A stretch of DNA of 61,572 nucleotides, the filler included, from Bacteriovoracaceae bacterium (GTDB lineage Bacteria > Bdellovibrionota > Bacteriovoracia > Bacteriovoracales > Bacteriovoracaceae), in the NCBI GenBank assembly GCA_018649885.1. It is 5 parts of 5 records of this genome, joined end to end, with 100 filler letters (N's around TTAATTAATTAA, not from the genome) between each part and the next. Parts side by side here need not be neighbours in the genome. Positions count along the whole stretch, not along the records: positions 28,962 to 50,302 come from JABIHA010000024.1; 4 more parts are not named here. One strand, written 5' to 3'. Every line of letters begins with the position of its first letter. Positions within the stretch are counted from its first letter, which is position 1. Positions 1-61,572 of this stretch are shown here, piece after piece. The notes below the pieces were generated by a model. That model did no database searches. It saw only the letters and a program-made list of their open reading frames with translations, and was not told the DNA's origin. Both the position numbers and the translations under genes were made by a program.

Positions 1-139
1 CATACATATCCATACTAATCACTCCTCCTCCGATACAACGGGATGCTATTAAGCTTCGTGTCATATCAAAATGTGAGGTGGGTGACTTTTAGGCCGTTAA
101 ATGGCACTTACCCGGGTGACTATTGGACTGCTAAAACCA
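1..139 (-). mobile_element. Left end of an IS21-family-like insertion sequence, with the start of the putative istA transposase (GTG at 22, MISMDMY...) running off the window
   Basis: Minus strand starts TGGTTTTAGCAGTCCAATAGTCACCC at 139 with a second sub-terminal repeat TTTAACGGCCTAAAAGTCACCCACC. These match the end at 28723 (21/26 and 20/25). GGAGGAGGA RBS precedes GTG ATT AGT ATG GAT ATG TAT. TG termini with tandem sub-terminal repeats are typical of IS21. Confidence 0.7.
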
Positions 140-221
140 GCTCTGAACAATAATTAAATGTACTTAACTTGAACCGGCCAATTCATAACTAGAGGAGTTG
201 GCCCCCGTTCCTTTAGTTGAA

Positions 222-983
222 TTATTTACTCTTGCATTTGCTGACAAAGAGCTTGAGTAAAGGTCCTGGATCAAGTGTTTCGCAGTCCATCGTGTGAAAA
301 AACTCAGGGTGCCATTGAATACCAACAATAAATCGTTCGAGGTCATTGTCCATAAGCTCATGCCTAACAGCTTCAATCAGGCCGTCTTGCGGGCAAGTGG
401 CCTCAACTTTAAGACCATCACCAAGTTTATTGATCCCTTGATGGTGAACGCTGTTGATAATGCGGCACTTATCAGTGAGATGAAGACTTTCTAGGAGGCC
501 TTTTTTTTCAAACTTTACTTCGTGGGTTAGTTCATCATATTTTTCTTTGCATACATGTTCTATAGAGTTGTCTCTGAGAGAGGGAATATCTTGAATTAGA
601 GTTCCGTTGAAATAGACATTAAGCAGCTGCATTCCTCTGCAAATTCCCAAAATAGGCAATTTACTTTTTACTGCATAATCCATAATTTTCTTCTCATACA
701 TATCTCTTTGAGGATCACCCTCCCATTTAAAATGCTTAGGAGTTTCACCGTAGAATTCTGGAGAGATATCTAGACCACCTTGGAAGATAAAACCATCGAG
801 CTCCGAGAGAAATTCATAGAAGATCTTTTCATCGGGAAGATCGGGAATCAAAATAGGCATAATTCCAGACAGCCCCAGGTAGTGGGACATATCGTGGCCC
901 ATATACAAAAGGGTTTTGGGCCCAAAGACCTCACGGTTTGGATCTGGGTACATAAAACAGGCGCTGAGTCCGATTTTTACCAA
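222..983 (-). CDS. Gamma-glutamyl-gamma-aminobutyrate hydrolase family (peptidase C26, class I glutamine amidotransferase)
   Basis: GGLDISP, LGICRGMQ nucleophile motif, NSVHHQ, QWHPE. Confidence 0.9.
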   Translation of the reverse strand: MVKIGLSACFMYPDPNREVFGPKTLLYMGHDMSHYLGLSGIMPILIPDLPDEKIFYEFLSELDGFIFQGGLDISPEFYGETPKHFKWEGDPQRDMYEKKIMDYAVKSKLPILGICRGMQLLNVYFNGTLIQDIPSLRDNSIEHVCKEKYDELTHEVKFEKKGLLESLHLTDKCRIINSVHHQGINKLGDGLKVEATCPQDGLIEAVRHELMDNDLERFIVGIQWHPEFFHTMDCETLDPGPLLKLFVSKCKSK

Positions 984-986
984 GAA

Positions 987-2597
987 CTATCTCCCGCTTC
1001 TTTTGAAAACATTAAACTTCCTCTTGCGCTTTTTATGGCCTTTGATAGGTACCAGCATAATGCCGTGGGCGTAACCTCGCTCCAATCCGTAATCTTTAGA
1101 AATAGTACCGCCCAAGCTTTCAATCTTTTTTTCGATGGCCTCGAAAACCGTATAACCCGACTTCCATACTGATCTAAAAATCAGGCCAACAAGTGAGCTG
1201 ATTCCAAATCCGCCTCTAACCACACCTTCTGTTAGGGCCACTCGGTAGAATTTGAGTGGATTAATTTTTTTGCCATCAATTCTCATATTTTTAACTTTGA
1301 GCTTACCCTTTCCTTTATCTTCTAAGTCAAAGTCTAGTCCTCCAAAATATAGTGGTATACCAAGCTTTAAGACGGCCCATGAAACCGATCCAACCAACCA
1401 GCCCTGAATATAGACATCATAAATTTTCCAACCTGTAGGGTCTTTTAACTCAAAAATTCGGGGGTAACCTGTCACAATATTGGCGCGCGTAATATTCCCA
1501 GCTGGCTGCTCATGTCCTTCAAATGAACCTGAATGAACAGAGACATCTGCATCGATCACTTCTTTGATGGCATCAGTTACAACATTCCCCCAAATTGTGG
1601 GCCTAGTAATTGCTGGCTCTAGAGGCACTTCACTGTAGCCTACCACTTCATCAAGCCAGGTTTCACCTAGCACGGCCCGATATTCTTTTTTGGCATTTTC
1701 AACGTAGCTTAGCATTGCGCTGTCTTCCACGCTGTTTTTTACCTCAAGGACTTCGTACTCTTCAATTTTAAGGGGCTTGTCTGGCACAAGATCAAGAGTC
1801 ATTTTTCCCAACCATTTTCCGTGGGCCCCAAGTTGAACAATAGGTACAAGCTGACCAGATTTACTATTTTTTTCTATTATTGGTTTGGGGAAAAATTCAT
1901 GCGAGTGACCACCGACGACAAGATCAATTCCTTCAACCTTTCTAATCATCTCTTTGTCAGTTTCACTTCCTAGATGAGTCAGCATAATAACAAAATCAAC
2001 ATCGTGTTGTTTTCTCAATATTTTGACATATTTTTTAGCGGCCTTAATAGGGTTTTTAATTTTACCACCGACCAGTTGCCACTGATAAAGAATCTCTTTA
2101 GTCGTAAGCCCAATCACGCCAATTTTTACTCCGCCTTTATTAAAAATTTGGTAGGGTCTGATATGTTTACCAATATAAGGGTAGGCAACAGAAATAGACA
2201 TATTGGCCGAAAGAAAAGGCTTTTTAGGATTGAGCCTTTTTAAAATGGCATTGAGTTCGGGGCTTCCCATTAACCAATCGTGATTTCCCACTACAACAGC
2301 GTCATAACCCAACTTATAGACAGCTTCGAAAGATCTAAAACCTTTTTCTGCCCAGTAATAGAGATTACCTTCGGAAAAATCTCCACCATCGAGAAGTAGA
2401 GTTTCATTACCTGCATCGAGAGATTTCTTTTTATTGTCATCAAGCGAAGCCTTGAGCGCTGGATATCCACCTAAACTTGGCTCATCACCAGAGTCCTCCA
2501 TATAGCTATGAAGATCATTAGTGTGATAAAGATCCAGGGTAATGGCATGAAGAGAATAAGAGCTGACTAACAGAAAACAAATCGCGAGAAATCTCAT
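987..2597 (-). CDS. Secreted bifunctional metallophosphatase/5'-nucleotidase
   Basis: HTNDLHS, LDGGD, GNHD, LTHLG, GGHSH motifs; signal peptide from MRFLAICFLL (start moved to 2597). Confidence 0.9.
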   Translation of the reverse strand: MRFLAICFLLVSSYSLHAITLDLYHTNDLHSYMEDSGDEPSLGGYPALKASLDDNKKKSLDAGNETLLLDGGDFSEGNLYYWAEKGFRSFEAVYKLGYDAVVVGNHDWLMGSPELNAILKRLNPKKPFLSANMSISVAYPYIGKHIRPYQIFNKGGVKIGVIGLTTKEILYQWQLVGGKIKNPIKAAKKYVKILRKQHDVDFVIMLTHLGSETDKEMIRKVEGIDLVVGGHSHEFFPKPIIEKNSKSGQLVPIVQLGAHGKWLGKMTLDLVPDKPLKIEEYEVLEVKNSVEDSAMLSYVENAKKEYRAVLGETWLDEVVGYSEVPLEPAITRPTIWGNVVTDAIKEVIDADVSVHSGSFEGHEQPAGNITRANIVTGYPRIFELKDPTGWKIYDVYIQGWLVGSVSWAVLKLGIPLYFGGLDFDLEDKGKGKLKVKNMRIDGKKINPLKFYRVALTEGVVRGGFGISSLVGLIFRSVWKSGYTVFEAIEKKIESLGGTISKDYGLERGYAHGIMLVPIKGHKKRKRKFNVFKRSGR

Positions 2598-2758
2598 GTT
2601 TAGGTATCCTTTCCTTAAGGGTGCATCCTTGCCCAAAAATATATAACAAATTACATCAATTTTTATGTTTTATTTTCGGCATCACTGTTTTAAAAATTAA
2701 CTAAACTTTTAAGATGCGACAAGTTAACCGGTTGAATTTTTTACGGGAGAAAATAGAT

Positions 2759-4363
2759 TTGAGCACAAAAACGATTTTGCCGCGATGTACATTCGCTATT
2801 ATCTCCCACCCTGATGCGGGAAAGACCACCATGACTGAAAAACTTCTCTGGTTTGGTGGAGTTGTCCGCTCGGCCGGAATGGTAAAATCTAAGTCGGACC
2901 AATTTGCTAAGTCGGATTGGATGGAATTAGAGCAGCAAAGAGGAATCTCCGTAACTAGTTCAGTTATGTCCTTTGATTACAATGAAAGGGCCCTTCATTT
3001 GTTAGACACTCCAGGCCACGAGGACTTTTCTGAAGATACATATCGAACTCTCACAGCAGTTGAGTCAGTTCTGATGATGATTGACTCCGCCAAGGGTGTT
3101 GAGGCCCAAACCATAAAGCTTATGGATGTTTGTCGTATGAGAGACACACCCATTGTCACCTTCATGAATAAATACGATAGAGAAAGTCTCGATCCCTTTG
3201 AATTGATCGACAATGTGGAAAAGGTTTTAAATATCCAGTGTGTGCCACTGACCTGGCCTATTGGAAGTGGAGTCGATTTCAAGGGTGTCTATGACATTGC
3301 TAGAAAAAGAATATTGAGCTTTGGGGAGAAAAATGATCCCTTTAATCCCAAAATTTTGGATGCAGCTGATTTAGATTCCAGTGAAGTGCTAGACTTTGTT
3401 GGAGAAGAGCTGCTTGAAAAGCTTAAAAGTGAACTTGAAATGGTGACTGAGCTGATTTCTCCCTTTGATAAGGAAGAATATCTGGCAGGAATCCAATCCC
3501 CCGTCTTCTTTGGGAGTGCCCTATTTAATTTTGGTGTCAAAGAAGTGCTAGATGAAATATGTAATATTGCGCCAACCCCTAGACCCAGATCAGCTCTGCT
3601 GGCCCCCTTTGATGAAAAGGCCCCCAGTAGAATGATTGATCCTAGTGAATCAAAATTCAGCGGTTTTGTTTTTAAAATTCAGGCCAATATGGATAAAAAG
3701 CATCGAGACCGTATCTCGTTTATGAGAGTGTGCTCTGGATCTTTCAAGAGAAATGCAAAAATTTTCCATGTGCGGACAAAAAAAGATATCAAAATTCCAA
3801 CTCCCCTTATTTTTCAGGCCAGAGACAGAGAAATTGTTGAACAGGCCTTCCCAGGAGATATTATTGGGCTGTATGATTCTGGAAAATACCAAATTGGCGA
3901 CACATTCACCGAAGGTGAGCAGATTCGCTACACAGGTATTCCCAATTTTGCACCAGAGCTTTTTATGAGAGTGATGCTTAAAGATCCTCTTAAGGCTAAA
4001 CAACTGGACAAAGGTCTACTACAACTATCAGAAGAAGGGGCGACCCAAGTTTTCAAAAGAACAGTTGGCAGCGAGAAAATTTTGGGGGCAGTAGGAAAAC
4101 TACAATTTGATGTGGTCAAATTTAGATTAGAAGATGAATACTCAGTAAAGGCCACTTATGAACCCGTACCTTTTCAAGGGATTCGCTGGCTTCGTTTTCC
4201 CGATGAAAAAGTCCAGGAAACTTTTTTAAGGGATTATTCTGGATACATAATGCACGATAAAAACCAACACCCTTGTTTTGCAGTGAGATCGGAGTGGGAT
4301 TTAAAATTGTGTATGGAAAAAAATGAAACTGTTGAGTTCTTCAATAATAGTGATTTTCTATAA
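2759..4363 (+). CDS. prfC: Peptide chain release factor 3
   Basis: FAIISHPDAGKTT, RGISVTSS, LLDTPGHEDFSEDTYR, FKIQANMD; probable TTG start at 2759 after GGGAG. Confidence 0.96.
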   Translation: MSTKTILPRCTFAIISHPDAGKTTMTEKLLWFGGVVRSAGMVKSKSDQFAKSDWMELEQQRGISVTSSVMSFDYNERALHLLDTPGHEDFSEDTYRTLTAVESVLMMIDSAKGVEAQTIKLMDVCRMRDTPIVTFMNKYDRESLDPFELIDNVEKVLNIQCVPLTWPIGSGVDFKGVYDIARKRILSFGEKNDPFNPKILDAADLDSSEVLDFVGEELLEKLKSELEMVTELISPFDKEEYLAGIQSPVFFGSALFNFGVKEVLDEICNIAPTPRPRSALLAPFDEKAPSRMIDPSESKFSGFVFKIQANMDKKHRDRISFMRVCSGSFKRNAKIFHVRTKKDIKIPTPLIFQARDREIVEQAFPGDIIGLYDSGKYQIGDTFTEGEQIRYTGIPNFAPELFMRVMLKDPLKAKQLDKGLLQLSEEGATQVFKRTVGSEKILGAVGKLQFDVVKFRLEDEYSVKATYEPVPFQGIRWLRFPDEKVQETFLRDYSGYIMHDKNQHPCFAVRSEWDLKLCMEKNETVEFFNNSDFL

Positions 4364-4374
4364 GGCGTGTTGTC

Positions 4375-5496
4375 TTAATATTTTTTTATTTGGGGATCAA
4401 CCTGGTCGGCCCAGCCGATGATCCCTCCTTTTAAACTTTTGGCGTTGGTCACTCCAGCATCTTTTAGAACATCAAGTGCCTTAAGCGATCTTCCTCCCAT
4501 TTTGCAGTAGACGACAATTTCTTTTTCCAATGGAATTTCATTAACTCGATTTTCCAGCTGTCCCAGTGGAATATGGAGTCCACTATCAATACGGCAAATA
4601 TCTCTTTCAAAATTCTCTCTCACATCTAAGGTGGTGACTTCATCAAGGCGTGACAAAAGGTAGTCTGGGTCAACCTCTGATGGACTCTTAAAAGCTTTCA
4701 AACTGCAGCTATTTTGGACTTCGGTTAACTCTTTAATGACACTTCCCTTTGAGCATAGTGGACACTGAGGATCCCTTCCCATTGTTAAATTCTGAAAACT
4801 CATAGCAAGGGCGTCGTAGAGAATTAATTTGTTAGCAGACACTTCACCAATTCCAAGGATTATTTTTAAACACTCAGTGGCCTGCATAGTTCCTATCACT
4901 CCAGGCAATACTCCCAGCACTCCTGCCTCAGAACAATTGGGGGCAGCCTCTTTTGGGGGCGGAGAGGGAAATAGGCAGCGGTAGCAGCTACTCCCCTGGT
5001 AATTAAAAACGCTGAGTTGCCCTTCGAATCCCATAATCGCACCACTGACAAGAGGGATTTTGGAAAAATAGGCGGCGTCATTCACAAGATAGCGTGTGGT
5101 GAAATTGTCTGACCCATCCACAACTATGTCGTATCCCTCAAAAATAGAAAGAGCATTTTTTGTGGTTAGCTTTTCAGGAAAACATTCAATTTCAATATGG
5201 GGATTGATCTCAAGTAGTCTAAGCCTTGCCATGTCAATTTTAGCTTTTCCAACTTGTGAGCTTGAATAAAGAATTTGGCGCTGAAGGTTTGATTCATCAA
5301 CTACGTCATATTCCACGAGTCCAATGTGCCCAACACCAGAAGCTGCAAGGTACATGGCCACAGGGGAGCCCAGTCCGCCAACTCCCACTAGCAAAACACT
5401 GGCCTTTTGAAGGGTAAGCTGACCTTCTACTCCTACCTCAGGCAGCGTTAAATGCCTTGCGTAACGTATTGTCTGTTCAGGGGTCAGCTTTTTCAT
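4375..5496 (-). CDS. moeB: MoeB/ThiF-family adenylyltransferase with C-terminal rhodanese domain (MoeZ-like)
   Basis: RYARHL, GVGGLG, SNLQRQ, CYRC and CPLC zinc sites, rhodanese YCKMGGRS. Confidence 0.9.
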   Translation of the reverse strand: MKKLTPEQTIRYARHLTLPEVGVEGQLTLQKASVLLVGVGGLGSPVAMYLAASGVGHIGLVEYDVVDESNLQRQILYSSSQVGKAKIDMARLRLLEINPHIEIECFPEKLTTKNALSIFEGYDIVVDGSDNFTTRYLVNDAAYFSKIPLVSGAIMGFEGQLSVFNYQGSSCYRCLFPSPPPKEAAPNCSEAGVLGVLPGVIGTMQATECLKIILGIGEVSANKLILYDALAMSFQNLTMGRDPQCPLCSKGSVIKELTEVQNSCSLKAFKSPSEVDPDYLLSRLDEVTTLDVRENFERDICRIDSGLHIPLGQLENRVNEIPLEKEIVVYCKMGGRSLKALDVLKDAGVTNAKSLKGGIIGWADQVDPQIKKY

Positions 5497-5658
5497 TTGG
5501 AATCATCCTTACAATCGCTAATAATCAACCATCAATTTAATGTATGACACCTTGATAGCAACATGGCAAACATCACACTTACCGCCAATTTATGATGGAC
5601 AGGTGATAAAAGACAAGGCAAATACTGGTACTCAACTAACACTTTGAGGGGGCTAAAT

Positions 5659-6705
5659 TTGAAGGCATTGGTAAGTACAAGAAAAGGCCTTTTAATTTTG
5701 GGAAAAAATGGCCAAGTCTTCACCGTTGATAAGGTTCATTTTGAAGGTGTAAAAGTTTCTATCGCCGAGTACAATCCATACAATGGAAATATTTGGGCCG
5801 GCATAAATCACGACCGCAGGGGTCCCAAGCTCCACCTCTCAAGAGATGATGGTCGAAAATTTATCGAGGCCCCCACCCCAGCATTTGCCAAAGATGAGGG
5901 CCTTGCTCTTGTCGATTTTGGGGCCTTTGGCTTTGATAAAACAGGACGCATTTATATTGGCACTCTGCCAGCAGCACTCTTTTATTCAGATGATAATGGA
6001 GAAAGCTGGAATCAATTGAGCAGTCTTTCGAAAATCAACGGTTTCGAAAGTTGGTCTGGTGGTAAAGCAAATCAAACTTGCCTCCATTCAATTTTAATCA
6101 ATCCTGATGATGATAATCACGTCACTGTGGGAATCTCCTGTGCCGGAGTCATTGAAAGCCGTGACCGTGGTCAAACTTGGAATTACGCAAACAAAGGTCT
6201 TAAGACCTATTTCTTACCAGATGAAGATGCTACTGCCATACAAGACCCTCACCTACTTGTTAGGTCAAAAAGTCATCCAGAAATTATTTGGCAGCAAAAT
6301 CATTGTGGAATTTTCAAATCAACTGATCATGGAGCTAGCTGGAGTGATCTTTCAAAGGCCTCCGGTCTCACAAGTCCCTTTGGTTTTTCTATAGCTGTAG
6401 ATGAAAAAGATCCCGATATTGCATATACAATTCCTGTCAAGAGTGATGAGCTTAGAGTTCCTGTAGACAATACGCTTTATATTCAAAAAACAACTGATGG
6501 TGGCAAAAGCTTTCGGAGTATATGTGAAGGTCTTCCCAGTGGTGCATGCTTTGATATAAGTTACCGACATGCTTTTGATTTAAAGAAAAAGACCCTTGCT
6601 TTTGGTACTACCACAGGGAATTTATATTTTTCTCATGACAGTGGTGAAAGCTGGCGTCAGGAATTTGCACATCTGCCGCCTATTTATGCTCTTCGCCTCT
6701 TTTAA
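5659..6705 (+). CDS. BNR/Asp-box repeat beta-propeller protein (exo-alpha-sialidase/glycosyl hydrolase-like)
   Basis: Repeated SxDxGxxW/F boxes (SRDDGRKF, SDDNGESW, SRDRGQTW, STDHGASW, SHDSGESW) and WQQNHCG; start 5644 or 5659. Confidence 0.8.
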   Translation: MKALVSTRKGLLILGKNGQVFTVDKVHFEGVKVSIAEYNPYNGNIWAGINHDRRGPKLHLSRDDGRKFIEAPTPAFAKDEGLALVDFGAFGFDKTGRIYIGTLPAALFYSDDNGESWNQLSSLSKINGFESWSGGKANQTCLHSILINPDDDNHVTVGISCAGVIESRDRGQTWNYANKGLKTYFLPDEDATAIQDPHLLVRSKSHPEIIWQQNHCGIFKSTDHGASWSDLSKASGLTSPFGFSIAVDEKDPDIAYTIPVKSDELRVPVDNTLYIQKTTDGGKSFRSICEGLPSGACFDISYRHAFDLKKKTLAFGTTTGNLYFSHDSGESWRQEFAHLPPIYALRLF

Positions 6706-7481
6706 TTTTTTTGGTAATTTTTTTGGTAATTTTTTTGGCGATAGTGAATGGTCTCAATTTTTTTATTTCTAATTCTCCACAAAATTCCTGGATCACAGTG
6801 ATCCGCTCCTAGGGGAAGATACGAAGTAGCTGACTCAGATCCATCTCTAGGTTTGACCCTTCTTACTCTTGCGTATGACCAATTAATAGGCTGGTGCATT
6901 TTTTTGTTACTGATATCAGCGCACTTGTATTTCTTGTGCTCTTTTACCCATTTTTTCTTCTTGAAATCAAAGCGGTGTGCCACTCCTTTTTGCTCACACA
7001 AATATTCACAAAGGTAATAGACCTCTCCTCGAATAATAGTCACCACATCATTCCAGGGTCCACATTTATTCAGTGTTGAGACCACCTTTCCTTTTTCTAA
7101 ATCAATGGCGTGAATTTTAGGAATGTAGCCCTTTACGGGATGATTCCACCCAAGCTCAAAGAAATTCATACCACGGTGTAGGAAGGAGGTGATTAAAGTT
7201 TCCTCTCCATAAAAATGACCTGGCAAAACCATGATCCGCCCGACTTCCGCGTGAGAATCAATATTATCCTTTTTCATTATGTGCATACTTTTATCAACCA
7301 TGTACTCCACCCCCCCAACTCTAAGTTGAAAGTGGTTGATATTGTCTACTACCTCTCTTCCATTTTTGACTTCCTCAACCGTTAGCAGCCTTTTAGGTCC
7401 TGTGGTTGAATAATAGGTATCACAGGCCCACAGCTGAAAAGGTGAGAAAATCATCATCAAAATCAAAAGCTTTTTCTTCAT
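6702..7481 (-). CDS. Hypothetical secreted protein with C-terminal QKNY repeat
   Basis: Signal peptide MKKKLLILMMIFSPFQLWA at 7481; no recognisable domain. Confidence 0.65.
   Translation of the reverse strand: MKKKLLILMMIFSPFQLWACDTYYSTTGPKRLLTVEEVKNGREVVDNINHFQLRVGGVEYMVDKSMHIMKKDNIDSHAEVGRIMVLPGHFYGEETLITSFLHRGMNFFELGWNHPVKGYIPKIHAIDLEKGKVVSTLNKCGPWNDVVTIIRGEVYYLCEYLCEQKGVAHRFDFKKKKWVKEHKKYKCADISNKKMHQPINWSYARVRRVKPRDGSESATSYLPLGADHCDPGILWRIRNKKIETIHYRQKNYQKNYQKN
6703..6738. repeat. Tandem repeat (TAATTTTTTTGG)x3 over the junction of two convergent stop codons
   Basis: Directly visible; encodes QKNYQKNYQKN. Confidence 0.85.
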
Positions 7482-7627
7482 ACTATCCATTTTATGGCCA
7501 AAGCCCTGGGGCTCCAAATCACTGTGCTTAGATCCATTTTGCCCCGCACCTGCGGGAAAATTTGGCACTGGGAGCAATTTGGAACATATAAGTCACTGAA
7601 TTTACAATATGACTAAACAAAATTTCC

Positions 7628-7643
7628 TGGCATGCCGCTTGTA
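7628..7643 (+). promoter_or_regulatory. Putative sigma-54 -24/-12 promoter
   Basis: TGGCATG-CCGC-TTGTA versus consensus TGGCACG-N4-TTGCW, 40 nt upstream of a small ORF. Confidence 0.55.
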
Positions 7644-7682
7644 TATAGTCTGAGTGAGTAACGCGAGGACAGGAGGTATCTT

Positions 7683-7835
7683 ATGAACTCACATTTGAAC
7701 TCAAAACCAGCTAAGAAAAACCAGACAGCAAAAGCATTGGCGCTTTCACTTCCCCTAGAGATGGCCTACCAATCAGCAATTGCAGGCGTGAAAATCATGA
7801 TGTTTTTCGCATTGTATCTTCTTATTACAGCTTAG
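7683..7835 (+). CDS. Small 50-aa protein with C-terminal hydrophobic segment (not in ORF track)
   Basis: AGGAGG RBS then ATG; MNSHLNSKPAKKNQTAKALALSLPLEMAYQSAIAGVKIMMFFALYLLITA. Confidence 0.65.
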   Translation: MNSHLNSKPAKKNQTAKALALSLPLEMAYQSAIAGVKIMMFFALYLLITA

Positions 7836-8330
7836 GTTAACCAATTCGAGGGTTAAAGCGACTCATGGAAGAGCGCGTAAACACCCAAATTTCCGAAAGC
7901 TTCTGCCTAGCAACTAGGAATTCTGTTCCATTCAAGAGACTATAAGCTAGATTAATTAACAAAGGGTCGGCTTATTAATACATGTGAAGCACAGGTACAG
8001 CTTCTCAATGAGATACACTCTCTAGAAAATTACATAGAGCGTCTCTTTACGATCTTAGAAAGCAATAAAGTTATTAGGGCAGAGTGCACAAGGCTTTGCT
8101 TTGAGGTAACCGAAGAAATACTCCAAACCATTCAGGTAGACCTACTACACCTCGGGAAGTCATCCCTTGTTAGTGACTGGAATATAGACGAGTGCCACCT
8201 CCAAATCCATAAAAGCCTTACTCTTCTTAAGAGCTACATCACTCTCCTTGCAGGCCACAAAAAAGGTATTAAAAAACTGATATTTACCGTTAACGGAATT
8301 TATCGCTTTACCAGTGACCTACACAGCGGA

Positions 8331-9014
8331 ATGGACAGTAGGGATGAGCTCAAGATCCAACGTCCCAGACTTGGTGTCCTCAAGCAAAAAAACATAAAGG
8401 GAGCAGTGATTCCCTCTTTTTCTCTAGATGAGAAAGATTTCGCCAGTTCTAGTTTAAAAGAGAAGATTCTTCCAAAAATTTTAAACTTTGAAGATCAAAA
8501 ATCCATTAAATATATCCGCTTAATCAAACAAGGTCACAAGCACGTTTTATCCAAAAACCATAACCTGGCACTGGAAATGTTTGAAAGGGCCAATAAGATA
8601 AAACAAACAACAAAAACTCTCTCTCTTATAAGTTGGGTCCACTCACTAAAGGGAGACCTAGAACAGGCCAAGGCGATTTGTTTTAAGGCCATCGAATTAA
8701 ACCCAGAGCAGGGAACCCCCTACAATGATATGGGTTCCTTTTTACTCCAAGATAGTAAATACCACGAGGCCCTAGACTGGTTTAAAAAAGCAAAATCTGC
8801 AAAATTTGCTACAAACAGAGAATACCCCTACATCAACTCGGCCCGCGCCTACTTACAACTCAAACAATATAGAAAGGCCTTGAGCGAATTTAAAAAGGCC
8901 GTTGAGTTTGTACCTTACCAAAAAGATCTACACGAAATTATTTTAAAACTTAAATATCGTTTAAAATTTTCCAAAGAAGGCCCTGGTTTAGATTTCCAGG
9001 GAAGACTTGATTAA
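8331..9014 (+). CDS. Tetratricopeptide repeat protein; frame is open upstream to about 7956, so the true start may be earlier
   Basis: TPR patterns (AKAICFKAIELNPEQGTPYNDMG, ALSEFKKAVEFVP). Confidence 0.8.
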   Translation: MDSRDELKIQRPRLGVLKQKNIKGAVIPSFSLDEKDFASSSLKEKILPKILNFEDQKSIKYIRLIKQGHKHVLSKNHNLALEMFERANKIKQTTKTLSLISWVHSLKGDLEQAKAICFKAIELNPEQGTPYNDMGSFLLQDSKYHEALDWFKKAKSAKFATNREYPYINSARAYLQLKQYRKALSEFKKAVEFVPYQKDLHEIILKLKYRLKFSKEGPGLDFQGRLD

Positions 9015-9022
9015 GCCTGCCT

Positions 9023-9784
9023 ATGAAAAGAAATGAGTTAGAAAGTTATCTCGCTGAATACCTTAGTACCGGAGATTTTAAGGACTATTGTCCCAATGGT
9101 CTTCAAATCGAAGGCCACGAGGAAATAAAGAAATTAGCTTTTGCTGTGACGGCCACACAGGCCAGCATCGACTTTGCAGCTTCAAATAAATGCAGTGGCC
9201 TGGTAGTCCACCATGGCCTGCTGTGGAATTTTGAAGGGGGAAAACCTCTTCGCGGGCACTTTGGCAATAGAATGAAAAGTGTAATTGGAGCCAATCTCAA
9301 TCTCCTTGCTTATCATCTTCCGCTTGATTCTCACCTCGAAATAGGAAATGCTGCAAGCCTCGCCAGCAGAATTGGTTTAACGGATCTAAGTGGCTTTGGT
9401 GATTACAAAGGAATGCCAACTGGGGTTCAAGGGCGCTTTTCTAAACCCATAAAATCTTGCGAGTTAAAAACGAAATTACTGGGTACTCTCAACAATGAAG
9501 TAAGGCTTGCTAGTAGGGACCACAACCTTGAAATCGAAACCATGGCCATCATTACTGGTGGGGCCAATCATGAATGGAGACAGGCCTTAGAGCTAGGGCT
9601 TGACGCCTACCTAACAGGTGAAATGCAAATACAAGATTGGCATGAAGTAATGGAAACTGATTTTCAAATGTTTAGTGGAGGCCACCATGCCACTGAAAGA
9701 TTTGGAATTCAGGCCCTTATGGCACATATAGAAAGCAAGTTTAAAACCCAATGCTTATTTTTTGACGAGTGCAATCCACTCTAA
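9023..9784 (+). CDS. Nif3-like dinuclear metal centre protein (YbgI/DUF34)
   Basis: DYCPNGLQIEG, VHHG, YHLPLDSH, GHHATERFG. Confidence 0.93.
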   Translation: MKRNELESYLAEYLSTGDFKDYCPNGLQIEGHEEIKKLAFAVTATQASIDFAASNKCSGLVVHHGLLWNFEGGKPLRGHFGNRMKSVIGANLNLLAYHLPLDSHLEIGNAASLASRIGLTDLSGFGDYKGMPTGVQGRFSKPIKSCELKTKLLGTLNNEVRLASRDHNLEIETMAIITGGANHEWRQALELGLDAYLTGEMQIQDWHEVMETDFQMFSGGHHATERFGIQALMAHIESKFKTQCLFFDECNPL

Positions 9785-9821
9785 GAGTTAAAATCCCATA
9801 ATGATTTATACTGATCCCAGT

Positions 9822-10634
9822 TTATATTTTTGAAAGCTCAATTGATCGGGCCTTTGCAGACGAAAGTGCTTTTTGCAGCAGCTCTTTTTGACCTTCTTCA
9901 GCAATTGTATCAAGTAAGACCGCCGTCACTCCCCCTTTGGAAGTCACTTGGTCCCTTAAGCTCTCAAGCTCACTTAAGTTTGTGGCATTTTGCTTCATCA
10001 AAGTAGCAGAGCCAATTATAGTATCAATGGCCATATCAAGACTTTGTTTTTCATCAAGGCCTCCACTTTTTAAAAAGCTTGCAAGTATATTTGTCCACTC
10101 GAATACCAAGGCTGGGCCTGAGCCTGAAACTGGAGTGATCAGATCCATCAACTCTTCTCTTTCAAGTTCAAAAACACTACCAACACTTGAAAGTATCAGA
10201 TGGGCCAAGTCTTTATTTAGTGGATCAAGACCTTTTTCACAGTAAAGCGCGCTTACTCCCTTACCCACTAAGGCAGGGGTATTTGGCATAACTCTTATGA
10301 CACTACTTACACCAAGACCTTGTTTGATAGTCTCTACAGTGGTTCCAGCAAGTATCGATACAACAAGAGCATCTTCACTTGTAGTGCCTGAAAAGTCTTT
10401 CGCCACTTCGCCAAACTGCTGCGGCTTACAACCTAAAAGGTAGACATCACATCCACTTAGGTCCTCAGGAGTGCTAGCGCAATTTCCATTTACACCTTCA
10501 GCTAAACTTTGGGCCTTCACTTTTGAGGGAGTATAAGTGATGAATTCAAAGGAATCTGGAAGTTTATCGTAAAGCCCAAGCACAATAGCTTGATTCATAT
10601 TCCCGCAACCGATGACCCCGACTTTAGTTTTCAT
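9822..10634 (-). CDS. proC: Pyrroline-5-carboxylate reductase
   Basis: IGCGNM, KPQ, RVMPNTP, SGSGPA, VTSKGGVT. Confidence 0.93.
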   Translation of the reverse strand: MKTKVGVIGCGNMNQAIVLGLYDKLPDSFEFITYTPSKVKAQSLAEGVNGNCASTPEDLSGCDVYLLGCKPQQFGEVAKDFSGTTSEDALVVSILAGTTVETIKQGLGVSSVIRVMPNTPALVGKGVSALYCEKGLDPLNKDLAHLILSSVGSVFELEREELMDLITPVSGSGPALVFEWTNILASFLKSGGLDEKQSLDMAIDTIIGSATLMKQNATNLSELESLRDQVTSKGGVTAVLLDTIAEEGQKELLQKALSSAKARSIELSKI

Positions 10635-13600
10635 TAAAACTCCAAATCCAGGGGAGCGCCATGTCTCATGGTGTTTACGGCCATAGAGCGAACCAGGATA
10701 TATTTATCCAGCAATTTTTCATAACTATCAGAAAAATAATAGCTTCTTCCATCATATGAGCTAAAAACGCTGAGCATATTTTCTCTAGCAAGAATACTAG
10801 ACAGTGCAATTTTCGATACTTTTTCCACTTGATTAGAAGATCCATCTACAATGACAAAGTCTAAACTTTTTTCCGCCAGGGCAAGCTCTAGCCTCTCTTC
10901 AGAGGGAAAAAATACTTCAACTTGGCTTTTAGGGATACCACAATTATTCAAAGTATCCACAATTGTCGACCAGTGAAGGTAGGCCTTCTGAGTTCTTGTC
11001 AGTACCGTCACTCCCGCGCCAACGGCCAAGGCCACATATAGTTCTAATAAGGCCTTCAAGTCGGGAATATCATAGTAGGCCACTAAAAGCCCTGAGTTCT
11101 TAGTCATTGTGTAATCATTAAAACTCATCTGTCCTGGTATTTTTAAATTGGGATGGGTCGTTGTCAGTAGCTTTTCAACACTGCCATTCATCCATTCTTT
11201 GAAAGAAAGTAAAGACCCTCTAACATCAACTCCTGTGCAGGCAATCATTTGGTGGTCTCTTTGAATTGTTCTGGCAACTGCCATTTCAATTCTCTCTAGT
11301 CTAAGTTTGAGAGGAAGAGTTGACTCTAACTTCAAATCAAATAAGTACTCACTACCTTTATCTAGCTCTTGATCTGTATTTCTTTGGGCCTGAATTCCTT
11401 GAGCATGAAAAATCTCTAGGTACTGAGGACTTCCGGCCTTTGGACCAGTTCCACTATGCTTGTGGCCACCAAATGGCTCAATGGCAACTCTCGCCCCAGT
11501 GCAACCTCTATTGACGTAAATATTTCCAGCTTCCATTTTGGACATCAAGTAATCAATATCATCTTGAGATTGCGAAAAGATTCCTCCTGTAAGTGCATAT
11601 TCACTAGAGTTATAAATCTCAACAGCATCTTCTAAGCTGTCATATCCAATAACATGAACAACAGGCCCGAAAAGCTCTGTGCTAGCAAAGCTATCAGCTC
11701 TCATGGCGCGCTCCTTAGGGAGCTCAACCACACAAGGGCCAATGGCGTGGCCTGGATGCTCTTCAGTTGTCCTATCAACAATAACTCGACCTCCAAACTC
11801 TAAGGCCTCTTCTACTGCCAATTTGGCCTGCTTGGTCAAACGCTTTTTATCACCTGCGCTAATGAGTGGATTAATATATGTGGCAGGATCACTCCCCTGG
11901 CCTACTTTTATGTCGAGAACAGCATCTCTAAACCTTGATACAAATTTCTCTCTTATTCCATTATCAATAATGATTCTTGAGCAGGCGGAACATTTTTGAC
12001 CTGCATGGGCAAAGGAAGAATATAAGATTCCCGATACTGTTTCATCAAGCTCTGCGTTTGCTGTAACGATCACAGCATTTTTCCCACCCATTTCAGTAAC
12101 AACTTTTGTCTTTAATTCAATACCATCATTACCGCGGTAAATTCTTGAAGCGGCATTTTCGTAAATCCAGCTGCCAACGGCCTTCGATCCAGTGAATACA
12201 ATAGTGTTCACTAATGGATGATTAACAAGAGCTGCTCCCACTTCTCCTAAACCAGGAAGATGGATTAATACATCTTTTGGGACCCCACTTTGATGAAGTA
12301 TATCCACCATAACCTGGGCAACTAAAGGAGTTTGTTCGCTTGATTTAACTAAAACACTATTGCCGGCAACAAGAGAGGAAATTGTCATACCCGTAGGAAT
12401 CGCCAGTGGAAAATTCCAAGGACAAATAACAGCGCTAACACCTCTGGCCGTCCAATGATTTTCAGCACCACTACCGGTGCGGTGAAATTTCACTTCTTCT
12501 CTAGCGTAGAAATTCATAAAGTCGATGGCCTCATCCACATCTGCCAAGGCCTCACCTACAGATTTACCCGCTTCATAACAAATCAGTGCAGCTAGCTGCG
12601 TTCTTCTTAGGAGCATTTTTTCTGAAGCGCTCAATATAAATGCTGCCCTTGTCTCTGGAGAGCTTTTGGCCCAACTGCCCTCTACAAACACAGCGTGAGC
12701 ACGATCAACAATAGCTGGAATTTCACTAGCATTGAAAAAATTGATATTTCCTACAACGCTGCGACCATCATTTGGAGAAATTATCTGAACATCATCTCCT
12801 GATCCCTCGCTTGAGTAACTGTGTCCAAGGCAATTGTGAAAGTTATCAAGACCTTTAAAAAAGTCATCTCTTTGCTCTTTTAAATAAAGTCTAACTGGTG
12901 TGATGTTTTCAAATGTCTGCGAAATAGTGTTGAGCTTATCGAACTGATTACTGATCTCCCCATCACGTAACTCTTTAACAGGATCGTGAAGACACTTAAG
13001 GTTGGCGTTCGCCCTCATCATATTTAATATTCCCACCTGGGAGCTGTTTTCCATTATCCTTCTCACCAAATAGGCCATGCCAACGAGAAGAGATCCTACT
13101 GGGACATAATTTCTTGTGGGCCAGCCCTGTTCTGCCATGGCCACTGAAAGAGCTTCATAAGTCATGTGTAAGCATTGGTGTTCAATAACTGGCGCATTTG
13201 GATATTTAACTTCTTTAAGTGCCTTGGCAAAGCAATGATCTGAAACATTGTGAGAGGCAATACAAAGAGTAAGATGCTCTGAATTTTTTAAAATCTGTTC
13301 AACTAATTGCCTAAAATGAATATCTGTTTCTGGCTTATTCAAAAATTGAGGAGCAGTAAATCCATGAGCAGAGGCCTCCACCGTCTCAGCATCCCAGTAG
13401 GCACCTTTGACAATTCTGATAGGCATGCGAAGACCTCTGGTCTTTGCCAAATCAAGGATTGCACTGAAGTGATCGTATGAATCTCGCAGATAAGTTTGGA
13501 GAACAATTCCAGTCTGATCATATGAGGAAAGCTCGGCCGTTTCGAGTAGAACTTTCTTATATATCTCAAAAACAGCATCGCGATAGTGGTAGTGTTCTGC

Positions 13601-14803
13601 ATCTATATTGATGAAAACTCTCTCATTGCGTCCGGCCATGAGTATTTCTCTTAGCCTCGGTGCAATTTGCCCATAAGTGTAATCAAAGGCCTCAGGTCTA
13701 AAATCGCTACATAGGGCAGTCACTTTAATAGACATATGAGCACAGAGAATATTTGATTTGTTCAACTCCCCTCTGGGTATATGTTTATTCAGGCCATGAA
13801 TAATCTCTAGGACCTTGTCCTTATAATGATCGGCTTCCCTGACTGAAACAACTAACTCTCCCAATTGATCAATGGTGGCATCTCTTTTGGTTTTTCTGAG
13901 ATCAGACAGACATTTTGTGGCACTAGAAATTGACTCCCCTGCAATAAACCTTTTCGCCATCTCTTTTACGGTCTTTCTCACTATTTTAGAAAGAGGTCCG
14001 GCCGGCGTAGAAGCTGCCAGAGAATAAAGTACTTTGCAGCCCATATAGTAGAGCGTGGGAAGTGGGGCCTTTTGCCCAGTATGGCGTTGTTTTTTTGCTT
14101 TTTTACAATCAACTAGAAGCCTTCGGAGTGTTTCTAGTAAAATTCTTTTGATTTCAACTCCTTCATTGTCGTAATCCAACGAAGGTAAGAGCGCCAAAAA
14201 TTTGAGCACATGAATTCTCACAAGAGCATAGTCGGCCGTCAGTTTCAATCCAAAGTCAGTGAGACTTTCAAAAAAAGTCGGTTTATAGGAGTTCAGTGCA
14301 GTAATCATCTCTTTGAGATAGTGTCCGGCACGGTCATAAACTTTTTGATAATTTTCTTCAGCTGGCAACTCAAGGCCCAACTTTCCACTCAGCAGTTCTA
14401 TTTCGGTAGGACCGTCACGGCGATCTATATTCTGGGCATCTTCAACAAAAGCTTTAAGCTTCAAAAAGGCTTCTTTTTGGGTTTCATTTAAAGTACTTGG
14501 TGAAATATGACTAACGAGGAAGGCCTCTTTTGATAGTGACTTTGAAAAAACCACAACTCGCTTGCTGTCACTGAAAACAGCAAGGCTTAAAGGGACACCT
14601 GAAAGAACCTGAGTTCTGATGAAATCTTTTGTAAAGCTTTGCCTACAAACCTTATTCAGCTCATCGTGCAAACAATCTTGAATCCCCTCGTCACTAGAAA
14701 TTAAATCGGTGTATATTTCATCGAAATATAACTCCCAGGCCAGGCCTTGAATTTCCAATTCGATTTTTTTAAATATTGGAAGAAAGTGTGTGCGCTCCAT
14801 CAC
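10634..14803 (-). CDS. putA: Bifunctional proline dehydrogenase / glutamate semialdehyde (P5C) dehydrogenase with N- and C-terminal extensions
   Basis: RFIAGE, IDAE, RIVKGAYWD, YLVRRIMEN (PRODH); PWNFPLAI, FTGS, EMGGKN, GQKCSA, ELFGP (ALDH). Confidence 0.92.
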   Translation of the reverse strand: MMERTHFLPIFKKIELEIQGLAWELYFDEIYTDLISSDEGIQDCLHDELNKVCRQSFTKDFIRTQVLSGVPLSLAVFSDSKRVVVFSKSLSKEAFLVSHISPSTLNETQKEAFLKLKAFVEDAQNIDRRDGPTEIELLSGKLGLELPAEENYQKVYDRAGHYLKEMITALNSYKPTFFESLTDFGLKLTADYALVRIHVLKFLALLPSLDYDNEGVEIKRILLETLRRLLVDCKKAKKQRHTGQKAPLPTLYYMGCKVLYSLAASTPAGPLSKIVRKTVKEMAKRFIAGESISSATKCLSDLRKTKRDATIDQLGELVVSVREADHYKDKVLEIIHGLNKHIPRGELNKSNILCAHMSIKVTALCSDFRPEAFDYTYGQIAPRLREILMAGRNERVFINIDAEHYHYRDAVFEIYKKVLLETAELSSYDQTGIVLQTYLRDSYDHFSAILDLAKTRGLRMPIRIVKGAYWDAETVEASAHGFTAPQFLNKPETDIHFRQLVEQILKNSEHLTLCIASHNVSDHCFAKALKEVKYPNAPVIEHQCLHMTYEALSVAMAEQGWPTRNYVPVGSLLVGMAYLVRRIMENSSQVGILNMMRANANLKCLHDPVKELRDGEISNQFDKLNTISQTFENITPVRLYLKEQRDDFFKGLDNFHNCLGHSYSSEGSGDDVQIISPNDGRSVVGNINFFNASEIPAIVDRAHAVFVEGSWAKSSPETRAAFILSASEKMLLRRTQLAALICYEAGKSVGEALADVDEAIDFMNFYAREEVKFHRTGSGAENHWTARGVSAVICPWNFPLAIPTGMTISSLVAGNSVLVKSSEQTPLVAQVMVDILHQSGVPKDVLIHLPGLGEVGAALVNHPLVNTIVFTGSKAVGSWIYENAASRIYRGNDGIELKTKVVTEMGGKNAVIVTANAELDETVSGILYSSFAHAGQKCSACSRIIIDNGIREKFVSRFRDAVLDIKVGQGSDPATYINPLISAGDKKRLTKQAKLAVEEALEFGGRVIVDRTTEEHPGHAIGPCVVELPKERAMRADSFASTELFGPVVHVIGYDSLEDAVEIYNSSEYALTGGIFSQSQDDIDYLMSKMEAGNIYVNRGCTGARVAIEPFGGHKHSGTGPKAGSPQYLEIFHAQGIQAQRNTDQELDKGSEYLFDLKLESTLPLKLRLERIEMAVARTIQRDHQMIACTGVDVRGSLLSFKEWMNGSVEKLLTTTHPNLKIPGQMSFNDYTMTKNSGLLVAYYDIPDLKALLELYVALAVGAGVTVLTRTQKAYLHWSTIVDTLNNCGIPKSQVEVFFPSEERLELALAEKSLDFVIVDGSSNQVEKVSKIALSSILARENMLSVFSSYDGRSYYFSDSYEKLLDKYILVRSMAVNTMRHGAPLDLEF

Positions 14804-14946
14804 TTTAACCCCTCACGATGATTGTGCTAAGTACCTAAATATTCACACATATGATTTTATTTAATTCACAGCGTTTATAGATCACAGAACTTCGTTTGTC
14901 ACCACTAGCAATTGACCAGCTGGGTTGCACCAGATACCATAATGAT

Positions 14947-16137
14947 ATGGCAAATACTCCTGTCCCACACATCTTATTCGCCCTTATGCTGCTCCAACTA
15001 TGTAGCAGCTTTGCCCTGGCCGAGTCCTTCTACACCATGGAAGACCTGCAAGTCCTCGAAAAAGAACACTCGTACAAGGAGTTCTTCCTTCATGCTAGAG
15101 ACATTAGGCCTAGCCTTAGAGGTGAAAAATGGCGAGAGATGACTCAAAATATGGCCCAGGGACTGGCCAAAAAACTTTTGGCCAAAACTCCCATTACCTT
15201 AGAAGAATATAAAATTGTTGAAGATCTGAGTTTTTGGCCACAGCTCAAGTTTGATGAAATCTTTCTAGGATACCGTGCACGAATTGGAGTTCAGTACCTC
15301 ACCTCTTGCTTTGCCATGGAGACCCAAAAACAAAAGTGTTTTAATGAAATGCACAAATTCTGGTTTAAAGACAAAACAGACAAAGAATCTGCAAAAATGC
15401 TGGCGATTTTGTTTTTAGAACACAAAAGTTCATATTTGCCGCGGGCCCTAGATGCAAAATACGATGAATGGCTTTTTATAGACGTGCTTATTAAAGGAAA
15501 GTTTTCGGTCTTCTATTGCGACAAGTCACCTGTAAGAGAAAGGCTGTCCATAAAGGCCAACTCAGTGATTAAATCCAACTTAGACCCCAATTGGCTTGAG
15601 CTTGAAATCTCTAATGCCTTTTCAAGTGAATGTTGGAAAATAGCTGCCCAGTCCATGAAAATACAGCTTAAATCAAGCGATGTAGTTAAAAGGAAGTGGG
15701 CCTACAAAGCTCTTAAGGCCACTAACAATATCGCCAAGCTTGAAGAGGACATATTCTTATTACAATTTGTTTTAGACGGTCCAACTCCCGGGGATTTGTA
15801 CAATTTAGGTTGGAATACACTGACAAGACTAAGAGACAATTACCAGGAGCGTACCCATCTGGTGGAGCTTCTCAAGAAAATCGACCCACTACCAGATGCT
15901 ACTTTTTCGCACTTTGACAAAAAAACCAGGAAGGTCCTCACCAAAAAAATTGCAGGCTCCCTACCGGAATATCTCAATTATTACGCCAATACTTGCATCG
16001 ACTACCTGCGCGGAAGCCGCCCCTTTCCCAAGGGAAACCCCACAATCAACTGCCAGGCCTTCTTTCAAGTGGCCAAAAAAGAACACCTAATCTCCCCCAT
16101 CCTAACCAAAAAATACCAAAACTCCCTAAATAACTAG
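14947..16137 (+). CDS. Hypothetical secreted alpha-helical protein
   Basis: Signal peptide ending FALA after ATG 14947; about 396 aa uninterrupted ORF. Confidence 0.7.
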   Translation: MANTPVPHILFALMLLQLCSSFALAESFYTMEDLQVLEKEHSYKEFFLHARDIRPSLRGEKWREMTQNMAQGLAKKLLAKTPITLEEYKIVEDLSFWPQLKFDEIFLGYRARIGVQYLTSCFAMETQKQKCFNEMHKFWFKDKTDKESAKMLAILFLEHKSSYLPRALDAKYDEWLFIDVLIKGKFSVFYCDKSPVRERLSIKANSVIKSNLDPNWLELEISNAFSSECWKIAAQSMKIQLKSSDVVKRKWAYKALKATNNIAKLEEDIFLLQFVLDGPTPGDLYNLGWNTLTRLRDNYQERTHLVELLKKIDPLPDATFSHFDKKTRKVLTKKIAGSLPEYLNYYANTCIDYLRGSRPFPKGNPTINCQAFFQVAKKEHLISPILTKKYQNSLNN

Positions 16138-16205
16138 CCCAAAGGCAAGCAAACCTAGACCAAAACTTAATTAAATCAGTTCCGGTCAACTACCCTTCGC
16201 CTTAA

Positions 16206-16410
16206 TGTTGGCGCTTGGCAGTTGCCCTTGCCCACTCATCTGGAGCTAAAAAATGGAACAAAATTTTCATATTCATCACGAGCGTCTCGAAGTCCACAAA
16301 AAATCGATCTCATATTTAACACTAGTATTTGGAATGTTCAGTATGTTGGTGGCCATATGTAAGTAAAAAATTTGTCTTGGGTCGGCAAGGGCAACTGCCA
16401 AGCGCCAACA
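16206..16410. repeat. 205-bp cassette bounded by perfect 27-bp inverted repeats
   Basis: TGTTGGCGCTTGGCAGTTGCCCTTGCC (16206-16232) is the exact reverse complement of 16384-16410. Confidence 0.9.
16253..16366 (+). pseudogene. Internally deleted four-helix-bundle (23S rRNA IVP-like) gene remnant, 37 aa
   Basis: GGAG RBS; MEQNFHIHHERLEVHKKSI resembles the family N-terminus (HEKLxVYxKS) and SMLVAICK resembles its C-terminus. Confidence 0.55.
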
Positions 16411-16440
16411 AAAAGAAAAAGGGCGAGTTAGACTCGCCCT
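16411..16440 (-). terminator. Rho-independent terminator of the SWIB gene
   Basis: Minus strand AGGGCGAGT-CTA-ACTCGCCCT followed by TTTTCTTTT. Confidence 0.85.
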
Positions 16441-16467
16441 AATTACTATAGAAATGTGAATTTCTAA

Positions 16468-17115
16468 TTAGCTTTTACTTAAATGCTTTGAAACATACTT
16501 AGTAAGCTCAAACATAGTAACGATCGCTTTGCCACCGAATACAGCTTTAAGCTTTTCGTCAGCTTTGATGTTTCTTCTGTTAGTTGGGTCTTGAAGATCG
16601 TGTTTCTTGATGTATTCCCAGATCTTCTTAACTACTTCAGTCCTAGGACGAAGTTGCTCACCAATAACTTCTGCAAGTTGCTTAGATGGCTTAAGAGGAG
16701 CCATAAAAGCAGCATTTGGCTTTCTTTTAGTTTTTCTCTTTGCCTTTACTTTTTTCTTAGTGGCCTTAGGAGCTGCTTTCTTAGTAGCTTTTGGTGCCGC
16801 TTTCTTAGTAGCTTTTTTCTTAGCTACTTTCTTAGTAGCTTTTTTCTTAGCTACTTTCTTAGTTGCTTTTTTCTTAGCAGCTTTCTTAGTTGCTTTTTTC
16901 TTTGCTACTTTCTTTTTTGCTTTCTTAGCAACTTTTTTCTTAGTAGCTTTCTTCTTAGCTACTTTCTTAGTTGCTTTTTTCTTAGCAACTTTCTTAGTTG
17001 CTTTTTTCTTGGCAACTTTCTTAGTTGCTTTTTTCTTTGCAACTTTCTTAGTTGCTTTTTTTGCAACTTTTTTCTTAGTTGCTTTTTTCTTAGTTGCTTT
17101 TTTCTTAGCAGCCAT
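16468..17115 (-). CDS. Histone H1-like Lys/Ala repeat protein fused to a SWIB/MDM2 domain
   Basis: About 125 aa of KKATKK/VAKK repeats, then PNAAFMAPLKPS...RTEVVKKIWEYIKKHDLQDP...MFELTK. Confidence 0.9.
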   Translation of the reverse strand: MAAKKKATKKKATKKKVAKKATKKVAKKKATKKVAKKKATKKVAKKKATKKVAKKKATKKKVAKKAKKKVAKKKATKKAAKKKATKKVAKKKATKKVAKKKATKKAAPKATKKAAPKATKKKVKAKRKTKRKPNAAFMAPLKPSKQLAEVIGEQLRPRTEVVKKIWEYIKKHDLQDPTNRRNIKADEKLKAVFGGKAIVTMFELTKYVSKHLSKS

Positions 17116-17215
17116 TCCGCACTCCTTCTTATTTTAGGGATCGTTCACTAATTTAATATATATTTATGATAGATATTTTTCCTAGTCCGTCTAGAGAAAA
17201 ATTGATTTTTTTTAT

Positions 17216-17662
17216 CTACTTTAAAGTTTTTTCCCATTCTCCTAGTCTAGCACCGTCGTCTAAATCGAAACTTGCTAGCTTTATGTACCCATGAGTTTCG
17301 TTTAAACCGACATTTCTAAAATTATCTACACGACAAAAATTGACCACAGACGTTAAAGAACGCTCTTTTGCCGATTTTTCTATGAATTCCTTAATCAAAT
17401 GAGAAAAACCATTGCCCTGAAAGGCCAATTTAATAGGTGTGTGCTTACTAAGGAGCCTTCCATCGTCTTCTTTCAGGAAAACAGCTGCTACTATTTCATT
17501 ATTGTGCATCACACTTATTAATTCCCAATTCTCATCCATCTGCTCTTGGAGGCCATCCACAGTCCATACAATATCTGCAAAGGCAGAAAAGACCTGATCG
17601 TTAAAATCATAGAGGTCCTCTAATTGGTCACTTTTTTCAATGGGTTCAAATTCTAAGGTCAT
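17216..17662 (-). CDS. GNAT-family N-acetyltransferase
   Basis: FQGNGFS acetyl-CoA motif A; N...LNETHGY motif B. Confidence 0.7.
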   Translation of the reverse strand: MTLEFEPIEKSDQLEDLYDFNDQVFSAFADIVWTVDGLQEQMDENWELISVMHNNEIVAAVFLKEDDGRLLSKHTPIKLAFQGNGFSHLIKEFIEKSAKERSLTSVVNFCRVDNFRNVGLNETHGYIKLASFDLDDGARLGEWEKTLK

Positions 17663-17683
17663 TTTTTATGTGCCTTCTATATT

Positions 17684-18004
17684 TTATTTTGAGCTTTTCC
17701 AAGGAAGTGAGCTCACATATGCTGCTAAATCTTTAATCTGCTGTTCATTAAGTTTTTTTATGAATGGAAGCATTTTAAGGTTTTTCCTCTTACCAGCCTT
17801 CATATCAGTTATAGCTTTAACTATATACCAATCATACTGACCTGCAATGTTGGGTGCCTTTTGAGACTTTTTGCCCTCTCCTGCCTTGCCATGACAGGCA
17901 ATGCATTTTTTGTAGAGAGTTTTACCATTAGCGGCATCCTGAGAAAAACAGTTCGCCGTCCCCATGAAACTCAGAATTATAGCTGTCACAATTGGACGTA
18001 TCAT
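17684..18004 (-). CDS. Class I monoheme cytochrome c (c553/c4-like)
   Basis: Signal peptide, CIACH, PNIAGQ, distal Met, DLAAYV. Confidence 0.92.
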   Translation of the reverse strand: MIRPIVTAIILSFMGTANCFSQDAANGKTLYKKCIACHGKAGEGKKSQKAPNIAGQYDWYIVKAITDMKAGKRKNLKMLPFIKKLNEQQIKDLAAYVSSLPWKSSK

Positions 18005-18086
18005 TAAAAACTCCTAAAAAAACTGGTACAGTTGATTAATATAATAGAGCTTTGGTCATTTGGAAAATGCATTTTTTGATTTGATC

Positions 18087-19151
18087 CTATGGGGCCCAAA
18101 TAATATTGTAGCGCTCGTCCGCCAAATTCTTGTGAAGATGCTCTAATAAAATGAATCTCGCCTTCTCTATAATATGATGTGAGCTAGAATTAGTACCCTC
18201 TAGTTCAAGAATAATTAACTCATCATCGAGGTCGTGCAACAAGACACTCAGACCGAAGGCCTTGATGCTCGGACTGAGAACACCTTCAACTAATTCTTTT
18301 AATAATTTCAATTTGTTAACATAGCTAAGAGCTGAAAAAGCGCCGTCAATTTGGGGCCTAAAAAACCTTCCTAAATCAAATGTTGGCTCAAATTTAAACT
18401 CACTAAGACTGAGACCCCAGCTGTGAAGAACACGCCAATCAGGGTTATTCATAATGAAATCGACGCCGCCGTCAACTTGTCCCAATGCAAGCTCAAGATC
18501 ACTTAATGATTGATTGGCCTGGGGTCTACAACAACTCCCACACTTTGAACCTGCCTGAGTCAGCCCCTTGATATTTTCTATGCTGAGATCCACACCCTTC
18601 ATGGCCAGATGCTCAAGATACCAGTGAGAGACTTTGAAACAACGGCAGGCCAGCTCAAGGCCTCTATCTTTTTGAAAGGACTTTTTCCAGTACTCACTGT
18701 GTGTGATGACCTTTTGAAAGAGTTCCACTCGCTCAAAGTAGGTTTTGGCCAATTCCTGATTAAGGCCCAGCCCTTCACTTTGATTATTGTCCCTGAGAAA
18801 AGAGTCCACATCTCGAAATTTTGGCAGCTCCATCCCACTCGTCATATATTTTAAGCTCAGCTCAATTCCCACATCCATAATAAGCTTACTGATGTCACTC
18901 AGATTTCCGCCGAAACTGACGGCTTCAATGCTCGAAGCCGTTTTCACAATGCCTTTGAACCAGAATTCTTTTGTGTGATAAAAAAATTCACCAGGGGGGA
19001 AAAGGTGGCCAGCACTAACTCCAGGATCCTTTTCATTAAAGTAGATCAACTCTTCTAGGCGCTCACCTGCCCTTTTTGTAAAAGATATTTTTTCATTGTG
19101 ATTTTTATCTAGATTCATTTCGCTTATTTCGTTATCCACAGCATTGACCAA
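18087..19151 (-). CDS. Protein with a BFD-like [2Fe-2S] domain and a NifU-like C-terminal region
   Basis: ACRCFKV...TQAGSKCGSC; C-terminal VLSPSIKAFG..V.L...LELEG resembles NifU-C but lacks CxxC. Confidence 0.55.
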   Translation of the reverse strand: MVNAVDNEISEMNLDKNHNEKISFTKRAGERLEELIYFNEKDPGVSAGHLFPPGEFFYHTKEFWFKGIVKTASSIEAVSFGGNLSDISKLIMDVGIELSLKYMTSGMELPKFRDVDSFLRDNNQSEGLGLNQELAKTYFERVELFQKVITHSEYWKKSFQKDRGLELACRCFKVSHWYLEHLAMKGVDLSIENIKGLTQAGSKCGSCCRPQANQSLSDLELALGQVDGGVDFIMNNPDWRVLHSWGLSLSEFKFEPTFDLGRFFRPQIDGAFSALSYVNKLKLLKELVEGVLSPSIKAFGLSVLLHDLDDELIILELEGTNSSSHHIIEKARFILLEHLHKNLADERYNIIWAP

Positions 19152-19240
19152 ACAATAACGCAGGCCAGCCTAGAGTTAATCATTAACTGCCAAACCCTTG
19201 ACGCTGGTGAGTTTAAGTAAATACTCTTATCATAAAGGTT

Positions 19241-19942
19241 ATGAGTGTGAAAAAAGATAAAGTAGCAGTAAGCAGATTCCATGTTTTAGACTTCCTCAGA
19301 GGACTTGCCATCGTTCAGATGGTAATTTTCCATGCAGCATTTGATCTCACCATATTCAAATTTTTACACATCAATTTTCAAGATGACCCCTTCTGGTACC
19401 CTTTCCCAAGAGTTATCGTTTTTAATTTTTTGATTTGTGTGGGTATGTCTCTAAGACTTGTGCATCTGGAAAAAATTAATTGGTCACTGGTTAGGTCACG
19501 GTTTGCATTACTGGGCTCCATAGCACTTGGTATTACAATTGTTACTTATTTTGCTTTCCCAAAAAATTATATTTTCTTCGGCACCATTCACGCCATAGCT
19601 TTGTGCTCGTTGTTTGGAGTATTCTTTTTGCGCTTTCCAAAATCCTCAGGAATCGTGGGCGCATTAATGCTGGCCTTGAATATATATTTTCAACCCACGA
19701 TCATTCCCATATCTAAATGGCTAGGCGTGGTCTCCATGGACTATATTCCCTTTATTCCGTGGTTCGGTGCCACTTTAGTGGGAATTTACCTTCATTCGAT
19801 CGGAGTTCATAAACTGGCACTAACGCAAAATAGGCTTACCCGCTTCATTCAAAAAATGGGGAAAAAGTCACTGATTATCTACGTGCTGCACCAGCCAGTT
19901 TTATTTTCTCTTAGTTACCTTTTAAACAAAGTATTTCATTAA
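19241..19942 (+). CDS. DUF1624 / heparan-alpha-glucosaminide N-acetyltransferase-like membrane protein
   Basis: RFHVLDFLRGLAI, FGTIHAI, DYIPFIPW, SLIIYVLHQP. Confidence 0.85.
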   Translation: MSVKKDKVAVSRFHVLDFLRGLAIVQMVIFHAAFDLTIFKFLHINFQDDPFWYPFPRVIVFNFLICVGMSLRLVHLEKINWSLVRSRFALLGSIALGITIVTYFAFPKNYIFFGTIHAIALCSLFGVFFLRFPKSSGIVGALMLALNIYFQPTIIPISKWLGVVSMDYIPFIPWFGATLVGIYLHSIGVHKLALTQNRLTRFIQKMGKKSLIIYVLHQPVLFSLSYLLNKVFH

Positions 19943-20019
19943 GTTTATCCGGCTCAATTCGTTTACATCTTCCAATAGGTATGGGAGTGTTGACGCACTA
20001 AATATGTGATGAAAAGTTT

Positions 20020-21666
20020 ATGATATTAAAGACCTTAAAAGATTTTGAAAAATTCTTCGGCAGTTTAAAATTTGCTGTAGTCATGATTTCAGTTTTCACT
20101 GTTGTCTTGATCATTGGCACCTTTGTCGAATCCTACTACGGCGCCGAGTTTGCTGGAAAATTTGTCTATAAATCACTGCCTTTTATGTTTTTGCAGCTCT
20201 GCCTCTTTCTCAGCATTTTTTGCGCTACTCTTTTGCGACTTCCCCCCAAGAAAAGACTCTACGGTTTTTATATGCTCCACTCAGGGCTTTTGATTTTATT
20301 TTTGGGTTCATTTATCACTTTTTATTCGGGAATAGACGGCTCCATGACTTTGGTCCCCAGCACTCCCACAAGAAATATATCCCTGCCTGAAGACGTTTTA
20401 ACCGTTAGCTTTGGCATGAAAAGACACGTTTCTCTTAAACTTCCAAATACAGCTTTAAAAACTAATTTGAACCACAATGTTGAAGGCATAGAGCTTGGAG
20501 AATATCTTCCCTTTGCCGGGCACGAAGTGGTTTGGAAAGATTCAAAATCTCCCATTAAGTATAGCTCGGGTGAATACCAGATTTTTAATAATCAAGTTTC
20601 TCAAGAATTCACCATGTCTCTACACCCAAAGGCAACTGACTTTGAATCATCCACTCAAATGGGACCACTTTCAGTTCACTTTCTCCCCAGCACACTGCTG
20701 AGATGTTTCGGACTTAATTCCAAAAGCGGTGTTATTATTTGGGATGCAAAAAGAGGCGCCTGCACTACTCCGGAAGAAAAAGGTCTAGAAATGCAGGCCA
20801 CAAAATCCAAAAACCGCTACTTCGCATTTAAAGAAGAAGGGAAGATCTATACTTTTTTCCCCGATATGACTCCCTGGCCTTTGGATGAAAAATTCACCAT
20901 TATTTCTAAATCCCAATACCGCGTTTTTGGACTGGGTTTATTCAGAGACTCTCCCCACCTATTTTTATTTGGTAAAAGCTTGGCCTATTACAGTGATGAG
21001 AAATGGGTCATTCAAGATTTCAAAAAGTCTGGGGACTCCATAGAACTCCCTTGGATGGGCTTTAATTTAGTTTTAAAAACTCATCACGATGAAAAATACC
21101 CATACAAAAATCCCGTATACCAACTCCCACTACAAAATGGAGGCAAAGCGATTCAAGGTACTGAGCGCGCACTCTCCATCAAGGTAATGGGACAGACCTA
21201 TTGGGTGAAAGATAGAGCGCCTGTCACAATTCCATTTAACGGTGAGCAAGTGGTGATAAGGCTTCACAAGAAATCAATTAGAACACCTTTTGAAATCAAC
21301 CTCACTAGATTTAAAATGGATACAAATCCAGGAACTATGACTCCTGCCAGTTTTGAATCCTTTGTTGATCTATTTGATGGAACTTCCTCAAAAGCTCACC
21401 ATTTATTTATGAATAACCCACTCGATTACAGAAATTTTACGTTTTATCAGGCTTCCTATTTTCAGCTTGGGCAAGGTCAGGGTTATGGCTCAGTGCTCAG
21501 CGTAAATTATGACCCCGGAAGACCTTGGAAATATCTTGGATCCCTACTCTTAGTACTCGGATCTACCTGGCACTTTTACTTACAGAAGAAGAAAAAAAAG
21601 GGACCTAAAAACAAAGCTAAGGCCCAAAGAGCTTCTGTTACCAAAGAAGGTATTACTCATGCTTAA
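20020..21666 (+). CDS. resB: Cytochrome c biogenesis System II protein ResB/Ccs1
   Basis: SLKFAV...GTFVES, conserved His in LHSGLL, MNNPLDY..FTFYQAS, DPG and C-terminal TM helix. Confidence 0.85.
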   Translation: MILKTLKDFEKFFGSLKFAVVMISVFTVVLIIGTFVESYYGAEFAGKFVYKSLPFMFLQLCLFLSIFCATLLRLPPKKRLYGFYMLHSGLLILFLGSFITFYSGIDGSMTLVPSTPTRNISLPEDVLTVSFGMKRHVSLKLPNTALKTNLNHNVEGIELGEYLPFAGHEVVWKDSKSPIKYSSGEYQIFNNQVSQEFTMSLHPKATDFESSTQMGPLSVHFLPSTLLRCFGLNSKSGVIIWDAKRGACTTPEEKGLEMQATKSKNRYFAFKEEGKIYTFFPDMTPWPLDEKFTIISKSQYRVFGLGLFRDSPHLFLFGKSLAYYSDEKWVIQDFKKSGDSIELPWMGFNLVLKTHHDEKYPYKNPVYQLPLQNGGKAIQGTERALSIKVMGQTYWVKDRAPVTIPFNGEQVVIRLHKKSIRTPFEINLTRFKMDTNPGTMTPASFESFVDLFDGTSSKAHHLFMNNPLDYRNFTFYQASYFQLGQGQGYGSVLSVNYDPGRPWKYLGSLLLVLGSTWHFYLQKKKKKGPKNKAKAQRASVTKEGITHA

Positions 21667-23176
21667 TTTGAAAAAAATAATCGCCGCAATTTTATTAATT
21701 TTGGCGACTCCTCTCTATGCTAACCCCTGTGGAAATTGGTTAGAATCTCTTCCTATCTTAGGCGGAGGTAGAATCAAGCCCTTGGCAGTTCATGCCGGAG
21801 AGACGTTGAAATTTTTAACCAATAAAAGAAAGCCTCAAGGTGAGGATTCAGTTACTACCTATTGTAATCTTGCCACCGCTTACATGAATCACAAAAATAT
21901 CCCTAAGCTTACAACTCCTGTACAACACGAAAAAATCAGAGAAATAATGGAGCTCAAAAAAGGGCAAAGCAGCATTGATTTAATGAAGCTAGCAGACTAC
22001 AGCACGGCCATTCGTTCAAAATATTTTGGTGAAAAACTAGACTCTCCCTATAAAAAAGCTCTTTCAAAGCAATTAACTCGAATCCAAATCACCAAATCCA
22101 TTATTAACGGCGAGGACTGGAAAATTCCCAGTGATAAATCCACTACTGGTTTTCGATCGATTAAAGATATTTTTGCAGATGAAAGTGACTTCGTGGCCTC
22201 TGGACGTACGCAGTTAGAGGATGCCAAAAATGCCTATATCGCAAAAAATGGTGACAAATATCTAGTGGAGCTGACTTATTCAAAGCTTCATATCTTTTCT
22301 TGGGCGATGTTACTGGTCCTTGCGGGAATTTTTGCTCTGACATTATTTAAAAGTCAGACTCCAGGGCTTGTGATCTCGTTGCTTGTTATTATCGTTCAGG
22401 TTATTGGGATCAGTATAAGAGTTTATATCTCGGGAAGAGCACCAATTACCAATATGTACGAAACTGTGATGTTCTCAGGTTTCGGGGCTCTCGTTATCGG
22501 CACCATCATAGCAATGGTGAAAAAAGAAAAAATCTTTATAGTTTGTGGTCTGGCCTACAATATGCTCTGCCTGATGATGATGATGTTTGCCAATAGTATG
22601 CTCTCACCTAGTATTAAGCCTCTTGTCCCTGTACTTAGAAGTAACTTTTGGCTTTCAACTCATGTCACTACCATTATGCTCTCATATGCCGCTTTGGCCC
22701 TCAGCTGGATTTTGGCCAATATTGTTCTTGTCAAAAAGAGATTCAAAACAGTTGAAGACAAAGAGCTTAGATACGAAGTAACTCTCATTCACACTTGTAT
22801 AAAAGTGGGAGTTGTACTTTTAGCAGCTGGTATTATTTTAGGTGGTATATGGGCCGACTATTCCTGGGGAAGATTCTGGGGATGGGACCCAAAAGAGACC
22901 TGGTCTCTCATTGTACTTTTAATTTATATGGCAATTCTTCATGGCAAGCAAACAAATTGGATACCGCCAAAAAGATTTACCGCTATGGTTGCAGGGGCCT
23001 TTATGTCTGTGATGATGGCCTGGTTTGGAGTCAATTATATACTGGCATCAGGTCTTCATTCTTATGGATTTAGTGAAGGCGGGGCCATTTTCCTAGCGAC
23101 TTTCTTTATTATCCAAATAGCCGTTATTGTCTTGGCCTCATTTGGCGGCAAGAAAAAAGCACTCCCCAGTACATAA
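21659..23176 (+). CDS. ccsA: Cytochrome c biogenesis System II heme-handling protein CcsA/ResC
   Basis: GRAPITNMYE, WLSTHV, WADYSWGRFWGWDPKETW (WWD motif), GLHSYG. Confidence 0.93.
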   Translation: MLNLKKIIAAILLILATPLYANPCGNWLESLPILGGGRIKPLAVHAGETLKFLTNKRKPQGEDSVTTYCNLATAYMNHKNIPKLTTPVQHEKIREIMELKKGQSSIDLMKLADYSTAIRSKYFGEKLDSPYKKALSKQLTRIQITKSIINGEDWKIPSDKSTTGFRSIKDIFADESDFVASGRTQLEDAKNAYIAKNGDKYLVELTYSKLHIFSWAMLLVLAGIFALTLFKSQTPGLVISLLVIIVQVIGISIRVYISGRAPITNMYETVMFSGFGALVIGTIIAMVKKEKIFIVCGLAYNMLCLMMMMFANSMLSPSIKPLVPVLRSNFWLSTHVTTIMLSYAALALSWILANIVLVKKRFKTVEDKELRYEVTLIHTCIKVGVVLLAAGIILGGIWADYSWGRFWGWDPKETWSLIVLLIYMAILHGKQTNWIPPKRFTAMVAGAFMSVMMAWFGVNYILASGLHSYGFSEGGAIFLATFFIIQIAVIVLASFGGKKKALPST

Positions 23177-23207
23177 GCATTCTATATTACTAAAATAGCT
23201 TAACATT

Positions 23208-23232
23208 GCCCGAGCAGATAGCTCGGGCTTCT
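23208..23232 (+). terminator. Hairpin terminator after ccsA
   Basis: GCCCGAGC-AGATA-GCTCGGGC followed by TTCT. Confidence 0.6.
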
Positions 23233-23306
23233 CACGTTACTCTTGCATTCACTGGTTTTCCCATTAAAATAATCTTATCTTTTTTCCCAATGGTTAAGGA
23301 GAACCT

Positions 23307-23477
23307 ATGAGCCGAAATAAAAAATCCCCACTTACTGAAAAACAAAAAAAAGTCGTCTGTATTGAGACTTACAAGATGCAAATTGCTGAGCTAAAAGCAA
23401 AGGCCGAAACTGCCTATGCTCCCAAGCTTGGAAGACAAATTAAGTCTATCGAAAGAAAAATAAAAAGAATTGCTTAA
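23307..23477 (+). CDS. Small basic 56-aa protein (not in ORF track)
   Basis: AAGGAG RBS, ATG, MSRNKKSPLTEKQKKVVCIETYKMQIAELKAKAETAYAPKLGRQIKSIERKIKRIA, own terminator. Confidence 0.7.
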   Translation: MSRNKKSPLTEKQKKVVCIETYKMQIAELKAKAETAYAPKLGRQIKSIERKIKRIA

Positions 23478-23480
23478 TTA

Positions 23481-23512
23481 AAAGGCTCGGCAGTTAGCTG
23501 GGCCTTTTTTTT
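23481..23512 (+). terminator. Rho-independent terminator
   Basis: AAAGGCTCGGC-AGTTA-GCTGGGCCTTTTTTTT. Confidence 0.8.
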
Positions 23513-23721
23513 CATACTTTCCCTTTGCCTTATTATTGGGTGTTGGTGATTGCCCTTGCCCTCCCAAGAAATACTTCTAATTGAACTTTCCGAGACATAC
23601 TTTACTATTTATTAGCGACACATACTTTACACTATGTGTTTTTCTTAACTACTCGGAAGTTAAAGGGGCTTTCTCCCGATGTGAATTTATATTCTATATC
23701 GTCAATAAATCCTAATTCATA

Positions 23722-23821
23722 NNNNNNNNNNNNNNNNNNNNNNNNNNNNNNNNNNNNNNNNNNNNTTAATTAATTAANNNNNNNNNNNNNNNNNNNNNNN
23801 NNNNNNNNNNNNNNNNNNNNN
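23722..23821. other. Artificial contig linker
   Basis: N run with central TTAATTAATTAA, 100 nt. Confidence 0.98.
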
Positions 23822-25693
23822 GAGCTTGGACTTAAATCAACCATAGAGTGTTCAAGATCCCATGCCACGAAGATGCTTTCCAGACTTTGCTCCTTTGAAG
23901 GAGTCGAGCCTCGCTTTGCAGGCGGTCATTTTTTTAATGAATTTGTTTTAAAATTGCCTATGAAGGCCTGCGATTTTATTTCCAGAGCAGCTGACTGTGG
24001 AGTGCACGCTGGCGTTAATGCTGCTAAAGGGCTTAGATCAGACGAGGATAATTTAATTCAACTTTTCTTTTCAGATCTCCACAGTGCCGATGACCTTGAT
24101 GCGCTTGAAAAGGTTTTCAACTCTCTATTTAAGAAGATTGATAAAAAGGTGTCGGCCACCGACATCCCTGCTGAACTTTTAAGATCAGGCCCTGCTGGGC
24201 TAAAAGATTTTAGCAGAGATAAAATCAAACACTATTACACTCAAATGAGTGAGCAAAATATTAGCCCCGATCAAGGTATATACCCACTTGGCTCTTGTAC
24301 CATGAAGTATAACCCCCACATCAATGATTGGGCCGCTTCACTAAAAGGTTTTACTGATATTCATCCTGAGGCTCCGCTTGAAGACTGCCAAGGTGCTCTC
24401 GAGATTATCTATCACACTCAAAATCAATTTTGCCAAATTACAGGTCTTCCCGCTCTTACAACTCAGCCCATGGCCGGTGCTCAAGGGGAGCTCGTGGGTC
24501 TTAAAATGATTCAGGCCTACCACCATGATAATGGAGAAGGTGAGAAAAGGAATATCGTTTTAATTCCAAGATCTGCCCATGGCACCAATCCGGCAACTGC
24601 TACTATGGCGGGATTTGAAACAAAGAAAGTGGGCGATCAAGTCTACGGGATAGTCACAATTGAGGCCTGCGAACAAGGCCTTATGGATTTTTCCCAACTA
24701 GAGGAGACAGTAAAAAAACATGGTCCTCACATTGCGGGCATCATGGTGACCAATCCCAATACGGCTGGAATCTTTGAAAGTCAATTTAAGCAAATGGGCC
24801 AGCTCATTCACGATGCTGGTGGACTCGTCTACATGGACGGGGCCAATATGAATGCTATTGCTGGATGGGTAGATCTCGGTAAGTTGGGAGTCGATGCTGT
24901 TCACAACAATCAACACAAAACTTGGACTATACCCCATGGTGGTGGAGGTCCAGGGGACGCCATTGTGGCCGTCTCTGAAAAGCTAATAGACTACCTACCA
25001 GGGCACCAAGTTGTAAAAGACGAAAGTGGTGTTTACTCTATTGTTAAACCCAAAAAATCTATTGGCAGTGTCCACAGACACTTCGGAAATTTTGCTCACA
25101 AAGTGAGGGCCTATAGTTATGTCAAAAGACTTGGCCGAGAAGGCATCAAGAAAATGTCGGCCATAGCAGTTTTATCTGCAAGATACCTCTTTGAAAAATT
25201 AAAATCCTCATACCCAACGCTACCTGTGGGAGCGGATGATACTAAGAGGATGCACGAATTTATTCTGACACTTACTGATGAAGAATTTAAGAAATTAGAA
25301 AATGCAGGAGTAAAAAAGAGTGAGGCAATCGCCAAACTTGGAAAACTCTTTTTAGACTTTGGCCTTCACGCACCAACTGTGGCCTTCCCAGAAGTTTTTG
25401 GCATTATGATAGAGCCCACAGAATCTTTTACACTCTCAGAAATTGATAGGTTTTGTGAGGTGGTGGTTGCTATCAAAAAATTAGTAGATCAAAACCCAGA
25501 GGTCTGCCTAACCACTCCACACTTCACTCCAGTTAGAAAAGTCGACGAGGTGTGGGCCAATAAAAATCTGTGCTTTTCAGAGGATATTGACCAACTGGTG
25601 GAGCTTAAGCTTGGAAGCTATTCCCCTAGTGAGCTCTCTCGAATGCCAATTGGGGCAATAGTAGAAAAAATTATTAGCGTGCATGGCGCTTAA
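23822..25693 (+). CDS. gcvP: Glycine dehydrogenase (glycine cleavage P protein), 5'-partial; P1 C-terminus fused to a GcvPB-like subunit
   Basis: FFNEFV (P1 end), YPLGSCTMKYNP, SAHGTNPA, DGANMNA, HKTWTIPHGGGGPG, MIEPTES; frame open from contig edge. Confidence 0.93.
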   Translation, partial: ELGLKSTIECSRSHATKMLSRLCSFEGVEPRFAGGHFFNEFVLKLPMKACDFISRAADCGVHAGVNAAKGLRSDEDNLIQLFFSDLHSADDLDALEKVFNSLFKKIDKKVSATDIPAELLRSGPAGLKDFSRDKIKHYYTQMSEQNISPDQGIYPLGSCTMKYNPHINDWAASLKGFTDIHPEAPLEDCQGALEIIYHTQNQFCQITGLPALTTQPMAGAQGELVGLKMIQAYHHDNGEGEKRNIVLIPRSAHGTNPATATMAGFETKKVGDQVYGIVTIEACEQGLMDFSQLEETVKKHGPHIAGIMVTNPNTAGIFESQFKQMGQLIHDAGGLVYMDGANMNAIAGWVDLGKLGVDAVHNNQHKTWTIPHGGGGPGDAIVAVSEKLIDYLPGHQVVKDESGVYSIVKPKKSIGSVHRHFGNFAHKVRAYSYVKRLGREGIKKMSAIAVLSARYLFEKLKSSYPTLPVGADDTKRMHEFILTLTDEEFKKLENAGVKKSEAIAKLGKLFLDFGLHAPTVAFPEVFGIMIEPTESFTLSEIDRFCEVVVAIKKLVDQNPEVCLTTPHFTPVRKVDEVWANKNLCFSEDIDQLVELKLGSYSPSELSRMPIGAIVEKIISVHGA

Positions 25694-25880
25694 ATGATCT
25701 ATAAAGACCCTTTATCATACTCACTATGCATGAAATAATTACTATCCTATGTCATAGTTACATGCGCTTCGCATTAACAATGAGTTAATTTCAGTTAAAT
25801 TGTGCCTTCAAGTATTAAAAAATCATTAATCAAATGATATTAATGAATATGTGAATACATGTGATATGAAAATTCGTTAG

Positions 25881-26771
25881 TTGACATCCTTAATTGAGGC
25901 GATGCTCTTGAGTGAAATAGATTTTAAAAAAAATATTATAAATACAATCAAATACGCAAGGATTTCTAATAGTCTCACTCAAACTGATCTAAGCAATGTA
26001 ATCGGATGTTCAAGATTTAAAATAGCTAGAATAGAAAGCGGAAAATCTTCTATATCAGTAGAACAACTCGATACGTTTATGAACTTTTTTCATTTGAGCT
26101 ATGATAATTTAAAATTAGGAATCGTAGATTCTAAGGTATCGAACGATTTTGAAAACTTTGAAATTAATAAATTACATCAAAGAGATGCCTATACAAAAGG
26201 GCGCTCTCTATATCTATACCGTCAACATTTTATTAGCTTATTTGGAGAAGATGAGTTTCACCAAGTGTGCAAGGATGAAAAAGTAGATCCACTCTACTTT
26301 GTTAATATCAACAACCCTCTAAATATTAATTTTAATTTAAGAATTATTCAGAAAATGAGAATAGAAGGGCACCTTAACCGAGAGGAGCAATACAGCCTTC
26401 TTTCCAAATTATCCATGAAACTTCCTGCTCACCACTTTAAATTTTTCGAAGAATACAGACAGTTGGATGGCATTGAGAAAGTTACCAAACTTATAGAAAA
26501 TATGCCTTTTTATGAAGATGACCATAAATTTGAAATACTTAAAAATGATTCTAAAAATGAGTCTATCAGCTACTCCTTCCATCCAAGAGAGCATGTGGAT
26601 AAAAGTCTATATTTTGAAGACCCATTTATAAGGGGGTACTACTGCCAGTTTAACCCAAATTATTTCTCAAATTTTTCTGGAATAAACACAACGGTACAAA
26701 AACATAGTTGCATTTTTAATGGTAATGAGTGTTGCTCATTTACCATTAAAAAGGAGCGGTATGGAGCATAG
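25881..26771 (+). CDS. XRE-family HTH regulator with a C-terminal V4R/H-NOX-like putative ligand-binding domain
   Basis: ARISNSLTQTDLSNVIGCSRFKIARIESG HTH; C-terminal HSCIFNGNECCSF resembles the V4R C-x3-G-x2/3-C end; start may be 25902 or 25908. Confidence 0.7.
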   Translation: MTSLIEAMLLSEIDFKKNIINTIKYARISNSLTQTDLSNVIGCSRFKIARIESGKSSISVEQLDTFMNFFHLSYDNLKLGIVDSKVSNDFENFEINKLHQRDAYTKGRSLYLYRQHFISLFGEDEFHQVCKDEKVDPLYFVNINNPLNINFNLRIIQKMRIEGHLNREEQYSLLSKLSMKLPAHHFKFFEEYRQLDGIEKVTKLIENMPFYEDDHKFEILKNDSKNESISYSFHPREHVDKSLYFEDPFIRGYYCQFNPNYFSNFSGINTTVQKHSCIFNGNECCSFTIKKERYGA

Positions 26772-27663
26772 CTTAGTTTTCCAGGAAAAATTTGAGCAAC
26801 TGCTAAGCTTCCTTGATGTGAAAGGAAATGAGCTGTGTGATTTTTTAAAAGAGCCTACAAATTTAATAGAACATTATGAAAATAGACTTCATCAGCTTCC
26901 TGCAGAGAAAGCATTTTCACTTAGTGAAAAGCTTAATTTAGATTATGAAAGCTTTGTAAAAGGAAAATATGATCCACTTGCAGCATCAGAGCATTTGAAA
27001 GGAAATCATTTATATTTACCTAGCCGCTACAATCAGTACCGCTCTAGCAAGATGATGACGATGTCAAACATCTTAGATACAAGCACATTTTTTTTCGACC
27101 AAAACGTCACAAGTGAAATATCTAGGAAGCTTCAACTATCAAATGAATTAATTGAATCTCCAAATCATCAGGTTTCAGGACTTCTTTTGCTTGATTTATT
27201 TAAGGAATTAAAAAGGCGAGGAATATCGGATAATTATTTTTATCTAATTGGCCATAGAGCTGCTTTAAAATACAAATCCTCTGTAAACAAAGAATACCAA
27301 ATTAAAGGTTTGTCACCAAAATATACATATGAAAAAATTATTTTAAACTTGGTGAATTTTCTTGAAAAAAACCTTCAATATACCATTGTGAAAAGCACAA
27401 ATAAAAAGACTATTTTAAAAGCTTCAACGAGAGAAGAAACAAAAGATAAATTGAAGGTAATCCACTTTGGTATACCGGCCCATTGTCAAAATATTATGGG
27501 ATGGTATGGAGCCTTCCTAAACTATAGTCACGATACATTTGCCAAAGTGACTAAGCTATCTTGCGTCCATTCTGGTGCAAAAGATTGTCTATATGAAATA
27601 GATTATTCTCATGCCCCGCAATCACTATTCTCTCATCCCAATCACTGCGAAACTCTTCAATAA
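26761..27663 (+). CDS. Paralogous degenerate XRE-HTH plus V4R-like domain protein
   Basis: AAGGAG RBS at 26761 overlapping the upstream stop; LIEHYEN...LSEKLNL HTH-like; LSCVHSGAKDCLYEI C-terminus. Confidence 0.65.
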   Translation: MEHSLVFQEKFEQLLSFLDVKGNELCDFLKEPTNLIEHYENRLHQLPAEKAFSLSEKLNLDYESFVKGKYDPLAASEHLKGNHLYLPSRYNQYRSSKMMTMSNILDTSTFFFDQNVTSEISRKLQLSNELIESPNHQVSGLLLLDLFKELKRRGISDNYFYLIGHRAALKYKSSVNKEYQIKGLSPKYTYEKIILNLVNFLEKNLQYTIVKSTNKKTILKASTREETKDKLKVIHFGIPAHCQNIMGWYGAFLNYSHDTFAKVTKLSCVHSGAKDCLYEIDYSHAPQSLFSHPNHCETLQ

Positions 27664-28312
27664 GCTGATGTGCCTCTTCACTTAAGTTATTTAAAACGAG
27701 TATTAAAAACTCATCTCCAATATATTGTGGAAAAGGTATCTGGGGAAGAATTTCACTTTTTAACTTCAAGGCCTCATAACCAATCTTTTTTAAAACTTTA
27801 TCTGATTGGACTCTCATTCTTGCAATACACATGGAACTTTTTATGCCAAAGTCGGTATGGAATCTCGATAGCATGCACTCAAACATTTTAAGACATTGTA
27901 TTCTTTTTGCATTATCTCCAACATTGGGGTCGATGGCAAGTGAAGCAGTATAACCAACCCCACCATTATAACTTCGATTGTACTCAAAAAAATTATTAAC
28001 AGCTTTTATATGCCTTTTATTCTTAGTTCTCTTTACTACTTCACTCCCATTAAAAGGTATTTTCCAATGGTTGCACCTTTCTTCTGTAAGTCCTTTAAAG
28101 CTAATTAATGGATTTAACTCTCCATCGACTACTTCTCCAACAATAAAATGAGTTGCAAATAAATCACTTGTATCGACAGGGATATACTTAGATTCTATTG
28201 TTTCATAACCCTTTAGTTTTAAATTCATAAGTTTGCTATATAACGACCTTACTTCAGGCAAATGCAAATTTGCGGCAGGACAATCGAGAACTATCATTTT
28301 TAAATTAGACAT
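27551..28312 (-). CDS. Putative GNAT-fold acyl synthase (LuxI/FeeM-like)
   Basis: LKLKGY...PVDTSDLFATHFIV...YTASLAIDP...LKKIGY follows the spacing of LuxI/FeeM motifs (R..VF, E.D.yD, SRF.V); start at MSNLK after GGAG. Confidence 0.5.
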   Translation of the reverse strand: MSNLKMIVLDCPAANLHLPEVRSLYSKLMNLKLKGYETIESKYIPVDTSDLFATHFIVGEVVDGELNPLISFKGLTEERCNHWKIPFNGSEVVKRTKNKRHIKAVNNFFEYNRSYNGGVGYTASLAIDPNVGDNAKRIQCLKMFECMLSRFHTDFGIKSSMCIARMRVQSDKVLKKIGYEALKLKSEILPQIPFPQYIGDEFLILVLNNLSEEAHQLIEEFRSDWDERIVIAGHENNLFHIDNLLHQNGRKIA

Positions 28313-28328
28313 AACTACTCCATCAGTA

Positions 28329-28721
28329 TTATTTTTTAAAACCCCAAGATATAAATTTGTTGAAGAAAAGTGTGTTAGACAAATCACGACTACTTTCTAA
28401 ATAACGTTTTTCAAAATCATAGTAGGCTTCTTCGCTTCCTAAGATAGAAATAAAGTTATCTTTTGCGATTGATAGCCTCGTTTTATTATTAGCATATTCT
28501 TCTTCCATTTCCTCTTTCGTTTGAAACTTATGAACACTTAGATCCCAGGAGACGTCATCAAACCCTGCCTCACTAATAAATGAAGATAGTTTTCTTCCCA
28601 CATAGAGGTCTAGTGGCAATAGGCTTCTAATTTTTTCTATATAGGAATTCAATTGTTGATCTTTGGACCAAATATTTAAAAATATTCCATCTAAATCGAT
28701 TAGGTAAACAATTCCACCTGG
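28329..28721 (-). pseudogene. C-terminal half of a class I SAM-dependent methyltransferase, interrupted by an IS21-like end
   Basis: PGGIVYLIDLDG and YVGRKLSSFISEAGF motifs; coding frame ends at the TG terminus at 28723. Confidence 0.7.
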
Positions 28722-28722
28722 G

Positions 28723-28861
28723 TGGTTTTTGCAGTTGAAAAGTCATCCACTGTAACGGCCGAATTATCACCCACCCCGTGGTTAAATTAAATTCCTCTTT
28801 TCAATCATTTAGATTCTCTTCTTCTTAATTTTAAAGGAGCAGGGGGCAATGCCCCTAGAAC
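28723..28861 (-). mobile_element. Right end of the same IS21-family-like element type, running into the contig gap
   Basis: TGGTTTTTGCAGTTGAAAAGTCATCCAC plus TGTAACGGCCGAATTATCACCCACC, homologous to the end at 1-139; GGGGCAATGCCCC hairpin inside. Confidence 0.7.
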
Positions 28862-28961
28862 NNNNNNNNNNNNNNNNNNNNNNNNNNNNNNNNNNNNNNN
28901 NNNNNTTAATTAATTAANNNNNNNNNNNNNNNNNNNNNNNNNNNNNNNNNNNNNNNNNNNN
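28862..28961. other. Artificial contig linker
   Basis: N run with central TTAATTAATTAA. Confidence 0.98.
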
Positions 28962-30001
<1,040 letters not shown>

Positions 30002-30201
30002 AAAATCTTATAATAGTTTGATTTTTATCTAACTCTGATTTTTTATTCTAAACATCTCTGATCTTTAAAAGATCAGCTTTGGCAAAACACCCCGATGAAG
30101 AGGTATTCGTCTAGTTACGCCAAACTCAATTTCTTGAGCAGATTTCTTTCTCGTCTTTTTTTTGCAGGCTTAAAAAAGCCGCAAAAATTCTTCTTTATTC
30201 T

Positions 30202-30275
30202 AATGTCAAAGATCTAGTATCGCGTTTTATTTTTTGGCGAGGCTGCATATTATGTATTTGGGGTAACCTCGTCAA
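30202..30275 (-). promoter_or_regulatory. rRNA operon sigma-70 promoter and boxA-like element
   Basis: TTGACG-17 nt-TAATAT (30275-30247); GATCTTTGACATT boxA-like at 30214-30202. Confidence 0.65.
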
Positions 30276-30306
30276 GCTTTTTTAGAGCATAATAATAAAA
30301 AAAAAA

Positions 30307-32736
30307 TTAGCCATCTCCCTTGAGAGGAAAGCCTGCTGATCTCAAGGTTTCCACAATTTTATCCGAGCTTTGGTGGATAAAATCACCGTCCAAAGTTTTC
30401 TCTGAATCGAGGAAATGTGTGCGAAGTGTCACAGACTTTTGTCCATCGTCCTGGGCATAAATATCAACGACTTTGGTACTAACAAGAGACTTTATCTTAA
30501 GTTTTGATAAGGATTTTAACACCTCTCCCACTGAGGCATCCTTAGAAACGACCACGGTGCAGTCAAACTGAGAGCCAGGAAACTTAGGCAGAGGTTTATA
30601 TTTCACTCTATCTTTCGGATTGGTTTTTAAAAAGTCAGTGTAGTCGAGTATTAATAAAGAGAGGTGACCTTTTATTTTAAAATTTCTGAGGGCCAAAGGG
30701 TGCACGCTCATAATAGCGCCAGCAATTTTTCCCATCAATCTAATATCTAGGTGCTCATGGGGGTGAATGCCCATCCATTCAGAAGGTAGTAGTGAATTTT
30801 TAAATTTAGCAGACGGTGAAATAAGTTGAGCCGGTAAATTTAAAAAACGAACCAGGTCTTCAGTAACATTCACCAAATCCATAAATGGAGTTGCTGTCTT
30901 AGAAAAGAAGCCAAGTATTATCTGGGAGCGTTCAGTAGAAAAAACTTTATCAGTATGAAGATAACTTCTTCCAAGTTCAAAAAATCGAAAAGATTCAAAT
31001 GTCTTTTGATTAAGAGAAACTTTTTCAAGAAAGCCTGGGATCAGTGAAGGTCTCATTCTATCTGCATCTTTAGACAATGCATTTTGCAGAGTAAGAGGGG
31101 TTGCCAAATCAGGCCACTCAGCTTTCTTTAAAAGAGATTCACCTACAAGTGGGTAAGTTAGAACTTCATGGGCGCGAGCATTTACCACCATGAAGTCTTG
31201 TATATTTCGATGCATTTTTTGTGCAAAAGTCATTGTGACTGGAAGAACATCTTCTTTAGGGGAGCTGGCCTCGATATTATCATAGCCAATTATTCTTCCC
31301 ACTTCTTCTATTATATCTGCAACACACTCTACATCTTTTGTGGCCCTAAAGCTGGGTACTGTGATCTTGAGTTGATCGTCTGATCTTTCAACTCCAAATT
31401 CAAGAGAAGATAAAATTGAAACCATGTGATCTGTTGATACATTTTTACCAAGCCTCTTTCTTATATGCTCACCGCTTGTATCCAGAGACAATATACTTAT
31501 TTGGGACAAATCAGGACCGTCGTACTCTAACGAACCTACGACTTTTGCATTAGGGCAGAGCTCAAGCACTAACTCCAGAGTTCTGAGCATTACTTTTTCA
31601 CACTGCAAAGTATCTAGGGACTTTTCGAATCTTTGAGAAGACTCAGTTCTAAGTCCTAATCTAGTAGAAGTTCTTCTGGTCTCAGCTGGCTTCCAATTGG
31701 CGACCTCAATGAAGATATTGGAGGTATCGTCTTGTACTCCGCTATTGGCGCCACCCATAATGCCTGCAATTACGAGAGGCTTTTTTGAGTCGCGAATAAT
31801 AGTATCTGTAGAGATTAGAGGCCTTTCAATTTCATCAAGGGTTGAAAAGTTTTGGTCACTTCCACAGCGTTCAATAACAAGCTCACCATCCTCAATTAAA
31901 TTTCGATCAAATATATGTAGTGGGTGGCCCATTTCGAGCATGACGTAGTTAGAGATATCAACAATATTGTTTATAGGTCTTAAGCCTACGGCCTTAAGTC
32001 TTCTTTGGATCCAAGAGGGGCTCGGGGCAACCGTAACATTATTGACGCTTAGGCCAAAATATCCTGTACATGAAGAATCTTTTTTCACAACGGGCACAAT
32101 GGGTGAGTTCTCTTTACTAAAGTGGGCCTTTAATTTTTTGGACCAAGATTTTGAAAATTTATCTTTAAGAGGGCTTTCAAAAATAGTCGCAAATTCTCTG
32201 GCATGACCGTAATGTCCCCAAAGATCTGGTCTATGAGTGAGAGATTTATTGTCCACATCAAGTAAGATGTCTTTTTTCTCACCAAGGTAGTCGAGCATGG
32301 TTTGACCGATTTTTGCCGACTCATCTAACTCATACAAACCAGAACTGTCGCCTTCTAAATCAAGCTCAGTGGCAGAACAAAGCATACCTTCGGATAGGAT
32401 TCCTCGAATTTTTTTAGGCTCAAGTTTAAAACCGCCGGGAAGTACTGTTCCAAGTACTGCATAAGGAACTTTTAGACCTTCTCTAACATTGGGAGCACCA
32501 CAAACGACTTCCCTTACACCATCTCCAGTTTCAAAGCTAACAAGATTTAATTTGTCGGCATCTGGATGTTTTTTTATGGCGACTATTTTGGCCACGCTAA
32601 CATTTTGTAAGTAAGCCCCAACTTCGAGTACTTCTTCAACTTCGGCACATGCCAGGGTAAACCTGTTATAGAAATCATCTGCCTTTAAGTCGGGCAGATC
32701 TACGAAGTCATTTATCCAATCAATTGAAATTAACAT
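30307..32736 (-). CDS. pheT: Phenylalanine--tRNA ligase beta subunit
   Basis: HPDADKL, VVCGAPN, SEGMLCS, RPINNIVDISNYVMLE, EEVGRIIGY, FELGR. Confidence 0.97.
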   Translation of the reverse strand: MLISIDWINDFVDLPDLKADDFYNRFTLACAEVEEVLEVGAYLQNVSVAKIVAIKKHPDADKLNLVSFETGDGVREVVCGAPNVREGLKVPYAVLGTVLPGGFKLEPKKIRGILSEGMLCSATELDLEGDSSGLYELDESAKIGQTMLDYLGEKKDILLDVDNKSLTHRPDLWGHYGHAREFATIFESPLKDKFSKSWSKKLKAHFSKENSPIVPVVKKDSSCTGYFGLSVNNVTVAPSPSWIQRRLKAVGLRPINNIVDISNYVMLEMGHPLHIFDRNLIEDGELVIERCGSDQNFSTLDEIERPLISTDTIIRDSKKPLVIAGIMGGANSGVQDDTSNIFIEVANWKPAETRRTSTRLGLRTESSQRFEKSLDTLQCEKVMLRTLELVLELCPNAKVVGSLEYDGPDLSQISILSLDTSGEHIRKRLGKNVSTDHMVSILSSLEFGVERSDDQLKITVPSFRATKDVECVADIIEEVGRIIGYDNIEASSPKEDVLPVTMTFAQKMHRNIQDFMVVNARAHEVLTYPLVGESLLKKAEWPDLATPLTLQNALSKDADRMRPSLIPGFLEKVSLNQKTFESFRFFELGRSYLHTDKVFSTERSQIILGFFSKTATPFMDLVNVTEDLVRFLNLPAQLISPSAKFKNSLLPSEWMGIHPHEHLDIRLMGKIAGAIMSVHPLALRNFKIKGHLSLLILDYTDFLKTNPKDRVKYKPLPKFPGSQFDCTVVVSKDASVGEVLKSLSKLKIKSLVSTKVVDIYAQDDGQKSVTLRTHFLDSEKTLDGDFIHQSSDKIVETLRSAGFPLKGDG

Positions 32737-32754
32737 TACCGGTCCTTAAAATTA

Positions 32755-33804
32755 TTAAAATGAGTGAAACTGAGTCATAAACCGAAGATCGGCGCCGTGA
32801 AGATGTCTAATATCATCAATGCCATATTTCATCATCACTAAACGATCGAGGCCCAGTCCAAAGGCAAATCCATTATATTTATCGGTATCAATATTTCCGT
32901 ATTTTAAAACATTGGGGTGAACCATCCCGCAGGGAAGTAACTCAACCCATCCGGTGTGCTTGCACACAGAGCAGCCTTTCCCACCACAGATTAAACACTT
33001 TATATCCAACTCAAAACCTGGTTCAACAAAAGGGAAAAACCCAGGACGAAGTCTTACTTCCACATCTTTTTTAAAGATCTGGGACAGCAGAGTTTTCATG
33101 AAATAAATTAAGTGCGAGACGGAGACATCCTCTCCCACCATCATTCCTTCTATTTGATGGAAAACCATCTCATGAGAGGCATCAGTTCTCTCACACCTGA
33201 AGACTTTTCCGGGGCCTACAAATTTAAAAGGAGGTTTTCTTCCTTCCATCTCCATGCCTCTCACCTGAATAGTAGAGGTATGTGTTCTTAGTAAATGAAC
33301 TGAATCTTTAAACCAGAAGGTATCTTGCATATCTCTTGCTGGGTGATCTGAGGGAATATTGAGAGCTTCAAAATTGTGATAATCATCTTCTATATGTGGA
33401 CCATCCAAGATTTCGAAGCCCATAGACAAAAATATGTCTTCAACTTCTCTTTGAATCAAAGTCACTGGGTGATAGCCAGTACTTCTTAGACCCATTTCCT
33501 TAACAGAATTGGTCATTGTGATATCAATTTTGTTTTTTGCGAGTTTTTGATTAATTTCTTCGATTTCAAAATTTTGGAGAGACTTAGCGCAAAGCTGTTC
33601 GATATTTTGCTTCACTTCATTTGATTTGGGGCCAATCTCTTTTCTCTGTTCAGCAGTGGCATCTTTAAGAGATTTCAATATATTAGAGATCTCTCCCTTT
33701 TTGCCCAAATACTTGGGTTTTAAATTGAGGATTTCCTGCTTGTTTTTGCAGTCTTTCAACTCACTTTGGAATTGTGTAAATAAATCATCGAGCTTTTGCA
33801 TCAT
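32755..33804 (-). CDS. pheS: Phenylalanine--tRNA ligase alpha subunit
   Basis: HPARDMQDTF, LRTHTS, FHQIEG, FPFVEP, GFAFGLGLDRL. Confidence 0.98.
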   Translation of the reverse strand: MMQKLDDLFTQFQSELKDCKNKQEILNLKPKYLGKKGEISNILKSLKDATAEQRKEIGPKSNEVKQNIEQLCAKSLQNFEIEEINQKLAKNKIDITMTNSVKEMGLRSTGYHPVTLIQREVEDIFLSMGFEILDGPHIEDDYHNFEALNIPSDHPARDMQDTFWFKDSVHLLRTHTSTIQVRGMEMEGRKPPFKFVGPGKVFRCERTDASHEMVFHQIEGMMVGEDVSVSHLIYFMKTLLSQIFKKDVEVRLRPGFFPFVEPGFELDIKCLICGGKGCSVCKHTGWVELLPCGMVHPNVLKYGNIDTDKYNGFAFGLGLDRLVMMKYGIDDIRHLHGADLRFMTQFHSF

Positions 33805-33880
33805 AACACTTCACCTTATCAAAAATGCGCAGAGAGACACCCTAGCAGCAAAAAAAGAAAAAGTCTTGCTGGCATCCATG

Positions 33881-33905
33881 AAAAGGCCCTCCAAAAAGGA
33901 GGGCC
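33881..33905 (-). terminator. Terminator after the Cys-rich repeat gene
   Basis: Minus strand GGCCCTCC-TTTTT-GGAGGGCC-TTTT. Confidence 0.7.
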
Positions 33906-33940
33906 AATATCATGTAAAAATTTTGTTTAAGCGGAGGTGA

Positions 33941-34621
33941 CTATATTTTGTCACATTCTCTTTTAAGTTTCATGATGTTTGCATTTGAGTAAAGCTCTTC
34001 AGCAATGGCTGAACAACAAACTCGATCAGACTTAACTGGAGATCCCAAAACCTGTGAACAACGTCCTTTGCCTTTTTTGTCGGCGTAAATATCAACACAA
34101 GCAAACTTTAAAGCATCACTTTTTCTTTCGCTAATAAGGCCATCAGCAGCTGCAGCACAACTACTTAAACTAAGGTCTTTTCTTTCTCTTGAAAGACACT
34201 TTGTTTTCAATGCATCATGCTTTGCAGGATCACTTAATTCATCTGCAAGAGCGATACATGTTGCTCCAGATAAAGTTTTTTCGAAGATAGAAACACATCT
34301 TTCTTTTTGAGCTATCTCATTAGAAAGCCTATTCATGTCATCGCCAAGAGCAGTACAAGTAGAAAAACTTAATCTTTTTTCGAATAATCTGCCACATCTA
34401 GCACGTGTGCTATCTTGGTTTGCAGGTAGGGCCATATCGTTGGCAACACCAATACAGCTAGTTAGTGTTAAAGTTGACTTGTTACTATCAAGGCATTTTG
34501 ATTTTGCAACATCTGATCTTTGTAAGTTAGCGATATCATAAGCGTCTAATACACATGAACCAACACTTGAGTAAACATTTGCAGATACGACCATAACCAT
34601 GGCCATTAAGATTTTTTTCAT
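33941..34621 (-). CDS. Secreted cysteine-rich helical repeat protein (about 30-aa repeats)
   Basis: Signal peptide MKKILMAMVMVVSANVYS; repeats of L(S/T)xxxCxxxAD..L.......K..C. Confidence 0.75.
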   Translation of the reverse strand: MKKILMAMVMVVSANVYSSVGSCVLDAYDIANLQRSDVAKSKCLDSNKSTLTLTSCIGVANDMALPANQDSTRARCGRLFEKRLSFSTCTALGDDMNRLSNEIAQKERCVSIFEKTLSGATCIALADELSDPAKHDALKTKCLSRERKDLSLSSCAAAADGLISERKSDALKFACVDIYADKKGKGRCSQVLGSPVKSDRVCCSAIAEELYSNANIMKLKRECDKI

Positions 34622-34868
34622 TGAACTCTCCCTTAATAAAGTTATTTTTTCCAATATGTTTGTTGCAGTGCTACCGAAGATTCAAAGTACTTGGCCAGGA
34701 TTTTTTTCCACTGCGACAAAGATGCTTCTTTTTTACACTTGCAGTGCACAAAAATAGCGCACCAAGTAATGCTTAACATCATGGATTTACTTGCTTTACT
34801 TTGACTTATTGCCAAGAGGAATTAGAATTAAATAAATATTAGATATCAACAACTTCAGATGGAAAGCT

Positions 34869-36229
34869 ATGATTAAATACCTAGTTATCTTCTCCCTACT
34901 ATTTTCCTCTCAACTATTTGCACAAAGCAAAAAAAAGGTTCCTTTTTTGCAGTGGGTTCAAAAAGAAGAAGGTCAAAAAACCAAGAAATCTGGAAAAACA
35001 AAAAAGGTCAAAAAGAAAAAAAAGACCAAAGTAGTACAAGAAGAAATTGTTGAAGAGCAGCTAGAAACCAACTCCAAAGTCACAGTCGAGGTAGAAAAAG
35101 AAGAAGAGGCAATCCAAGAAGAAGACGAGATCTCAAAGGAAATTAATGAGGTTGTTGAAGAAGATAGAGAGAAATCTGAAGCAGAAGCTGAAGAAGAGGT
35201 AATTTTAGAGACGAGCAAAGAAGCAGAAAAAGATGAATTCATCGATTATGAAGATAAAGAGTCTGAAGTTCCAGCTAAGAACTACGATAGTGGGATGAGT
35301 GATCTGGATATTGATGAAATAGAGGCAATCGAGAAAAGTAAGCATAGCAACAAGCTAGATTCTAAGAAAAAGAAGAAAAAAAGCAAAGTTCGATACGAAG
35401 ATGAAGAAATGGTCGATGAAATCGAAGAGGGCGGAGTCTTAATCGATCAAGACGACCTTGAAGAAGACACCTCTTCTTATGATCAAAAAAAAAAGTAAAT
35501 AAACATGCTGACAGCGCAGTTAAAGGCGACGACTCGCTCTTTGAAGATCCTGAGGCAGACCTTGACTCGGTAAAAAGCGGCGAGGCCAAGACAGATGGTC
35601 TCGAAATTGCGCTTTTTTATTCACTTCTCAAGCTAAATTCTGAAGACAAGGTGACCAAAGGGGATGGAAGCCTTAGCTCTACACTCGTCATAGATCTACA
35701 GCTATCTTGGGATCACAGGTGGAGTCAATTTGTACAAAGCTATGTTGACTACCTTCTCAGCTACCAAAGTTATGACGTCCCAAAAAATAAACCTCTCGAA
35801 AATAGGACCGAGTCATACCACAGTTTTTCCACAGGCCTTGAGTTTCCTATTTCCAAATTGGTTCATCCAATTATTGAGCTCAGTATGCAGCAAAGACCAT
35901 TTTTAAAAGGACTTAATCAAAAAAATATTTCAGTTGAAAGGATTTGGATCCCAGCAGCCTACTTAGGATGGCAATTTGATTTTTGGCAGAAGAAGAACCT
36001 CTTTCTGCTGGGGCAGGCATTTGGAGGATTTCACCTAGAAAGAACAGGTGAGTCTCCTGCTGTAGAAAGTGGGTTTTCAGCAAAACTTAAATTCTTTGCA
36101 CATTGGGCCTTTAAAGAATCGTATCTGCGTGGAATTTTTCAAGTACAGCGTGTATTTCAAGACTCAAGGCAAGCGAGCCAAGATGCTGATAAGTTCTCTC
36201 TTGGCGCTAGCTATGGATTTTTATTCTAG
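34869..36229 (+). CDS. Probable outer-membrane beta-barrel protein with acidic N-terminal region, split by a -1 frameshift at an A10 tract (35485-35494)
   Basis: ORF 34869-35498 has a signal peptide and stops right after A10; the -1 frame is open from the tract through 36229 and ends in YGFLF. Confidence 0.7.
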
Positions 36230-36231
36230 TT

Positions 36232-38187
36232 CTACTTTCTTAGTCTTTTTTCCAGGTAACTTACCCTATCGTTTTTAATTGATTTGGCCAAACCATTAAA
36301 GAACATCACATTTTTGTAATACTCCATATCCTTGGTTTTTTGATATTTTTTAAAATAACTTTTAGAAATGTATCGATACATTCCTACAATAGAATTAATG
36401 CTCAGATCATTTCGAGTGAAATTTTTCTGATCAGTAAAATCGATATTGTTTTGAACTCCAAAAAATGCCCAGACGGCTTCATCTATAACGCCCGGATCAA
36501 CTTTTTTGCTTAACACTTCTAAGCTAGCAGCGTGATCATTTCTATTTATAGATTTCAAGTATTCTGTAAACCTTGCAGGTGTAACTGATTTTAAGTTAAT
36601 TCTATCAAGGTAACCTACGAACTTTCTTCTGATAAAATCACCTGATTCAAATTCAATAAATAATGGAGAGCTTAGTGGATAGGCAGTTTTCTTAAGTAGA
36701 TGGATCTTGTATTTTCCGAAAGTACTAAACTTCTCTGGTACTTGAGAACCTTTACGTGTGTACTGTTCCGACATTCGCCACAGATAATATTTTTCTTGAA
36801 GGCCATCACAGTTTTCATCAAAACTTTTCATATAAGGAAGAGAAAGATATGAAAAATTATTTGATTCTCGTAGACACAAATTATGTGCCTTACGCCCTTG
36901 ATCTACTAGTGTTCGAAAGAACACATCAGTAGGAAATTCTTTTTCTTGAAACTTGGAAATAAAAGATTCAAAGTTTTGGTAAAATTCAAAAATATTTTGC
37001 GATTGAAAAGATGCCATCGTCATAAAAATATCTTCTTCAAAACCATTGTTCAAAAGCCAGTAGAATATATGAGCGACAATTCCTTCTTTAGAGTAAACGG
37101 CATCATTAGCTGTTTCATATTGGCCTGAGTTTATTTGAGTCATATCGACTACACTTATGCCTGGGTGGTACACAACCTTAAATCGATTAATCAGATTAAT
37201 CCATTGTCCCTTTCTGATATATCTATTTTCAAAAACGGCTTGCCCCCTCGAGGCATTTAAAAGCTCTCCTACGAATTGATCGGCTTGTGTAATATTCTTA
37301 TATAGCAATTTGGGAATGGTAGTTACAGCGTCGCCAATATACAGTGCTATATTATTGTCGAAAGAATCAGTCATTCCTTGAAATTCTTCAAAAAAATCTT
37401 TTAAAAAAGGTGTGTTTACTTCATCAAAGTTTTCGGGGAATTTTTTCCGTAGATAGGACTCTACTCCAATGGCAAATCCTTCGTAGAACGCCATGTAGGG
37501 ATCTGTCACTACGGAGACGTCGTGGAATTCTTTTGACTCAGACTTGAGTACAAGCTTGGTCATATTCTCCACTCCATATAGGTCTTGCATTAGGCCGTGG
37601 GCAAGCTCATGGGCGATAGTAATTTCAAAAACTCCTTTATCTAGGAGAGCGCTATTACTCATAGTTTTAATAAACTTACCCATTTGCCCATCTTCAGAAA
37701 AAATCATATTGGAGAAACTCTTCCCTGATTTCTTGCTATAATCGGTTAAGTAAAAATAACCCCCAGGAACAAAAAGTGTTCCGAGTCCCAATATCTTTTT
37801 TGATCCCACATAGATGAGGTTTTCTTCACAGACGTCTTTATGTCCAGAAATTTTTCTTCCCAGAATTTTGAGACGATTTACTTCCGCAATAATTTTTGAA
37901 TGTTTCAATATATCTAATACTAACAAGGACTCAATGCTTAGCTCTCTTCGATCCATTCTCTTTAGAAAGTGTATCTCTGCCTTTCCGGCGGGATTTGTTA
38001 TTTTAATTTTGCCACTTCCTTCCTGGATAAGGCACTTCATGCGATCAATTTTCTTATCACAAGGGATTTTTTGAGGGTTGGGATTTTCGACTATATCCAC
38101 TGGAATAAACTCTAGGTTTGTGCAATGTTTTGCTATTGCTTGGTAATTAAAAAATACCAATAAAAATGATATAATCAATTTTTTCAC
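36232..38187 (-). CDS. Secreted hypothetical protein with zincin HEXXH motif
   Basis: GGGAG RBS plus GTG at 38187 with signal peptide; IAHELAHG followed by AFYEGFA. Confidence 0.7.
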   Translation of the reverse strand: MKKLIISFLLVFFNYQAIAKHCTNLEFIPVDIVENPNPQKIPCDKKIDRMKCLIQEGSGKIKITNPAGKAEIHFLKRMDRRELSIESLLVLDILKHSKIIAEVNRLKILGRKISGHKDVCEENLIYVGSKKILGLGTLFVPGGYFYLTDYSKKSGKSFSNMIFSEDGQMGKFIKTMSNSALLDKGVFEITIAHELAHGLMQDLYGVENMTKLVLKSESKEFHDVSVVTDPYMAFYEGFAIGVESYLRKKFPENFDEVNTPFLKDFFEEFQGMTDSFDNNIALYIGDAVTTIPKLLYKNITQADQFVGELLNASRGQAVFENRYIRKGQWINLINRFKVVYHPGISVVDMTQINSGQYETANDAVYSKEGIVAHIFYWLLNNGFEEDIFMTMASFQSQNIFEFYQNFESFISKFQEKEFPTDVFFRTLVDQGRKAHNLCLRESNNFSYLSLPYMKSFDENCDGLQEKYYLWRMSEQYTRKGSQVPEKFSTFGKYKIHLLKKTAYPLSSPLFIEFESGDFIRRKFVGYLDRINLKSVTPARFTEYLKSINRNDHAASLEVLSKKVDPGVIDEAVWAFFGVQNNIDFTDQKNFTRNDLSINSIVGMYRYISKSYFKKYQKTKDMEYYKNVMFFNGLAKSIKNDRVSYLEKRLRK

Positions 38188-38349
38188 TAATTTCTCCCAA
38201 TCAGTTTCTTCATCTAACCCTGATGAAACGCTACGAAGGAAAATATGATATTTCATGGACATTGAAAAAATTGCGTTTCACTAATTGTGAAATGTAAGAA
38301 TTTATGTTTCTTGATAACAGGAAATAATGAAAAAAATACAGAGGAAGGC

Positions 38350-38390
38350 AAAAAAAAACCTCGATGCTCTAAGGAACTTGAGCATCGAGG
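38350..38390 (-). terminator. Strong Rho-independent terminator
   Basis: 11-bp perfect stem CCTCGATGCTC/GAGCATCGAGG followed by a T run on the minus strand. Confidence 0.85.
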
Positions 38391-38936
38391 GGTATATAAG
38401 AAAGACTTAGTTTTAATAAAGTCATTTATCTAAAAATGTACAATATAACTTTCTTCTATCCGGGCCTAAACTGCGATCAGAAGGCCTCCAAAATAAGGGG
38501 TCATGCCCCACGTTACGTTCTCAAGCTCACAACCGAATAAATCAAACCTCCTATCTAAAGTCACCAATCCATCCTTAAGCTTAAAAGAACTCACCAATGT
38601 GAATGTCTAAAAAATCAAAACCCAAATAAATACAGCTAAGGGTCCAATATACCTCCTCCAGAGAACCTGCCCCCACCAGATAACGCTCACCACGCACCCG
38701 GACCCGCTTTGTTATTCGCCGGCAATTAACCGACTTGAGGACCATCTCTTTACTCCGCTTCGGCAACTCCAAACCCATAGTAAAACCTTAGGGCGAAGCT
38801 TTGTTCCCGGCCTTTTAAGTACCGGTCACCCTTATCGACGGGGTTTCACACTCCTCCCCTCCATCATCCGAAATCCTTAGCTTCGCCTGCGCATAAGCGA
38901 AAATTCAGATGCACTATGGGACCAAGTGCTACAACA
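38350..38936 (-). ncRNA. Candidate large structured non-coding RNA, about 590 nt, family unrecognised
   Basis: GC-enriched, no credible ORF, nested long-range helices, bounded by a promoter and a terminator. Confidence 0.55.
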
Positions 38937-38941
38937 AGCTC

Positions 38942-38970
38942 ATTTTAATGAATGTTTACTTTTCCACCAA
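38942..38970 (-). promoter_or_regulatory. Putative sigma-70 promoter for the ncRNA candidate
   Basis: TTGGTG-17 nt-TAAAAT. Confidence 0.45.
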
Positions 38971-39238
38971 GTGGTTTTTGATAGGCCCTAAAAACAAAGC
39001 TCAGTGACCAATTATTTCTTTGGGTTAGAAGAAGTTTTAAAATTTTTTACAAAATGATGGTGTAACCACGGGCACTTACAAAATTAATGAAGAAAATCAA
39101 TACGATGGGTTGATATTAAATAGCAATTATATGGTGGGAGTGCCTCAAAAGATTGTCCTTAAAGACCTATATTCAGTGAAATTAGAAATTGATTTTTAAA
39201 CAAATTCCATGGGCGAAGTAAACACTACTTTGATGCCT

Positions 39239-40252
39239 TTAGGCCTTCTTACTTACTATCTCGTGAAATTCAATTAATTCGCTTGAGGTCACAGTCGCTG
39301 TTCCCCTTTTGCCAACAACTACGCCTGAGGCCAGATTCGACATAAGAGCAGCATCTTTTAAGCTAGCACCCGAAAGTAGGCTTGCACATAGAACACTTAT
39401 TGCTGTGTCTCCTGCTCCTGAGACATCAAAAACATCTCTTCCTACGGTTGGAAGAATTTGCACTTCATCATCTACAGTTTTATCAAGGATTGCGATCCCG
39501 CTACCACCAAGTGTGATTACGACTTTCTCAAGTTCCAATTTATCCATCAGGATATGGGCCATTTCTTCAACTGATTTATCGTAATAACCAAATGAATGGC
39601 ATATGGCCTGAGCTTCTATCAAGTTGGGCTTAAGAAGAGTAGCGCCTTTGTACCACTCAGCATTTGTAGATCTACCAGGGTCAACTGCTACAAGTACTCC
39701 ATTTTTATTCCCCAGCTCTATTAAGGTCTTGCAAACCTTCTCGGTAAATATTCCTTTTGAATAGTCTGAAATTAAAATACAGGAGTGGCCTTTAAACAGG
39801 TCATTGATTCGAAAAATCAATTTATCTTCGTGACTTCCCTCCAAAACCTGACTTGATTCGTAATCGATTCTACATATTTGTTGTCTTTTTGTGAGAATTC
39901 TCTCTTTCAATATTGTGGATCTTCCCTCGGCCCGAACAATTCCCCAAGTTTTAATTCCTTTTTCTTCTAGTAACTCTTCAAAATGGGTTCCGCCTTTATC
40001 TTCGCCCACTACGCCACAAATAGTTGAGGGAACATCAAGAGACTTAAAATTGTCCACCACATTGGCAGCAAGCCCAAGTTTTTGCCATTCTTCTGTTACT
40101 TCTAGAACGGGTACAGGCGCTTCAGGAGAAATTCTTTTAACATCTCCAAAGGTATATTTATCAACCCCTACATCACCCACAATTAGTATGGGATCAATTT
40201 CTTTAAATTTTTCGAGTAAAGTGCTTAATTTTTCTTTTTCAATTAATTCCAT
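39239..40252 (-). CDS. D-glycero-beta-D-manno-heptose-7-phosphate kinase (RfaE domain I / HldA, PfkB family)
   Basis: RISPEAPVPV, SDYSKG, DVSGAGDT, GVVVGKRGTA; start at MELIEK after GAGGTG. Confidence 0.92.
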   Translation of the reverse strand: MELIEKEKLSTLLEKFKEIDPILIVGDVGVDKYTFGDVKRISPEAPVPVLEVTEEWQKLGLAANVVDNFKSLDVPSTICGVVGEDKGGTHFEELLEEKGIKTWGIVRAEGRSTILKERILTKRQQICRIDYESSQVLEGSHEDKLIFRINDLFKGHSCILISDYSKGIFTEKVCKTLIELGNKNGVLVAVDPGRSTNAEWYKGATLLKPNLIEAQAICHSFGYYDKSVEEMAHILMDKLELEKVVITLGGSGIAILDKTVDDEVQILPTVGRDVFDVSGAGDTAISVLCASLLSGASLKDAALMSNLASGVVVGKRGTATVTSSELIEFHEIVSKKA

Positions 40253-40280
40253 AATCACCTCAAGGGCTTCGTCTTTTAAA

Positions 40281-40982
40281 CTAGCCAATTTTTAATTGTG
40301 CCTGCAGTGCTTTTTCTCTAACGAGTTTCTCAAGATTATCCAATACAAGATCTTTAGTCATGTCCGATGTATCGAATAATATAGCGTCACTTGCTTGTTT
40401 GAGGGGTGAGTTCTCCCTCTCCATATCTCTTTTATCTCTGTCTTCAATATCAGCTTTTACTTTATCAATATCTAGTCCGCTTTCACCCTTGTCACTGAGT
40501 TGCTGAAATCTTCTTTGGGCCCTAACTTCAACACTTGCTGTAAAATATATTTTACAAAAAGCCTGGGGAAATACCACTGTTCCGATATCTCTGCCCTCAA
40601 CAACACAAGTCCTTGTATCAGAAAGAGTTCTTTGGAATGCAACCAAGTACTCTCTTACTTTTTCAAGCTTGGAAATTCTTGAAGCATAATCAGAGGCTGT
40701 GTGTTCTCTAATTTGCTGGGTCAGATCCTCGCCATTAACTTTGACCAGACAATCTGCTGAACATCCGTACTCAAAACCAATATGAGATAATTTTTCAGCT
40801 ATGCCACTTTCATCTTCAAGAGAAAATCCTTGATGGTGAAAGTAAACACCAAGGGCGCGGTACATGGCCCCAGTATCCACATAGAGGATTTCCAATTTTT
40901 TTGCCAATGCACGGGCCATGGAACTCTTTCCAGCTCCAGACGGACCATCAATGGCCACAACGTTCTGCAACGAAGCGATCAT
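40281..40982 (-). CDS. cmk: Cytidylate kinase
   Basis: AIDGPSGAGKS, DTGAMYR, EGRDIGTVVFP, RDKRD. Confidence 0.97.
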   Translation of the reverse strand: MIASLQNVVAIDGPSGAGKSSMARALAKKLEILYVDTGAMYRALGVYFHHQGFSLEDESGIAEKLSHIGFEYGCSADCLVKVNGEDLTQQIREHTASDYASRISKLEKVREYLVAFQRTLSDTRTCVVEGRDIGTVVFPQAFCKIYFTASVEVRAQRRFQQLSDKGESGLDIDKVKADIEDRDKRDMERENSPLKQASDAILFDTSDMTKDLVLDNLEKLVREKALQAQLKIG

Positions 40983-41031
40983 AGTTTCTCTCCTTATACT
41001 TCTGTGACATCATAGAATTAATTGATAGAAT

Positions 41032-41047
41032 TGGCATTAAAGTTGTT
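41032..41047 (+). promoter_or_regulatory. Putative sigma-54 promoter
   Basis: TGGCATT-AAAG-TTGTT upstream of 41081. Confidence 0.4.
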
Positions 41048-41080
41048 ACATCTTCTCTTGAAAAAATAAAGGGGACCACT

Positions 41081-41491
41081 GTGAATTGTCCAAAATGTAA
41101 AAATAAAGCACTCGAGCCATTCGAAAATGATGGAGTTGAATTTGATTTTTGTGCCGATGGGTGTCTAGGAGTTTGGTGTGATCACGGTGAATTAAAACAT
41201 TATGTGGAAACAATTAACGATCTTCCTGGCAAAGTAAACTCACTAAGTCAGGCAGTGCAAACCCTTTTTAAGTGCCCAAAAGAATGCTCAAATAATCTAG
41301 TGGAACTTCCCTACATTAAAGGAAAAGAAATACTCCTAGACTACTGTCCCAGCTGTCACGGGCTTTGGTTTGATTTCAAAGAGCTTGGAAAAGTAGAAAG
41401 TCTTGCGATAAACATCGATAAGGTTGGAAAGCTTGAAAGAACAATGGAAAGGCTAAGACAGCGCGGTTTTAAGGTTATGGGTAGTAGTTAA
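41081..41491 (+). CDS. Tandem zf-TFIIB zinc-ribbon domain protein
   Basis: CPKC...DFC..C.GVWCDHGEL and CPKEC...DYCPSCHGLWFDFKEL. Confidence 0.85.
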   Translation: MNCPKCKNKALEPFENDGVEFDFCADGCLGVWCDHGELKHYVETINDLPGKVNSLSQAVQTLFKCPKECSNNLVELPYIKGKEILLDYCPSCHGLWFDFKELGKVESLAINIDKVGKLERTMERLRQRGFKVMGSS

Positions 41492-41495
41492 GTCT

Positions 41496-42341
41496 TTATT
41501 GATAGGCAAGCTTTGGAAGCGGGCTGCCCTTTCTATCCAATAAATAAGAGCCAGCATTTTTTCTGAAATTTTTGACCAGATAAAGATATCTCTTTTTCAC
41601 TTTTATCAAATACTGATTTCTTTTGGTTACATTAATTCCTTTATTAAGCCTAAACCTAATTCTCGATGGACCCATATTGTAGGCAACTGTTGCATGTGAG
41701 GCCGACCGAGGAAAGCGCTTCATCAGACTTGAAAGATAGTAAACTCCCATCTCAATATTTAAGTAAGGGTCTATCTCCCAGGGGCGTTTAAAAGAGGAAA
41801 TTGTTTTAAGTGCTTGTTTAGAAAGAAGTGCTTTTTTCTCCATTTGTTTCAAAAGAAAAACACCGGTTGGCTCCATAATTTGCATTAATCCCTTGGCCCC
41901 CACACGACTTGTACTCCGCTGCTTAAAGTGGGTTTCAGTCCACATTATGGCGCCCACCCAAAAGGGATCTACTTGATATTTTTCTGAAAACTCTAAAATC
42001 GCCTCAGTATATTTTGAGAAGTTTTTTTGAAGCTTTTTTGGGGCCGAGATACTAAGTATTTTCTGGGCCCGGTGCTTTGTCAAAAGCTCGAAAAAGACCT
42101 TTTGATCCTCTCCAAAGCTCCAATTAACAGTCTCAAATTTATGGGAGACTAGGGTCTGACTAACGAGTGCTAGATTTTCTTTAACCGACGAATACTCTCG
42201 AACACACTTAAGGCCCAAAATCACAAATAGGGAAACCAGTGTAAGAGCTAAGACCCTCTCACCCACACGGGTGGTAGAATTGAAACAACGAAATACTTCG
42301 AAGTACCTTCTTAGAGGGGTAATTATCTGGAAATCTCTCAT
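41496..42341 (-). CDS. Lytic transglycosylase (SLT domain)
   Basis: AIMWTETHF, GAKGLMQIM, NIEMGVYYL, AYNMGP. Confidence 0.9.
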   Translation of the reverse strand: MRDFQIITPLRRYFEVFRCFNSTTRVGERVLALTLVSLFVILGLKCVREYSSVKENLALVSQTLVSHKFETVNWSFGEDQKVFFELLTKHRAQKILSISAPKKLQKNFSKYTEAILEFSEKYQVDPFWVGAIMWTETHFKQRSTSRVGAKGLMQIMEPTGVFLLKQMEKKALLSKQALKTISSFKRPWEIDPYLNIEMGVYYLSSLMKRFPRSASHATVAYNMGPSRIRFRLNKGINVTKRNQYLIKVKKRYLYLVKNFRKNAGSYLLDRKGSPLPKLAYQ

Positions 42342-42553
42342 AATTGTCCTACATTTCTTTGCATGGTTACTACCCCGAAAACTAATAGAGATCTACTCAA
42401 TAAGGCCTGATGTGGTAATAGCTTCACATTTTCTGTGAATTACCCACTGCGCCTCGCAGAGTTTTCCTTTAATGTGGCTAGATATTCGGGTAAAATGACG
42501 GGTTCGAGGGGCCCTCATGGCTCCCTATTTCATAAAAATGCAAGGAGAATGCC

Positions 42554-44611
42554 ATGGAACTGGCACCGAAGTTCAATAAGTTGAAAGAAGAAAGCAGTTT
42601 ATACCTCAAACAACACAACCAAAATCCAGTTAAGTGGTTCCCCTATGGCCCCGAGGCCCTAGATAAGGCAAGAGAAGAGAATAAACCTATTTTCTTATCC
42701 ATCGGGTACTCCAGCTGTCATTGGTGCCACGTCATGGCCCACGAATCTTTTGAAGACCAAAAGACCGCCGATTTTCTTAATGAACACTTTGTGGCGATAA
42801 AAGTTGATAAAGAAGAGCATCCAGATATTGACCAATACTATCAGCTGGCATGCCAAGTGGTGACAGGTAGAGGTGGGTGGCCCTTATCTGCTTTTTTAAC
42901 TCCTAAGATGGAACCATTTTTTGTGGGAACCTATTACCCAAGCCAAAGCTCGGAGGGAGTCCCCTCATTTTTGGAAGTTTTATCAGAGCTCAATAGGGCC
43001 TATAGTGACGAGCAAGCAACGATAGAAGACAATGCTTTGAAAATCACTACTGCCATCAAAGATGGGGTTAGACCTCCCCAAAAAGTTGATTATGAGGGGG
43101 ACTTTCCTTCACCTCAGTCAATAGCCAAAGCGCTGGAGCAACATCAAGATAATACAAACGGAGGCCATGGAGGAGCACCTAAGTTTCCCCATTTCTCCTA
43201 CCTCAACTGGGGCTTCGAGCAAATTGTTGAGGGAATGATCGACCAAAAATCCACAGATTTTTATAAATTCACCCTTGATCGCATTCTGATGGGTGGAATG
43301 TTTGATCAGGCCAAGGGCGGCGTTCACAGATATAGTGTCGACGAAAAATGGCTGGTTCCCCACTTTGAAAAAATGCTCTATGACCAGGCGGGATTATTAT
43401 CCACGCTTTCTAAAGCAAGTATTGTTCACCCATCACCCCTTGTACTCGATGGCCTTTTGACCACACTCGATTACCTAGAGACTGAAATGTACTGTGAAGA
43501 AAAAGGACATTTTTTTAGTGCTCAAGATGCAGATAGTGAAGGAGTTGAAGGACTTTATTTCACATTCAAAGAAGATGAATTTGAAGCTGCTCTGATGGAA
43601 TTTGGAAGTGACCAAGCCGTAGAAAATATCGATCTTTTAAAAAAATGGTTTTCAATTGAAGCAGATGGGAATTTTGAAAATGGTCTCAATGTCCTTGCAT
43701 TAAACTATGAATTAAGAGAAGAATTTATCACTGAGAAAAACTGGCCTATTATTAGAGATGCCAAAAGTGCTCTTTTGGAAAGTAGAAAGCAAAGAATTCC
43801 TCCAAAAACTGACAATAAAGGGGTTTGTAGCTGGAACTACATGGTCTTGTGCTCTCTTATCGATGTCTTTCAGTATTGTCGAATTGATGTCATTAAAAGA
43901 AGGGCCTCAGAGATCATCACAAAGATTGTCTCTCCAATGCAACACGCCTTCCTGACAACGGGGGAAGATGGCAAGTCGCACTTAAGTCATACCACTTCAA
44001 AAAATACAGGTGTTCCTCTTTTTGAAGATTATGCTTTTTTTACAGAAGCACAGATTAGAATGTATGAAATTTCTGGCAATGAGTATTTTAAAGATAATGC
44101 TCTAGAAACAATAAAATGCCTTCTTGAAGAATTTTTTGATGATGGAAAATTTTTGAGCAGATCAAAATTGTATAACGACACTGAACCCTACCCGAACCTT
44201 GCTCTTGAGGCCTTTGATAATTCATTTCGCTCTCCTCTAATGAGCTTTATGGGCACACTCAGAAGATCAGCACTGATATTTAACGATAGAGAACTTCTAG
44301 AAAAATTTGAGTTAATAAGAGAAACTTCTATCCAAAATATTCTACTCAGCCCAGTCTCTGCCGGAGAAGGTCTCAGAACTTTTACTTACCCAGAACCGGT
44401 CTATCGTAAATTGAGTCTTCCTAAATCATGGCTTGATAACACAGACTTTTTATTTTTTATCTCAAATTTTATGCCGAGATTTATTCTAGACTGCAAAAAT
44501 ACTGACGATAAGTGGCAAATCTGTAATTCAAAAGAGTGTGAACTGTCAGGTGAGGGCTATCAGGAATTTTTGAAAGTCTTTGCTCCTGAGAAAGTGGAAG
44601 ACACAGAGTGA
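42554..44611 (+). CDS. Thioredoxin-domain protein YyaL/SSP411 (DUF255)
   Basis: [46 protein letters not shown]. Confidence 0.92.
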
Positions 44612-45516
44612 GCCCTCTTTTAGCAGGGCTTAGAGTAGTTGATTTCAGCTCCCGTCTTCCTGGGCCCATGGCCTGTTCTTATTTGGGAGAGCTTGGAGCA
44701 ACAGTAGTAAAAATAGAAGATATCCACCACGTTGACCCTTTTGAATGTGGAATTAAAAATGTGGAAACCAGCGAATTTCCCGTATGGTACAAAAATATCA
44801 ACGGTGAAAAAAATATCATTCGCTATGATTTTAAAAATGAGAGTGATCAAGAAAAAATTAAACAATTGATAGCAGGCTCCCATGTTTTTATTAGCTCACT
44901 GCCTGAAAAGGTCGAAAAATTAATCGACCTTGATCAGACAACTTTAAATGCTCTGAATCTTCCCATTGCCAAAGTTAATGTTCATGCCAATATTGATAGA
45001 ACACCTATGCATGATCTCAATGCTCTGGCCCAAAGTGGAGCACTCAAACTATACCTTGAAGATAAGGATTCTGAAATTGTAAGGCCTCCATTTCTCCCTC
45101 TTGCAGGAATGGTCTTTTCGAAACAATTGGCCTTGGAAGCAACGTCTTGCTGGATCAAAGCTCTAAGTGAGAAAAGTTTTGTGCAAACACATTGCTATCT
45201 TTTAGATTCATTTGTCAGTGCCAGTAAAAAACTGCAGCTAGAAGGTGAATTTAGCTACCTCCACTACGGAGCGTATCCAAGTTACAATATTTACCGTTTA
45301 AAAGACCATTCCTATTTGGCAGTGGCCGCCGTTGAAGAACATTTCTTTAAATCTTTTATTGAAATTTTTGATTTAGATATAAAATTGGAGGATCGATTTT
45401 CAAAATCCGTGGAGGTTTTGAAAAAAATCAGCTCAACTCTCCAAACATTTTCCTCCCAAAACGCTATGGATCTACTTAAAAATGTAGATATTTGTGTCGA
45501 CGTCATCACCCAATAA
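44608..45516 (+). CDS. Family III CoA-transferase (CaiB/BaiF-like)
   Basis: [45 protein letters not shown]. Confidence 0.85.
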
Positions 45517-45613
45517 TTTTTATAGAAATTCCATAAATTTGAAAGGCTTGCCTATAACTTGTGGCAAGCGTGTTTATCAAGCATTTTAGTATTTTCAGCC
45601 ATCTAGATCAAAT

Positions 45614-48286
45614 ATGTTGGTTTTCAAATTATTAGCACAAAGTTCCGATAAGATAGAACAAGACAAGGGGTTTTACCTGAATATTACAAGAAGAGCAAAG
45701 AGCATTCTAATTGCCACGTTGATTTCAGGACAAATCTTCAGCGCCTATGCCTATGACTGCGCTTCTTATCAGGCCACTGATCCACAAAAATATGAGTCTT
45801 GCACGGCCTGTAATAATCTCCAAGACAAGGATTGGGACTCAAGTCTTCACGAGTGTATCATCACCGACGAATCTCAAGAATTACAGGCAACATCCTCAGG
45901 GATAGATTGCTACGATAGCTCTACAGAAGAGGCGAGAGGACAGTGTTTTACAGATGCGGCCTCAACCTATTTTGAAGATGAAGACGGAGTTAGCTCTGAT
46001 CCCAATTTGTATAAAGATACAACACTTCGAAATGGTGGCAATACTGCGGGGATGATTGCCCAGCAGGCGATGAATGTGGCGACACTTGCTATTAGTTTTG
46101 CTGGGAAAAGGAATACAGATAAAGAAGACTGCGTCTATATTTCAAATGTATTATTTGCCACTGCTTCCATTACTTCCATACTGGGAGAATTTGGGACGGC
46201 CCTGACCATGGCCATTTTAAATCATAAAATGAAAAAAGATTACGAGAAAGCACTTGAAAGTCTTGATACCCAATTTCCAGAGCCAGAAGAGGGCGAAGAA
46301 GAGGAAGAAGAGGAAGAAGAGGAAAGCTCTACACCTCAAACCTCTGAAAGAGATTGGGGTGGGCAGGTCTATGCTTTTCAGTTTTTAGAAAAACATGAAA
46401 AAACAAAGAGAGATGTTCTTCGAGTGAAAGGTGGGATATATGCTGCCACTGGAGCACTTTATTTAGCGGCTTCAATTTTAGGAACTGTCGATTTAATCAA
46501 ACAAAAAACACCTCCACAAGCGGGGGGAAATCCCAATGAAGGAAATTGTACAGATGGAGTAGGAGTTGCAAAAAAAGCGAAGAAAGAGGGCGAGGACAAG
46601 GCCTTTATCAAGGCACTCCCCACTATTTTAACTGTGGGAGTAGGAGCTGTGGGAGCACTAGTTCCTATGATGAAATCGGGAAAAGGGAGTGATGGAGGAG
46701 AGGGTGGTTACCAAGACCTTACCAATCCTGAAATAGAAACTGAATCTAGTGATGAAGAAGAGACTGATGCTTTTTTCAACCCACGAAATAGACAAGATAT
46801 ACGAAACCTCACACTGTATGCGCTTTCAAATGCTAGAAATGATGTTGAAGCGATTATGATTTACGATGAGTACTACAACTTTATCAATGGTGTAAAGAGA
46901 TCTCCAACCATAGATCAGTACGAGCATTATTTAAGCTATTTTAGTGAGCAAGCTATTCTGGATGAAAGCACACCTATGAAATCACTTTTAGCTTTTGCTT
47001 TAAAAGTAGAACAAACTTTCTGGATCCCTTCCTCATATGCAGAAACTGGAGTGACGGGAAAGACACATGGTAGCTTTGGTGGTCAACCACAAGGATCAAC
47101 AACTACAACAACTACTACCACTACAACAGTAACCACAACTACATCACCCCCTACCACATCATCAACTGGATCTGATGGAGTTGTGGTTGATGGAACAGGT
47201 ACAAGCCAATTGGAAACAAGCTCTGATACTGCAGGTGGAATCGATACTAAAAAAGCGGTGGTGAGGACGGTTATTGGGTATTCGGCGGCGGTGCTTAATG
47301 GGATTATGTCTGTGAGTAATTTTAAGTATGCTGCGGAAGTTGAAAAAAGAAGACAGCTGATTGAGGATATGAAAAATAATTTTATGAGATCTGTGGCGAC
47401 GGGGTGTAAGTTTCGAGATGATCCGTCGGAGCCACAATGTTATTGCTATACCGATACTGGCGGAGTAAATGCTGAAAGATATCAAACTCCCACTTGTAAT
47501 AGTTATTTATCTGAGCTGGGATTTGGAGCGGCTTCTAGTTATGAAAATGTGACAGGAGCAGGAACTCTGGGTTGTATGACTAATGCTGCTAGCTACGATG
47601 CTAACTGTCAGTGTAAAAACTATAAAAATTCGGCGGGAGATACCGCTTGTCACAGTGTCAAAAATGCTGATTTGTCTATGGCCTTTGGAAATGCTGACTG
47701 GCTTAGTTATCTTGCCAATACTTCAAATGGATTAACCTCTGGGACTTTGGGAGCTGCTGATATCGATTCGGGACAGATTGGTCAAACGGCCAAGAGAATG
47801 AAGAAGCTTAGTGATAAGCTAACAGACAAACTCAATAAAACCCTTGCTTCAAATGGACAAAAGCCAATGGACCGAGATGGACTTATTAGAGGAATGATTG
47901 GAGCTCAAATAAGAAACGCAAAAAGGGCAATTGGTTCAAACCCATCGTCCAATCCGCTATTTGCCAATGCAAGCTCGCTTTTACCGAGTGATGTGAATAA
48001 GAAAATGGCCGATAAGATTAAGGCGATTGATAGAAAGGCCACAAGTAAGCTTGGATATTCCACAAACAAGGGGAAAGGCTCAAAGAAGAAAGGAAGTGGA
48101 TTTTCTTTTGGTAATTTTAATATGGGCTCAAGTAAAGGAAAGAAAGGAAAAGTTCTCACAGGTCTTATGAAAAAGAATTTTAAATATAAAAATGCTGATA
48201 TAAATAAGAATCCCGATACACCGATTTGGAAGATTTTAACCAATCGTTATCATCAATCGGGACTTCCAAGATTATTTTCCGAGTAA
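45614..48286 (+). CDS. Large hypothetical exported protein with Cys-rich ends, hydrophobic helices, poly-Glu and poly-Thr linkers
   Basis: 890-aa ORF; signal-like segment ending AYA; start uncertain. Confidence 0.75.
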   Translation: MLVFKLLAQSSDKIEQDKGFYLNITRRAKSILIATLISGQIFSAYAYDCASYQATDPQKYESCTACNNLQDKDWDSSLHECIITDESQELQATSSGIDCYDSSTEEARGQCFTDAASTYFEDEDGVSSDPNLYKDTTLRNGGNTAGMIAQQAMNVATLAISFAGKRNTDKEDCVYISNVLFATASITSILGEFGTALTMAILNHKMKKDYEKALESLDTQFPEPEEGEEEEEEEEEESSTPQTSERDWGGQVYAFQFLEKHEKTKRDVLRVKGGIYAATGALYLAASILGTVDLIKQKTPPQAGGNPNEGNCTDGVGVAKKAKKEGEDKAFIKALPTILTVGVGAVGALVPMMKSGKGSDGGEGGYQDLTNPEIETESSDEEETDAFFNPRNRQDIRNLTLYALSNARNDVEAIMIYDEYYNFINGVKRSPTIDQYEHYLSYFSEQAILDESTPMKSLLAFALKVEQTFWIPSSYAETGVTGKTHGSFGGQPQGSTTTTTTTTTTVTTTTSPPTTSSTGSDGVVVDGTGTSQLETSSDTAGGIDTKKAVVRTVIGYSAAVLNGIMSVSNFKYAAEVEKRRQLIEDMKNNFMRSVATGCKFRDDPSEPQCYCYTDTGGVNAERYQTPTCNSYLSELGFGAASSYENVTGAGTLGCMTNAASYDANCQCKNYKNSAGDTACHSVKNADLSMAFGNADWLSYLANTSNGLTSGTLGAADIDSGQIGQTAKRMKKLSDKLTDKLNKTLASNGQKPMDRDGLIRGMIGAQIRNAKRAIGSNPSSNPLFANASSLLPSDVNKKMADKIKAIDRKATSKLGYSTNKGKGSKKKGSGFSFGNFNMGSSKGKKGKVLTGLMKKNFKYKNADINKNPDTPIWKILTNRYHQSGLPRLFSE

Positions 48287-48787
48287 GTCACTGTAAGAGC
48301 AATCAATCAGATCATCTTTTCCCACCATCAATTTTTCTAAGTAGAAATCACATTTTTCTTTGAGAAGGCTAACGTTACAGTTTGGATCATCAGATATAAC
48401 TTCAACTTCTATAAACTCACCCAAACCTTCTACTCGATCTAGGTGGAATTTTGTATTTCCTATAAAAAGAATTTCTCTTTTTTTATCGACCACAACTTTT
48501 TGATCAAGTGCTTTATCTAATAAGGTTTTTAAGGAGGCAGTGCTGCCAGTCTTAAAAAGAGAAACATCTGATTTTTTTGGTCCTGACTTATTTTCTCTAT
48601 TATAGTGAATTAGTGTGTTTTCAATATTGCCCTGCCTTAGCTTGAGCCGTCCCCTATCCACTTGATAATAAGTATCTATTTGATGATCGACTCCTATGGA
48701 GTTTGCCCCAAGGCCCAAAAGTATGCTGCGCTTTTCATCAAGGTTTTTAGACTTTGCCTTAAACTCAAAATTAACAATGCTACCCAT
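48272..48787 (-). CDS. CYTH domain protein (class IV adenylate cyclase-like)
   Basis: NFEFKA, QIDTYY, RLKLR, KKRE, HLDRVEGLGEFIEVE, SYSDL. Confidence 0.9.
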   Translation of the reverse strand: MGSIVNFEFKAKSKNLDEKRSILLGLGANSIGVDHQIDTYYQVDRGRLKLRQGNIENTLIHYNRENKSGPKKSDVSLFKTGSTASLKTLLDKALDQKVVVDKKREILFIGNTKFHLDRVEGLGEFIEVEVISDDPNCNVSLLKEKCDFYLEKLMVGKDDLIDCSYSDLLGK

Positions 48788-48821
48788 GGCCTTCCCTGCT
48801 TGCAAGAGTTAGAATTTATCT

Positions 48822-49520
48822 ATGAATTTTAACATCCAAGGTCTTATCACAGGGGCAGATCGCTCGCAGCTTGCACAGCTCCCTGGTGGAAATTTTTTGA
48901 TTCACCAAAAAGCACAGGAAGATTTTCTCTCCCTTGTTGAGCTCGCAGCGAAAGACGGAATTGATCTTGGAATTGTTTCAAGCTACCGAGACTTTTCGAG
49001 GCAACTTGCCACTTGGAATGCAAAGGTGCGCGGAGAAAAAGCAGTTTTAGATTCAGAAGGCGTAGAACTCAATATCAAAAATTTAAATGAAGAAGAACTT
49101 CTCTTTGCCATATTAAGATGGAACGCACTACCTGGGACAAGTCGTCATCACTGGGGAACTGATATTGATGTCTTTGATATCAACACGACTCCTGAGGGCT
49201 ACGAAATACAATTGATTCCAAGTGAAATTTCTCAAGCTGGGCCTTATCACAAGTTAGGAATTTGGCTTCAAGAAATGGTGACAGTTAAAAAATCTTTTAA
49301 TTTTTTTCGTCCATACCAAGAAGATCTTGGTGGTGTGGCCCCTGAGTGGTGGCATATAAGTCATGGTCCCACTGCTCAAGTTTTAGAGCATGAATTATCA
49401 ATTGATATTATTCTCAATATTGTTGATCAATCAGAAATTTTACTGAAGGAAACAATCAAAGATAATATTGAAGAAATTTGTGCTGGCTATGTTTTTAATA
49501 TTCACAGCTTTAATAATTAA
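48822..49520 (+). CDS. M15 family D-alanyl-D-alanine carboxypeptidase (VanY/LdcB-like)
   Basis: SSYRDFSRQ, PGTSRHHWGTDID, EWWH. Confidence 0.9.
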   Translation: MNFNIQGLITGADRSQLAQLPGGNFLIHQKAQEDFLSLVELAAKDGIDLGIVSSYRDFSRQLATWNAKVRGEKAVLDSEGVELNIKNLNEEELLFAILRWNALPGTSRHHWGTDIDVFDINTTPEGYEIQLIPSEISQAGPYHKLGIWLQEMVTVKKSFNFFRPYQEDLGGVAPEWWHISHGPTAQVLEHELSIDIILNIVDQSEILLKETIKDNIEEICAGYVFNIHSFNN

Positions 49521-49687
49521 ATTATCATTTAGATCCCATTAGAGTAAGACCCCTTCAGAGTGCCCCCCTATTCTAGTAGATTAAAGTAAAATTAAGCTAT
49601 CGGTAGTTTTTTCGCCTTGTGGTTGATTGAAATTCTACAATGCACTACAAAATGGTACTCATATTTTTTCAACAAAAGGAAAGTATA

Positions 49688-50047
49688 ATGGCAAGGTTTG
49701 TTTTTTTGATTGTAAGTACATTATTTTTTACAAATGTCTATGCAGATGCATGTTATGACCATTTCTATAAAGGTAAAGAAAATACAGAGAATACCCGTCA
49801 AAGAGTCAAGAAATGTCGTCACCTAGTCATCGTTTGTGATGATATGAATGATATTGAAGAAGGAAAAGCAAGCTGCCTTGAAATGATGGGCGAAATGTCA
49901 AAACTTGATGTTGGCCCAAGTGCTATGTTAGATGTTTTAAATCAGTCATGGCGTGATCTAGATGAATGGTTTATTCGCAAGCAAGCAGAAGATGAAATTA
50001 AAAGATTAGAAGGCGAGAGAGTTAGAAGAGAAATGCTTGGGCAGTAA
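49688..50047 (+). CDS. Small secreted four-Cys protein, paralog of 59607-59969
   Basis: AAGGA RBS, signal peptide, shared ACYDHFY, MGEMSKL and QAEDEIKRL blocks. Confidence 0.75.
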   Translation: MARFVFLIVSTLFFTNVYADACYDHFYKGKENTENTRQRVKKCRHLVIVCDDMNDIEEGKASCLEMMGEMSKLDVGPSAMLDVLNQSWRDLDEWFIRKQAEDEIKRLEGERVRREMLGQ

Positions 50048-50302
50048 TATAGAAAGATAGTGCCTCATGCTTTGGTTAAACGATTGCACAAAATACTAGC
50101 AATTAACAACAAGGATTTGGCACTATTATTTCAATCCAACTGAACGATTCTACTGACTAAACGTAACTACTCAATAAACTGAGGTTTTCTCTTTTTTGGG
50201 CCCTGTACCTAGGCCAACCAATATTAATCATTTAATATATCTTCATGTCTGAAAATGATTTCAAAAGCTTAGGCCAAAAGCTAATTGATATGTGGTCACC
50301 TA

Positions 50303-50402
50303 NNNNNNNNNNNNNNNNNNNNNNNNNNNNNNNNNNNNNNNNNNNNTTAATTAATTAANNNNNNNNNNNNNNNNNNNNNNNNNNNNNNNNNNNNNNNNNN
50401 NN
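50303..50402. other. Artificial contig linker
   Basis: N run with central TTAATTAATTAA. Confidence 0.98.
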
Positions 50403-50407
50403 AATAT

Positions 50408-50543
50408 CTAGCTTGGAGTAATTCCATGGTTTTTAAAGGGCCTTTAGGCCAAAAAAGAGGGCCTTTTTGAGGCCGTCGATAATTTCAGGGGGCATTTTAG
50501 TAAAGAGAGTGGGGGAGTTGTAGTGCTAGTTTTACTTTCACCC
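50408..50543 (+). repeat. 136-bp dispersed repeat, copy 1
   Basis: CTAGCTTGGAGTAATTCC...TTTACTTTCACCC, identical to 55618-55753. Confidence 0.9.
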
Positions 50544-50855
50544 CGTCATTCGCGAAGCGTAAACTTTTTCTATGCAGGCCCACTCTGGGCCTGCCTGCTT
50601 TTCCCTTAATTTCCTAAAAACGCACTCCCTTATTTTCAAAGCATTTCTTATTTGTTAAAACAAGATGTTACTTCATTTCTTAGAAATAACTTTTCTATGG
50701 AATGTTTTAGGGAGACATGCCCACGGCTTCGATCAAAATGCGGATGAGCATTTTGAATTTGGTAACAAGCAGTGGGACTCTGAGTGTGGTTAGGATGAGT
50801 TCGAAGCCGCCCACTGGAGAATTATAAAGCAGCTTGATCTTTAAAATTTTTATAG

Positions 50856-50933
50856 GGAGACGTGCCCGAGTGGTCCAAGGGAACGGTTTGCAAAACCGTA
50901 CAGCCGCCGGTTCAAATCCGGCCGTCTCCTCCA
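50856..50933 (+). tRNA. tRNA-Cys (GCA)
   Basis: GGAGACG/CGTCTCC acceptor stem, ACGGT-TTGCAAA-ACCGT anticodon arm, TTCAAAT T-loop, U discriminator, encoded CCA. Confidence 0.95.
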
Positions 50934-51098
50934 TCTTTCCGACAACTTTTTATACCCAAAATCCCAAAAATTATTATCTCATTAAAATTATTCACACGAG
51001 GTTTCAATTACTTAATCAAAACTGATTGGCCCAAACTGTCTGGGACTGTCTAGCGCTTTCACTGATTGGCTAAATTTGTGCTTGGTTTGTGCTTTTGA

Positions 51099-51851
51099 TT
51101 GCAAGGCAAAAGCTCTGAGCACAAATGGCACGCACGCTCTCTTTGTCGTCGACCTAAAAACAAACAAACCTTCCACTGGGAAGGGGGAACGGATGGTGGT
51201 CCCAAGACCACTTTTTTTACTTACTTAGCGATACTTGTTGTTTTCTATAATTTATTTACTAAAACCCTAAAAAATCTATATTACACTTTTTGGACTTTCA
51301 CATTTTTTACGTCGATATATTTAGTAAAAAATAGTATCTATTATTTTTTCTCAGATCCATTTCCGCAAGTTGGTTTGATCTATTTTTTGAGCTTGATACT
51401 CCTTTTAATAGAAGGCCACAGTATGTCATCACCACTTTTTTTTCCTCGGATCAGGTGGTGGGAGTATGACTTTAGATACCGTGGAGATTTAAAGGTTGAA
51501 GTTTTTAGGGTTGTTGAAGACCTAAAGCTCATAGGAAGACTTACTGACATAAGAAGAAAAGCTGGCTGCTTAGTTTTGTTTGAAGATCTTGATATAGGCG
51601 AGAGAATTCAATTGAAGCTACCATTTCTAGGTAAGGAAGCCGTCTTGAAGGTAAGGCTTATGAGTAAGAGGCAATACTCTTTGGGGCGAGGTCTGACATA
51701 TGGAGTCGAATTTATTTTGGACTCTGAAAGAGAGCATCGAAAATTTCTAAGGCTTATGCGCTACTGGAAAGTAAGAAAAAGGGCCAAGATCCGCGGCAAA
51801 TTTCGTAGCCCAAGTTCAAGCAATGCATTATCAAAAAAACCATCCTTGTGA
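51099..51851 (+). CDS. Membrane protein with C-terminal PilZ-like domain
   Basis: TM helices then WWEYDFRYR...GRLTDIRRKAGC...YGVEF; start uncertain. Confidence 0.7.
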   Translation: MQGKSSEHKWHARSLCRRPKNKQTFHWEGGTDGGPKTTFFTYLAILVVFYNLFTKTLKNLYYTFWTFTFFTSIYLVKNSIYYFFSDPFPQVGLIYFLSLILLLIEGHSMSSPLFFPRIRWWEYDFRYRGDLKVEVFRVVEDLKLIGRLTDIRRKAGCLVLFEDLDIGERIQLKLPFLGKEAVLKVRLMSKRQYSLGRGLTYGVEFILDSEREHRKFLRLMRYWKVRKRAKIRGKFRSPSSSNALSKKPSL

Positions 51852-52994
51852 TTGGGAGTAGCTTACTAGTCCACCAAGTAATTTGTTCTGATATTGATAG
51901 TAGCATCCGAACTTATAGTTTAGTTCTCCATTGATCCAAAAAGTTGCGGGTTCATAAAACCGTACAAATGAATAATCACCGATTTTTTTAATTGGAAATG
52001 ATTTAAAATTTAGCTCTGTAAATTCATCTTCTATAACTTCCATATCTTCGATTAGTATTTCTAAGTTTATAATTTGTGAAGCACCATTTGTTACACTAGT
52101 GGACACATATAAAAACCCATTTTCTTGAAGATAAATACTTGGGCCAGCGATATCTCCATGGTGACTATACAAAACTTTCAGCTCATTTAAAGAGCCATTA
52201 CTAAGGTAACCCCCTCCAATTACCCGCAAGTTGTTTTGACAGTTAGTCTCTTGGGAAATGAGCTCAATTTCTCCTATGAGATATAGTCTGTTTTCAATAG
52301 TAGTAGCAGTGGGTTCCGAGAATGATTTATATTGATAATTGCTGCAGTGTCTTATTGTATTGTCTTTAAAGACATTTCTAGTATCGACGTCTACCCTTGA
52401 TGTCGGATCTAGTACTACTTGATGATTTTCCCACTTAACCCCGTCTAAGCTTTCACTATATATTAGATCAAAAGAGGTAATGGATTTTTCATTTTTTTGA
52501 TTTGCTGTTGTAAATAGCACAAAGCGGTCGTTTAATTTGAGAATGGCTGGTTCAGCTACAAAAAGATACTTTTCAAAAAATGAATCTTTAATTGAAATTA
52601 TTGGCCTTCCCTCATTTAGGTATTCCCAACTGACTCCATCGGGTGAGCTTGCACTAAAAATCGCCCAATTGCTTAAATGGTTTGATGTATTTTCTATTAG
52701 TCCTTCAAATACCATTAAATAATAATTTTCTTCATCTATAAATTTGATGTCGGGCTCACTTGCTCTTGTGAAAAGAATAGTTTGATCTAATTGATTTGGA
52801 ATATTTTTGAATAATTTGAGTAAACTTTTATCAGCATTATTTAAGGATGAGAAATTATTTAGGTATGAAAAATAGAAAGGTTGTGTGGATACTGTTTTGG
52901 TATCCATTGTCTCACCTTCGACCTGCACTTTTTGTTTTTTGCCAATGCAACAAGTAAGTAATGATAGTAGTGCAAACAAGTAAAACTTTTTCAC
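51831..52994 (-). CDS. Putative lipoprotein with GH32/43-like beta-propeller repeats
   Basis: GTG start, lipobox-like LLTCC, repeated EP motifs, SPDGVSW and SLDGVKW. Confidence 0.6.
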   Translation of the reverse strand: MKKFYLFALLSLLTCCIGKKQKVQVEGETMDTKTVSTQPFYFSYLNNFSSLNNADKSLLKLFKNIPNQLDQTILFTRASEPDIKFIDEENYYLMVFEGLIENTSNHLSNWAIFSASSPDGVSWEYLNEGRPIISIKDSFFEKYLFVAEPAILKLNDRFVLFTTANQKNEKSITSFDLIYSESLDGVKWENHQVVLDPTSRVDVDTRNVFKDNTIRHCSNYQYKSFSEPTATTIENRLYLIGEIELISQETNCQNNLRVIGGGYLSNGSLNELKVLYSHHGDIAGPSIYLQENGFLYVSTSVTNGASQIINLEILIEDMEVIEDEFTELNFKSFPIKKIGDYSFVRFYEPATFWINGELNYKFGCYYQYQNKLLGGLVSYSQSQGWFF

Positions 52995-53130
52995 AATTGT
53001 TTCTCCCACATAGATTGTGTGTTCCTACCTATCGACACACTAAACCTATAGCTTTAGAAGAAAAAAACAACCGCCAGGCAATTTCCTTGAGGGATTTTAA
53101 AATGGCAGAATTGTACTTACGAGGTTACAT

Positions 53131-53472
53131 ATGGGCAGAAACTCATCCAGGGTTGGCGAACTTGCTACCAGGCTTAAAGAAATTAGATTGAGCAAGGGTC
53201 TTACTCAGGAAGAAATGTCATACAAAGTTGGTACGACGGCGCAATTTATCAGTTGTTTAGAAAATGGCATAAAGACACCGTCACTAACAATGATTTTTAA
53301 AATTTGTGATGGTCTCGAGGTGGAGCCTTCAGATTTATTCAAATTAACAAAGTTGAAAACGAAGCCGAAAAAAAAGGCCTTCTATGAAAAGATAGACGCT
53401 GTGCTCTTGAGGGCATCTGATCATGAGCTTAGGGCCATTTATAAAATGATTAAACTTTTTCTAAATGAATGA
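53131..53472 (+). CDS. XRE-family HTH transcriptional regulator
   Basis: RLKEIRLSKGLTQEEMS...ISCLENGIKTPSL. Confidence 0.9.
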   Translation: MGRNSSRVGELATRLKEIRLSKGLTQEEMSYKVGTTAQFISCLENGIKTPSLTMIFKICDGLEVEPSDLFKLTKLKTKPKKKAFYEKIDAVLLRASDHELRAIYKMIKLFLNE

Positions 53473-53543
53473 AAATATTTGGGTGGCCACTCTAGTTCTA
53501 TACAATTTGTTAAAGATTTTATATTTAAGAGGTGCAAGTATAC

Positions 53544-53633
53544 GGAGAACTGGCCGAGTGGTTGAAGGCGCGCGCTTGGAAAGTGTGTAATGGGGCGACT
53601 CATTCGGGGGTTCGAATCCCCCGTTCTCCGCCA
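53544..53633 (+). tRNA. tRNA-Ser (GGA)
   Basis: GGAGAAC/GTTCTCC acceptor stem, TTGGAAA anticodon loop, long variable arm, GTTCGAATC, encoded CCA. Confidence 0.95.
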
Positions 53634-53637
53634 CCTC

Positions 53638-53674
53638 CTGAGTCAATACATGCCTGTGGCATGTATTGACTCAG
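53638..53674. repeat. Perfect 17-bp inverted repeat directly after tRNA-Ser
   Basis: CTGAGTCAATACATGCC-TGT-GGCATGTATTGACTCAG. Confidence 0.85.
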
Positions 53675-54284
53675 AGAGGTAAGTGGTGGCAGTCCGCTGA
53701 GAATCAAGCACGAAAACTCCCAGCCTCTTTAACCCAGGAATTTTTAAAAACTTCAACCCTACTCGGTGTCCGCCCCTCACAACCCTATGCAGGGAAGTGT
53801 TTTGGTGTGGACGGGTCCGTACCGAGAAATACCTAGAAACAGAATCTTTAAATCTAGAGTCCGAAAAAATCTTAAGTTCACCTCGATGTTCGTTTGTCGA
53901 CAATTGCCTAAAGCAAATTTGTTTATTTTTTTGATGGAAATTTTGAATATATATTTAATATATAAGATATAATGATAAAAATCGGAGAGATAATATTTAT
54001 TTATCAGATATTTTATGAAAAAAGATGTCTCTTTATAGTAAAGTTACGATATATAGTAGTATTTTTTCGTATAATCATTCATTTATGCTATCCCTGGTCG
54101 TAAAAACTCATAAAATATTAGATATATGATATTTTTTTGTATTAAAAATATAGAAATATTCTATAAAAACGATATACCTGCGTAAGAAATGTTGCATATT
54201 TTATCACTAAGAGATAGACTCGGTAGTATGGGGCCAACACGGCGCACAGGCCATTACTGAGTGCTAGTAGCATTGGTTGTAGAG

Positions 54285-54515
54285 ATGGATATTGGAAAAA
54301 TGATTAAAGAAATGCGCAGAGAAAGGGGCATCACCCAGAGTGAGTTGGCTCGATTTGCAGGCGTGAGTTTTTCAACTATAAATCGTATTGAAAAGGGTGA
54401 AAAGAACATAACCTTGAAAACCGTAAACAGTGTGTTGAATGTGTTTGGTTATGATGCAGGAGCTGTAAAAAAAGAATATAAGGTGGAGTCAGAAGAAACC
54501 TTTGGTGAGGCATAG
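54285..54515 (+). CDS. hipB: HipB-like XRE antitoxin
   Basis: RRERGITQSELARFAGVS...IEKG; stop overlaps the hipA start. Confidence 0.75.
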   Translation: MDIGKMIKEMRRERGITQSELARFAGVSFSTINRIEKGEKNITLKTVNSVLNVFGYDAGAVKKEYKVESEETFGEA

Positions 54516-55621
54516 TGGATCGGGAGGGTATGAGCTTTGATTTCATTAGCATAAAAAAAGCTCACGTATATTTGCGAGATCGACTTGCTGGGGTCCTCGA
54601 AAAAAAAGCTAGGGATAATTTTAAGTTTTCATACACAAGAGAATATATTTCTAAAAAACTACCTCAAATTGCGATAGGTTTTCCTGTAAGAGTTGAAGAG
54701 TTTTCATCTAGAGTTCTCCATCCTTTTTTTGATAATATGATTGCGGAAGGATGGCTGTTGGCACATACGGAGATGACGTTCAGGATAGATAGGTCAAATA
54801 GATTCGCATTATTGATGGCCACAGGAACAGCGCCTATAGGAGCGGTAAGGGTCGTGCCATTGAATGAAAAAAATATGGAAATTTCTTTGGAGACTCATTA
54901 TAAGGATAATTTAAAGACTACAGACATGGAAGCGTATTTCAATACTCCTAGGGAGAATGAACAATTTTGTCCATACTGTCTTGAAGTGCTGACTGAAAGT
55001 AGGAAAAAGATATCATATTTCCATTCACAGTGTGCAAAAAGAATGTGGGGTACAACAAGAAAGCTAAAATTCTTATTGGAAAAAGATAAGCCGATGAATT
55101 CATTCATAAAAGTAATTTATGGAGGATCAGTCTCGGGTTATCAAAAAAAGGGACTTTTCAGGTTAGAGGGTTCAGCTGTAAGACCAATTTCATTTGGGGC
55201 TCAATATATTTTAAAGCCAATGGGGGAGCTTGATGAGTTACCTGAAAATGAACATATAACAATGGCAATTGCAAAAAAAATAGGTTTTATTATGCCTCCA
55301 TTTACAATCGTAAATTTTAGAAAATTAGGGAATGTATTTGCAATTAGAAGGTTTGATATAAATCAAGATAATGAAATGCTGAGAATGGAGGATATGGCTC
55401 AAATTTTAGCAAAGGTAGTTGAGGATAAGTTCAGTGGGAGTTGTGAAAAAGTTGGGAGTGTTATTTTAAAAAACTCCTCTGCACCTCTAGTCGATATCTT
55501 TGATTATTGGCGAAGGGTTGTATTTTCTTTTTTTATAGGAAACGGAGATATGCATTTAAAAAACTGGTCAATGCTTGAGCACAAAGAGCTAAATGGAAAA
55601 ATGGCTCTTTCTCCATGCTAG
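54515..55621 (+). pseudogene. hipA: HipA-family kinase toxin with N-terminal HipA-coupled domain, C-terminally truncated
   Basis: LHPFFDNMIAEGW, SVSGYQKK, PENEH, RRFD, GNGDMHLKNWS; ends at LSPC* where the repeat's CTAG replaces the expected YD. Confidence 0.85.
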
Positions 55622-55753
55622 CTTGGAGTAATTCCATGGTTTTTAAAGGGCCTTTAGGCCAAAAAAGAGGGCCTTTTTGAGGCCGTCGATAATTTCAGGG
55701 GGCATTTTAGTAAAGAGAGTGGGGGAGTTGTAGTGCTAGTTTTACTTTCACCC
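55618..55753 (+). repeat. 136-bp dispersed repeat, copy 2, truncating hipA
   Basis: Identical to 50408-50543. Confidence 0.9.
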
Positions 55754-55758
55754 GCATC

Positions 55759-55858
55759 NNNNNNNNNNNNNNNNNNNNNNNNNNNNNNNNNNNNNNNNNN
55801 NNTTAATTAATTAANNNNNNNNNNNNNNNNNNNNNNNNNNNNNNNNNNNNNNNNNNNN
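55759..55858. other. Artificial contig linker
   Basis: N run with central TTAATTAATTAA. Confidence 0.98.
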
Positions 55859-55949
55859 AAACGTCGAACAAGAGGGACATTTAGCCTTTTGCTAATTCCA
55901 AGAAATAGGTATAAATCCTCAAACCAAGTGGCTTAAAGCAGTAGCATTC
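55859..55949 (+). mobile_element. Right end of an IS4-family-like element (transposase tail 55859-55936)
   Basis: Encodes KRRTRGTFSLLLIPRNRYKSSNQVA*; 55859-55957 is the exact inverted copy of 61449-61547; end reads TTAAAGCAGTAGCATTC. Confidence 0.65.
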
Positions 55950-55957
55950 GTATCACG

Positions 55958-55990
55958 TACCTCTATTTTACCTCTATTTACCTCTATTTA
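55958..55990. repeat. Tandem (TACCTCTATT) x3 after GTATCACG
   Basis: Directly visible; supplies the C-terminus and stop codon of the 55974 gene. Confidence 0.85.
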
Positions 55991-56351
55991 GGCGAAATAG
56001 CCTTCTTTTGATACGGCGAAGACTTATATCGTATACTGCTCCATCCGAATTAGCGGCCAGGCAAAGCAAGATGTTCTCTGAATACCATTTTATAATAATA
56101 TATGGTGGTATTTGTATATTAGGAAAATGTGGGGAGTCTTCTTCATTTATTTCAAATTCTCTGGACTCGCTATAGATAGTCGAAGGTTGACGAGTATCGA
56201 AATCTTTTTTTGATTTAATTCGGATTGTGACAAATAAATTATCTCTAGTTCCTCTTTCATAGGTGACAACTTTCCCGCAGTATACATTGCCATTTCCTGC
56301 CCGAGTATTTTGTACGGGGAGTAATATTATTAAAATTCCAATTGTCTTCAT
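55974..56351 (-). CDS. Hypothetical secreted protein
   Basis: MKTIGILIILLPVQNTRA signal-like start; tail NRGK* lies in the tandem repeat. Confidence 0.55.
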   Translation of the reverse strand: MKTIGILIILLPVQNTRAGNGNVYCGKVVTYERGTRDNLFVTIRIKSKKDFDTRQPSTIYSESREFEINEEDSPHFPNIQIPPYIIIKWYSENILLCLAANSDGAVYDISLRRIKRRLFRLNRGK

Positions 56352-56417
56352 TTCGAAGCCTTTGTTATTGATGGTCAAGCTTTTCAAACTCGACCATCTA
56401 ATAGCATTTTAGTTTTA

Positions 56418-57338
56418 TTATTCTTTTCTTCCAAATCTAAATTCTAATTCAGCAGAACCCTGTGTCTCAGTGGCCTTCTCACCATTGTATATGTACTGGT
56501 TCCGAGAAATTGTTCCATTGAGGTAGAGTCTTTGGGGAATAATAGCGATTTTTACTTCTCCACCATAGGAAAGCTCACTGTAATCCTTTTTCTCTCTCTT
56601 AGCGCGATTGGGGGTATCGTATTTATAACTAGAGCCAAAAAAGCTCACATTAACCCGGTCCAAAATTCTGACTCCGATACTACCATTTGCTCCACCTTGG
56701 GCCGATACATATAAAGCTTGGTTCTCATCTCGTCCGCTTGTTAGTCCACCATGTGCGTTTACTTTAAAAATGATTTCTACAGTTCTACTTGAATCAAGTC
56801 CAACAGCAATATTCCAAGTGATGTCAGCAATATCTAAATGGTTAAGGTTTTTTTCTTCAAGTTGATTATCGAGGTTGATTTTTTGATGAACAAAATTTAA
56901 AGCTGTTAAAGTCAATCCCACATCAGAATTAAAAAATCTAGCGGCAGCGACTCTTACTTCTTCCAATCCAAAGTTGTGATCATCATCGATTTCCATTCTC
57001 AATTTAATGCTAAAAGGTAATACTTGAATCCGGTCAATAGTAGATCCTAAGTAGTAATCTGCATTGTCATCTCTTTGTGAATCATAAAGCCTTGATTTTA
57101 ACCCAAAAGTTGAAACCAAATCTTTGTCGTCAGAAGTGTGGACCTCTGCACTGATAACTCCATCTCCAAAGATTCCATAAGCATCAACTGACTCAACAGT
57201 ATCAGCAAAGATTGTGGACTCTATTACTGCTTGTTCTTCAAAGTGGGTGTTTTCTTCTGAGCTTCCATTAGATGAATCGTCGGCCAACACTGGCGATGAT
57301 ACGAGTAGAGCTAATAGTACAAGTCTTTTGATTTTCAT
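56418..57338 (-). CDS. Putative outer-membrane beta-barrel protein
   Basis: GGAGG RBS, signal peptide, alternating beta strands, C-terminal ELEFRF. Confidence 0.7.
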   Translation of the reverse strand: MKIKRLVLLALLVSSPVLADDSSNGSSEENTHFEEQAVIESTIFADTVESVDAYGIFGDGVISAEVHTSDDKDLVSTFGLKSRLYDSQRDDNADYYLGSTIDRIQVLPFSIKLRMEIDDDHNFGLEEVRVAAARFFNSDVGLTLTALNFVHQKINLDNQLEEKNLNHLDIADITWNIAVGLDSSRTVEIIFKVNAHGGLTSGRDENQALYVSAQGGANGSIGVRILDRVNVSFFGSSYKYDTPNRAKREKKDYSELSYGGEVKIAIIPQRLYLNGTISRNQYIYNGEKATETQGSAELEFRFGRKE

Positions 57339-57516
57339 AAATTCCTCCAAATGATGTGTATAATATTTTGAGGAGGATATGTGTGTCGCGTTATTTAATC
57401 TAGGTCAAATTGCTCTTCTTTTACCATAGAAGTTAACTTTTGAGTTAATATTGGCATATAACTACACGAATTTATAAAAGTATTTAGATCTTTTTGAAAA
57501 AAATTGAGCTTGAGGA

Positions 57517-58500
57517 TTACATATTATCAGGTGTTAATAAAGGCTTAGGGTGAGTTCGAATAAAGTCAGCATCATCACCAGAAATTCCCCCCTCAACAAG
57601 AATTTCACAGCTTCTGCGCTCTAGCCTTTTTGTTATTGTTGCTTGAGGAGTTCTTCTTGTTTTCCACTTAATATAGCGCCAGGCCATGTGTATTGTATAC
57701 GCGTCTATATTCTTCTCTTTTCCATTGCAGTGGAGATAAATGGATCCCTCAAGTTTTACTGTCCTGCCAGCAATCTTTTTTGATTGGTCCTGTTTTTTTT
57801 TCGTTACTCCAACATAAGGAAAGTCTTCAGCTAATAAAGATAGAGAATGATCTAAATTGAGCTCTTCTCCCATTAGGAATTGAGTCAACTGCCCCACCAA
57901 TCTCTCATTTTCATTGTGGTAGATACCATCTCTGTCTGACCTGCTTGGCAGAAGGTGGTGGATAATTTCATGGGCGATTAACTTTGATAGACTATATTCC
58001 CCACTGTCTAGTGCCTTATCATTAAAAATGATAGCAGCACCTGGATAGAATCCAGTAACGGCGTCGTGTGAGATAAGGGCCTTATAGTCACCCAAATGCC
58101 TTGAGACTCCCAAGGATATTGTTTGGGGGGTGTATAGGAAACGATCAAGGTTGAGAATTTGAGAAAACTCCATTTCAATTCTTGTGGTAAAACTATTAGG
58201 TAGTTTACAAGGTCTAATTTTACCTTTTACAGGACATTCTTTTTTTCTATGTTGTTGAATAATTTGAAATAAAAATTCTTTGGATTCTTTAAACTTTTCA
58301 AATCGAAGTCCATCACTTTTTAGAGAGTGGGTTTCTACAATGCTGAACTCATCGATTGATCCTCCACTACTTGATGTGCCACCTCCGCTGCTTGAGGTAC
58401 CGCCACCACTGCTTGAGGTTCCACCGCCAAGAGGTGTCGCTGCAAAGCTGGTTAATTGAATAAATAGAAGTAGAAAGATCACTTCATTGCCCCCAAGCAT
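57517..58500 (-). CDS. Secreted HEXXH protein with (GGGTSSS)x3 repeat
   Basis: IAHEIIHH...NE; Gly/Ser repeat after the signal peptide; start 58500 or 58482. Confidence 0.65.
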   Translation of the reverse strand: MLGGNEVIFLLLFIQLTSFAATPLGGGTSSSGGGTSSSGGGTSSSGGSIDEFSIVETHSLKSDGLRFEKFKESKEFLFQIIQQHRKKECPVKGKIRPCKLPNSFTTRIEMEFSQILNLDRFLYTPQTISLGVSRHLGDYKALISHDAVTGFYPGAAIIFNDKALDSGEYSLSKLIAHEIIHHLLPSRSDRDGIYHNENERLVGQLTQFLMGEELNLDHSLSLLAEDFPYVGVTKKKQDQSKKIAGRTVKLEGSIYLHCNGKEKNIDAYTIHMAWRYIKWKTRRTPQATITKRLERRSCEILVEGGISGDDADFIRTHPKPLLTPDNM

Positions 58501-58663
58501 TTTCCAAGTAATACCACTATAAAGAGCAAGACCTAGGCCAATGTAGAGCAATTCTAGCGGTTACTTTGAGACCTTGGAAATCCCTCTAACTTACTGTAAA
58601 TATAGATAAATTACAGGAAAAGTTAATTAAACCCGAATAATCAAACAACTTTGTGGAGGCAAT

Positions 58664-59482
58664 ATCGATAATATTTACCAGTATACTGACTACAAGTTAT
58701 ACATAGTGGAAAAGATCAACTCTATGCCTAAAAAGGGGCGAGGAGTGAAAAAGGCCCTAGCAGATCAGGTGGGTGTGCAAACGGCTTATGTATCTAGGGT
58801 ACTTAACTCTGACAGTGATTTCTCACTAGAGCACGCCTTAAAAGTATCTACCTTCTTAGGGCTATCCAAGGAGCAATCAAACTATTTTTTAATGCTCGTC
58901 AACTTTGCAAGAGCGGGAACCTTTGAACTAAAAGCACTATATAAATCGAATATTAAGAATGCACAGGATAATTTCAAAAAAATAAATAAGCGTCTCAAAA
59001 AACATCGAAGCATAGGTGAAAGTGAAAAACAGCGCTATTATTCAAGTTGGGAATACGCTGCCATTCATATCGCTTTAAGCTTAAAAAATATTAATACCCT
59101 TGAAGATATTTCGAGTGCACTCAAAGTTGAAAAACCACTGGTATCAGAAATACTAGAGTTCTTTGAGTCTTTTGGCCTTATTAGGAAGGACGAGGATCAC
59201 CACTATCAATTGCTAAATGAAGTTGCAGTTCATCTCGATTCGACGTCACCAGAAATATTTCAGTATCACACAAACTACAGAGTGATGGCCTTGCACCATC
59301 TTTCAAATTCCCATTCTGAAGATATGCATTTTACAGATATCTCATCTCTCAACAAAAAAGACATAGAAGTTCTTCGAGAAATCCTTTTGAAAACAATTCA
59401 AGATTATAGTGAGACAGTCTCTAAGTCTGAACCCGAAGACTCTCTGCAAGTTATTTGCTTAGATTTCTTTAACCTAATTTAA
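58664..59482 (+). CDS. TIGR02147/DUF4423-family HTH protein
   Basis: IYQYTDYKLYI N-terminus upstream of the called GTG (58706), YVSRVL HTH, YYSSWEYAAIH, LDFF C-terminus. Confidence 0.8.
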   Translation: MDNIYQYTDYKLYIVEKINSMPKKGRGVKKALADQVGVQTAYVSRVLNSDSDFSLEHALKVSTFLGLSKEQSNYFLMLVNFARAGTFELKALYKSNIKNAQDNFKKINKRLKKHRSIGESEKQRYYSSWEYAAIHIALSLKNINTLEDISSALKVEKPLVSEILEFFESFGLIRKDEDHHYQLLNEVAVHLDSTSPEIFQYHTNYRVMALHHLSNSHSEDMHFTDISSLNKKDIEVLREILLKTIQDYSETVSKSEPEDSLQVICLDFFNLI

Positions 59483-59502
59483 GCTCCCCAGGTATTTTTT
59501 TG

Positions 59503-59609
59503 TTAAAGCAGTAGCATTCGTATCACGTACCTCAATTTACGTACCTCAGTTTACCTCAATTTACCTCAATTCCTCAATTTACCTCAATTTCCTCAATTTA
59601 CCTCAATTA
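59503..59609. repeat. Isolated IS4-like terminus plus GTATCACG plus about 8 imperfect TACCTCAATT units
   Basis: TTAAAGCAGTAGCATTCGTATCACG is identical to the other two sites; the array overlaps the stop of the 59607 gene. Confidence 0.85.
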
Positions 59610-59969
59610 CTTTCCGAGTAGCTCGTCTCTTACTTTGAGACCTGCTAAACGCTTTATTTCATCTTCAGCTTGTTGTCGAATAAACGATTCATCACGGTCT
59701 TGCCAGATCTGCTCAAGCGCTGCCAAGATTGCTTGAGAGCTCACGCCGAGCTTCGACATCTCCCCCATATATTCCATACAAGTCTCTTTACCTTTTTCAA
59801 TATCCTCCATACTATCGCAAGTAATTCTCATCCTACGACAAGCCGCTACCTTCTCATTTGAGTTAGTTCGATCTGTTACATTAGTATAAAAGTGGTCATA
59901 ACATGCGCTATTTCCGGCAAAGACATTGGTAGTGGATAGGGCCATTATCAATAATAGAGTTTTCTTCAT
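59607..59969 (-). CDS. Small secreted four-Cys protein, paralog of 49688-50047
   Basis: GAGG RBS, signal peptide, ACYDHFY, MGEMSKL, QAEDEIKRL. Confidence 0.8.
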   Translation of the reverse strand: MKKTLLLIMALSTTNVFAGNSACYDHFYTNVTDRTNSNEKVAACRRMRITCDSMEDIEKGKETCMEYMGEMSKLGVSSQAILAALEQIWQDRDESFIRQQAEDEIKRLAGLKVRDELLGK

Positions 59970-60194
59970 TTGCTAACCTCAGTTAAAAATTTAATGTGCA
60001 ATTTAAAATACGACACAAATAAATTCCGTGCAAGAACCTAGTCGAAACAATACTTAGTCCATAATGGTAACTTAATTCTTAATTTCAGCACTGGTGAAAC
60101 ACACTGTTTAATTTTGGTAGGAGCTCTATAGCAGCGATCCCAACTCGCTAAATGTGGCGGTTCGCAAGAAATTTCTGGAAAAAGGGGTGGCCCA

Positions 60195-60581
60195 TCATTT
60201 GTCATGAATTCGAAAGATGCCTCCATAGACAAATCCGGCAATCACGATGGGAAAAATAGAATCAACCGTAAAGTTTCTAACTCCCCAAAGTACCAACATC
60301 GCCAGAGAAAAAAGCAGTGGTGATAAAATCACAGCACTCAAGCGGGCCACTGTTAGGAAAGAACGCTTGGAGATGCTCTGTACTACAATATGAATGATTG
60401 GAGACAAAATGACTGCAGGAGAAACCCAGGGGGCCGTGTAAATTAACCACAAAATCGGGTTAAATCCAGGTTCAGTGGAACTCAAGTCACCAAATACACC
60501 TTCCTGAATAAATCCCACGAGTGCTACAACAGGAAAAATAGTAACAGGAAAAAGCAATATGTTAGTAATGAGTTTCAACAT
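60195..60581 (-). CDS. Hypothetical membrane protein (about 4 TM helices)
   Basis: Hydrophobic helices; AAGGA RBS. Confidence 0.65.
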   Translation of the reverse strand: MLKLITNILLFPVTIFPVVALVGFIQEGVFGDLSSTEPGFNPILWLIYTAPWVSPAVILSPIIHIVVQSISKRSFLTVARLSAVILSPLLFSLAMLVLWGVRNFTVDSIFPIVIAGFVYGGIFRIHDK

Positions 60582-60610
60582 AACACAATATCCTTAGTCA
60601 CTGGCGCACT

Positions 60611-61276
60611 TTATTTTAATGTAAAGGTGTGGCTTATATCCATTTCATCGACAATAGTAATTATTTTATGTCCAAGCCAATTCAATTCAAATTCTAAGTT
60701 TTTTACTGCCCGAGGACTGCTCTCTCCAGCAAATGTAAATTTTGGAGTAATATCACAACCATTTCCTGATTTGTTTTTTTCTATATAAAAGTGAACATAC
60801 CCGTCTGCCAAAGTTCCACCTTCTCTTGTTGACAATTCCTCTGCAAGTTGGATTTCAATTCTATAGTAATCATTTCTTCCAGCATTATAAGGATTTCTTA
60901 CCCTAAATAATTGATACAGTTTTTCTCCAAAAATTGCATCTTCTCTTGTTTGTATAATGGTTTTCCAATAAGGTATTTTTTCATGGCCCATCCACCATCC
61001 AACAATAGGTGCGTTCAAAAATGTACAGTTAGTTTTATCGATGCCAGCTCGGTAATTCAATACATTATCCGGATTTGTTTCTTTAGTAAGTGTAAGAAGA
61101 GGAGTTTGATCTTCAGGTTTTACTTTAGGAATTACTGGAACTACTAGCTTTACATGTCCAACAACTTCTTTGATTCCAGGAACGGCATCCTTTACCTCAC
61201 AGGCCGAATTATCAGCAAAACAAAGTGAACTAAACGAAAATAGAAAAAAAACAAATACAATAAAATTTGTTTTCAT
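60611..61276 (-). CDS. Hypothetical secreted protein
   Basis: GGGGAG RBS, signal peptide ending CFA. Confidence 0.7.
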   Translation of the reverse strand: MKTNFIVFVFFLFSFSSLCFADNSACEVKDAVPGIKEVVGHVKLVVPVIPKVKPEDQTPLLTLTKETNPDNVLNYRAGIDKTNCTFLNAPIVGWWMGHEKIPYWKTIIQTREDAIFGEKLYQLFRVRNPYNAGRNDYYRIEIQLAEELSTREGGTLADGYVHFYIEKNKSGNGCDITPKFTFAGESSPRAVKNLEFELNWLGHKIITIVDEMDISHTFTLK

Positions 61277-61308
61277 TAATTTCTCCCCAAAACAAGTAAA
61301 TACTAAAA

Positions 61309-61324
61309 TGCAAAGTGGATGCCA
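61309..61324 (-). promoter_or_regulatory. Sigma-54 -24/-12 promoter
   Basis: TGGCATC-CACT-TTGCA, 33 nt upstream of 61276. Confidence 0.65.
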
Positions 61325-61397
61325 GAAGGTTGCTTGAATTACGCTGGGTTAGAGAGGGTAAAGGTGTCTAGGTTTATGACATGTAGATTTAGAGCTA

Positions 61398-61448
61398 AAA
61401 ATAAGTGCGAAAAATAAGTGAAAATAAGTGAAAATAAGAAAATAAGTG
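61398..61448. repeat. Tandem (AAAATAAGTG) about x5 next to CGTGATAC
   Basis: Directly visible. Confidence 0.85.
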
Positions 61449-61456
61449 CGTGATAC

Positions 61457-61572
61457 GAATGCTACTGCTTTAAGCCACTTGGTTTGAGGATTTATACCTA
61501 TTTCTTGGAATTAGCAAAAGGCTAAATGTCCCTCTTGTTCGACGTTTCAGTGCTCTAGGCTCAACCCTGAAT
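61457..61572 (-). mobile_element. Right end of an IS4-family-like element (transposase tail 61470-61571)
   Basis: Encodes FRVEPRALKRRTRGTFSLLLIPR..., resembling the R.EPRA.KRR....L...R C-terminus of IS4-family transposases. Confidence 0.7.

Follow-up and report, generated by a model that had tools for sequence, protein, structure and literature searches.

Gene Organization at the Locus

The genes described here lie on a 5,040-bp contig (G000:C14) of a Bacteriovoracaceae genome, which was put between N gaps into the 61,572-nucleotide stretch of DNA analysed, hereafter the window. R1 (25902..26771, plus strand) encodes an XRE helix-turn-helix and an H-NOX/V4R-like C-domain, and is the predicted DNA-binding subunit of a regulator pair. 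An ATG at 25902 with a GAGG ribosome-binding site is a likelier R1 start than the TTG at 25881. R2 (26761..27663, plus strand), whose ATG overlaps the R1 stop by 11 nt, encodes a degenerate XRE-fold domain joined to an H-NOX/V4R-fold domain, and is the predicted ligand-sensing subunit. S (27551..28312, minus strand) encodes a 253-aa GNAT of LuxI/FeeM fold from an unnamed family. By the ORF calls, R2 and S converge and overlap at their 3′ ends by 113 nt (27551..27663). This layout, exact overlap included, is the one proposed in the original prediction, which was made from the sequence of the window. The AT-rich block noted there is likewise real: its GC content is 32.6% versus a genome mean of 38.3%, which places it in the lowest 0.2% of 10,109 equal-length stretches of the genome. 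A sigma-70 scan found 17 sites versus 9.4 ± 5.2 expected. Upstream of R1, a perfect 8-bp inverted repeat with an 8-nt spacer (25823..25846) is a possible variant operator but is not significant, as 10% of 500 shuffles reach it.

The methyltransferase (MT) placed next to S in the original prediction is present, but merely as a 130-aa 3′ remnant (28329..28721, minus strand) that scores 147 bits against the neighbour-methyltransferase profile, at positions 131–259 of 260, and lacks SAM-binding motif I. It is interrupted by the end of a multicopy insertion element (28723..28861), which begins with TG. The element sequence at 28723 recurs at nine contig ends of this genome, and its contig depth is about tenfold higher in four runs. 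The same methyltransferase/element junction occurs in a metagenome contig (L193). Neither the 5′ half of the methyltransferase nor the other end of the element was found in the assembly. Near the end of another contig (C72) there is an ABH5 hydrolase orthologue, not joined to a methyltransferase 5′ half. A second S copy, on C21, has a TGA at codon 147, and both synthesis arms in this genome look damaged. Since four regulator genes are intact, the organism may sense the signal proposed below without completing it.

The Synthase-Like Protein and Its Cassette

S has no Pfam or NCBIfam family, and a PDB sequence search was also empty. Its family comprises 419 representatives; word-based homologue searches recovered no more than three S relatives and drew a blank for R2. 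Longer fused versions of S did not turn up in a search for them, a result of little weight. The S model has a pLDDT of 92, and its four top structural matches are RpaI (Z 15.3, rmsd 3.1, 192 residues aligned), LasI (Z 15.3, rmsd 3.1, 182 aligned), FeeM (Z 14.8, rmsd 3.0, 175 aligned) and TofI, with 168–192 residues aligned, whereas other GNATs among the top 11 align over at most 156. Foldseek ranked LasI and EsaI first. A generic acyl-CoA N-acyltransferase, 1xeb, scores Z 14.4, within 1 Z of the best matches. The LuxI/FeeM likeness originally proposed for the 253-aa protein thus holds at the level of a modelled LuxI/FeeM-type GNAT fold, and S is predicted to be an N-acyltransferase.

Family membership is another matter. 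S aligns with the FeeM profile at an HHalign probability of 83% (E 8.5e-6), only over the C-terminal 94 columns, and with the LuxI profile, which is shallow, at 2%. PF00765 (Autoind_synth) matched none of 145 S-family members at E ≤ 0.1 and nothing in the genome itself; PF21926 (FeeM) gave no match above cut-off and reached E 0.09 in one of the 145. By these comparisons S falls outside the LuxI family and appears nearer to FeeM by profile, the similarity being weak. The conserved polar residues of the S family are K32 (93%), D47 (88%), D50 (100%), H55 (95%) and K/R73 (97%). The LuxI invariant set, in TraI numbering and from seven sequences, is R25, F29, W35, E44, D46, D49, R70, E101 and R104. 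S residues K32, Y36, D47, D50 and K73 are in or beside the register of R25, F29, D46, D49 and R70; W35, E101 and R104 have no counterpart in S. Where LuxI and FeeM-domain proteins keep a Glu, S has Tyr121 (95% conserved), so that the Glu of the FeeM E-x-S-x-L-A motif is missing, and a sister subfamily has Asp. SbzI, a carrier-protein-dependent GNAT, functions without a general base (PMC11685415).

Homologues of S occur in 99 of 401 Bdellovibrionota genomes, and the loci analysed number 102 (82 in the main set and 20 held out). An R2-type regulator adjoins S in 89 of the 102, which is the co-occurrence whose absence would have counted against the original prediction; the distance between them is at most 4.5 kb in 72/82 main-set and 17/20 held-out loci. 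The two genes are convergent in 55/82 loci and overlap in 47 of those 55. Synthase-less receptor loci also exist: in 7/20 loci examined, R2 is found without S on long contigs. Distances of S and R2 correlate (r 0.79, 71 pairs), but linkage and shared descent account for the correlation, and it is given no weight here. Neighbour clustering found no recurring transporter family in the cassette. A scan of genome contigs gave two short, unrelated matches. An anti-phage defence reading was rejected, as PADLOC gave generic HTH, E1 and methyltransferase matches only, with no system-specific component and none for S or R2.

The tailoring enzymes of the cassette come in two versions. A class I SAM methyltransferase accompanies S in 44/102 loci and a ThiF adenylylase in 39/102, with both in a single locus; the split is 32 MT, 34 ThiF and one with both among the 82 loci, and 12, 5 and none among the 20 held-out loci. 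MT and ThiF are near-exclusive alternatives, an observation new here. Neither is present in 17/82 loci. On the S tree there are eight MT/ThiF changes, some of them exchanges within groups of good support (L044/L050; L069 versus L070/L075/L078). Hydrolases follow the split: ABH5 is present in 14/16 loci with MT alone, ABH6 in 19/25 with ThiF alone, and neither in 17 loci lacking both MT and ThiF. The methyltransferase matches BioC, UbiG and N-/O-methyltransferases, all far below cut-off. The cassette ThiFs are nearest to PRK08223, stand-alone and mostly 270–350 aa, too short for a fused oxidase, and neighbour clustering found no recurring oxidase family beside them. A PEP-CTERM N-acyl amino acid synthase is reportedly linked with ThiFs of the PRK08223 type.

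The Regulator Pair and a Candidate Operator

R1 and R2 are paralogous to each other (HHalign 99.9%), and each ends in C-x3-G-x3-C (R1 C270..C278, R2 C268..C276), as originally read. The cassette regulators fall into two clades with complementary conservation. HTH_3 is matched by 41/41 members of the R1 clade and 4/57 of the R2 clade, V4R (PF02830) by 1/41 and 18/57, respectively, the best R2-clade E-value being 2.8e-8. The XRE HTH ascribed to both regulators stands for R1, which matches HTH_3 above cut-off (E 5e-6); in R2 Pfam detects no XRE domain, and the N-terminal domain takes an XRE fold in the model only (Z up to 7.6). No LuxR-family or autoinducer-binding domain is listed for the regulator partners, just XRE and V4R matches.

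The V4R-like fold proposed at the outset is borne out for R2, a predicted receptor. In its model (pLDDT 91), the C-domain resembles H-NOX (Z 13.5, rmsd 3.2, 179 aligned), TRAPP Bet3 (Z 11.2) and PoxR/DmpR (Z 10.2). The R2 cysteines C242/C268/C276, all three present in 27/57 clade members, have the spacing of 26 and 8 found in the MopR zinc site C155/C181/C189 (PMC9556785). R2 shares the sensor fold of MopR, DmpR and PoxR, but theirs is fused to a sigma-54 ATPase and that of R2 to an XRE domain; its 300 aa consist of XRE fold and sensor only, with no sigma-54 AAA+ output domain. H-NOX heme sensors have a proximal His and a YxSxR motif. R2 matches the H-NOX fold but has neither feature in conserved form: at most 8/57 R2-clade rows have His in any column from 192 to 207, and YxSxR has no counterpart, both in a weak alignment (53%). 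Heme sensing by R2 was rejected on this basis.

The possibility of a heterodimer, raised in the original prediction, is supported by the complementary conservation of the clades and by a complex model. The predicted R1:R2 heterodimer scores 0.68, versus 0.00 for the best control; the mark applied is reached by 116/157 solved pairs and by 2/215 mismatched ones. At least 68% of contacts recur between runs, and partner pLDDT is at least 78. The helices through which XRE proteins dimerize make up most of the modelled interface, and the predictor may have reproduced them from solved structures of XRE dimers. Such a heterodimer is not universal, because 18/82 loci have R2 without a detected R1 or small HTH.

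A palindromic sequence, TATTC-N6-GAATA, lies upstream of genes for the synthase, the tailoring enzymes, the regulators, hydrolases and neighbouring kinases, and is found in held-out loci as well. This box is a new observation. With one locus left out at a time, it is found before S in 15/68 cases, MT in 6/26, ThiF in 7/30 and R1 in 10/38, versus 1/334 for unrelated genes; in held-out loci, it is found in 14/56 cassette or shared regions versus 1/40 unrelated ones. Its occurrence tracks R1: 19/49 loci with R1 have the box versus 1/33 without, and 18/32 with a consensus-helix R1 versus 0/9 with a divergent-helix R1. The recognition helix of R1 in the window diverges from the clade consensus. The window lacks the box, as do 62/82 loci, and the divergent-helix clade has no shared motif evident by eye; box-like sites number 46 across this genome (G000), whose R1 has the divergent helix. 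Genome-wide, there is no enrichment in 10 genomes (134 exact sites versus 168 control), and 19 of the 134 fall inside cassette loci, which are the training set. The box sits before adjacent histidine kinases, and 16 hand-picked distant sites have three receiver-domain proteins and one small XRE downstream.

A Proposed Signalling Circuit and Its Rivals

The proposed circuit is as follows. S would acylate an amino acid, and a partner enzyme would then mask the free carboxylate of the product: the methyltransferase by forming a methyl ester, or ThiF, its counterpart elsewhere, by forming an oxazolone. The masked product would bind R2 within the predicted R1:R2 heterodimer, which likely controls the cassette's own promoters, R1 being the presumed box binder. 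Since most box centres are no more than about 50 bp from the start of S, the ligand is presumed to relieve repression, with positive feedback as the expected outcome. The α/β-hydrolases would turn the signal over, and the signal may act between cells. That S makes a small molecule sensed by R2 to control the cassette is the part we consider fairly probable. That the cassette both produces and detects a fatty-acyl signal of its own, an autoinducer-like circuit built on a carboxyl-masked N-acyl amino acid, we put at an even chance. Ester or oxazolone chemistry is a tentative assignment, somewhat short of even, and a cell-to-cell role is held just as tentatively. An acylated signal read by XRE-V4R proteins in place of LuxR, as originally envisaged, thus gains support from the folds, the linkage and the R1:R2 model, the signal itself being what we infer. 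That it might be methylated fits the loci with MT; in the window MT is broken, and elsewhere ThiF often takes its place.

The same linkage and box data would fit a biosynthetic cluster with intracellular product feedback, in which R1:R2 only tunes the pathway of an acyl-amide metabolite such as a surfactant, antimicrobial or stress lipid. The box is local, with no genome-wide excess and with the 19 exact cassette sites coming from training-set loci, and known N-acyl amino acid products have, in the parts of the reports cited, antimicrobial or unresolved roles (PMC12856293, PMC12479983). Receptor loci without S, boxes before histidine kinases, hand-picked sites before receiver-domain proteins and a small XRE, and the lack of a recurring transporter family all speak against this reading, which we judge unlikely while ranking it first among the rivals. 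Somewhat less probable still is inducible detoxification or scavenging, where R1:R2 would sense a foreign hydrophobic compound, such as a prey signal or antibiotic, and induce acylation, methylation, adenylation or hydrolysis. The box precedes GNATs, methyltransferases and hydrolases alike, all of them frequent among resistance enzymes; the V4R domains of MopR, DmpR and PoxR sense external phenols (PMC9556785), and prey quinolone signals inhibit Bdellovibrio predation, according to the portion of that study cited here (PMC8461301). Against this, S groups with the biosynthetic LuxI/FeeM branch rather than resistance GNATs, the cited papers associate this type of ThiF with N-acyl amino acid synthases, and a fixed S–R2 pairing with exchangeable MT and ThiF suits one pathway better than separate detoxifying enzymes.

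Two further readings concern S itself. The loss of the family glutamate, and a linkage to R2 tighter than to either enzyme, could mean that S binds a ligand as a co-regulator, or acylates proteins with R1/R2 as its targets, with MT and ThiF as regulated cargo; the conserved D47/D50/H55/K32/K-R73 cluster and the small-molecule synthases among the best structural matches make this quite improbable. We give the least credence to S as a divergent SAM-using acyl-homoserine lactone (AHL) synthase with R2 as a new AHL receptor. In both fold searches, AHL synthases do rank level with FeeM or ahead of it, and the convergent overlap, seen in L137 too, is like that of esaI/esaR. However, the unmatched W35, E101 and R104 and the profile similarity to FeeM argue otherwise, and the MT/ThiF alternation would be unexplained, because ThiF would find no free carboxylate on a homoserine lactone.

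Under the preferred reading, a signalling cassette, the nearest parallels are as follows. LuxI/LuxR systems of the esaI/esaR type have the same synthase fold, convergent 3′ overlap, a palindromic box before the synthase and receptor-only loci, of which LuxR solos are the counterpart. Their receptor is LuxR, whereas here there are two paralogous subunits of XRE plus H-NOX/V4R fold; S fails the LuxI family tests, and a tailoring enzyme and a hydrolase belong to the cassette. FeeM-type N-acyl amino acid synthases (PF21926) share the fold and the closest profile with S, but S has no Pfam match and carries Tyr in place of the conserved Glu; proteins with a true FeeM domain occur separately in the phylum, in 61/251 genomes. 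In OxzAB, TyzACB and TrzAS (Rv1356c–Rv1355c), an N-acyltransferase lies beside a ThiF, as in the ThiF loci and not the window's copy, and signalling genes are nearby, as in the cassette. In the passages cited, OxzAB and TrzAS make oxazolones by N-acyltransferase plus ThiF (PMC12596934, PMC12856293), and the oxazolone role is called unresolved, with no receptor named there (PMC12856293). The cassette differs in that its ThiF is stand-alone, exchangeable for a methyltransferase and, in the neighbour clustering, accompanied by no recurring oxidase, where OxzAB and TrzAS have a flavin-dependent one, fused or adjacent; it differs also in its dedicated regulator pair and candidate operator. The compounds of PMC11580390 are of the class predicted for the product of the methyltransferase version; no synthase genes are assigned to them, and AHL signalling is not their route of action (PMC11580390). 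The original prediction recognised no described system at this locus, and no published description of the cassette was found in the literature searched.

A phylogenomic survey reports, in the text cited here, no acyl-HSL synthases in Bdellovibrionota and suggests that other quorum regulators are possible (bioRxiv 10.1101/2020.11.01.364414). Our PF00765 search of 401 genomes (best E 1.5e-7) agrees with the survey. The cassette supplies candidates for the synthase, the tailoring enzymes, the receptor and the operator of such regulation in predators. S-family carriers among harmless predators in culture include Bacteriovorax stolpii, B. antarcticus, Halobacteriovorax sp. GB3, Pseudobdellovibrio exovorus and several Bdellovibrio, so that each step of the circuit is directly testable. 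If the circuit is as proposed, it would bring in a type of receptor other than LuxR and might be relevant to the coordination of these predators, including in their use as living antibiotics.

Architecture and damage of the cassette

The four reading frames of the cassette lie where they were originally predicted, on a 5,040 bp contig (G000:C14). For the regulator R1 (+ strand), the likely start codon is the ATG at 25902; its stop is overlapped by the start of its paralogue R2 at 26761. The synthase-like protein S (253 aa) is encoded on the minus strand (28312–27551), sharing with R2 the claimed 113-nt 3′ overlap. The AT-richness noticed by eye also held: at 32.6% GC, the block falls in the lowest 0.2% among 10,109 genome windows. 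At window position 27911, all four other sequencing runs have C rather than A, so that codon 134 of S encodes Lys in place of Asn.

The methyltransferase predicted next to S is present, but only as a 130-aa 3′ remnant from which the SAM-binding motif is gone. A repeat starting at 28723 recurs at 9 contig ends of the genome, its contig depth being ~tenfold higher in four marine runs; metagenome contig L193, which may not be an independent sample, carries the identical methyltransferase/repeat junction. Elsewhere (G000:C78:225-2215), a two-gene unit, similar to an AbiE-type toxin–antitoxin pair, is bounded on either side by the same insertion-element end. The contig past the gap opens at window 28962–29600 with a 16S rRNA-like fragment (by eye; GC 54%).

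A second cassette (G000:C21, 110651–114137) is a distant copy of 21–24% identity. Its S′ has, as assembled, an in-frame TGA at codon 147, R2′ and R1′ are intact, and its predicted methyltransferase is unrelated to that of the window. The synthesis arm looks damaged in both cassettes; the regulators are intact in both.

Conservation and exchangeable partners

Of 401 genomes from the phylum, 99 have a homologue of S and 120 have an R2-profile match. Two rounds fetched 100 S matches, with a few fragments and secondary matches omitted. The first set comprises 82 loci (80 of those fetched and both copies from this genome), covering 52 genus codes and 9 family codes; a held-out set comprises 20, many of them on short contigs. 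In 72 of the 82, R2 is no more than 4.5 kb away from S, so the anticipated co-occurrence is found in other genomes. S and R2 are convergent in 55 loci and overlap in 47 of these; R1 immediately precedes R2 in 37, and in 18 R2 has no detected R1 or small HTH.

The tailoring partner of S is exchangeable. A methyltransferase (MT) is found in 32 loci and the adenylylase ThiF in 34, with both in 1 and neither in 17; the held-out loci have R2 in 17, MT in 12, ThiF in 5, and both in 0. The partner switches 8 times on the S tree, and the two α/β-hydrolase families, ABH5 and ABH6, track it. The family nearest to these ThiFs is PRK08223, scoring under its cut-off. A PLP-dependent enzyme near ThiF in six loci (L040, L042, L047, L048, L117, L122; cysteine-synthase-like in the four short ones) could be a source of an unusual amino acid substrate.

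Twenty R2-profile matches were chosen away from S matches. Seven are R2, with or without R1, on long contigs without S (L173, L175–L179, L182); contig ends truncate another 4, and the remaining 9 are single R1-like genes. In L173, R2 is followed by a histidine kinase (our HK and RR labels pool kinases, ATPase-only proteins and receivers), and L175 and L176 retain ABH5 along with both regulators. Elsewhere in the window's genome, at G000:C72:192520-193431, the cassette hydrolase ABH5 has a close orthologue (271 bits) that adjoins a small receiver-type gene.

The synthase-like protein and the two regulators

S has no match in Pfam, NCBIfam or PDB sequence searches. Its family has 419 representatives (50% identity), every named member being annotated "hypothetical protein"; the closest Atlas clusters are unnamed and mainly from Bdellovibrionota, followed by GNAT/FeeM clusters at 0.90–0.91. 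A LuxI/FeeM-like fold, predicted from motif spacing, is borne out by the structure model (pLDDT 92; 145-sequence input). Foldseek places LasI and EsaI at the top, and the structure-alignment Z scores, RpaI 15.3, LasI 15.3, FeeM 14.8, TofI 14.5, a generic acyl-CoA N-acyltransferase 14.4 and MesI 14.2, are tied within a spread of ~1 Z. Profile comparison gave 83% against a FeeM-domain alignment (24 sequences) versus 2% against a LuxI alignment of only 7 sequences. Conserved K32, Y36, D47, D50, H55 and K/R73 resemble the N-terminal cluster of LuxI, whereas Tyr121 stands where LuxI and FeeM share a Glu. By its modeled fold, S probably works like the LuxI/FeeM branch of GNATs, without belonging to either family.

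A sister subfamily of S (L114–L128) has Asp at the place of the family glutamate, mostly with ThiF, ABH6 and R2 alongside and often with a ~94-aa stand-alone XRE in place of full-length R1. Many genomes in this phylum also encode true FeeM-domain proteins (L143–L166; open frames of ~400–480 aa), with as many as six in a single genome.

The regulators near S form two clades (FastTree support 0.64 and 0.86). The R1-type has HTH_3 in 41/41 and V4R in 1/41; the R2-type shows the reverse pattern (HTH_3 4/57, V4R 18/57). The V4R/H-NOX-like domain proposed for the regulators is recovered in the R2 model (pLDDT 91), in which residues 96–290 match H-NOX (Z 13.5), TRAPP Bet3 (11.2), PoxR and DmpR (10.2) and VirS (9.6), and residues 1–69 match XRE proteins. 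The heme-binding residues of H-NOX are not conserved among R2s. R2 C242, C268 and C276, all kept in 27/57 R2s, are spaced like the zinc ligands of MopR, described as C155, C181 and C189 (PMC9556785). In an Atlas structure search, the R2 sensor fold (window 27000–27630) turned up in Thermodesulfobacteriota and Nitrospirota, where its fusion partners are GAF domains, histidine kinases and guanylate cyclases; Myxococcota have it as a stand-alone protein. A modeled R1:R2 complex scores 0.68 versus 0.00 for the best control, with contacts chiefly between XRE dimer helices, and the score may echo solved XRE dimers.

A candidate operator and the proposed circuit

When spaced palindromes ahead of the cassette genes were counted without bias, with divergent regions assigned to both genes, ATTC-N6-GAAT ranked best before R1 (10/38 vs 0.3 expected). 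It is also top before S (13/68), MT (5/25) and ThiF (7/30), and not before R2. Under leave-one-locus-out scoring, this candidate box (TATTC-N6-GAATA) precedes 1/334 unrelated genes and is found in 19/49 loci with R1 versus 1/33 without; it is confined to loci whose R1 has the consensus recognition helix (18/32 vs 0/9 with a divergent helix). The 20 box-positive loci come from 14 genus codes and 4 family codes, related genomes not being independent. In rearranged loci, the box stays with S and with the ThiF/R1 promoter, each separately, and in the held-out loci it lies in 14/56 cassette or shared regions versus 1/40 unrelated ones. There is no genome-wide enrichment of the box. The window's R1 has a divergent recognition helix and the window has no box; therefore, the operator argument rests on relatives. 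Hand-picked exact boxes 10–87 bp before genes away from the cassette (L244:1996, L257:2009, L258:2035, L233:1508) precede a receiver-cNMP protein, two OmpR-type regulators and a small XRE, a mere lead to an output regulon.

ThiF enzymes are described as activating carboxyl groups and, with an N-acyltransferase, as cyclising N-acyl amino acids to oxazolones (PMC12596934; PMC12856293; bioRxiv 10.1101/2020.06.11.147165), suggested in the last of these to be possible signals. We infer that one product type unifies the MT and ThiF routes: either would yield an uncharged, diffusible, hydrolysable molecule, which the paired hydrolases would remove. Other uses of MT and ThiF are conceivable, because stieleriacine clusters combine NAS with both ThiF and a methyltransferase, and there the ring is the proposed site of methylation (PMC12479983). 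The product would be bound by R2. With the R1:R2 complex docked at the box through R1, expression would be switched on for S and R1, for the tailoring gene and for adjacent kinases.

The same parts can be read otherwise. The product might feed back on its own synthesis without signaling, which we consider rather unlikely, or the cassette might be an inducible detoxification system, which is less likely again. That S is not a synthase at all seems improbable, and plain AHL synthesis by S very improbable.

We found no description of the cassette in the full-text literature searched, which covers a minority of subscription journals, judged by titles and abstract starts; the supplementary sequence networks published with the oxazolone pathways could include its ThiFs. 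Within that scope, we found no account of such a receptor architecture, of the exchangeable tailoring step or of the operator. The cassette follows the logic of a known kind of autoinducer circuit. It is real and conserved, and its readings are open to experiment, making it a testable system.

What the first reader, a model, noticed from the sequence alone, without database searches (positions are those of the whole stretch)
38350..38936. Large stand-alone structured ncRNA candidate (about 590 nt)
Seen: a GC-enriched stretch inside a ~1-kb intergenic region, with a TTGGTG-17-TAAAAT promoter and an 11-bp terminator on the minus strand. Nested perfect helices occur at 38913-38920/38774-38781 (CCCATAGT/ACTATGGG), 38879-38887/38792-38800 (GGCGAAGCT/AGCTTCGCC) and 38700-38705/38640-38645, with several local hairpins. 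The minus strand is G/U-rich with many GGA motifs. A 5' GCACT/AGTGC hairpin competes with the first long helix, which is switch-like. I see no RNase P, tmRNA, SRP or group II signatures. Known: Bdellovibrio bacteriovorus expresses a very abundant stand-alone riboswitch RNA (merRNA). Inference: a new large RNA class, a ligand sponge or a CsrA sponge.
Basis: partly seen in the sequence, partly recalled or inferred. Interest (0 to 1): 0.78.

Follow-up and report, generated by a model that had tools for sequence, protein, structure and literature searches.

The report
Stand-alone c-di-GMP-sensing RNA with mini-ORF
This is a real, self-contained gene for a structured RNA of about 590 bases in a marine predatory bacterium: it starts with a sensor for the signal molecule c-di-GMP, continues with a second conserved folded domain and a tiny three-codon reading frame, and belongs to an undescribed RNA family of Bacteriovorax-like predators that parallels the puzzling merRNA of Bdellovibrio.

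Summary
All three quoted helices, the TTGGTG-17-TAAAAT hexamers and the 11-bp terminator with a U9 tail are at the stated places on the minus strand.

It is not a wholly new RNA class. Nucleotides 38759-38840 (-) are a divergent c-di-GMP-I (GEMM-I) aptamer, scoring 29.9 bits against a gathering score of 35.

A covariance model built from the window found one copy in each of 61 of 151 genomes of the same family, in 33 of 69 genera. Named records place that family in Bacteriovoracaceae/Halobacteriovorax.

The conserved core has three parts:
- the aptamer;
- a three-way-junction domain that no Rfam family matches;
- a strong Shine-Dalgarno sequence followed by a three-codon frame, Met-Gly/Asp-Pro-stop in 34 of 61.

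Pairing is 93.6% against 66% in shuffles, and 39 of 46 pairs change on both sides.

The RNA usually lies between a pfkB-type kinase gene and pheS. In the window, four ORFs have been inserted before pheS.

Contigs from 4 marine metatranscriptome runs match 38406-38919 without a mismatch.

Best reading: a merRNA-like stand-alone RNA in which ligand binding gates ribosome access to the mini-ORF.

It is not detectably homologous to Bdellovibrio merRNA beyond the aptamer.

This scan had already noted the same family on another genome (e1-7869370).

The parts
38942..38970 (-). Candidate sigma-70-type promoter: TTGGTG (38965-38970), 17 nt, TAAAAT (38942-38947). The predicted start is near 38935-38940.
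   Evidence: Weak: across the family, best promoter scores are not above shuffled sequence, and the tool scan did not list it. An RNA-library contig reaches up to 38919, so the transcript begins upstream of that place.
38848..38940 (-). 5' leader of about 95 nt, specific to the window. It holds CCCAUAGU and GGCGAAGCU, which are perfectly complementary to the two strands of aptamer stem P3 and could act as an anti-aptamer.
   Evidence: complementarity. Not seen in the relatives' upstream sequences read. Predicted leader lengths vary from 5 to about 120 nt in the family.
38755..38841 (-). Variant c-di-GMP-I (GEMM-I) aptamer. P1 is 38838-38841 with 38755-38758. P2 ends in a UAAA loop. P3 carries the CCUAAG/UAUGG tetraloop receptor.
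   Evidence: RF01051 match at 38759-38840, 29.9 bits (GA 35), E = 0.0012. Hand-checked pairs. Covariation in P2 and P3. Equivalents of ligand contacts G20, A47 and C92 are kept in 61 of 61.
38660..38749 (-). Domain 2, a three-way junction. P4a is 38745-38749 with 38660-38664. P4b is 38737-38740 with 38671-38674. P5 hairpin is 38718-38734. The conserved junction CGGGUC is 38701-38706. P6 hairpin is 38676-38701, with its conserved loop UGGNGAG at 38686-38692.
   Evidence: Derived by hand from 9 relatives. All 22 pairs of P4a, P4b, P5 and P6 show changes on both sides, with 89.6-94.8% of cells paired. No Rfam family matches this part in the window or in 7 relatives.
38652..38659 (-). Shine-Dalgarno-like GGAGGAGG, directly 3' of P4a.
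   Evidence: A GGAGG-like run at this place in most of the 61 sequences as printed; I did not count it, and a few rows depart from it (L084, L091, L058).
38636..38647 (-). Mini-ORF UUG GAC CCU UAG (Met-Asp-Pro-stop), 4 nt after the GGAGGAGG run.
   Evidence: M-X-P-stop in 34 of 61 relatives, of which 30 are M-G-P. Start, stop and third codon positions vary while first and second positions do not. In the window's own genome only 6 of 1941 GGAGG-plus-start sites are M-X-P-stop.
38599..38607 (-). GACAUUCAC motif after a U-rich stretch.
   Evidence: ACAUU lies within 45 nt after the core in 39 of 61, and the block is aligned. Its function is unknown. Its complement is not enriched at start codons of the genome.
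38547..38552 (-). Second Shine-Dalgarno-like AGGAGG in the 3' part.
   Evidence: A second GGAGG 60-100 nt after the first is seen in many relatives. The short frames behind it are not conserved.
38350..38390 (-). Intrinsic terminator: 11-bp stem (38380-38390 with 38359-38369), 10-nt loop, U9 (38350-38358).
   Evidence: -19.9 kcal/mol in my scan. A terminator-like hairpin with a U run follows the core in 53 of 61 relatives, and the median distance from core start to terminator is 377 nt.

Best explanation
Window about 38350-38940 (minus strand) is the gene of a stand-alone RNA of roughly 590 nt. It belongs to a family that occurs once per genome in Bacteriovoracaceae (Bacteriovorax/Halobacteriovorax-like predators).

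Shown here:
- The 5' core is a variant c-di-GMP-I aptamer that keeps the three ligand-contacting nucleotides.
- A covarying three-way-junction domain follows it.
- Next come a strong Shine-Dalgarno sequence and a 1-3-codon frame (mostly Met-Gly-Pro-stop), then a less conserved 3' part, then an intrinsic terminator.
- The RNA region is present in marine RNA libraries.

Inferred: the RNA senses c-di-GMP, and ligand binding decides whether a ribosome can load on the mini-ORF.

The likely switch elements are these. The P1 5' strand (CCCGU) can pair either with its proximal partner (ACGG) or, more strongly, with the invariant junction ACGGGU inside domain 2. That junction can also pair with the mini-ORF. 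The pyrimidine-rich 5' strand of P4b can pair either within the junction domain or with the Shine-Dalgarno sequence.

A ribosome held on Met-Gly-Pro-stop would either stabilise the RNA or be sequestered by it. Pro-stop as a poor termination context is recalled knowledge. The sign of the switch and the downstream effect are not determined.

The RNA is a functional counterpart of Bdellovibrio merRNA, not a detectable homologue of it beyond the aptamer.
For: Aptamer:
- RF01051 at 38759-38840 (-), E = 0.0012.
- By position counting on the Rfam consensus, anchored on the published numbering (PMC4744006, passages read), the G20, A47 and C92 equivalents are G, A and C in 61 of 61.
- The interhelical C44-G83 pair is A-U in 59 of 61 and C-G in the one member from another family. 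This is a compensatory change.

Family:
- Model R2 finds exactly one match in each of 61 of 151 genomes of the family, in 33 of 69 genera, with E from 6.5e-14 to 5e-57.
- Of 80 named loci scored, 27 are true matches. 24 of those 27 are titled Bacteriovorax, Bacteriovoracaceae or Halobacteriovorax(-aceae).

Structure:
- 93.6% of cells are paired, against 66.1% in shuffles and 38-49% when partners are slid.
- 39 of 46 pairs change on both sides, and 0 of 500 shuffles reach any measure (the 38-sequence set gives the same picture).

Independence of the unit:
- A terminator follows the core in 53 of 61.
- The downstream gene is pheS in 28 of 37. It differs in 9, and in 5 of those it lies on the opposite strand.
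- In the window, pheS and pheT lie 4.5 kb further on, behind four ORFs without a Pfam match.

Mini-ORF:
- 34 of 61 read M-X-P-stop.
- 48 of 61 have a Shine-Dalgarno sequence, a start, at most 5 codons and a stop; one further row (L084) has a start-stop without the SD.
- UUG, AUG and GUG, all four Gly codons, CCU/CCA/CCG and all three stop codons are used.
- Entropy is 1.94, 1.45 and 0.99 bits at the three third positions, against 0-0.8 at first and second positions.
- The genome background for M-X-P-stop is 6 of 1941.

Switch elements:
- P1 5' strand with J5/6: mean -8.7 kcal/mol, against -4.8 for P1 and -4.2 +/- 0.3 for shuffled J5/6. It is the stronger pairing in 51 of 51.
- J5/6 with the mini-ORF: -6.7 against -5.0 +/- 0.2.

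Expression:
- 11 RNA runs from 8 studies hold the stretch.
- Contigs from 4 runs of 4 studies lie on 38406-38919 with no mismatch. One of them is a whole 514-nt contig.

Parallel case: merRNA loci of 9 Bdellovibrionaceae genomes carry a strong Shine-Dalgarno sequence, and in 7 of them it is followed by a 10-14-codon frame.
Against: - The aptamer scores below Rfam's gathering score (29.9 against 35).
- The window has UAAA where almost all relatives have the GAAA tetraloop, which may weaken the fold.
- Ligand binding is untested.
- The alignment used for pair counts was fitted to the model's structure, which favours it.
- P1, J5/6 and much of the mini-ORF hardly vary, so the proposed alternative pairings have no covariation support. 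Swapping partners between sequences gives the same energy.
- Pairing of the P4b 5' strand with the Shine-Dalgarno sequence is only slightly better than shuffled (-5.66 against -5.26 +/- 0.23; 7 of 200 shuffles reach it).
- 12 of 61 members have no short frame after the Shine-Dalgarno sequence, and 90 of 151 family genomes gave no match. Neither feature is therefore universal.
- GGNCCN could also be kept by RNA pairing. It lies in a local hairpin in several members.
- pheS follows in 28 of 37, so a cis effect on pheST is not excluded.
- Contigs cannot show ends, strand or level of the RNA, and RNA libraries can contain DNA.
- Promoter predictions are no better than shuffled sequence.
Confidence: 0.55

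Rival explanations
1. A classical cis-acting c-di-GMP riboswitch with an unusually long expression platform. It would control read-through of the terminator into the downstream operon: pheST in most relatives, the 676-aa ORF in the window.
For: pheS follows on the same strand in 28 of 37 loci, shortly after the terminator. Long expression platforms with terminators are on record for c-di-GMP-I riboswitches (PMC11218506, abstract seen in the listing). In the window the 676-aa ORF starts 88 nt after the terminator.
Against: The downstream gene differs in 9 of 37 loci and lies on the opposite strand in 5. In the window, 4.5 kb with two opposite-strand ORFs separate the RNA from pheS, yet the RNA is kept next to pfkB. 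The terminator lies 45-600 nt after the core, with poorly conserved sequence between, and I found no conserved antiterminator. A conserved three-way junction and a Shine-Dalgarno sequence with a mini-ORF are not what a termination platform needs.
Confidence: 0.2
2. A passive ligand reservoir or sponge, as proposed for merRNA. The abundant RNA only soaks up c-di-GMP. The Shine-Dalgarno sequence and mini-ORF merely protect the RNA from nucleases by binding ribosomes, and nothing is switched.
For: The merRNA model of Karunker et al. (PMC3627812, passages read). The ligand-contact nucleotides are kept. The stretch is assembled in small metatranscriptomes of 39-223 million letters, which fits high abundance. 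A 5' Shine-Dalgarno-like stabiliser is a known device (recalled: cryIIIA STAB-SD of Bacillus thuringiensis).
Against: It does not explain the conserved three-way junction with an invariant junction sequence and loop. It does not explain the competing pairings of the P1 strand, or why Gly-Pro-stop rather than any short frame is kept. Abundance was not measured here.
Confidence: 0.15
3. A trans-acting regulatory RNA or protein sponge. Its active part would be the 3' region (GACAUUCA motif, second GGAGG), with the aptamer controlling its exposure, as in riboswitch-controlled sRNAs of the EutX/Rli55 type (recalled).
For: GACAUUCA-like motifs, sometimes doubled, lie 10-45 nt after the core in 39 of 61. 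The RNA strand carries 16 GGA.
Against: GAAUGUY is not enriched at start codons in the window's genome: 13 of 852 sites (1.5%), against 1.4-2.2% for 7 control heptamers. The 3' part is the least conserved part. GGA motifs are not presented in repeated hairpin loops as in CsrB-type RNAs.
Confidence: 0.08
4. A small protein gene: the 65-aa ORF 38581-38778 on the minus strand.
For: The ORF exists. It starts at the AUG inside the UAUGG receptor motif.
Against: No Pfam match. From the equivalent AUG the frame is 0-65 codons in the 61 relatives, with a median near 10. Peptide identity to the window's ORF is 17-31% for the 16 relatives with 30 or more codons. The stems covary as RNA.
Confidence: 0.01

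Closest known systems
merRNA (massively expressed riboswitch RNA) of Bdellovibrio bacteriovorus HD100, Karunker et al. 2013 (PMC3627812; passages and supplementary table 1 read)
   Same: A stand-alone transcription unit in a predatory member of Bdellovibrionota, holding a c-di-GMP-I-type aptamer. It has its own intrinsic terminator and no conserved protein gene to regulate. It carries strong Shine-Dalgarno sequences with tiny frames: in merRNA-type loci 7 of 9 carry a 10-14-codon frame.
   Different: No detectable homology beyond the aptamer class: R2 gave no match in 0 of 9 Bdellovibrionaceae genomes of the sample.

In merRNA the aptamer lies at nt 235-318 of 445, after the micro-ORF. Here it is at the 5' end, before the mini-ORF.

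merRNA lacks the three-way-junction domain.

The flanks differ. In HD100 they are a branched-chain aminotransferase gene and mrp, and pheS lies elsewhere with only a 112-nt gap before it. Here they are pfkB and pheS.

The merRNA aptamer scores 60.8 bits on RF01051. This family mostly scores below 35.

The paper states that no conservation was found outside the Bdellovibrio lineage.
c-di-GMP-I riboswitch aptamer (GEMM-I, Rfam RF01051; Vc2 of Vibrio cholerae)
   Same: Two-hairpin fold with a GAAA tetraloop and a CCUAAG/UAUGG receptor, the conserved CAAAGC and UGCC segments, and the ligand-contact positions G20, A47 and C92.
   Different: It scores below the gathering score. The J-segment 'AAA' after the first pair reads GAC. 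The interhelical pair called universally conserved (C44-G83; PMC4744006) is A-U. It is followed by a conserved second domain instead of a simple expression platform, and it is not tied to one downstream gene.
Other stand-alone GEMM-I RNAs of Bdellovibrionota found here (families f14, f15, f19; loci L059-L066)
   Same: An aptamer with its own terminator, and a Shine-Dalgarno-like AAAGGAGG next to P1.
   Different: These RNAs are about 250-300 nt and lack the three-way junction. They have a conserved UUCAAAGGGGGGUCCCC...GACCCCCCUCUUCA element instead. They lie before what reads like a queE-type radical-SAM gene (recognised by eye from its motif, not scanned) or before a tRNA.
Two-codon 'bar' minigenes of phage lambda and start-stop frames seen by ribosome profiling in E. 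coli (recalled, not read here)
   Same: A strong Shine-Dalgarno sequence followed by a frame of one to three codons, whose product cannot be the point.
   Different: Those are not joined to a riboswitch aptamer or a conserved structured domain. No evidence here shows peptidyl-tRNA drop-off or ribosome trapping.

Membership tests
c-di-GMP-I riboswitch aptamer (RF01051) | Reaches Rfam's gathering score (35 bits) | tested here: not met
   Window: 29.9 bits, E = 0.0012 on 1051 nt. It was not reported in the whole-genome search. Relatives of this family for which a score was seen: 36.9, 36.5, 33.9, 33.7, 28.9, 25.8 and 23.9 bits. 0 of 23 family genomes matched at E <= 0.01 under strict filters.
c-di-GMP-I riboswitch aptamer (RF01051) | Two stacked hairpins P2 and P3 closed by P1, supported by covariation | tested here: met
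   P2 and P3 helices are 89-100% paired, and 16 of their 20 pairs change on both sides. P1 is 93.9% paired but hardly varies.
c-di-GMP-I riboswitch aptamer (RF01051) | GNRA tetraloop on P2 docking into a receptor in P3 | tested here: inconclusive
   In the family, GAAA is read in at least 46 of 61 by my regular expression, and the CCUAAG...UAUGG receptor is widely kept. The window itself has UAAA, confirmed by RNA-library contigs without mismatch. Docking cannot be tested here.
c-di-GMP-I riboswitch aptamer (RF01051) | Ligand-contacting nucleotides G20, A47 and C92 (Vc2 numbering) | tested here: met
   The equivalents are G, A and C in 61 of 61. The mapping is by counting along the Rfam consensus, checked against the Vc1/Vc2 numbering in PMC4744006. 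It is an inference, not a structure.
c-di-GMP-I riboswitch aptamer (RF01051) | Interhelical Watson-Crick pair C44-G83, called universally conserved | tested here: not met
   A with U in 59 of 61. C with G occurs only in the member from family f23. The pair is kept through a change on both sides.
c-di-GMP-I riboswitch aptamer (RF01051) | Binds c-di-GMP | not testable with these tools
   Needs in-line probing or ITC. A G at the G20 position argues for c-di-GMP rather than cGAMP (the A20 rule is recalled from Kellenberger and Nelson 2015, not read here).
merRNA (Bdellovibrio) | Sequence or structure homology and shared locus with HD100 merRNA | tested here: not met
   R2: 0 of 9 Bdellovibrionaceae genomes. 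The order of parts differs and the flanking genes differ.
merRNA (Bdellovibrio) | Stand-alone unit: own terminator, no conserved downstream gene | tested here: inconclusive
   Terminator in 53 of 61. The downstream gene is pheS in 28 of 37 and something else in 9, of which 5 lie on the opposite strand. Own promoters are not demonstrable.
merRNA (Bdellovibrio) | Very high expression in attack phase | not testable with these tools
   Only presence in 11 environmental RNA runs of 8 studies, with contigs on 38406-38919. No level and no growth phase.
CsrB/RsmZ-type CsrA sponge | Many GGA motifs displayed in loops of repeated hairpins | tested here: not met
   16 GGA in the window RNA, but mostly within GGAGG runs. 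The one conserved loop is UGGNGAG, which has GGA only when N = A. No repeated hairpin units.

The most novel reading that the evidence does not exclude
The RNA is a second-messenger-gated ribosome trap. c-di-GMP binding to the aptamer refolds the three-way-junction domain and so exposes or hides a perfect Shine-Dalgarno sequence. Ribosomes that load on it run into Met-Gly-Pro-stop and stay there. An abundant non-coding RNA would thus park or release a sizeable share of the cell's ribosomes, or its Gly/Pro tRNAs or release factor, when the predator switches between attack and growth. merRNA of Bdellovibrio, with its own Shine-Dalgarno sequence and micro-ORF, would be an independent solution of the same kind.
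Probability: 0.15. Interest if true: 0.9.

Novelty: new variant of a known kind. Interest (0 to 1): 0.68.

Why it matters
merRNA has been a puzzle since 2013. It is an RNA as abundant as all mRNAs together in attack-phase Bdellovibrio, with a c-di-GMP sensor and no gene to control. Its describers found no conservation outside the Bdellovibrio lineage (PMC3627812).

The comparison singles out what the two share: an aptamer, a strong ribosome-binding site, a tiny reading frame and a terminator. That turns 'what does merRNA do' into concrete tests, namely ligand-dependent ribosome binding and mutation of the start or Pro codon.

It also adds three things:
- a conserved three-way-junction domain of about 90 nt that no Rfam family matches;
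- a GEMM-I variant in which the supposedly universal C-G interhelical pair is A-U;
- environmental RNA evidence that the window's copy is present in RNA libraries at sea.

Two full-text searches found no paper on this RNA ('Halobacteriovorax' with 'riboswitch': 5 papers, none on it, two of them read by passages; 'Bacteriovorax' with 'c-di-GMP' and 'riboswitch': 0 papers). The library lacks most subscription journals.

Tried and rejected
- Whole-RNA MFE folding: z = -1.65 (minus strand) and -1.80 (plus strand). Not informative.
- blastn of the 621-nt stretch in 41 genomes found only a 60-nt piece of the aptamer in one relative, plus two short chance hits. Homologues needed a covariance model.
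- MAFFT alignments of domain 2 were not structure-correct. I therefore built a single-sequence model with a hand-made structure and iterated.
- RF01051 in the window's own genome at E <= 1: no match, because the window's 29.9-bit aptamer falls under a whole-genome threshold.
- Anti-Shine-Dalgarno role of the P4b 5' strand: only marginally above shuffled.
- Pseudoknot of J5/6 with the mini-ORF: complementarity is above composition, but swapping partners between sequences makes no difference.
- GACAUUCA as a seed against start regions: no enrichment.
- Family-wide sigma-70 promoter scan: mean best score 8.57 against 8.30 in shuffles.
- 65-aa ORF: not conserved.
- Rfam at E <= 1 on 7 relatives: only the aptamer and weak chance hits.
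- Flanks in RNA libraries: no contig of the 4 runs lay on the neighbouring genes in 36200-41000, apart from 18-27-nt scraps. Contig ends differ between runs, so they do not mark RNA ends.
- Earlier notes of this scan by sequence: nothing.
- The genome contigs pattern also hit many unrelated genomes by chance: 53 of the 80 loci scored were not matched by R2.
Full report
**Where the finding lies.** The window is a chain of contigs of one assembly, joined by runs of N. The finding lies in the third piece, which is contig C15 of the window's genome. That genome has 5.45 Mb in 151 contigs and is 92% complete.

**The observation.**
- the three perfectly complementary helices;
- TTGGTG (38965-38970), 17 nt, TAAAAT (38942-38947);
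- an 11-bp terminator stem (38359-38369 with 38380-38390) with a 10-nt loop and nine U.

The RNA strand is G/U-rich and has 16 GGA. Perfect inverted 8- and 9-mers are four to seven times more frequent than in shuffles. The G+C content rises to 0.44-0.53 within a background of 0.30-0.38. Whole-molecule MFE folding is unremarkable on either strand.

**A known element at the 5' end.** An Rfam scan of the whole window at gathering thresholds finds nothing in the region. A permissive scan of 38200-39250 gives one credible match: the c-di-GMP-I aptamer RF01051 at 38759-38840 (-), 29.9 bits against a gathering score of 35, E = 0.0012, covering the whole model. The candidate is therefore not free of known signatures.

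**Relatives.** blastn found only a 60-nt aptamer piece in one of 40 related genomes. RF01051 searched in 61 genomes of the family gave weak hits, one per genome. Reading these loci showed that seven of them, and the blastn hit, share far more than the aptamer.

From them I derived a structure by hand. I built a single-sequence covariance model (R1) and then a seven-sequence model (R2).

- R2 finds exactly one match in each of 61 of 151 genomes of the family, in 33 of 69 genera, with E from 6.5e-14 to 5e-57.
- In a sample of 151 genomes of the phylum, the full two-domain architecture appears outside the family only once, in family f23 at 66.6 bits. The other ten hits outside the family are aptamer-only or weak partial matches.
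- A pattern scan of named genomes followed by R2 shows 27 true matches among the 80 loci scored. 24 of these are titled Bacteriovorax, Bacteriovoracaceae, Halobacteriovorax or Halobacteriovoraceae. One is titled Deltaproteobacteria, and two carry other MAG labels.

The family is thus the Bacteriovoracaceae in the wide sense.

**Anatomy of the conserved core** (window 38634-38847, minus strand):
- P1 (CCGU with GCGG).
- The GEMM-I hairpins P2 and P3, with the CCUAAG/UAUGG tetraloop receptor.
- A linker UAAAG.
- A three-way junction made of P4a, P4b, hairpin P5, the nearly invariant junction (A)CGGGUC, and hairpin P6 with the conserved loop UGGNGAG.
- Directly after the 3' strand of P4a, GGAGGAGG.
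- Four nucleotides later, UUG GAC CCU UAG.

On the 61-sequence alignment:
- 93.6% of cells form standard pairs, against 66.1% in column shuffles and 38-49% when partners are slid by 1-3 columns.
- 39 of 46 pairs show changes on both sides.
- No shuffle of 500 reaches any of the five measures.
- All 22 pairs of domain 2 covary.

The alignment was fitted to the model's structure, which favours it. Even so, four to six pair types per position cannot come from fitting alone. Neither the window nor seven relatives match any Rfam family in domain 2.

**Is the aptamer likely to work?** The published ligand contacts of Vc2 are G20, A47 and C92, and the interhelical pair C44-G83 is called universally conserved (PMC4744006 and PMC5888326, passages read).

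Counting along the Rfam consensus, checked with the Vc1/Vc2 offsets, the equivalents are G, A and C in 61 of 61 sequences. The interhelical pair is A-U in 59 of 61, and C-G only in the member from the other family. That is a compensatory exchange of a tertiary pair. It explains part of the low Rfam score.

The window differs from nearly all relatives in having UAAA instead of the GAAA tetraloop. Contigs from RNA libraries agree with the window letter for letter, so this is not an assembly error. Binding itself cannot be tested here.

**The mini-ORF.** After a GGAGG-like run that is visible in most of the sequences, 48 of 61 have a start codon and a stop within five codons, and one further row (L084) has a start-stop without the SD. 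34 of 61 read Met-X-Pro-stop: 30 Met-Gly-Pro, two Met-Asp-Pro, and one each with Ser and Glu. Others read Met-Gly-Ile, Met-Phe, Met-Glu or start-stop. 12 have no short frame.

Among the three-codon frames:
- the start is UUG or AUG, with GUG in others;
- all four Gly codons occur in near-equal numbers;
- Pro is CCU, CCA or CCG;
- all three stop codons occur.

Entropy peaks at the three third positions (1.94, 1.45, 0.99 bits) and is 0-0.8 elsewhere. In the window's own genome, 204 of 1941 GGAGG-plus-start sites have three or fewer sense codons, and 6 of 1941 are Met-X-Pro-stop.

The sequences are related, so these are not independent trials. Part of GGNCCN lies in a local hairpin in several members. 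I rate actual decoding by ribosomes as likely but unproven.

**Possible switch.** The P1 5' strand CCCGU pairs with its proximal partner at a mean of -4.8 kcal/mol. It pairs with the junction ACGGGU of domain 2 at -8.7, against -4.2 +/- 0.3 for shuffled junctions, and this is the stronger pairing in 51 of 51. This alternative helix is topologically incompatible with a nested P4.

Swapping partners between sequences changes nothing, so there is no covariation.

The pyrimidine-rich 5' strand of P4b could mask the Shine-Dalgarno sequence, but this is barely above shuffled.

In the window only, the 95-nt leader carries perfect complements of both strands of P3.

These competing pairings make a ligand-dependent rearrangement plausible. 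They do not fix its sign.

**The 3' part and the ends.** A terminator-like hairpin with a U run follows in 53 of 61. The median distance from core start to terminator is 377 nt, and the window's copy is among the longest. A GACAUUCA-like motif lies shortly after the mini-ORF in 39 of 61, and many have a second GGAGG. I found no function for either. Promoter-like hexamers are present but no better than in shuffled sequence.

**Context.** The gene upstream is a pfkB-family kinase in 34 of 38 loci. The gene downstream is pheS in 28 of 37. For this count I dropped one locus whose downstream part was cut short. In 9 of the 37 the neighbour differs, and in 5 of those it is on the opposite strand.

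In the window the order is cmk, pfkB, RNA, then four ORFs without Pfam matches (676, 192, 209 and 237 aa, two of them on the other strand), then pheS and pheT. The RNA has thus stayed with pfkB while pheST moved 4.5 kb away. This argues against an obligatory cis role.

**Expression.** Eleven metatranscriptome runs from eight studies (marine or seawater) hold 20-84% of the sampled words of the 621-nt stretch. Contigs of four runs from four studies lie on 38406-38919 without a mismatch. One whole 514-nt contig is among them.

This shows that the stretch is present in RNA libraries, and that the transcript, if it is one, begins upstream of 38919. It shows neither strand, nor ends, nor level.

**Relation to merRNA.** RF01051 matches all 9 of 9 sampled genomes of one other family of the phylum. 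In a 3.8-Mb single-contig member, the match lies inside the coordinates that Karunker et al. give for merRNA of HD100.

That 445-nt RNA is built differently:
- a strong Shine-Dalgarno sequence with a 12-codon frame near the 5' end, the frame being 10-14 codons in 7 of 9 relatives;
- a second AAGGAGG;
- the aptamer at nt 235-318;
- a terminator.

In HD100 its flanks are a branched-chain aminotransferase gene and mrp, and pheS lies 0.5 Mb away with only a 112-nt gap before it. R2 does not match it. The two RNAs therefore share a kind, not a detectable ancestry beyond the aptamer.

Other families of the phylum have a third build.

**Literature and earlier notes.** The two full-text searches, with passages read in two of the papers, found no description of this RNA in Bacteriovoracaceae. 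Earlier notes of this scan describe the same family on another genome (e1-7869370) and micro-ORFs in merRNA homologues (e1-5270914, e1-7898190). They are unchecked AI notes. My results were obtained independently and agree with them.

**Verdict.** This is a real and conserved structured RNA gene. It is a new variant of the merRNA kind, with a divergent but probably competent c-di-GMP aptamer, an undescribed three-way-junction domain and a conserved Met-Gly/Asp-Pro-stop mini-ORF. The mechanism proposed, ligand-gated ribosome loading, is inferred.

Noticed in passing
window 29110-29993 (-): Partial 16S rRNA (model positions 9-873 of 1533, 848.7 bits). It begins about 150 nt from an N spacer, so it is cut by a contig end rather than being a broken gene. 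The window is a chain of contigs with N runs at 23722-23821, 28862-28961, 50303-50402 and 55759-55858.
   Followed up: partly
window 33941-38262: Four ORFs without Pfam matches (676 aa and 237 aa on the minus strand, 192 aa and 209 aa on the plus strand). They sit between the RNA and pheS/pheT, where most relatives have the RNA directly before pheS. This looks like an insertion into a conserved locus.
   Followed up: partly
L059-L066 (families f14, f15, f19 of the phylum): A third build of stand-alone GEMM-I RNA. The aptamer's P1 3' strand is AAAGGAGG. Then come a hairpin, a conserved UUCAAAGGGGGGUCCCC...GACCCCCCUCUUCA element and a terminator. It is mostly followed by what reads like a queE-type radical-SAM gene (by eye, not scanned) or by a tRNA.
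   Followed up: partly
L224, L227, L230, L232, L233, L235-L238 (merRNA-type loci of Bdellovibrionaceae): merRNA carries a conserved 10-14-codon frame (for example MRTHEHHDDELK, MKNRIHDHHDEPPK, MRSRIFDHRDKSPK) behind AAGGAGG, about 180 nt before the aptamer. A second UAAGGAGGUUCCUAGGG lies about 35 nt before it.
   Followed up: partly
window 38813-38816 (-): The P2 loop of the window's aptamer reads UAAA, where almost all relatives have the GAAA tetraloop that fits the 11-nt receptor kept in P3.
   Followed up: partly
window 38848-38940 (-): The window's long leader holds perfect complements of both strands of aptamer stem P3, and a GCUAAGGAUUU that echoes the aptamer's CCUAAGGUUUU. It may be a partial inverted copy of the aptamer. 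This was not seen in the relatives read.
   Followed up: partly
L236:1500-1583 (-): In the permissive Rfam scan, the merRNA aptamer of the HD100-like genome is listed under the variant family c-di-GMP-I-GGC (RF03167, 54.3 bits, GA 59) rather than RF01051. It scored 60.8 bits on RF01051 in another call.
   Followed up: no
L115 and L120: Two true matches of the RNA lie on contigs of MAGs titled Flavobacteriaceae and Sulfitobacter. These may be mis-binned contigs of a Bacteriovoracaceae member.
   Followed up: no
window 50856-50930 and 53544-53630 (+): Two tRNA genes (61.4 and 52.6 bits).
   Followed up: no
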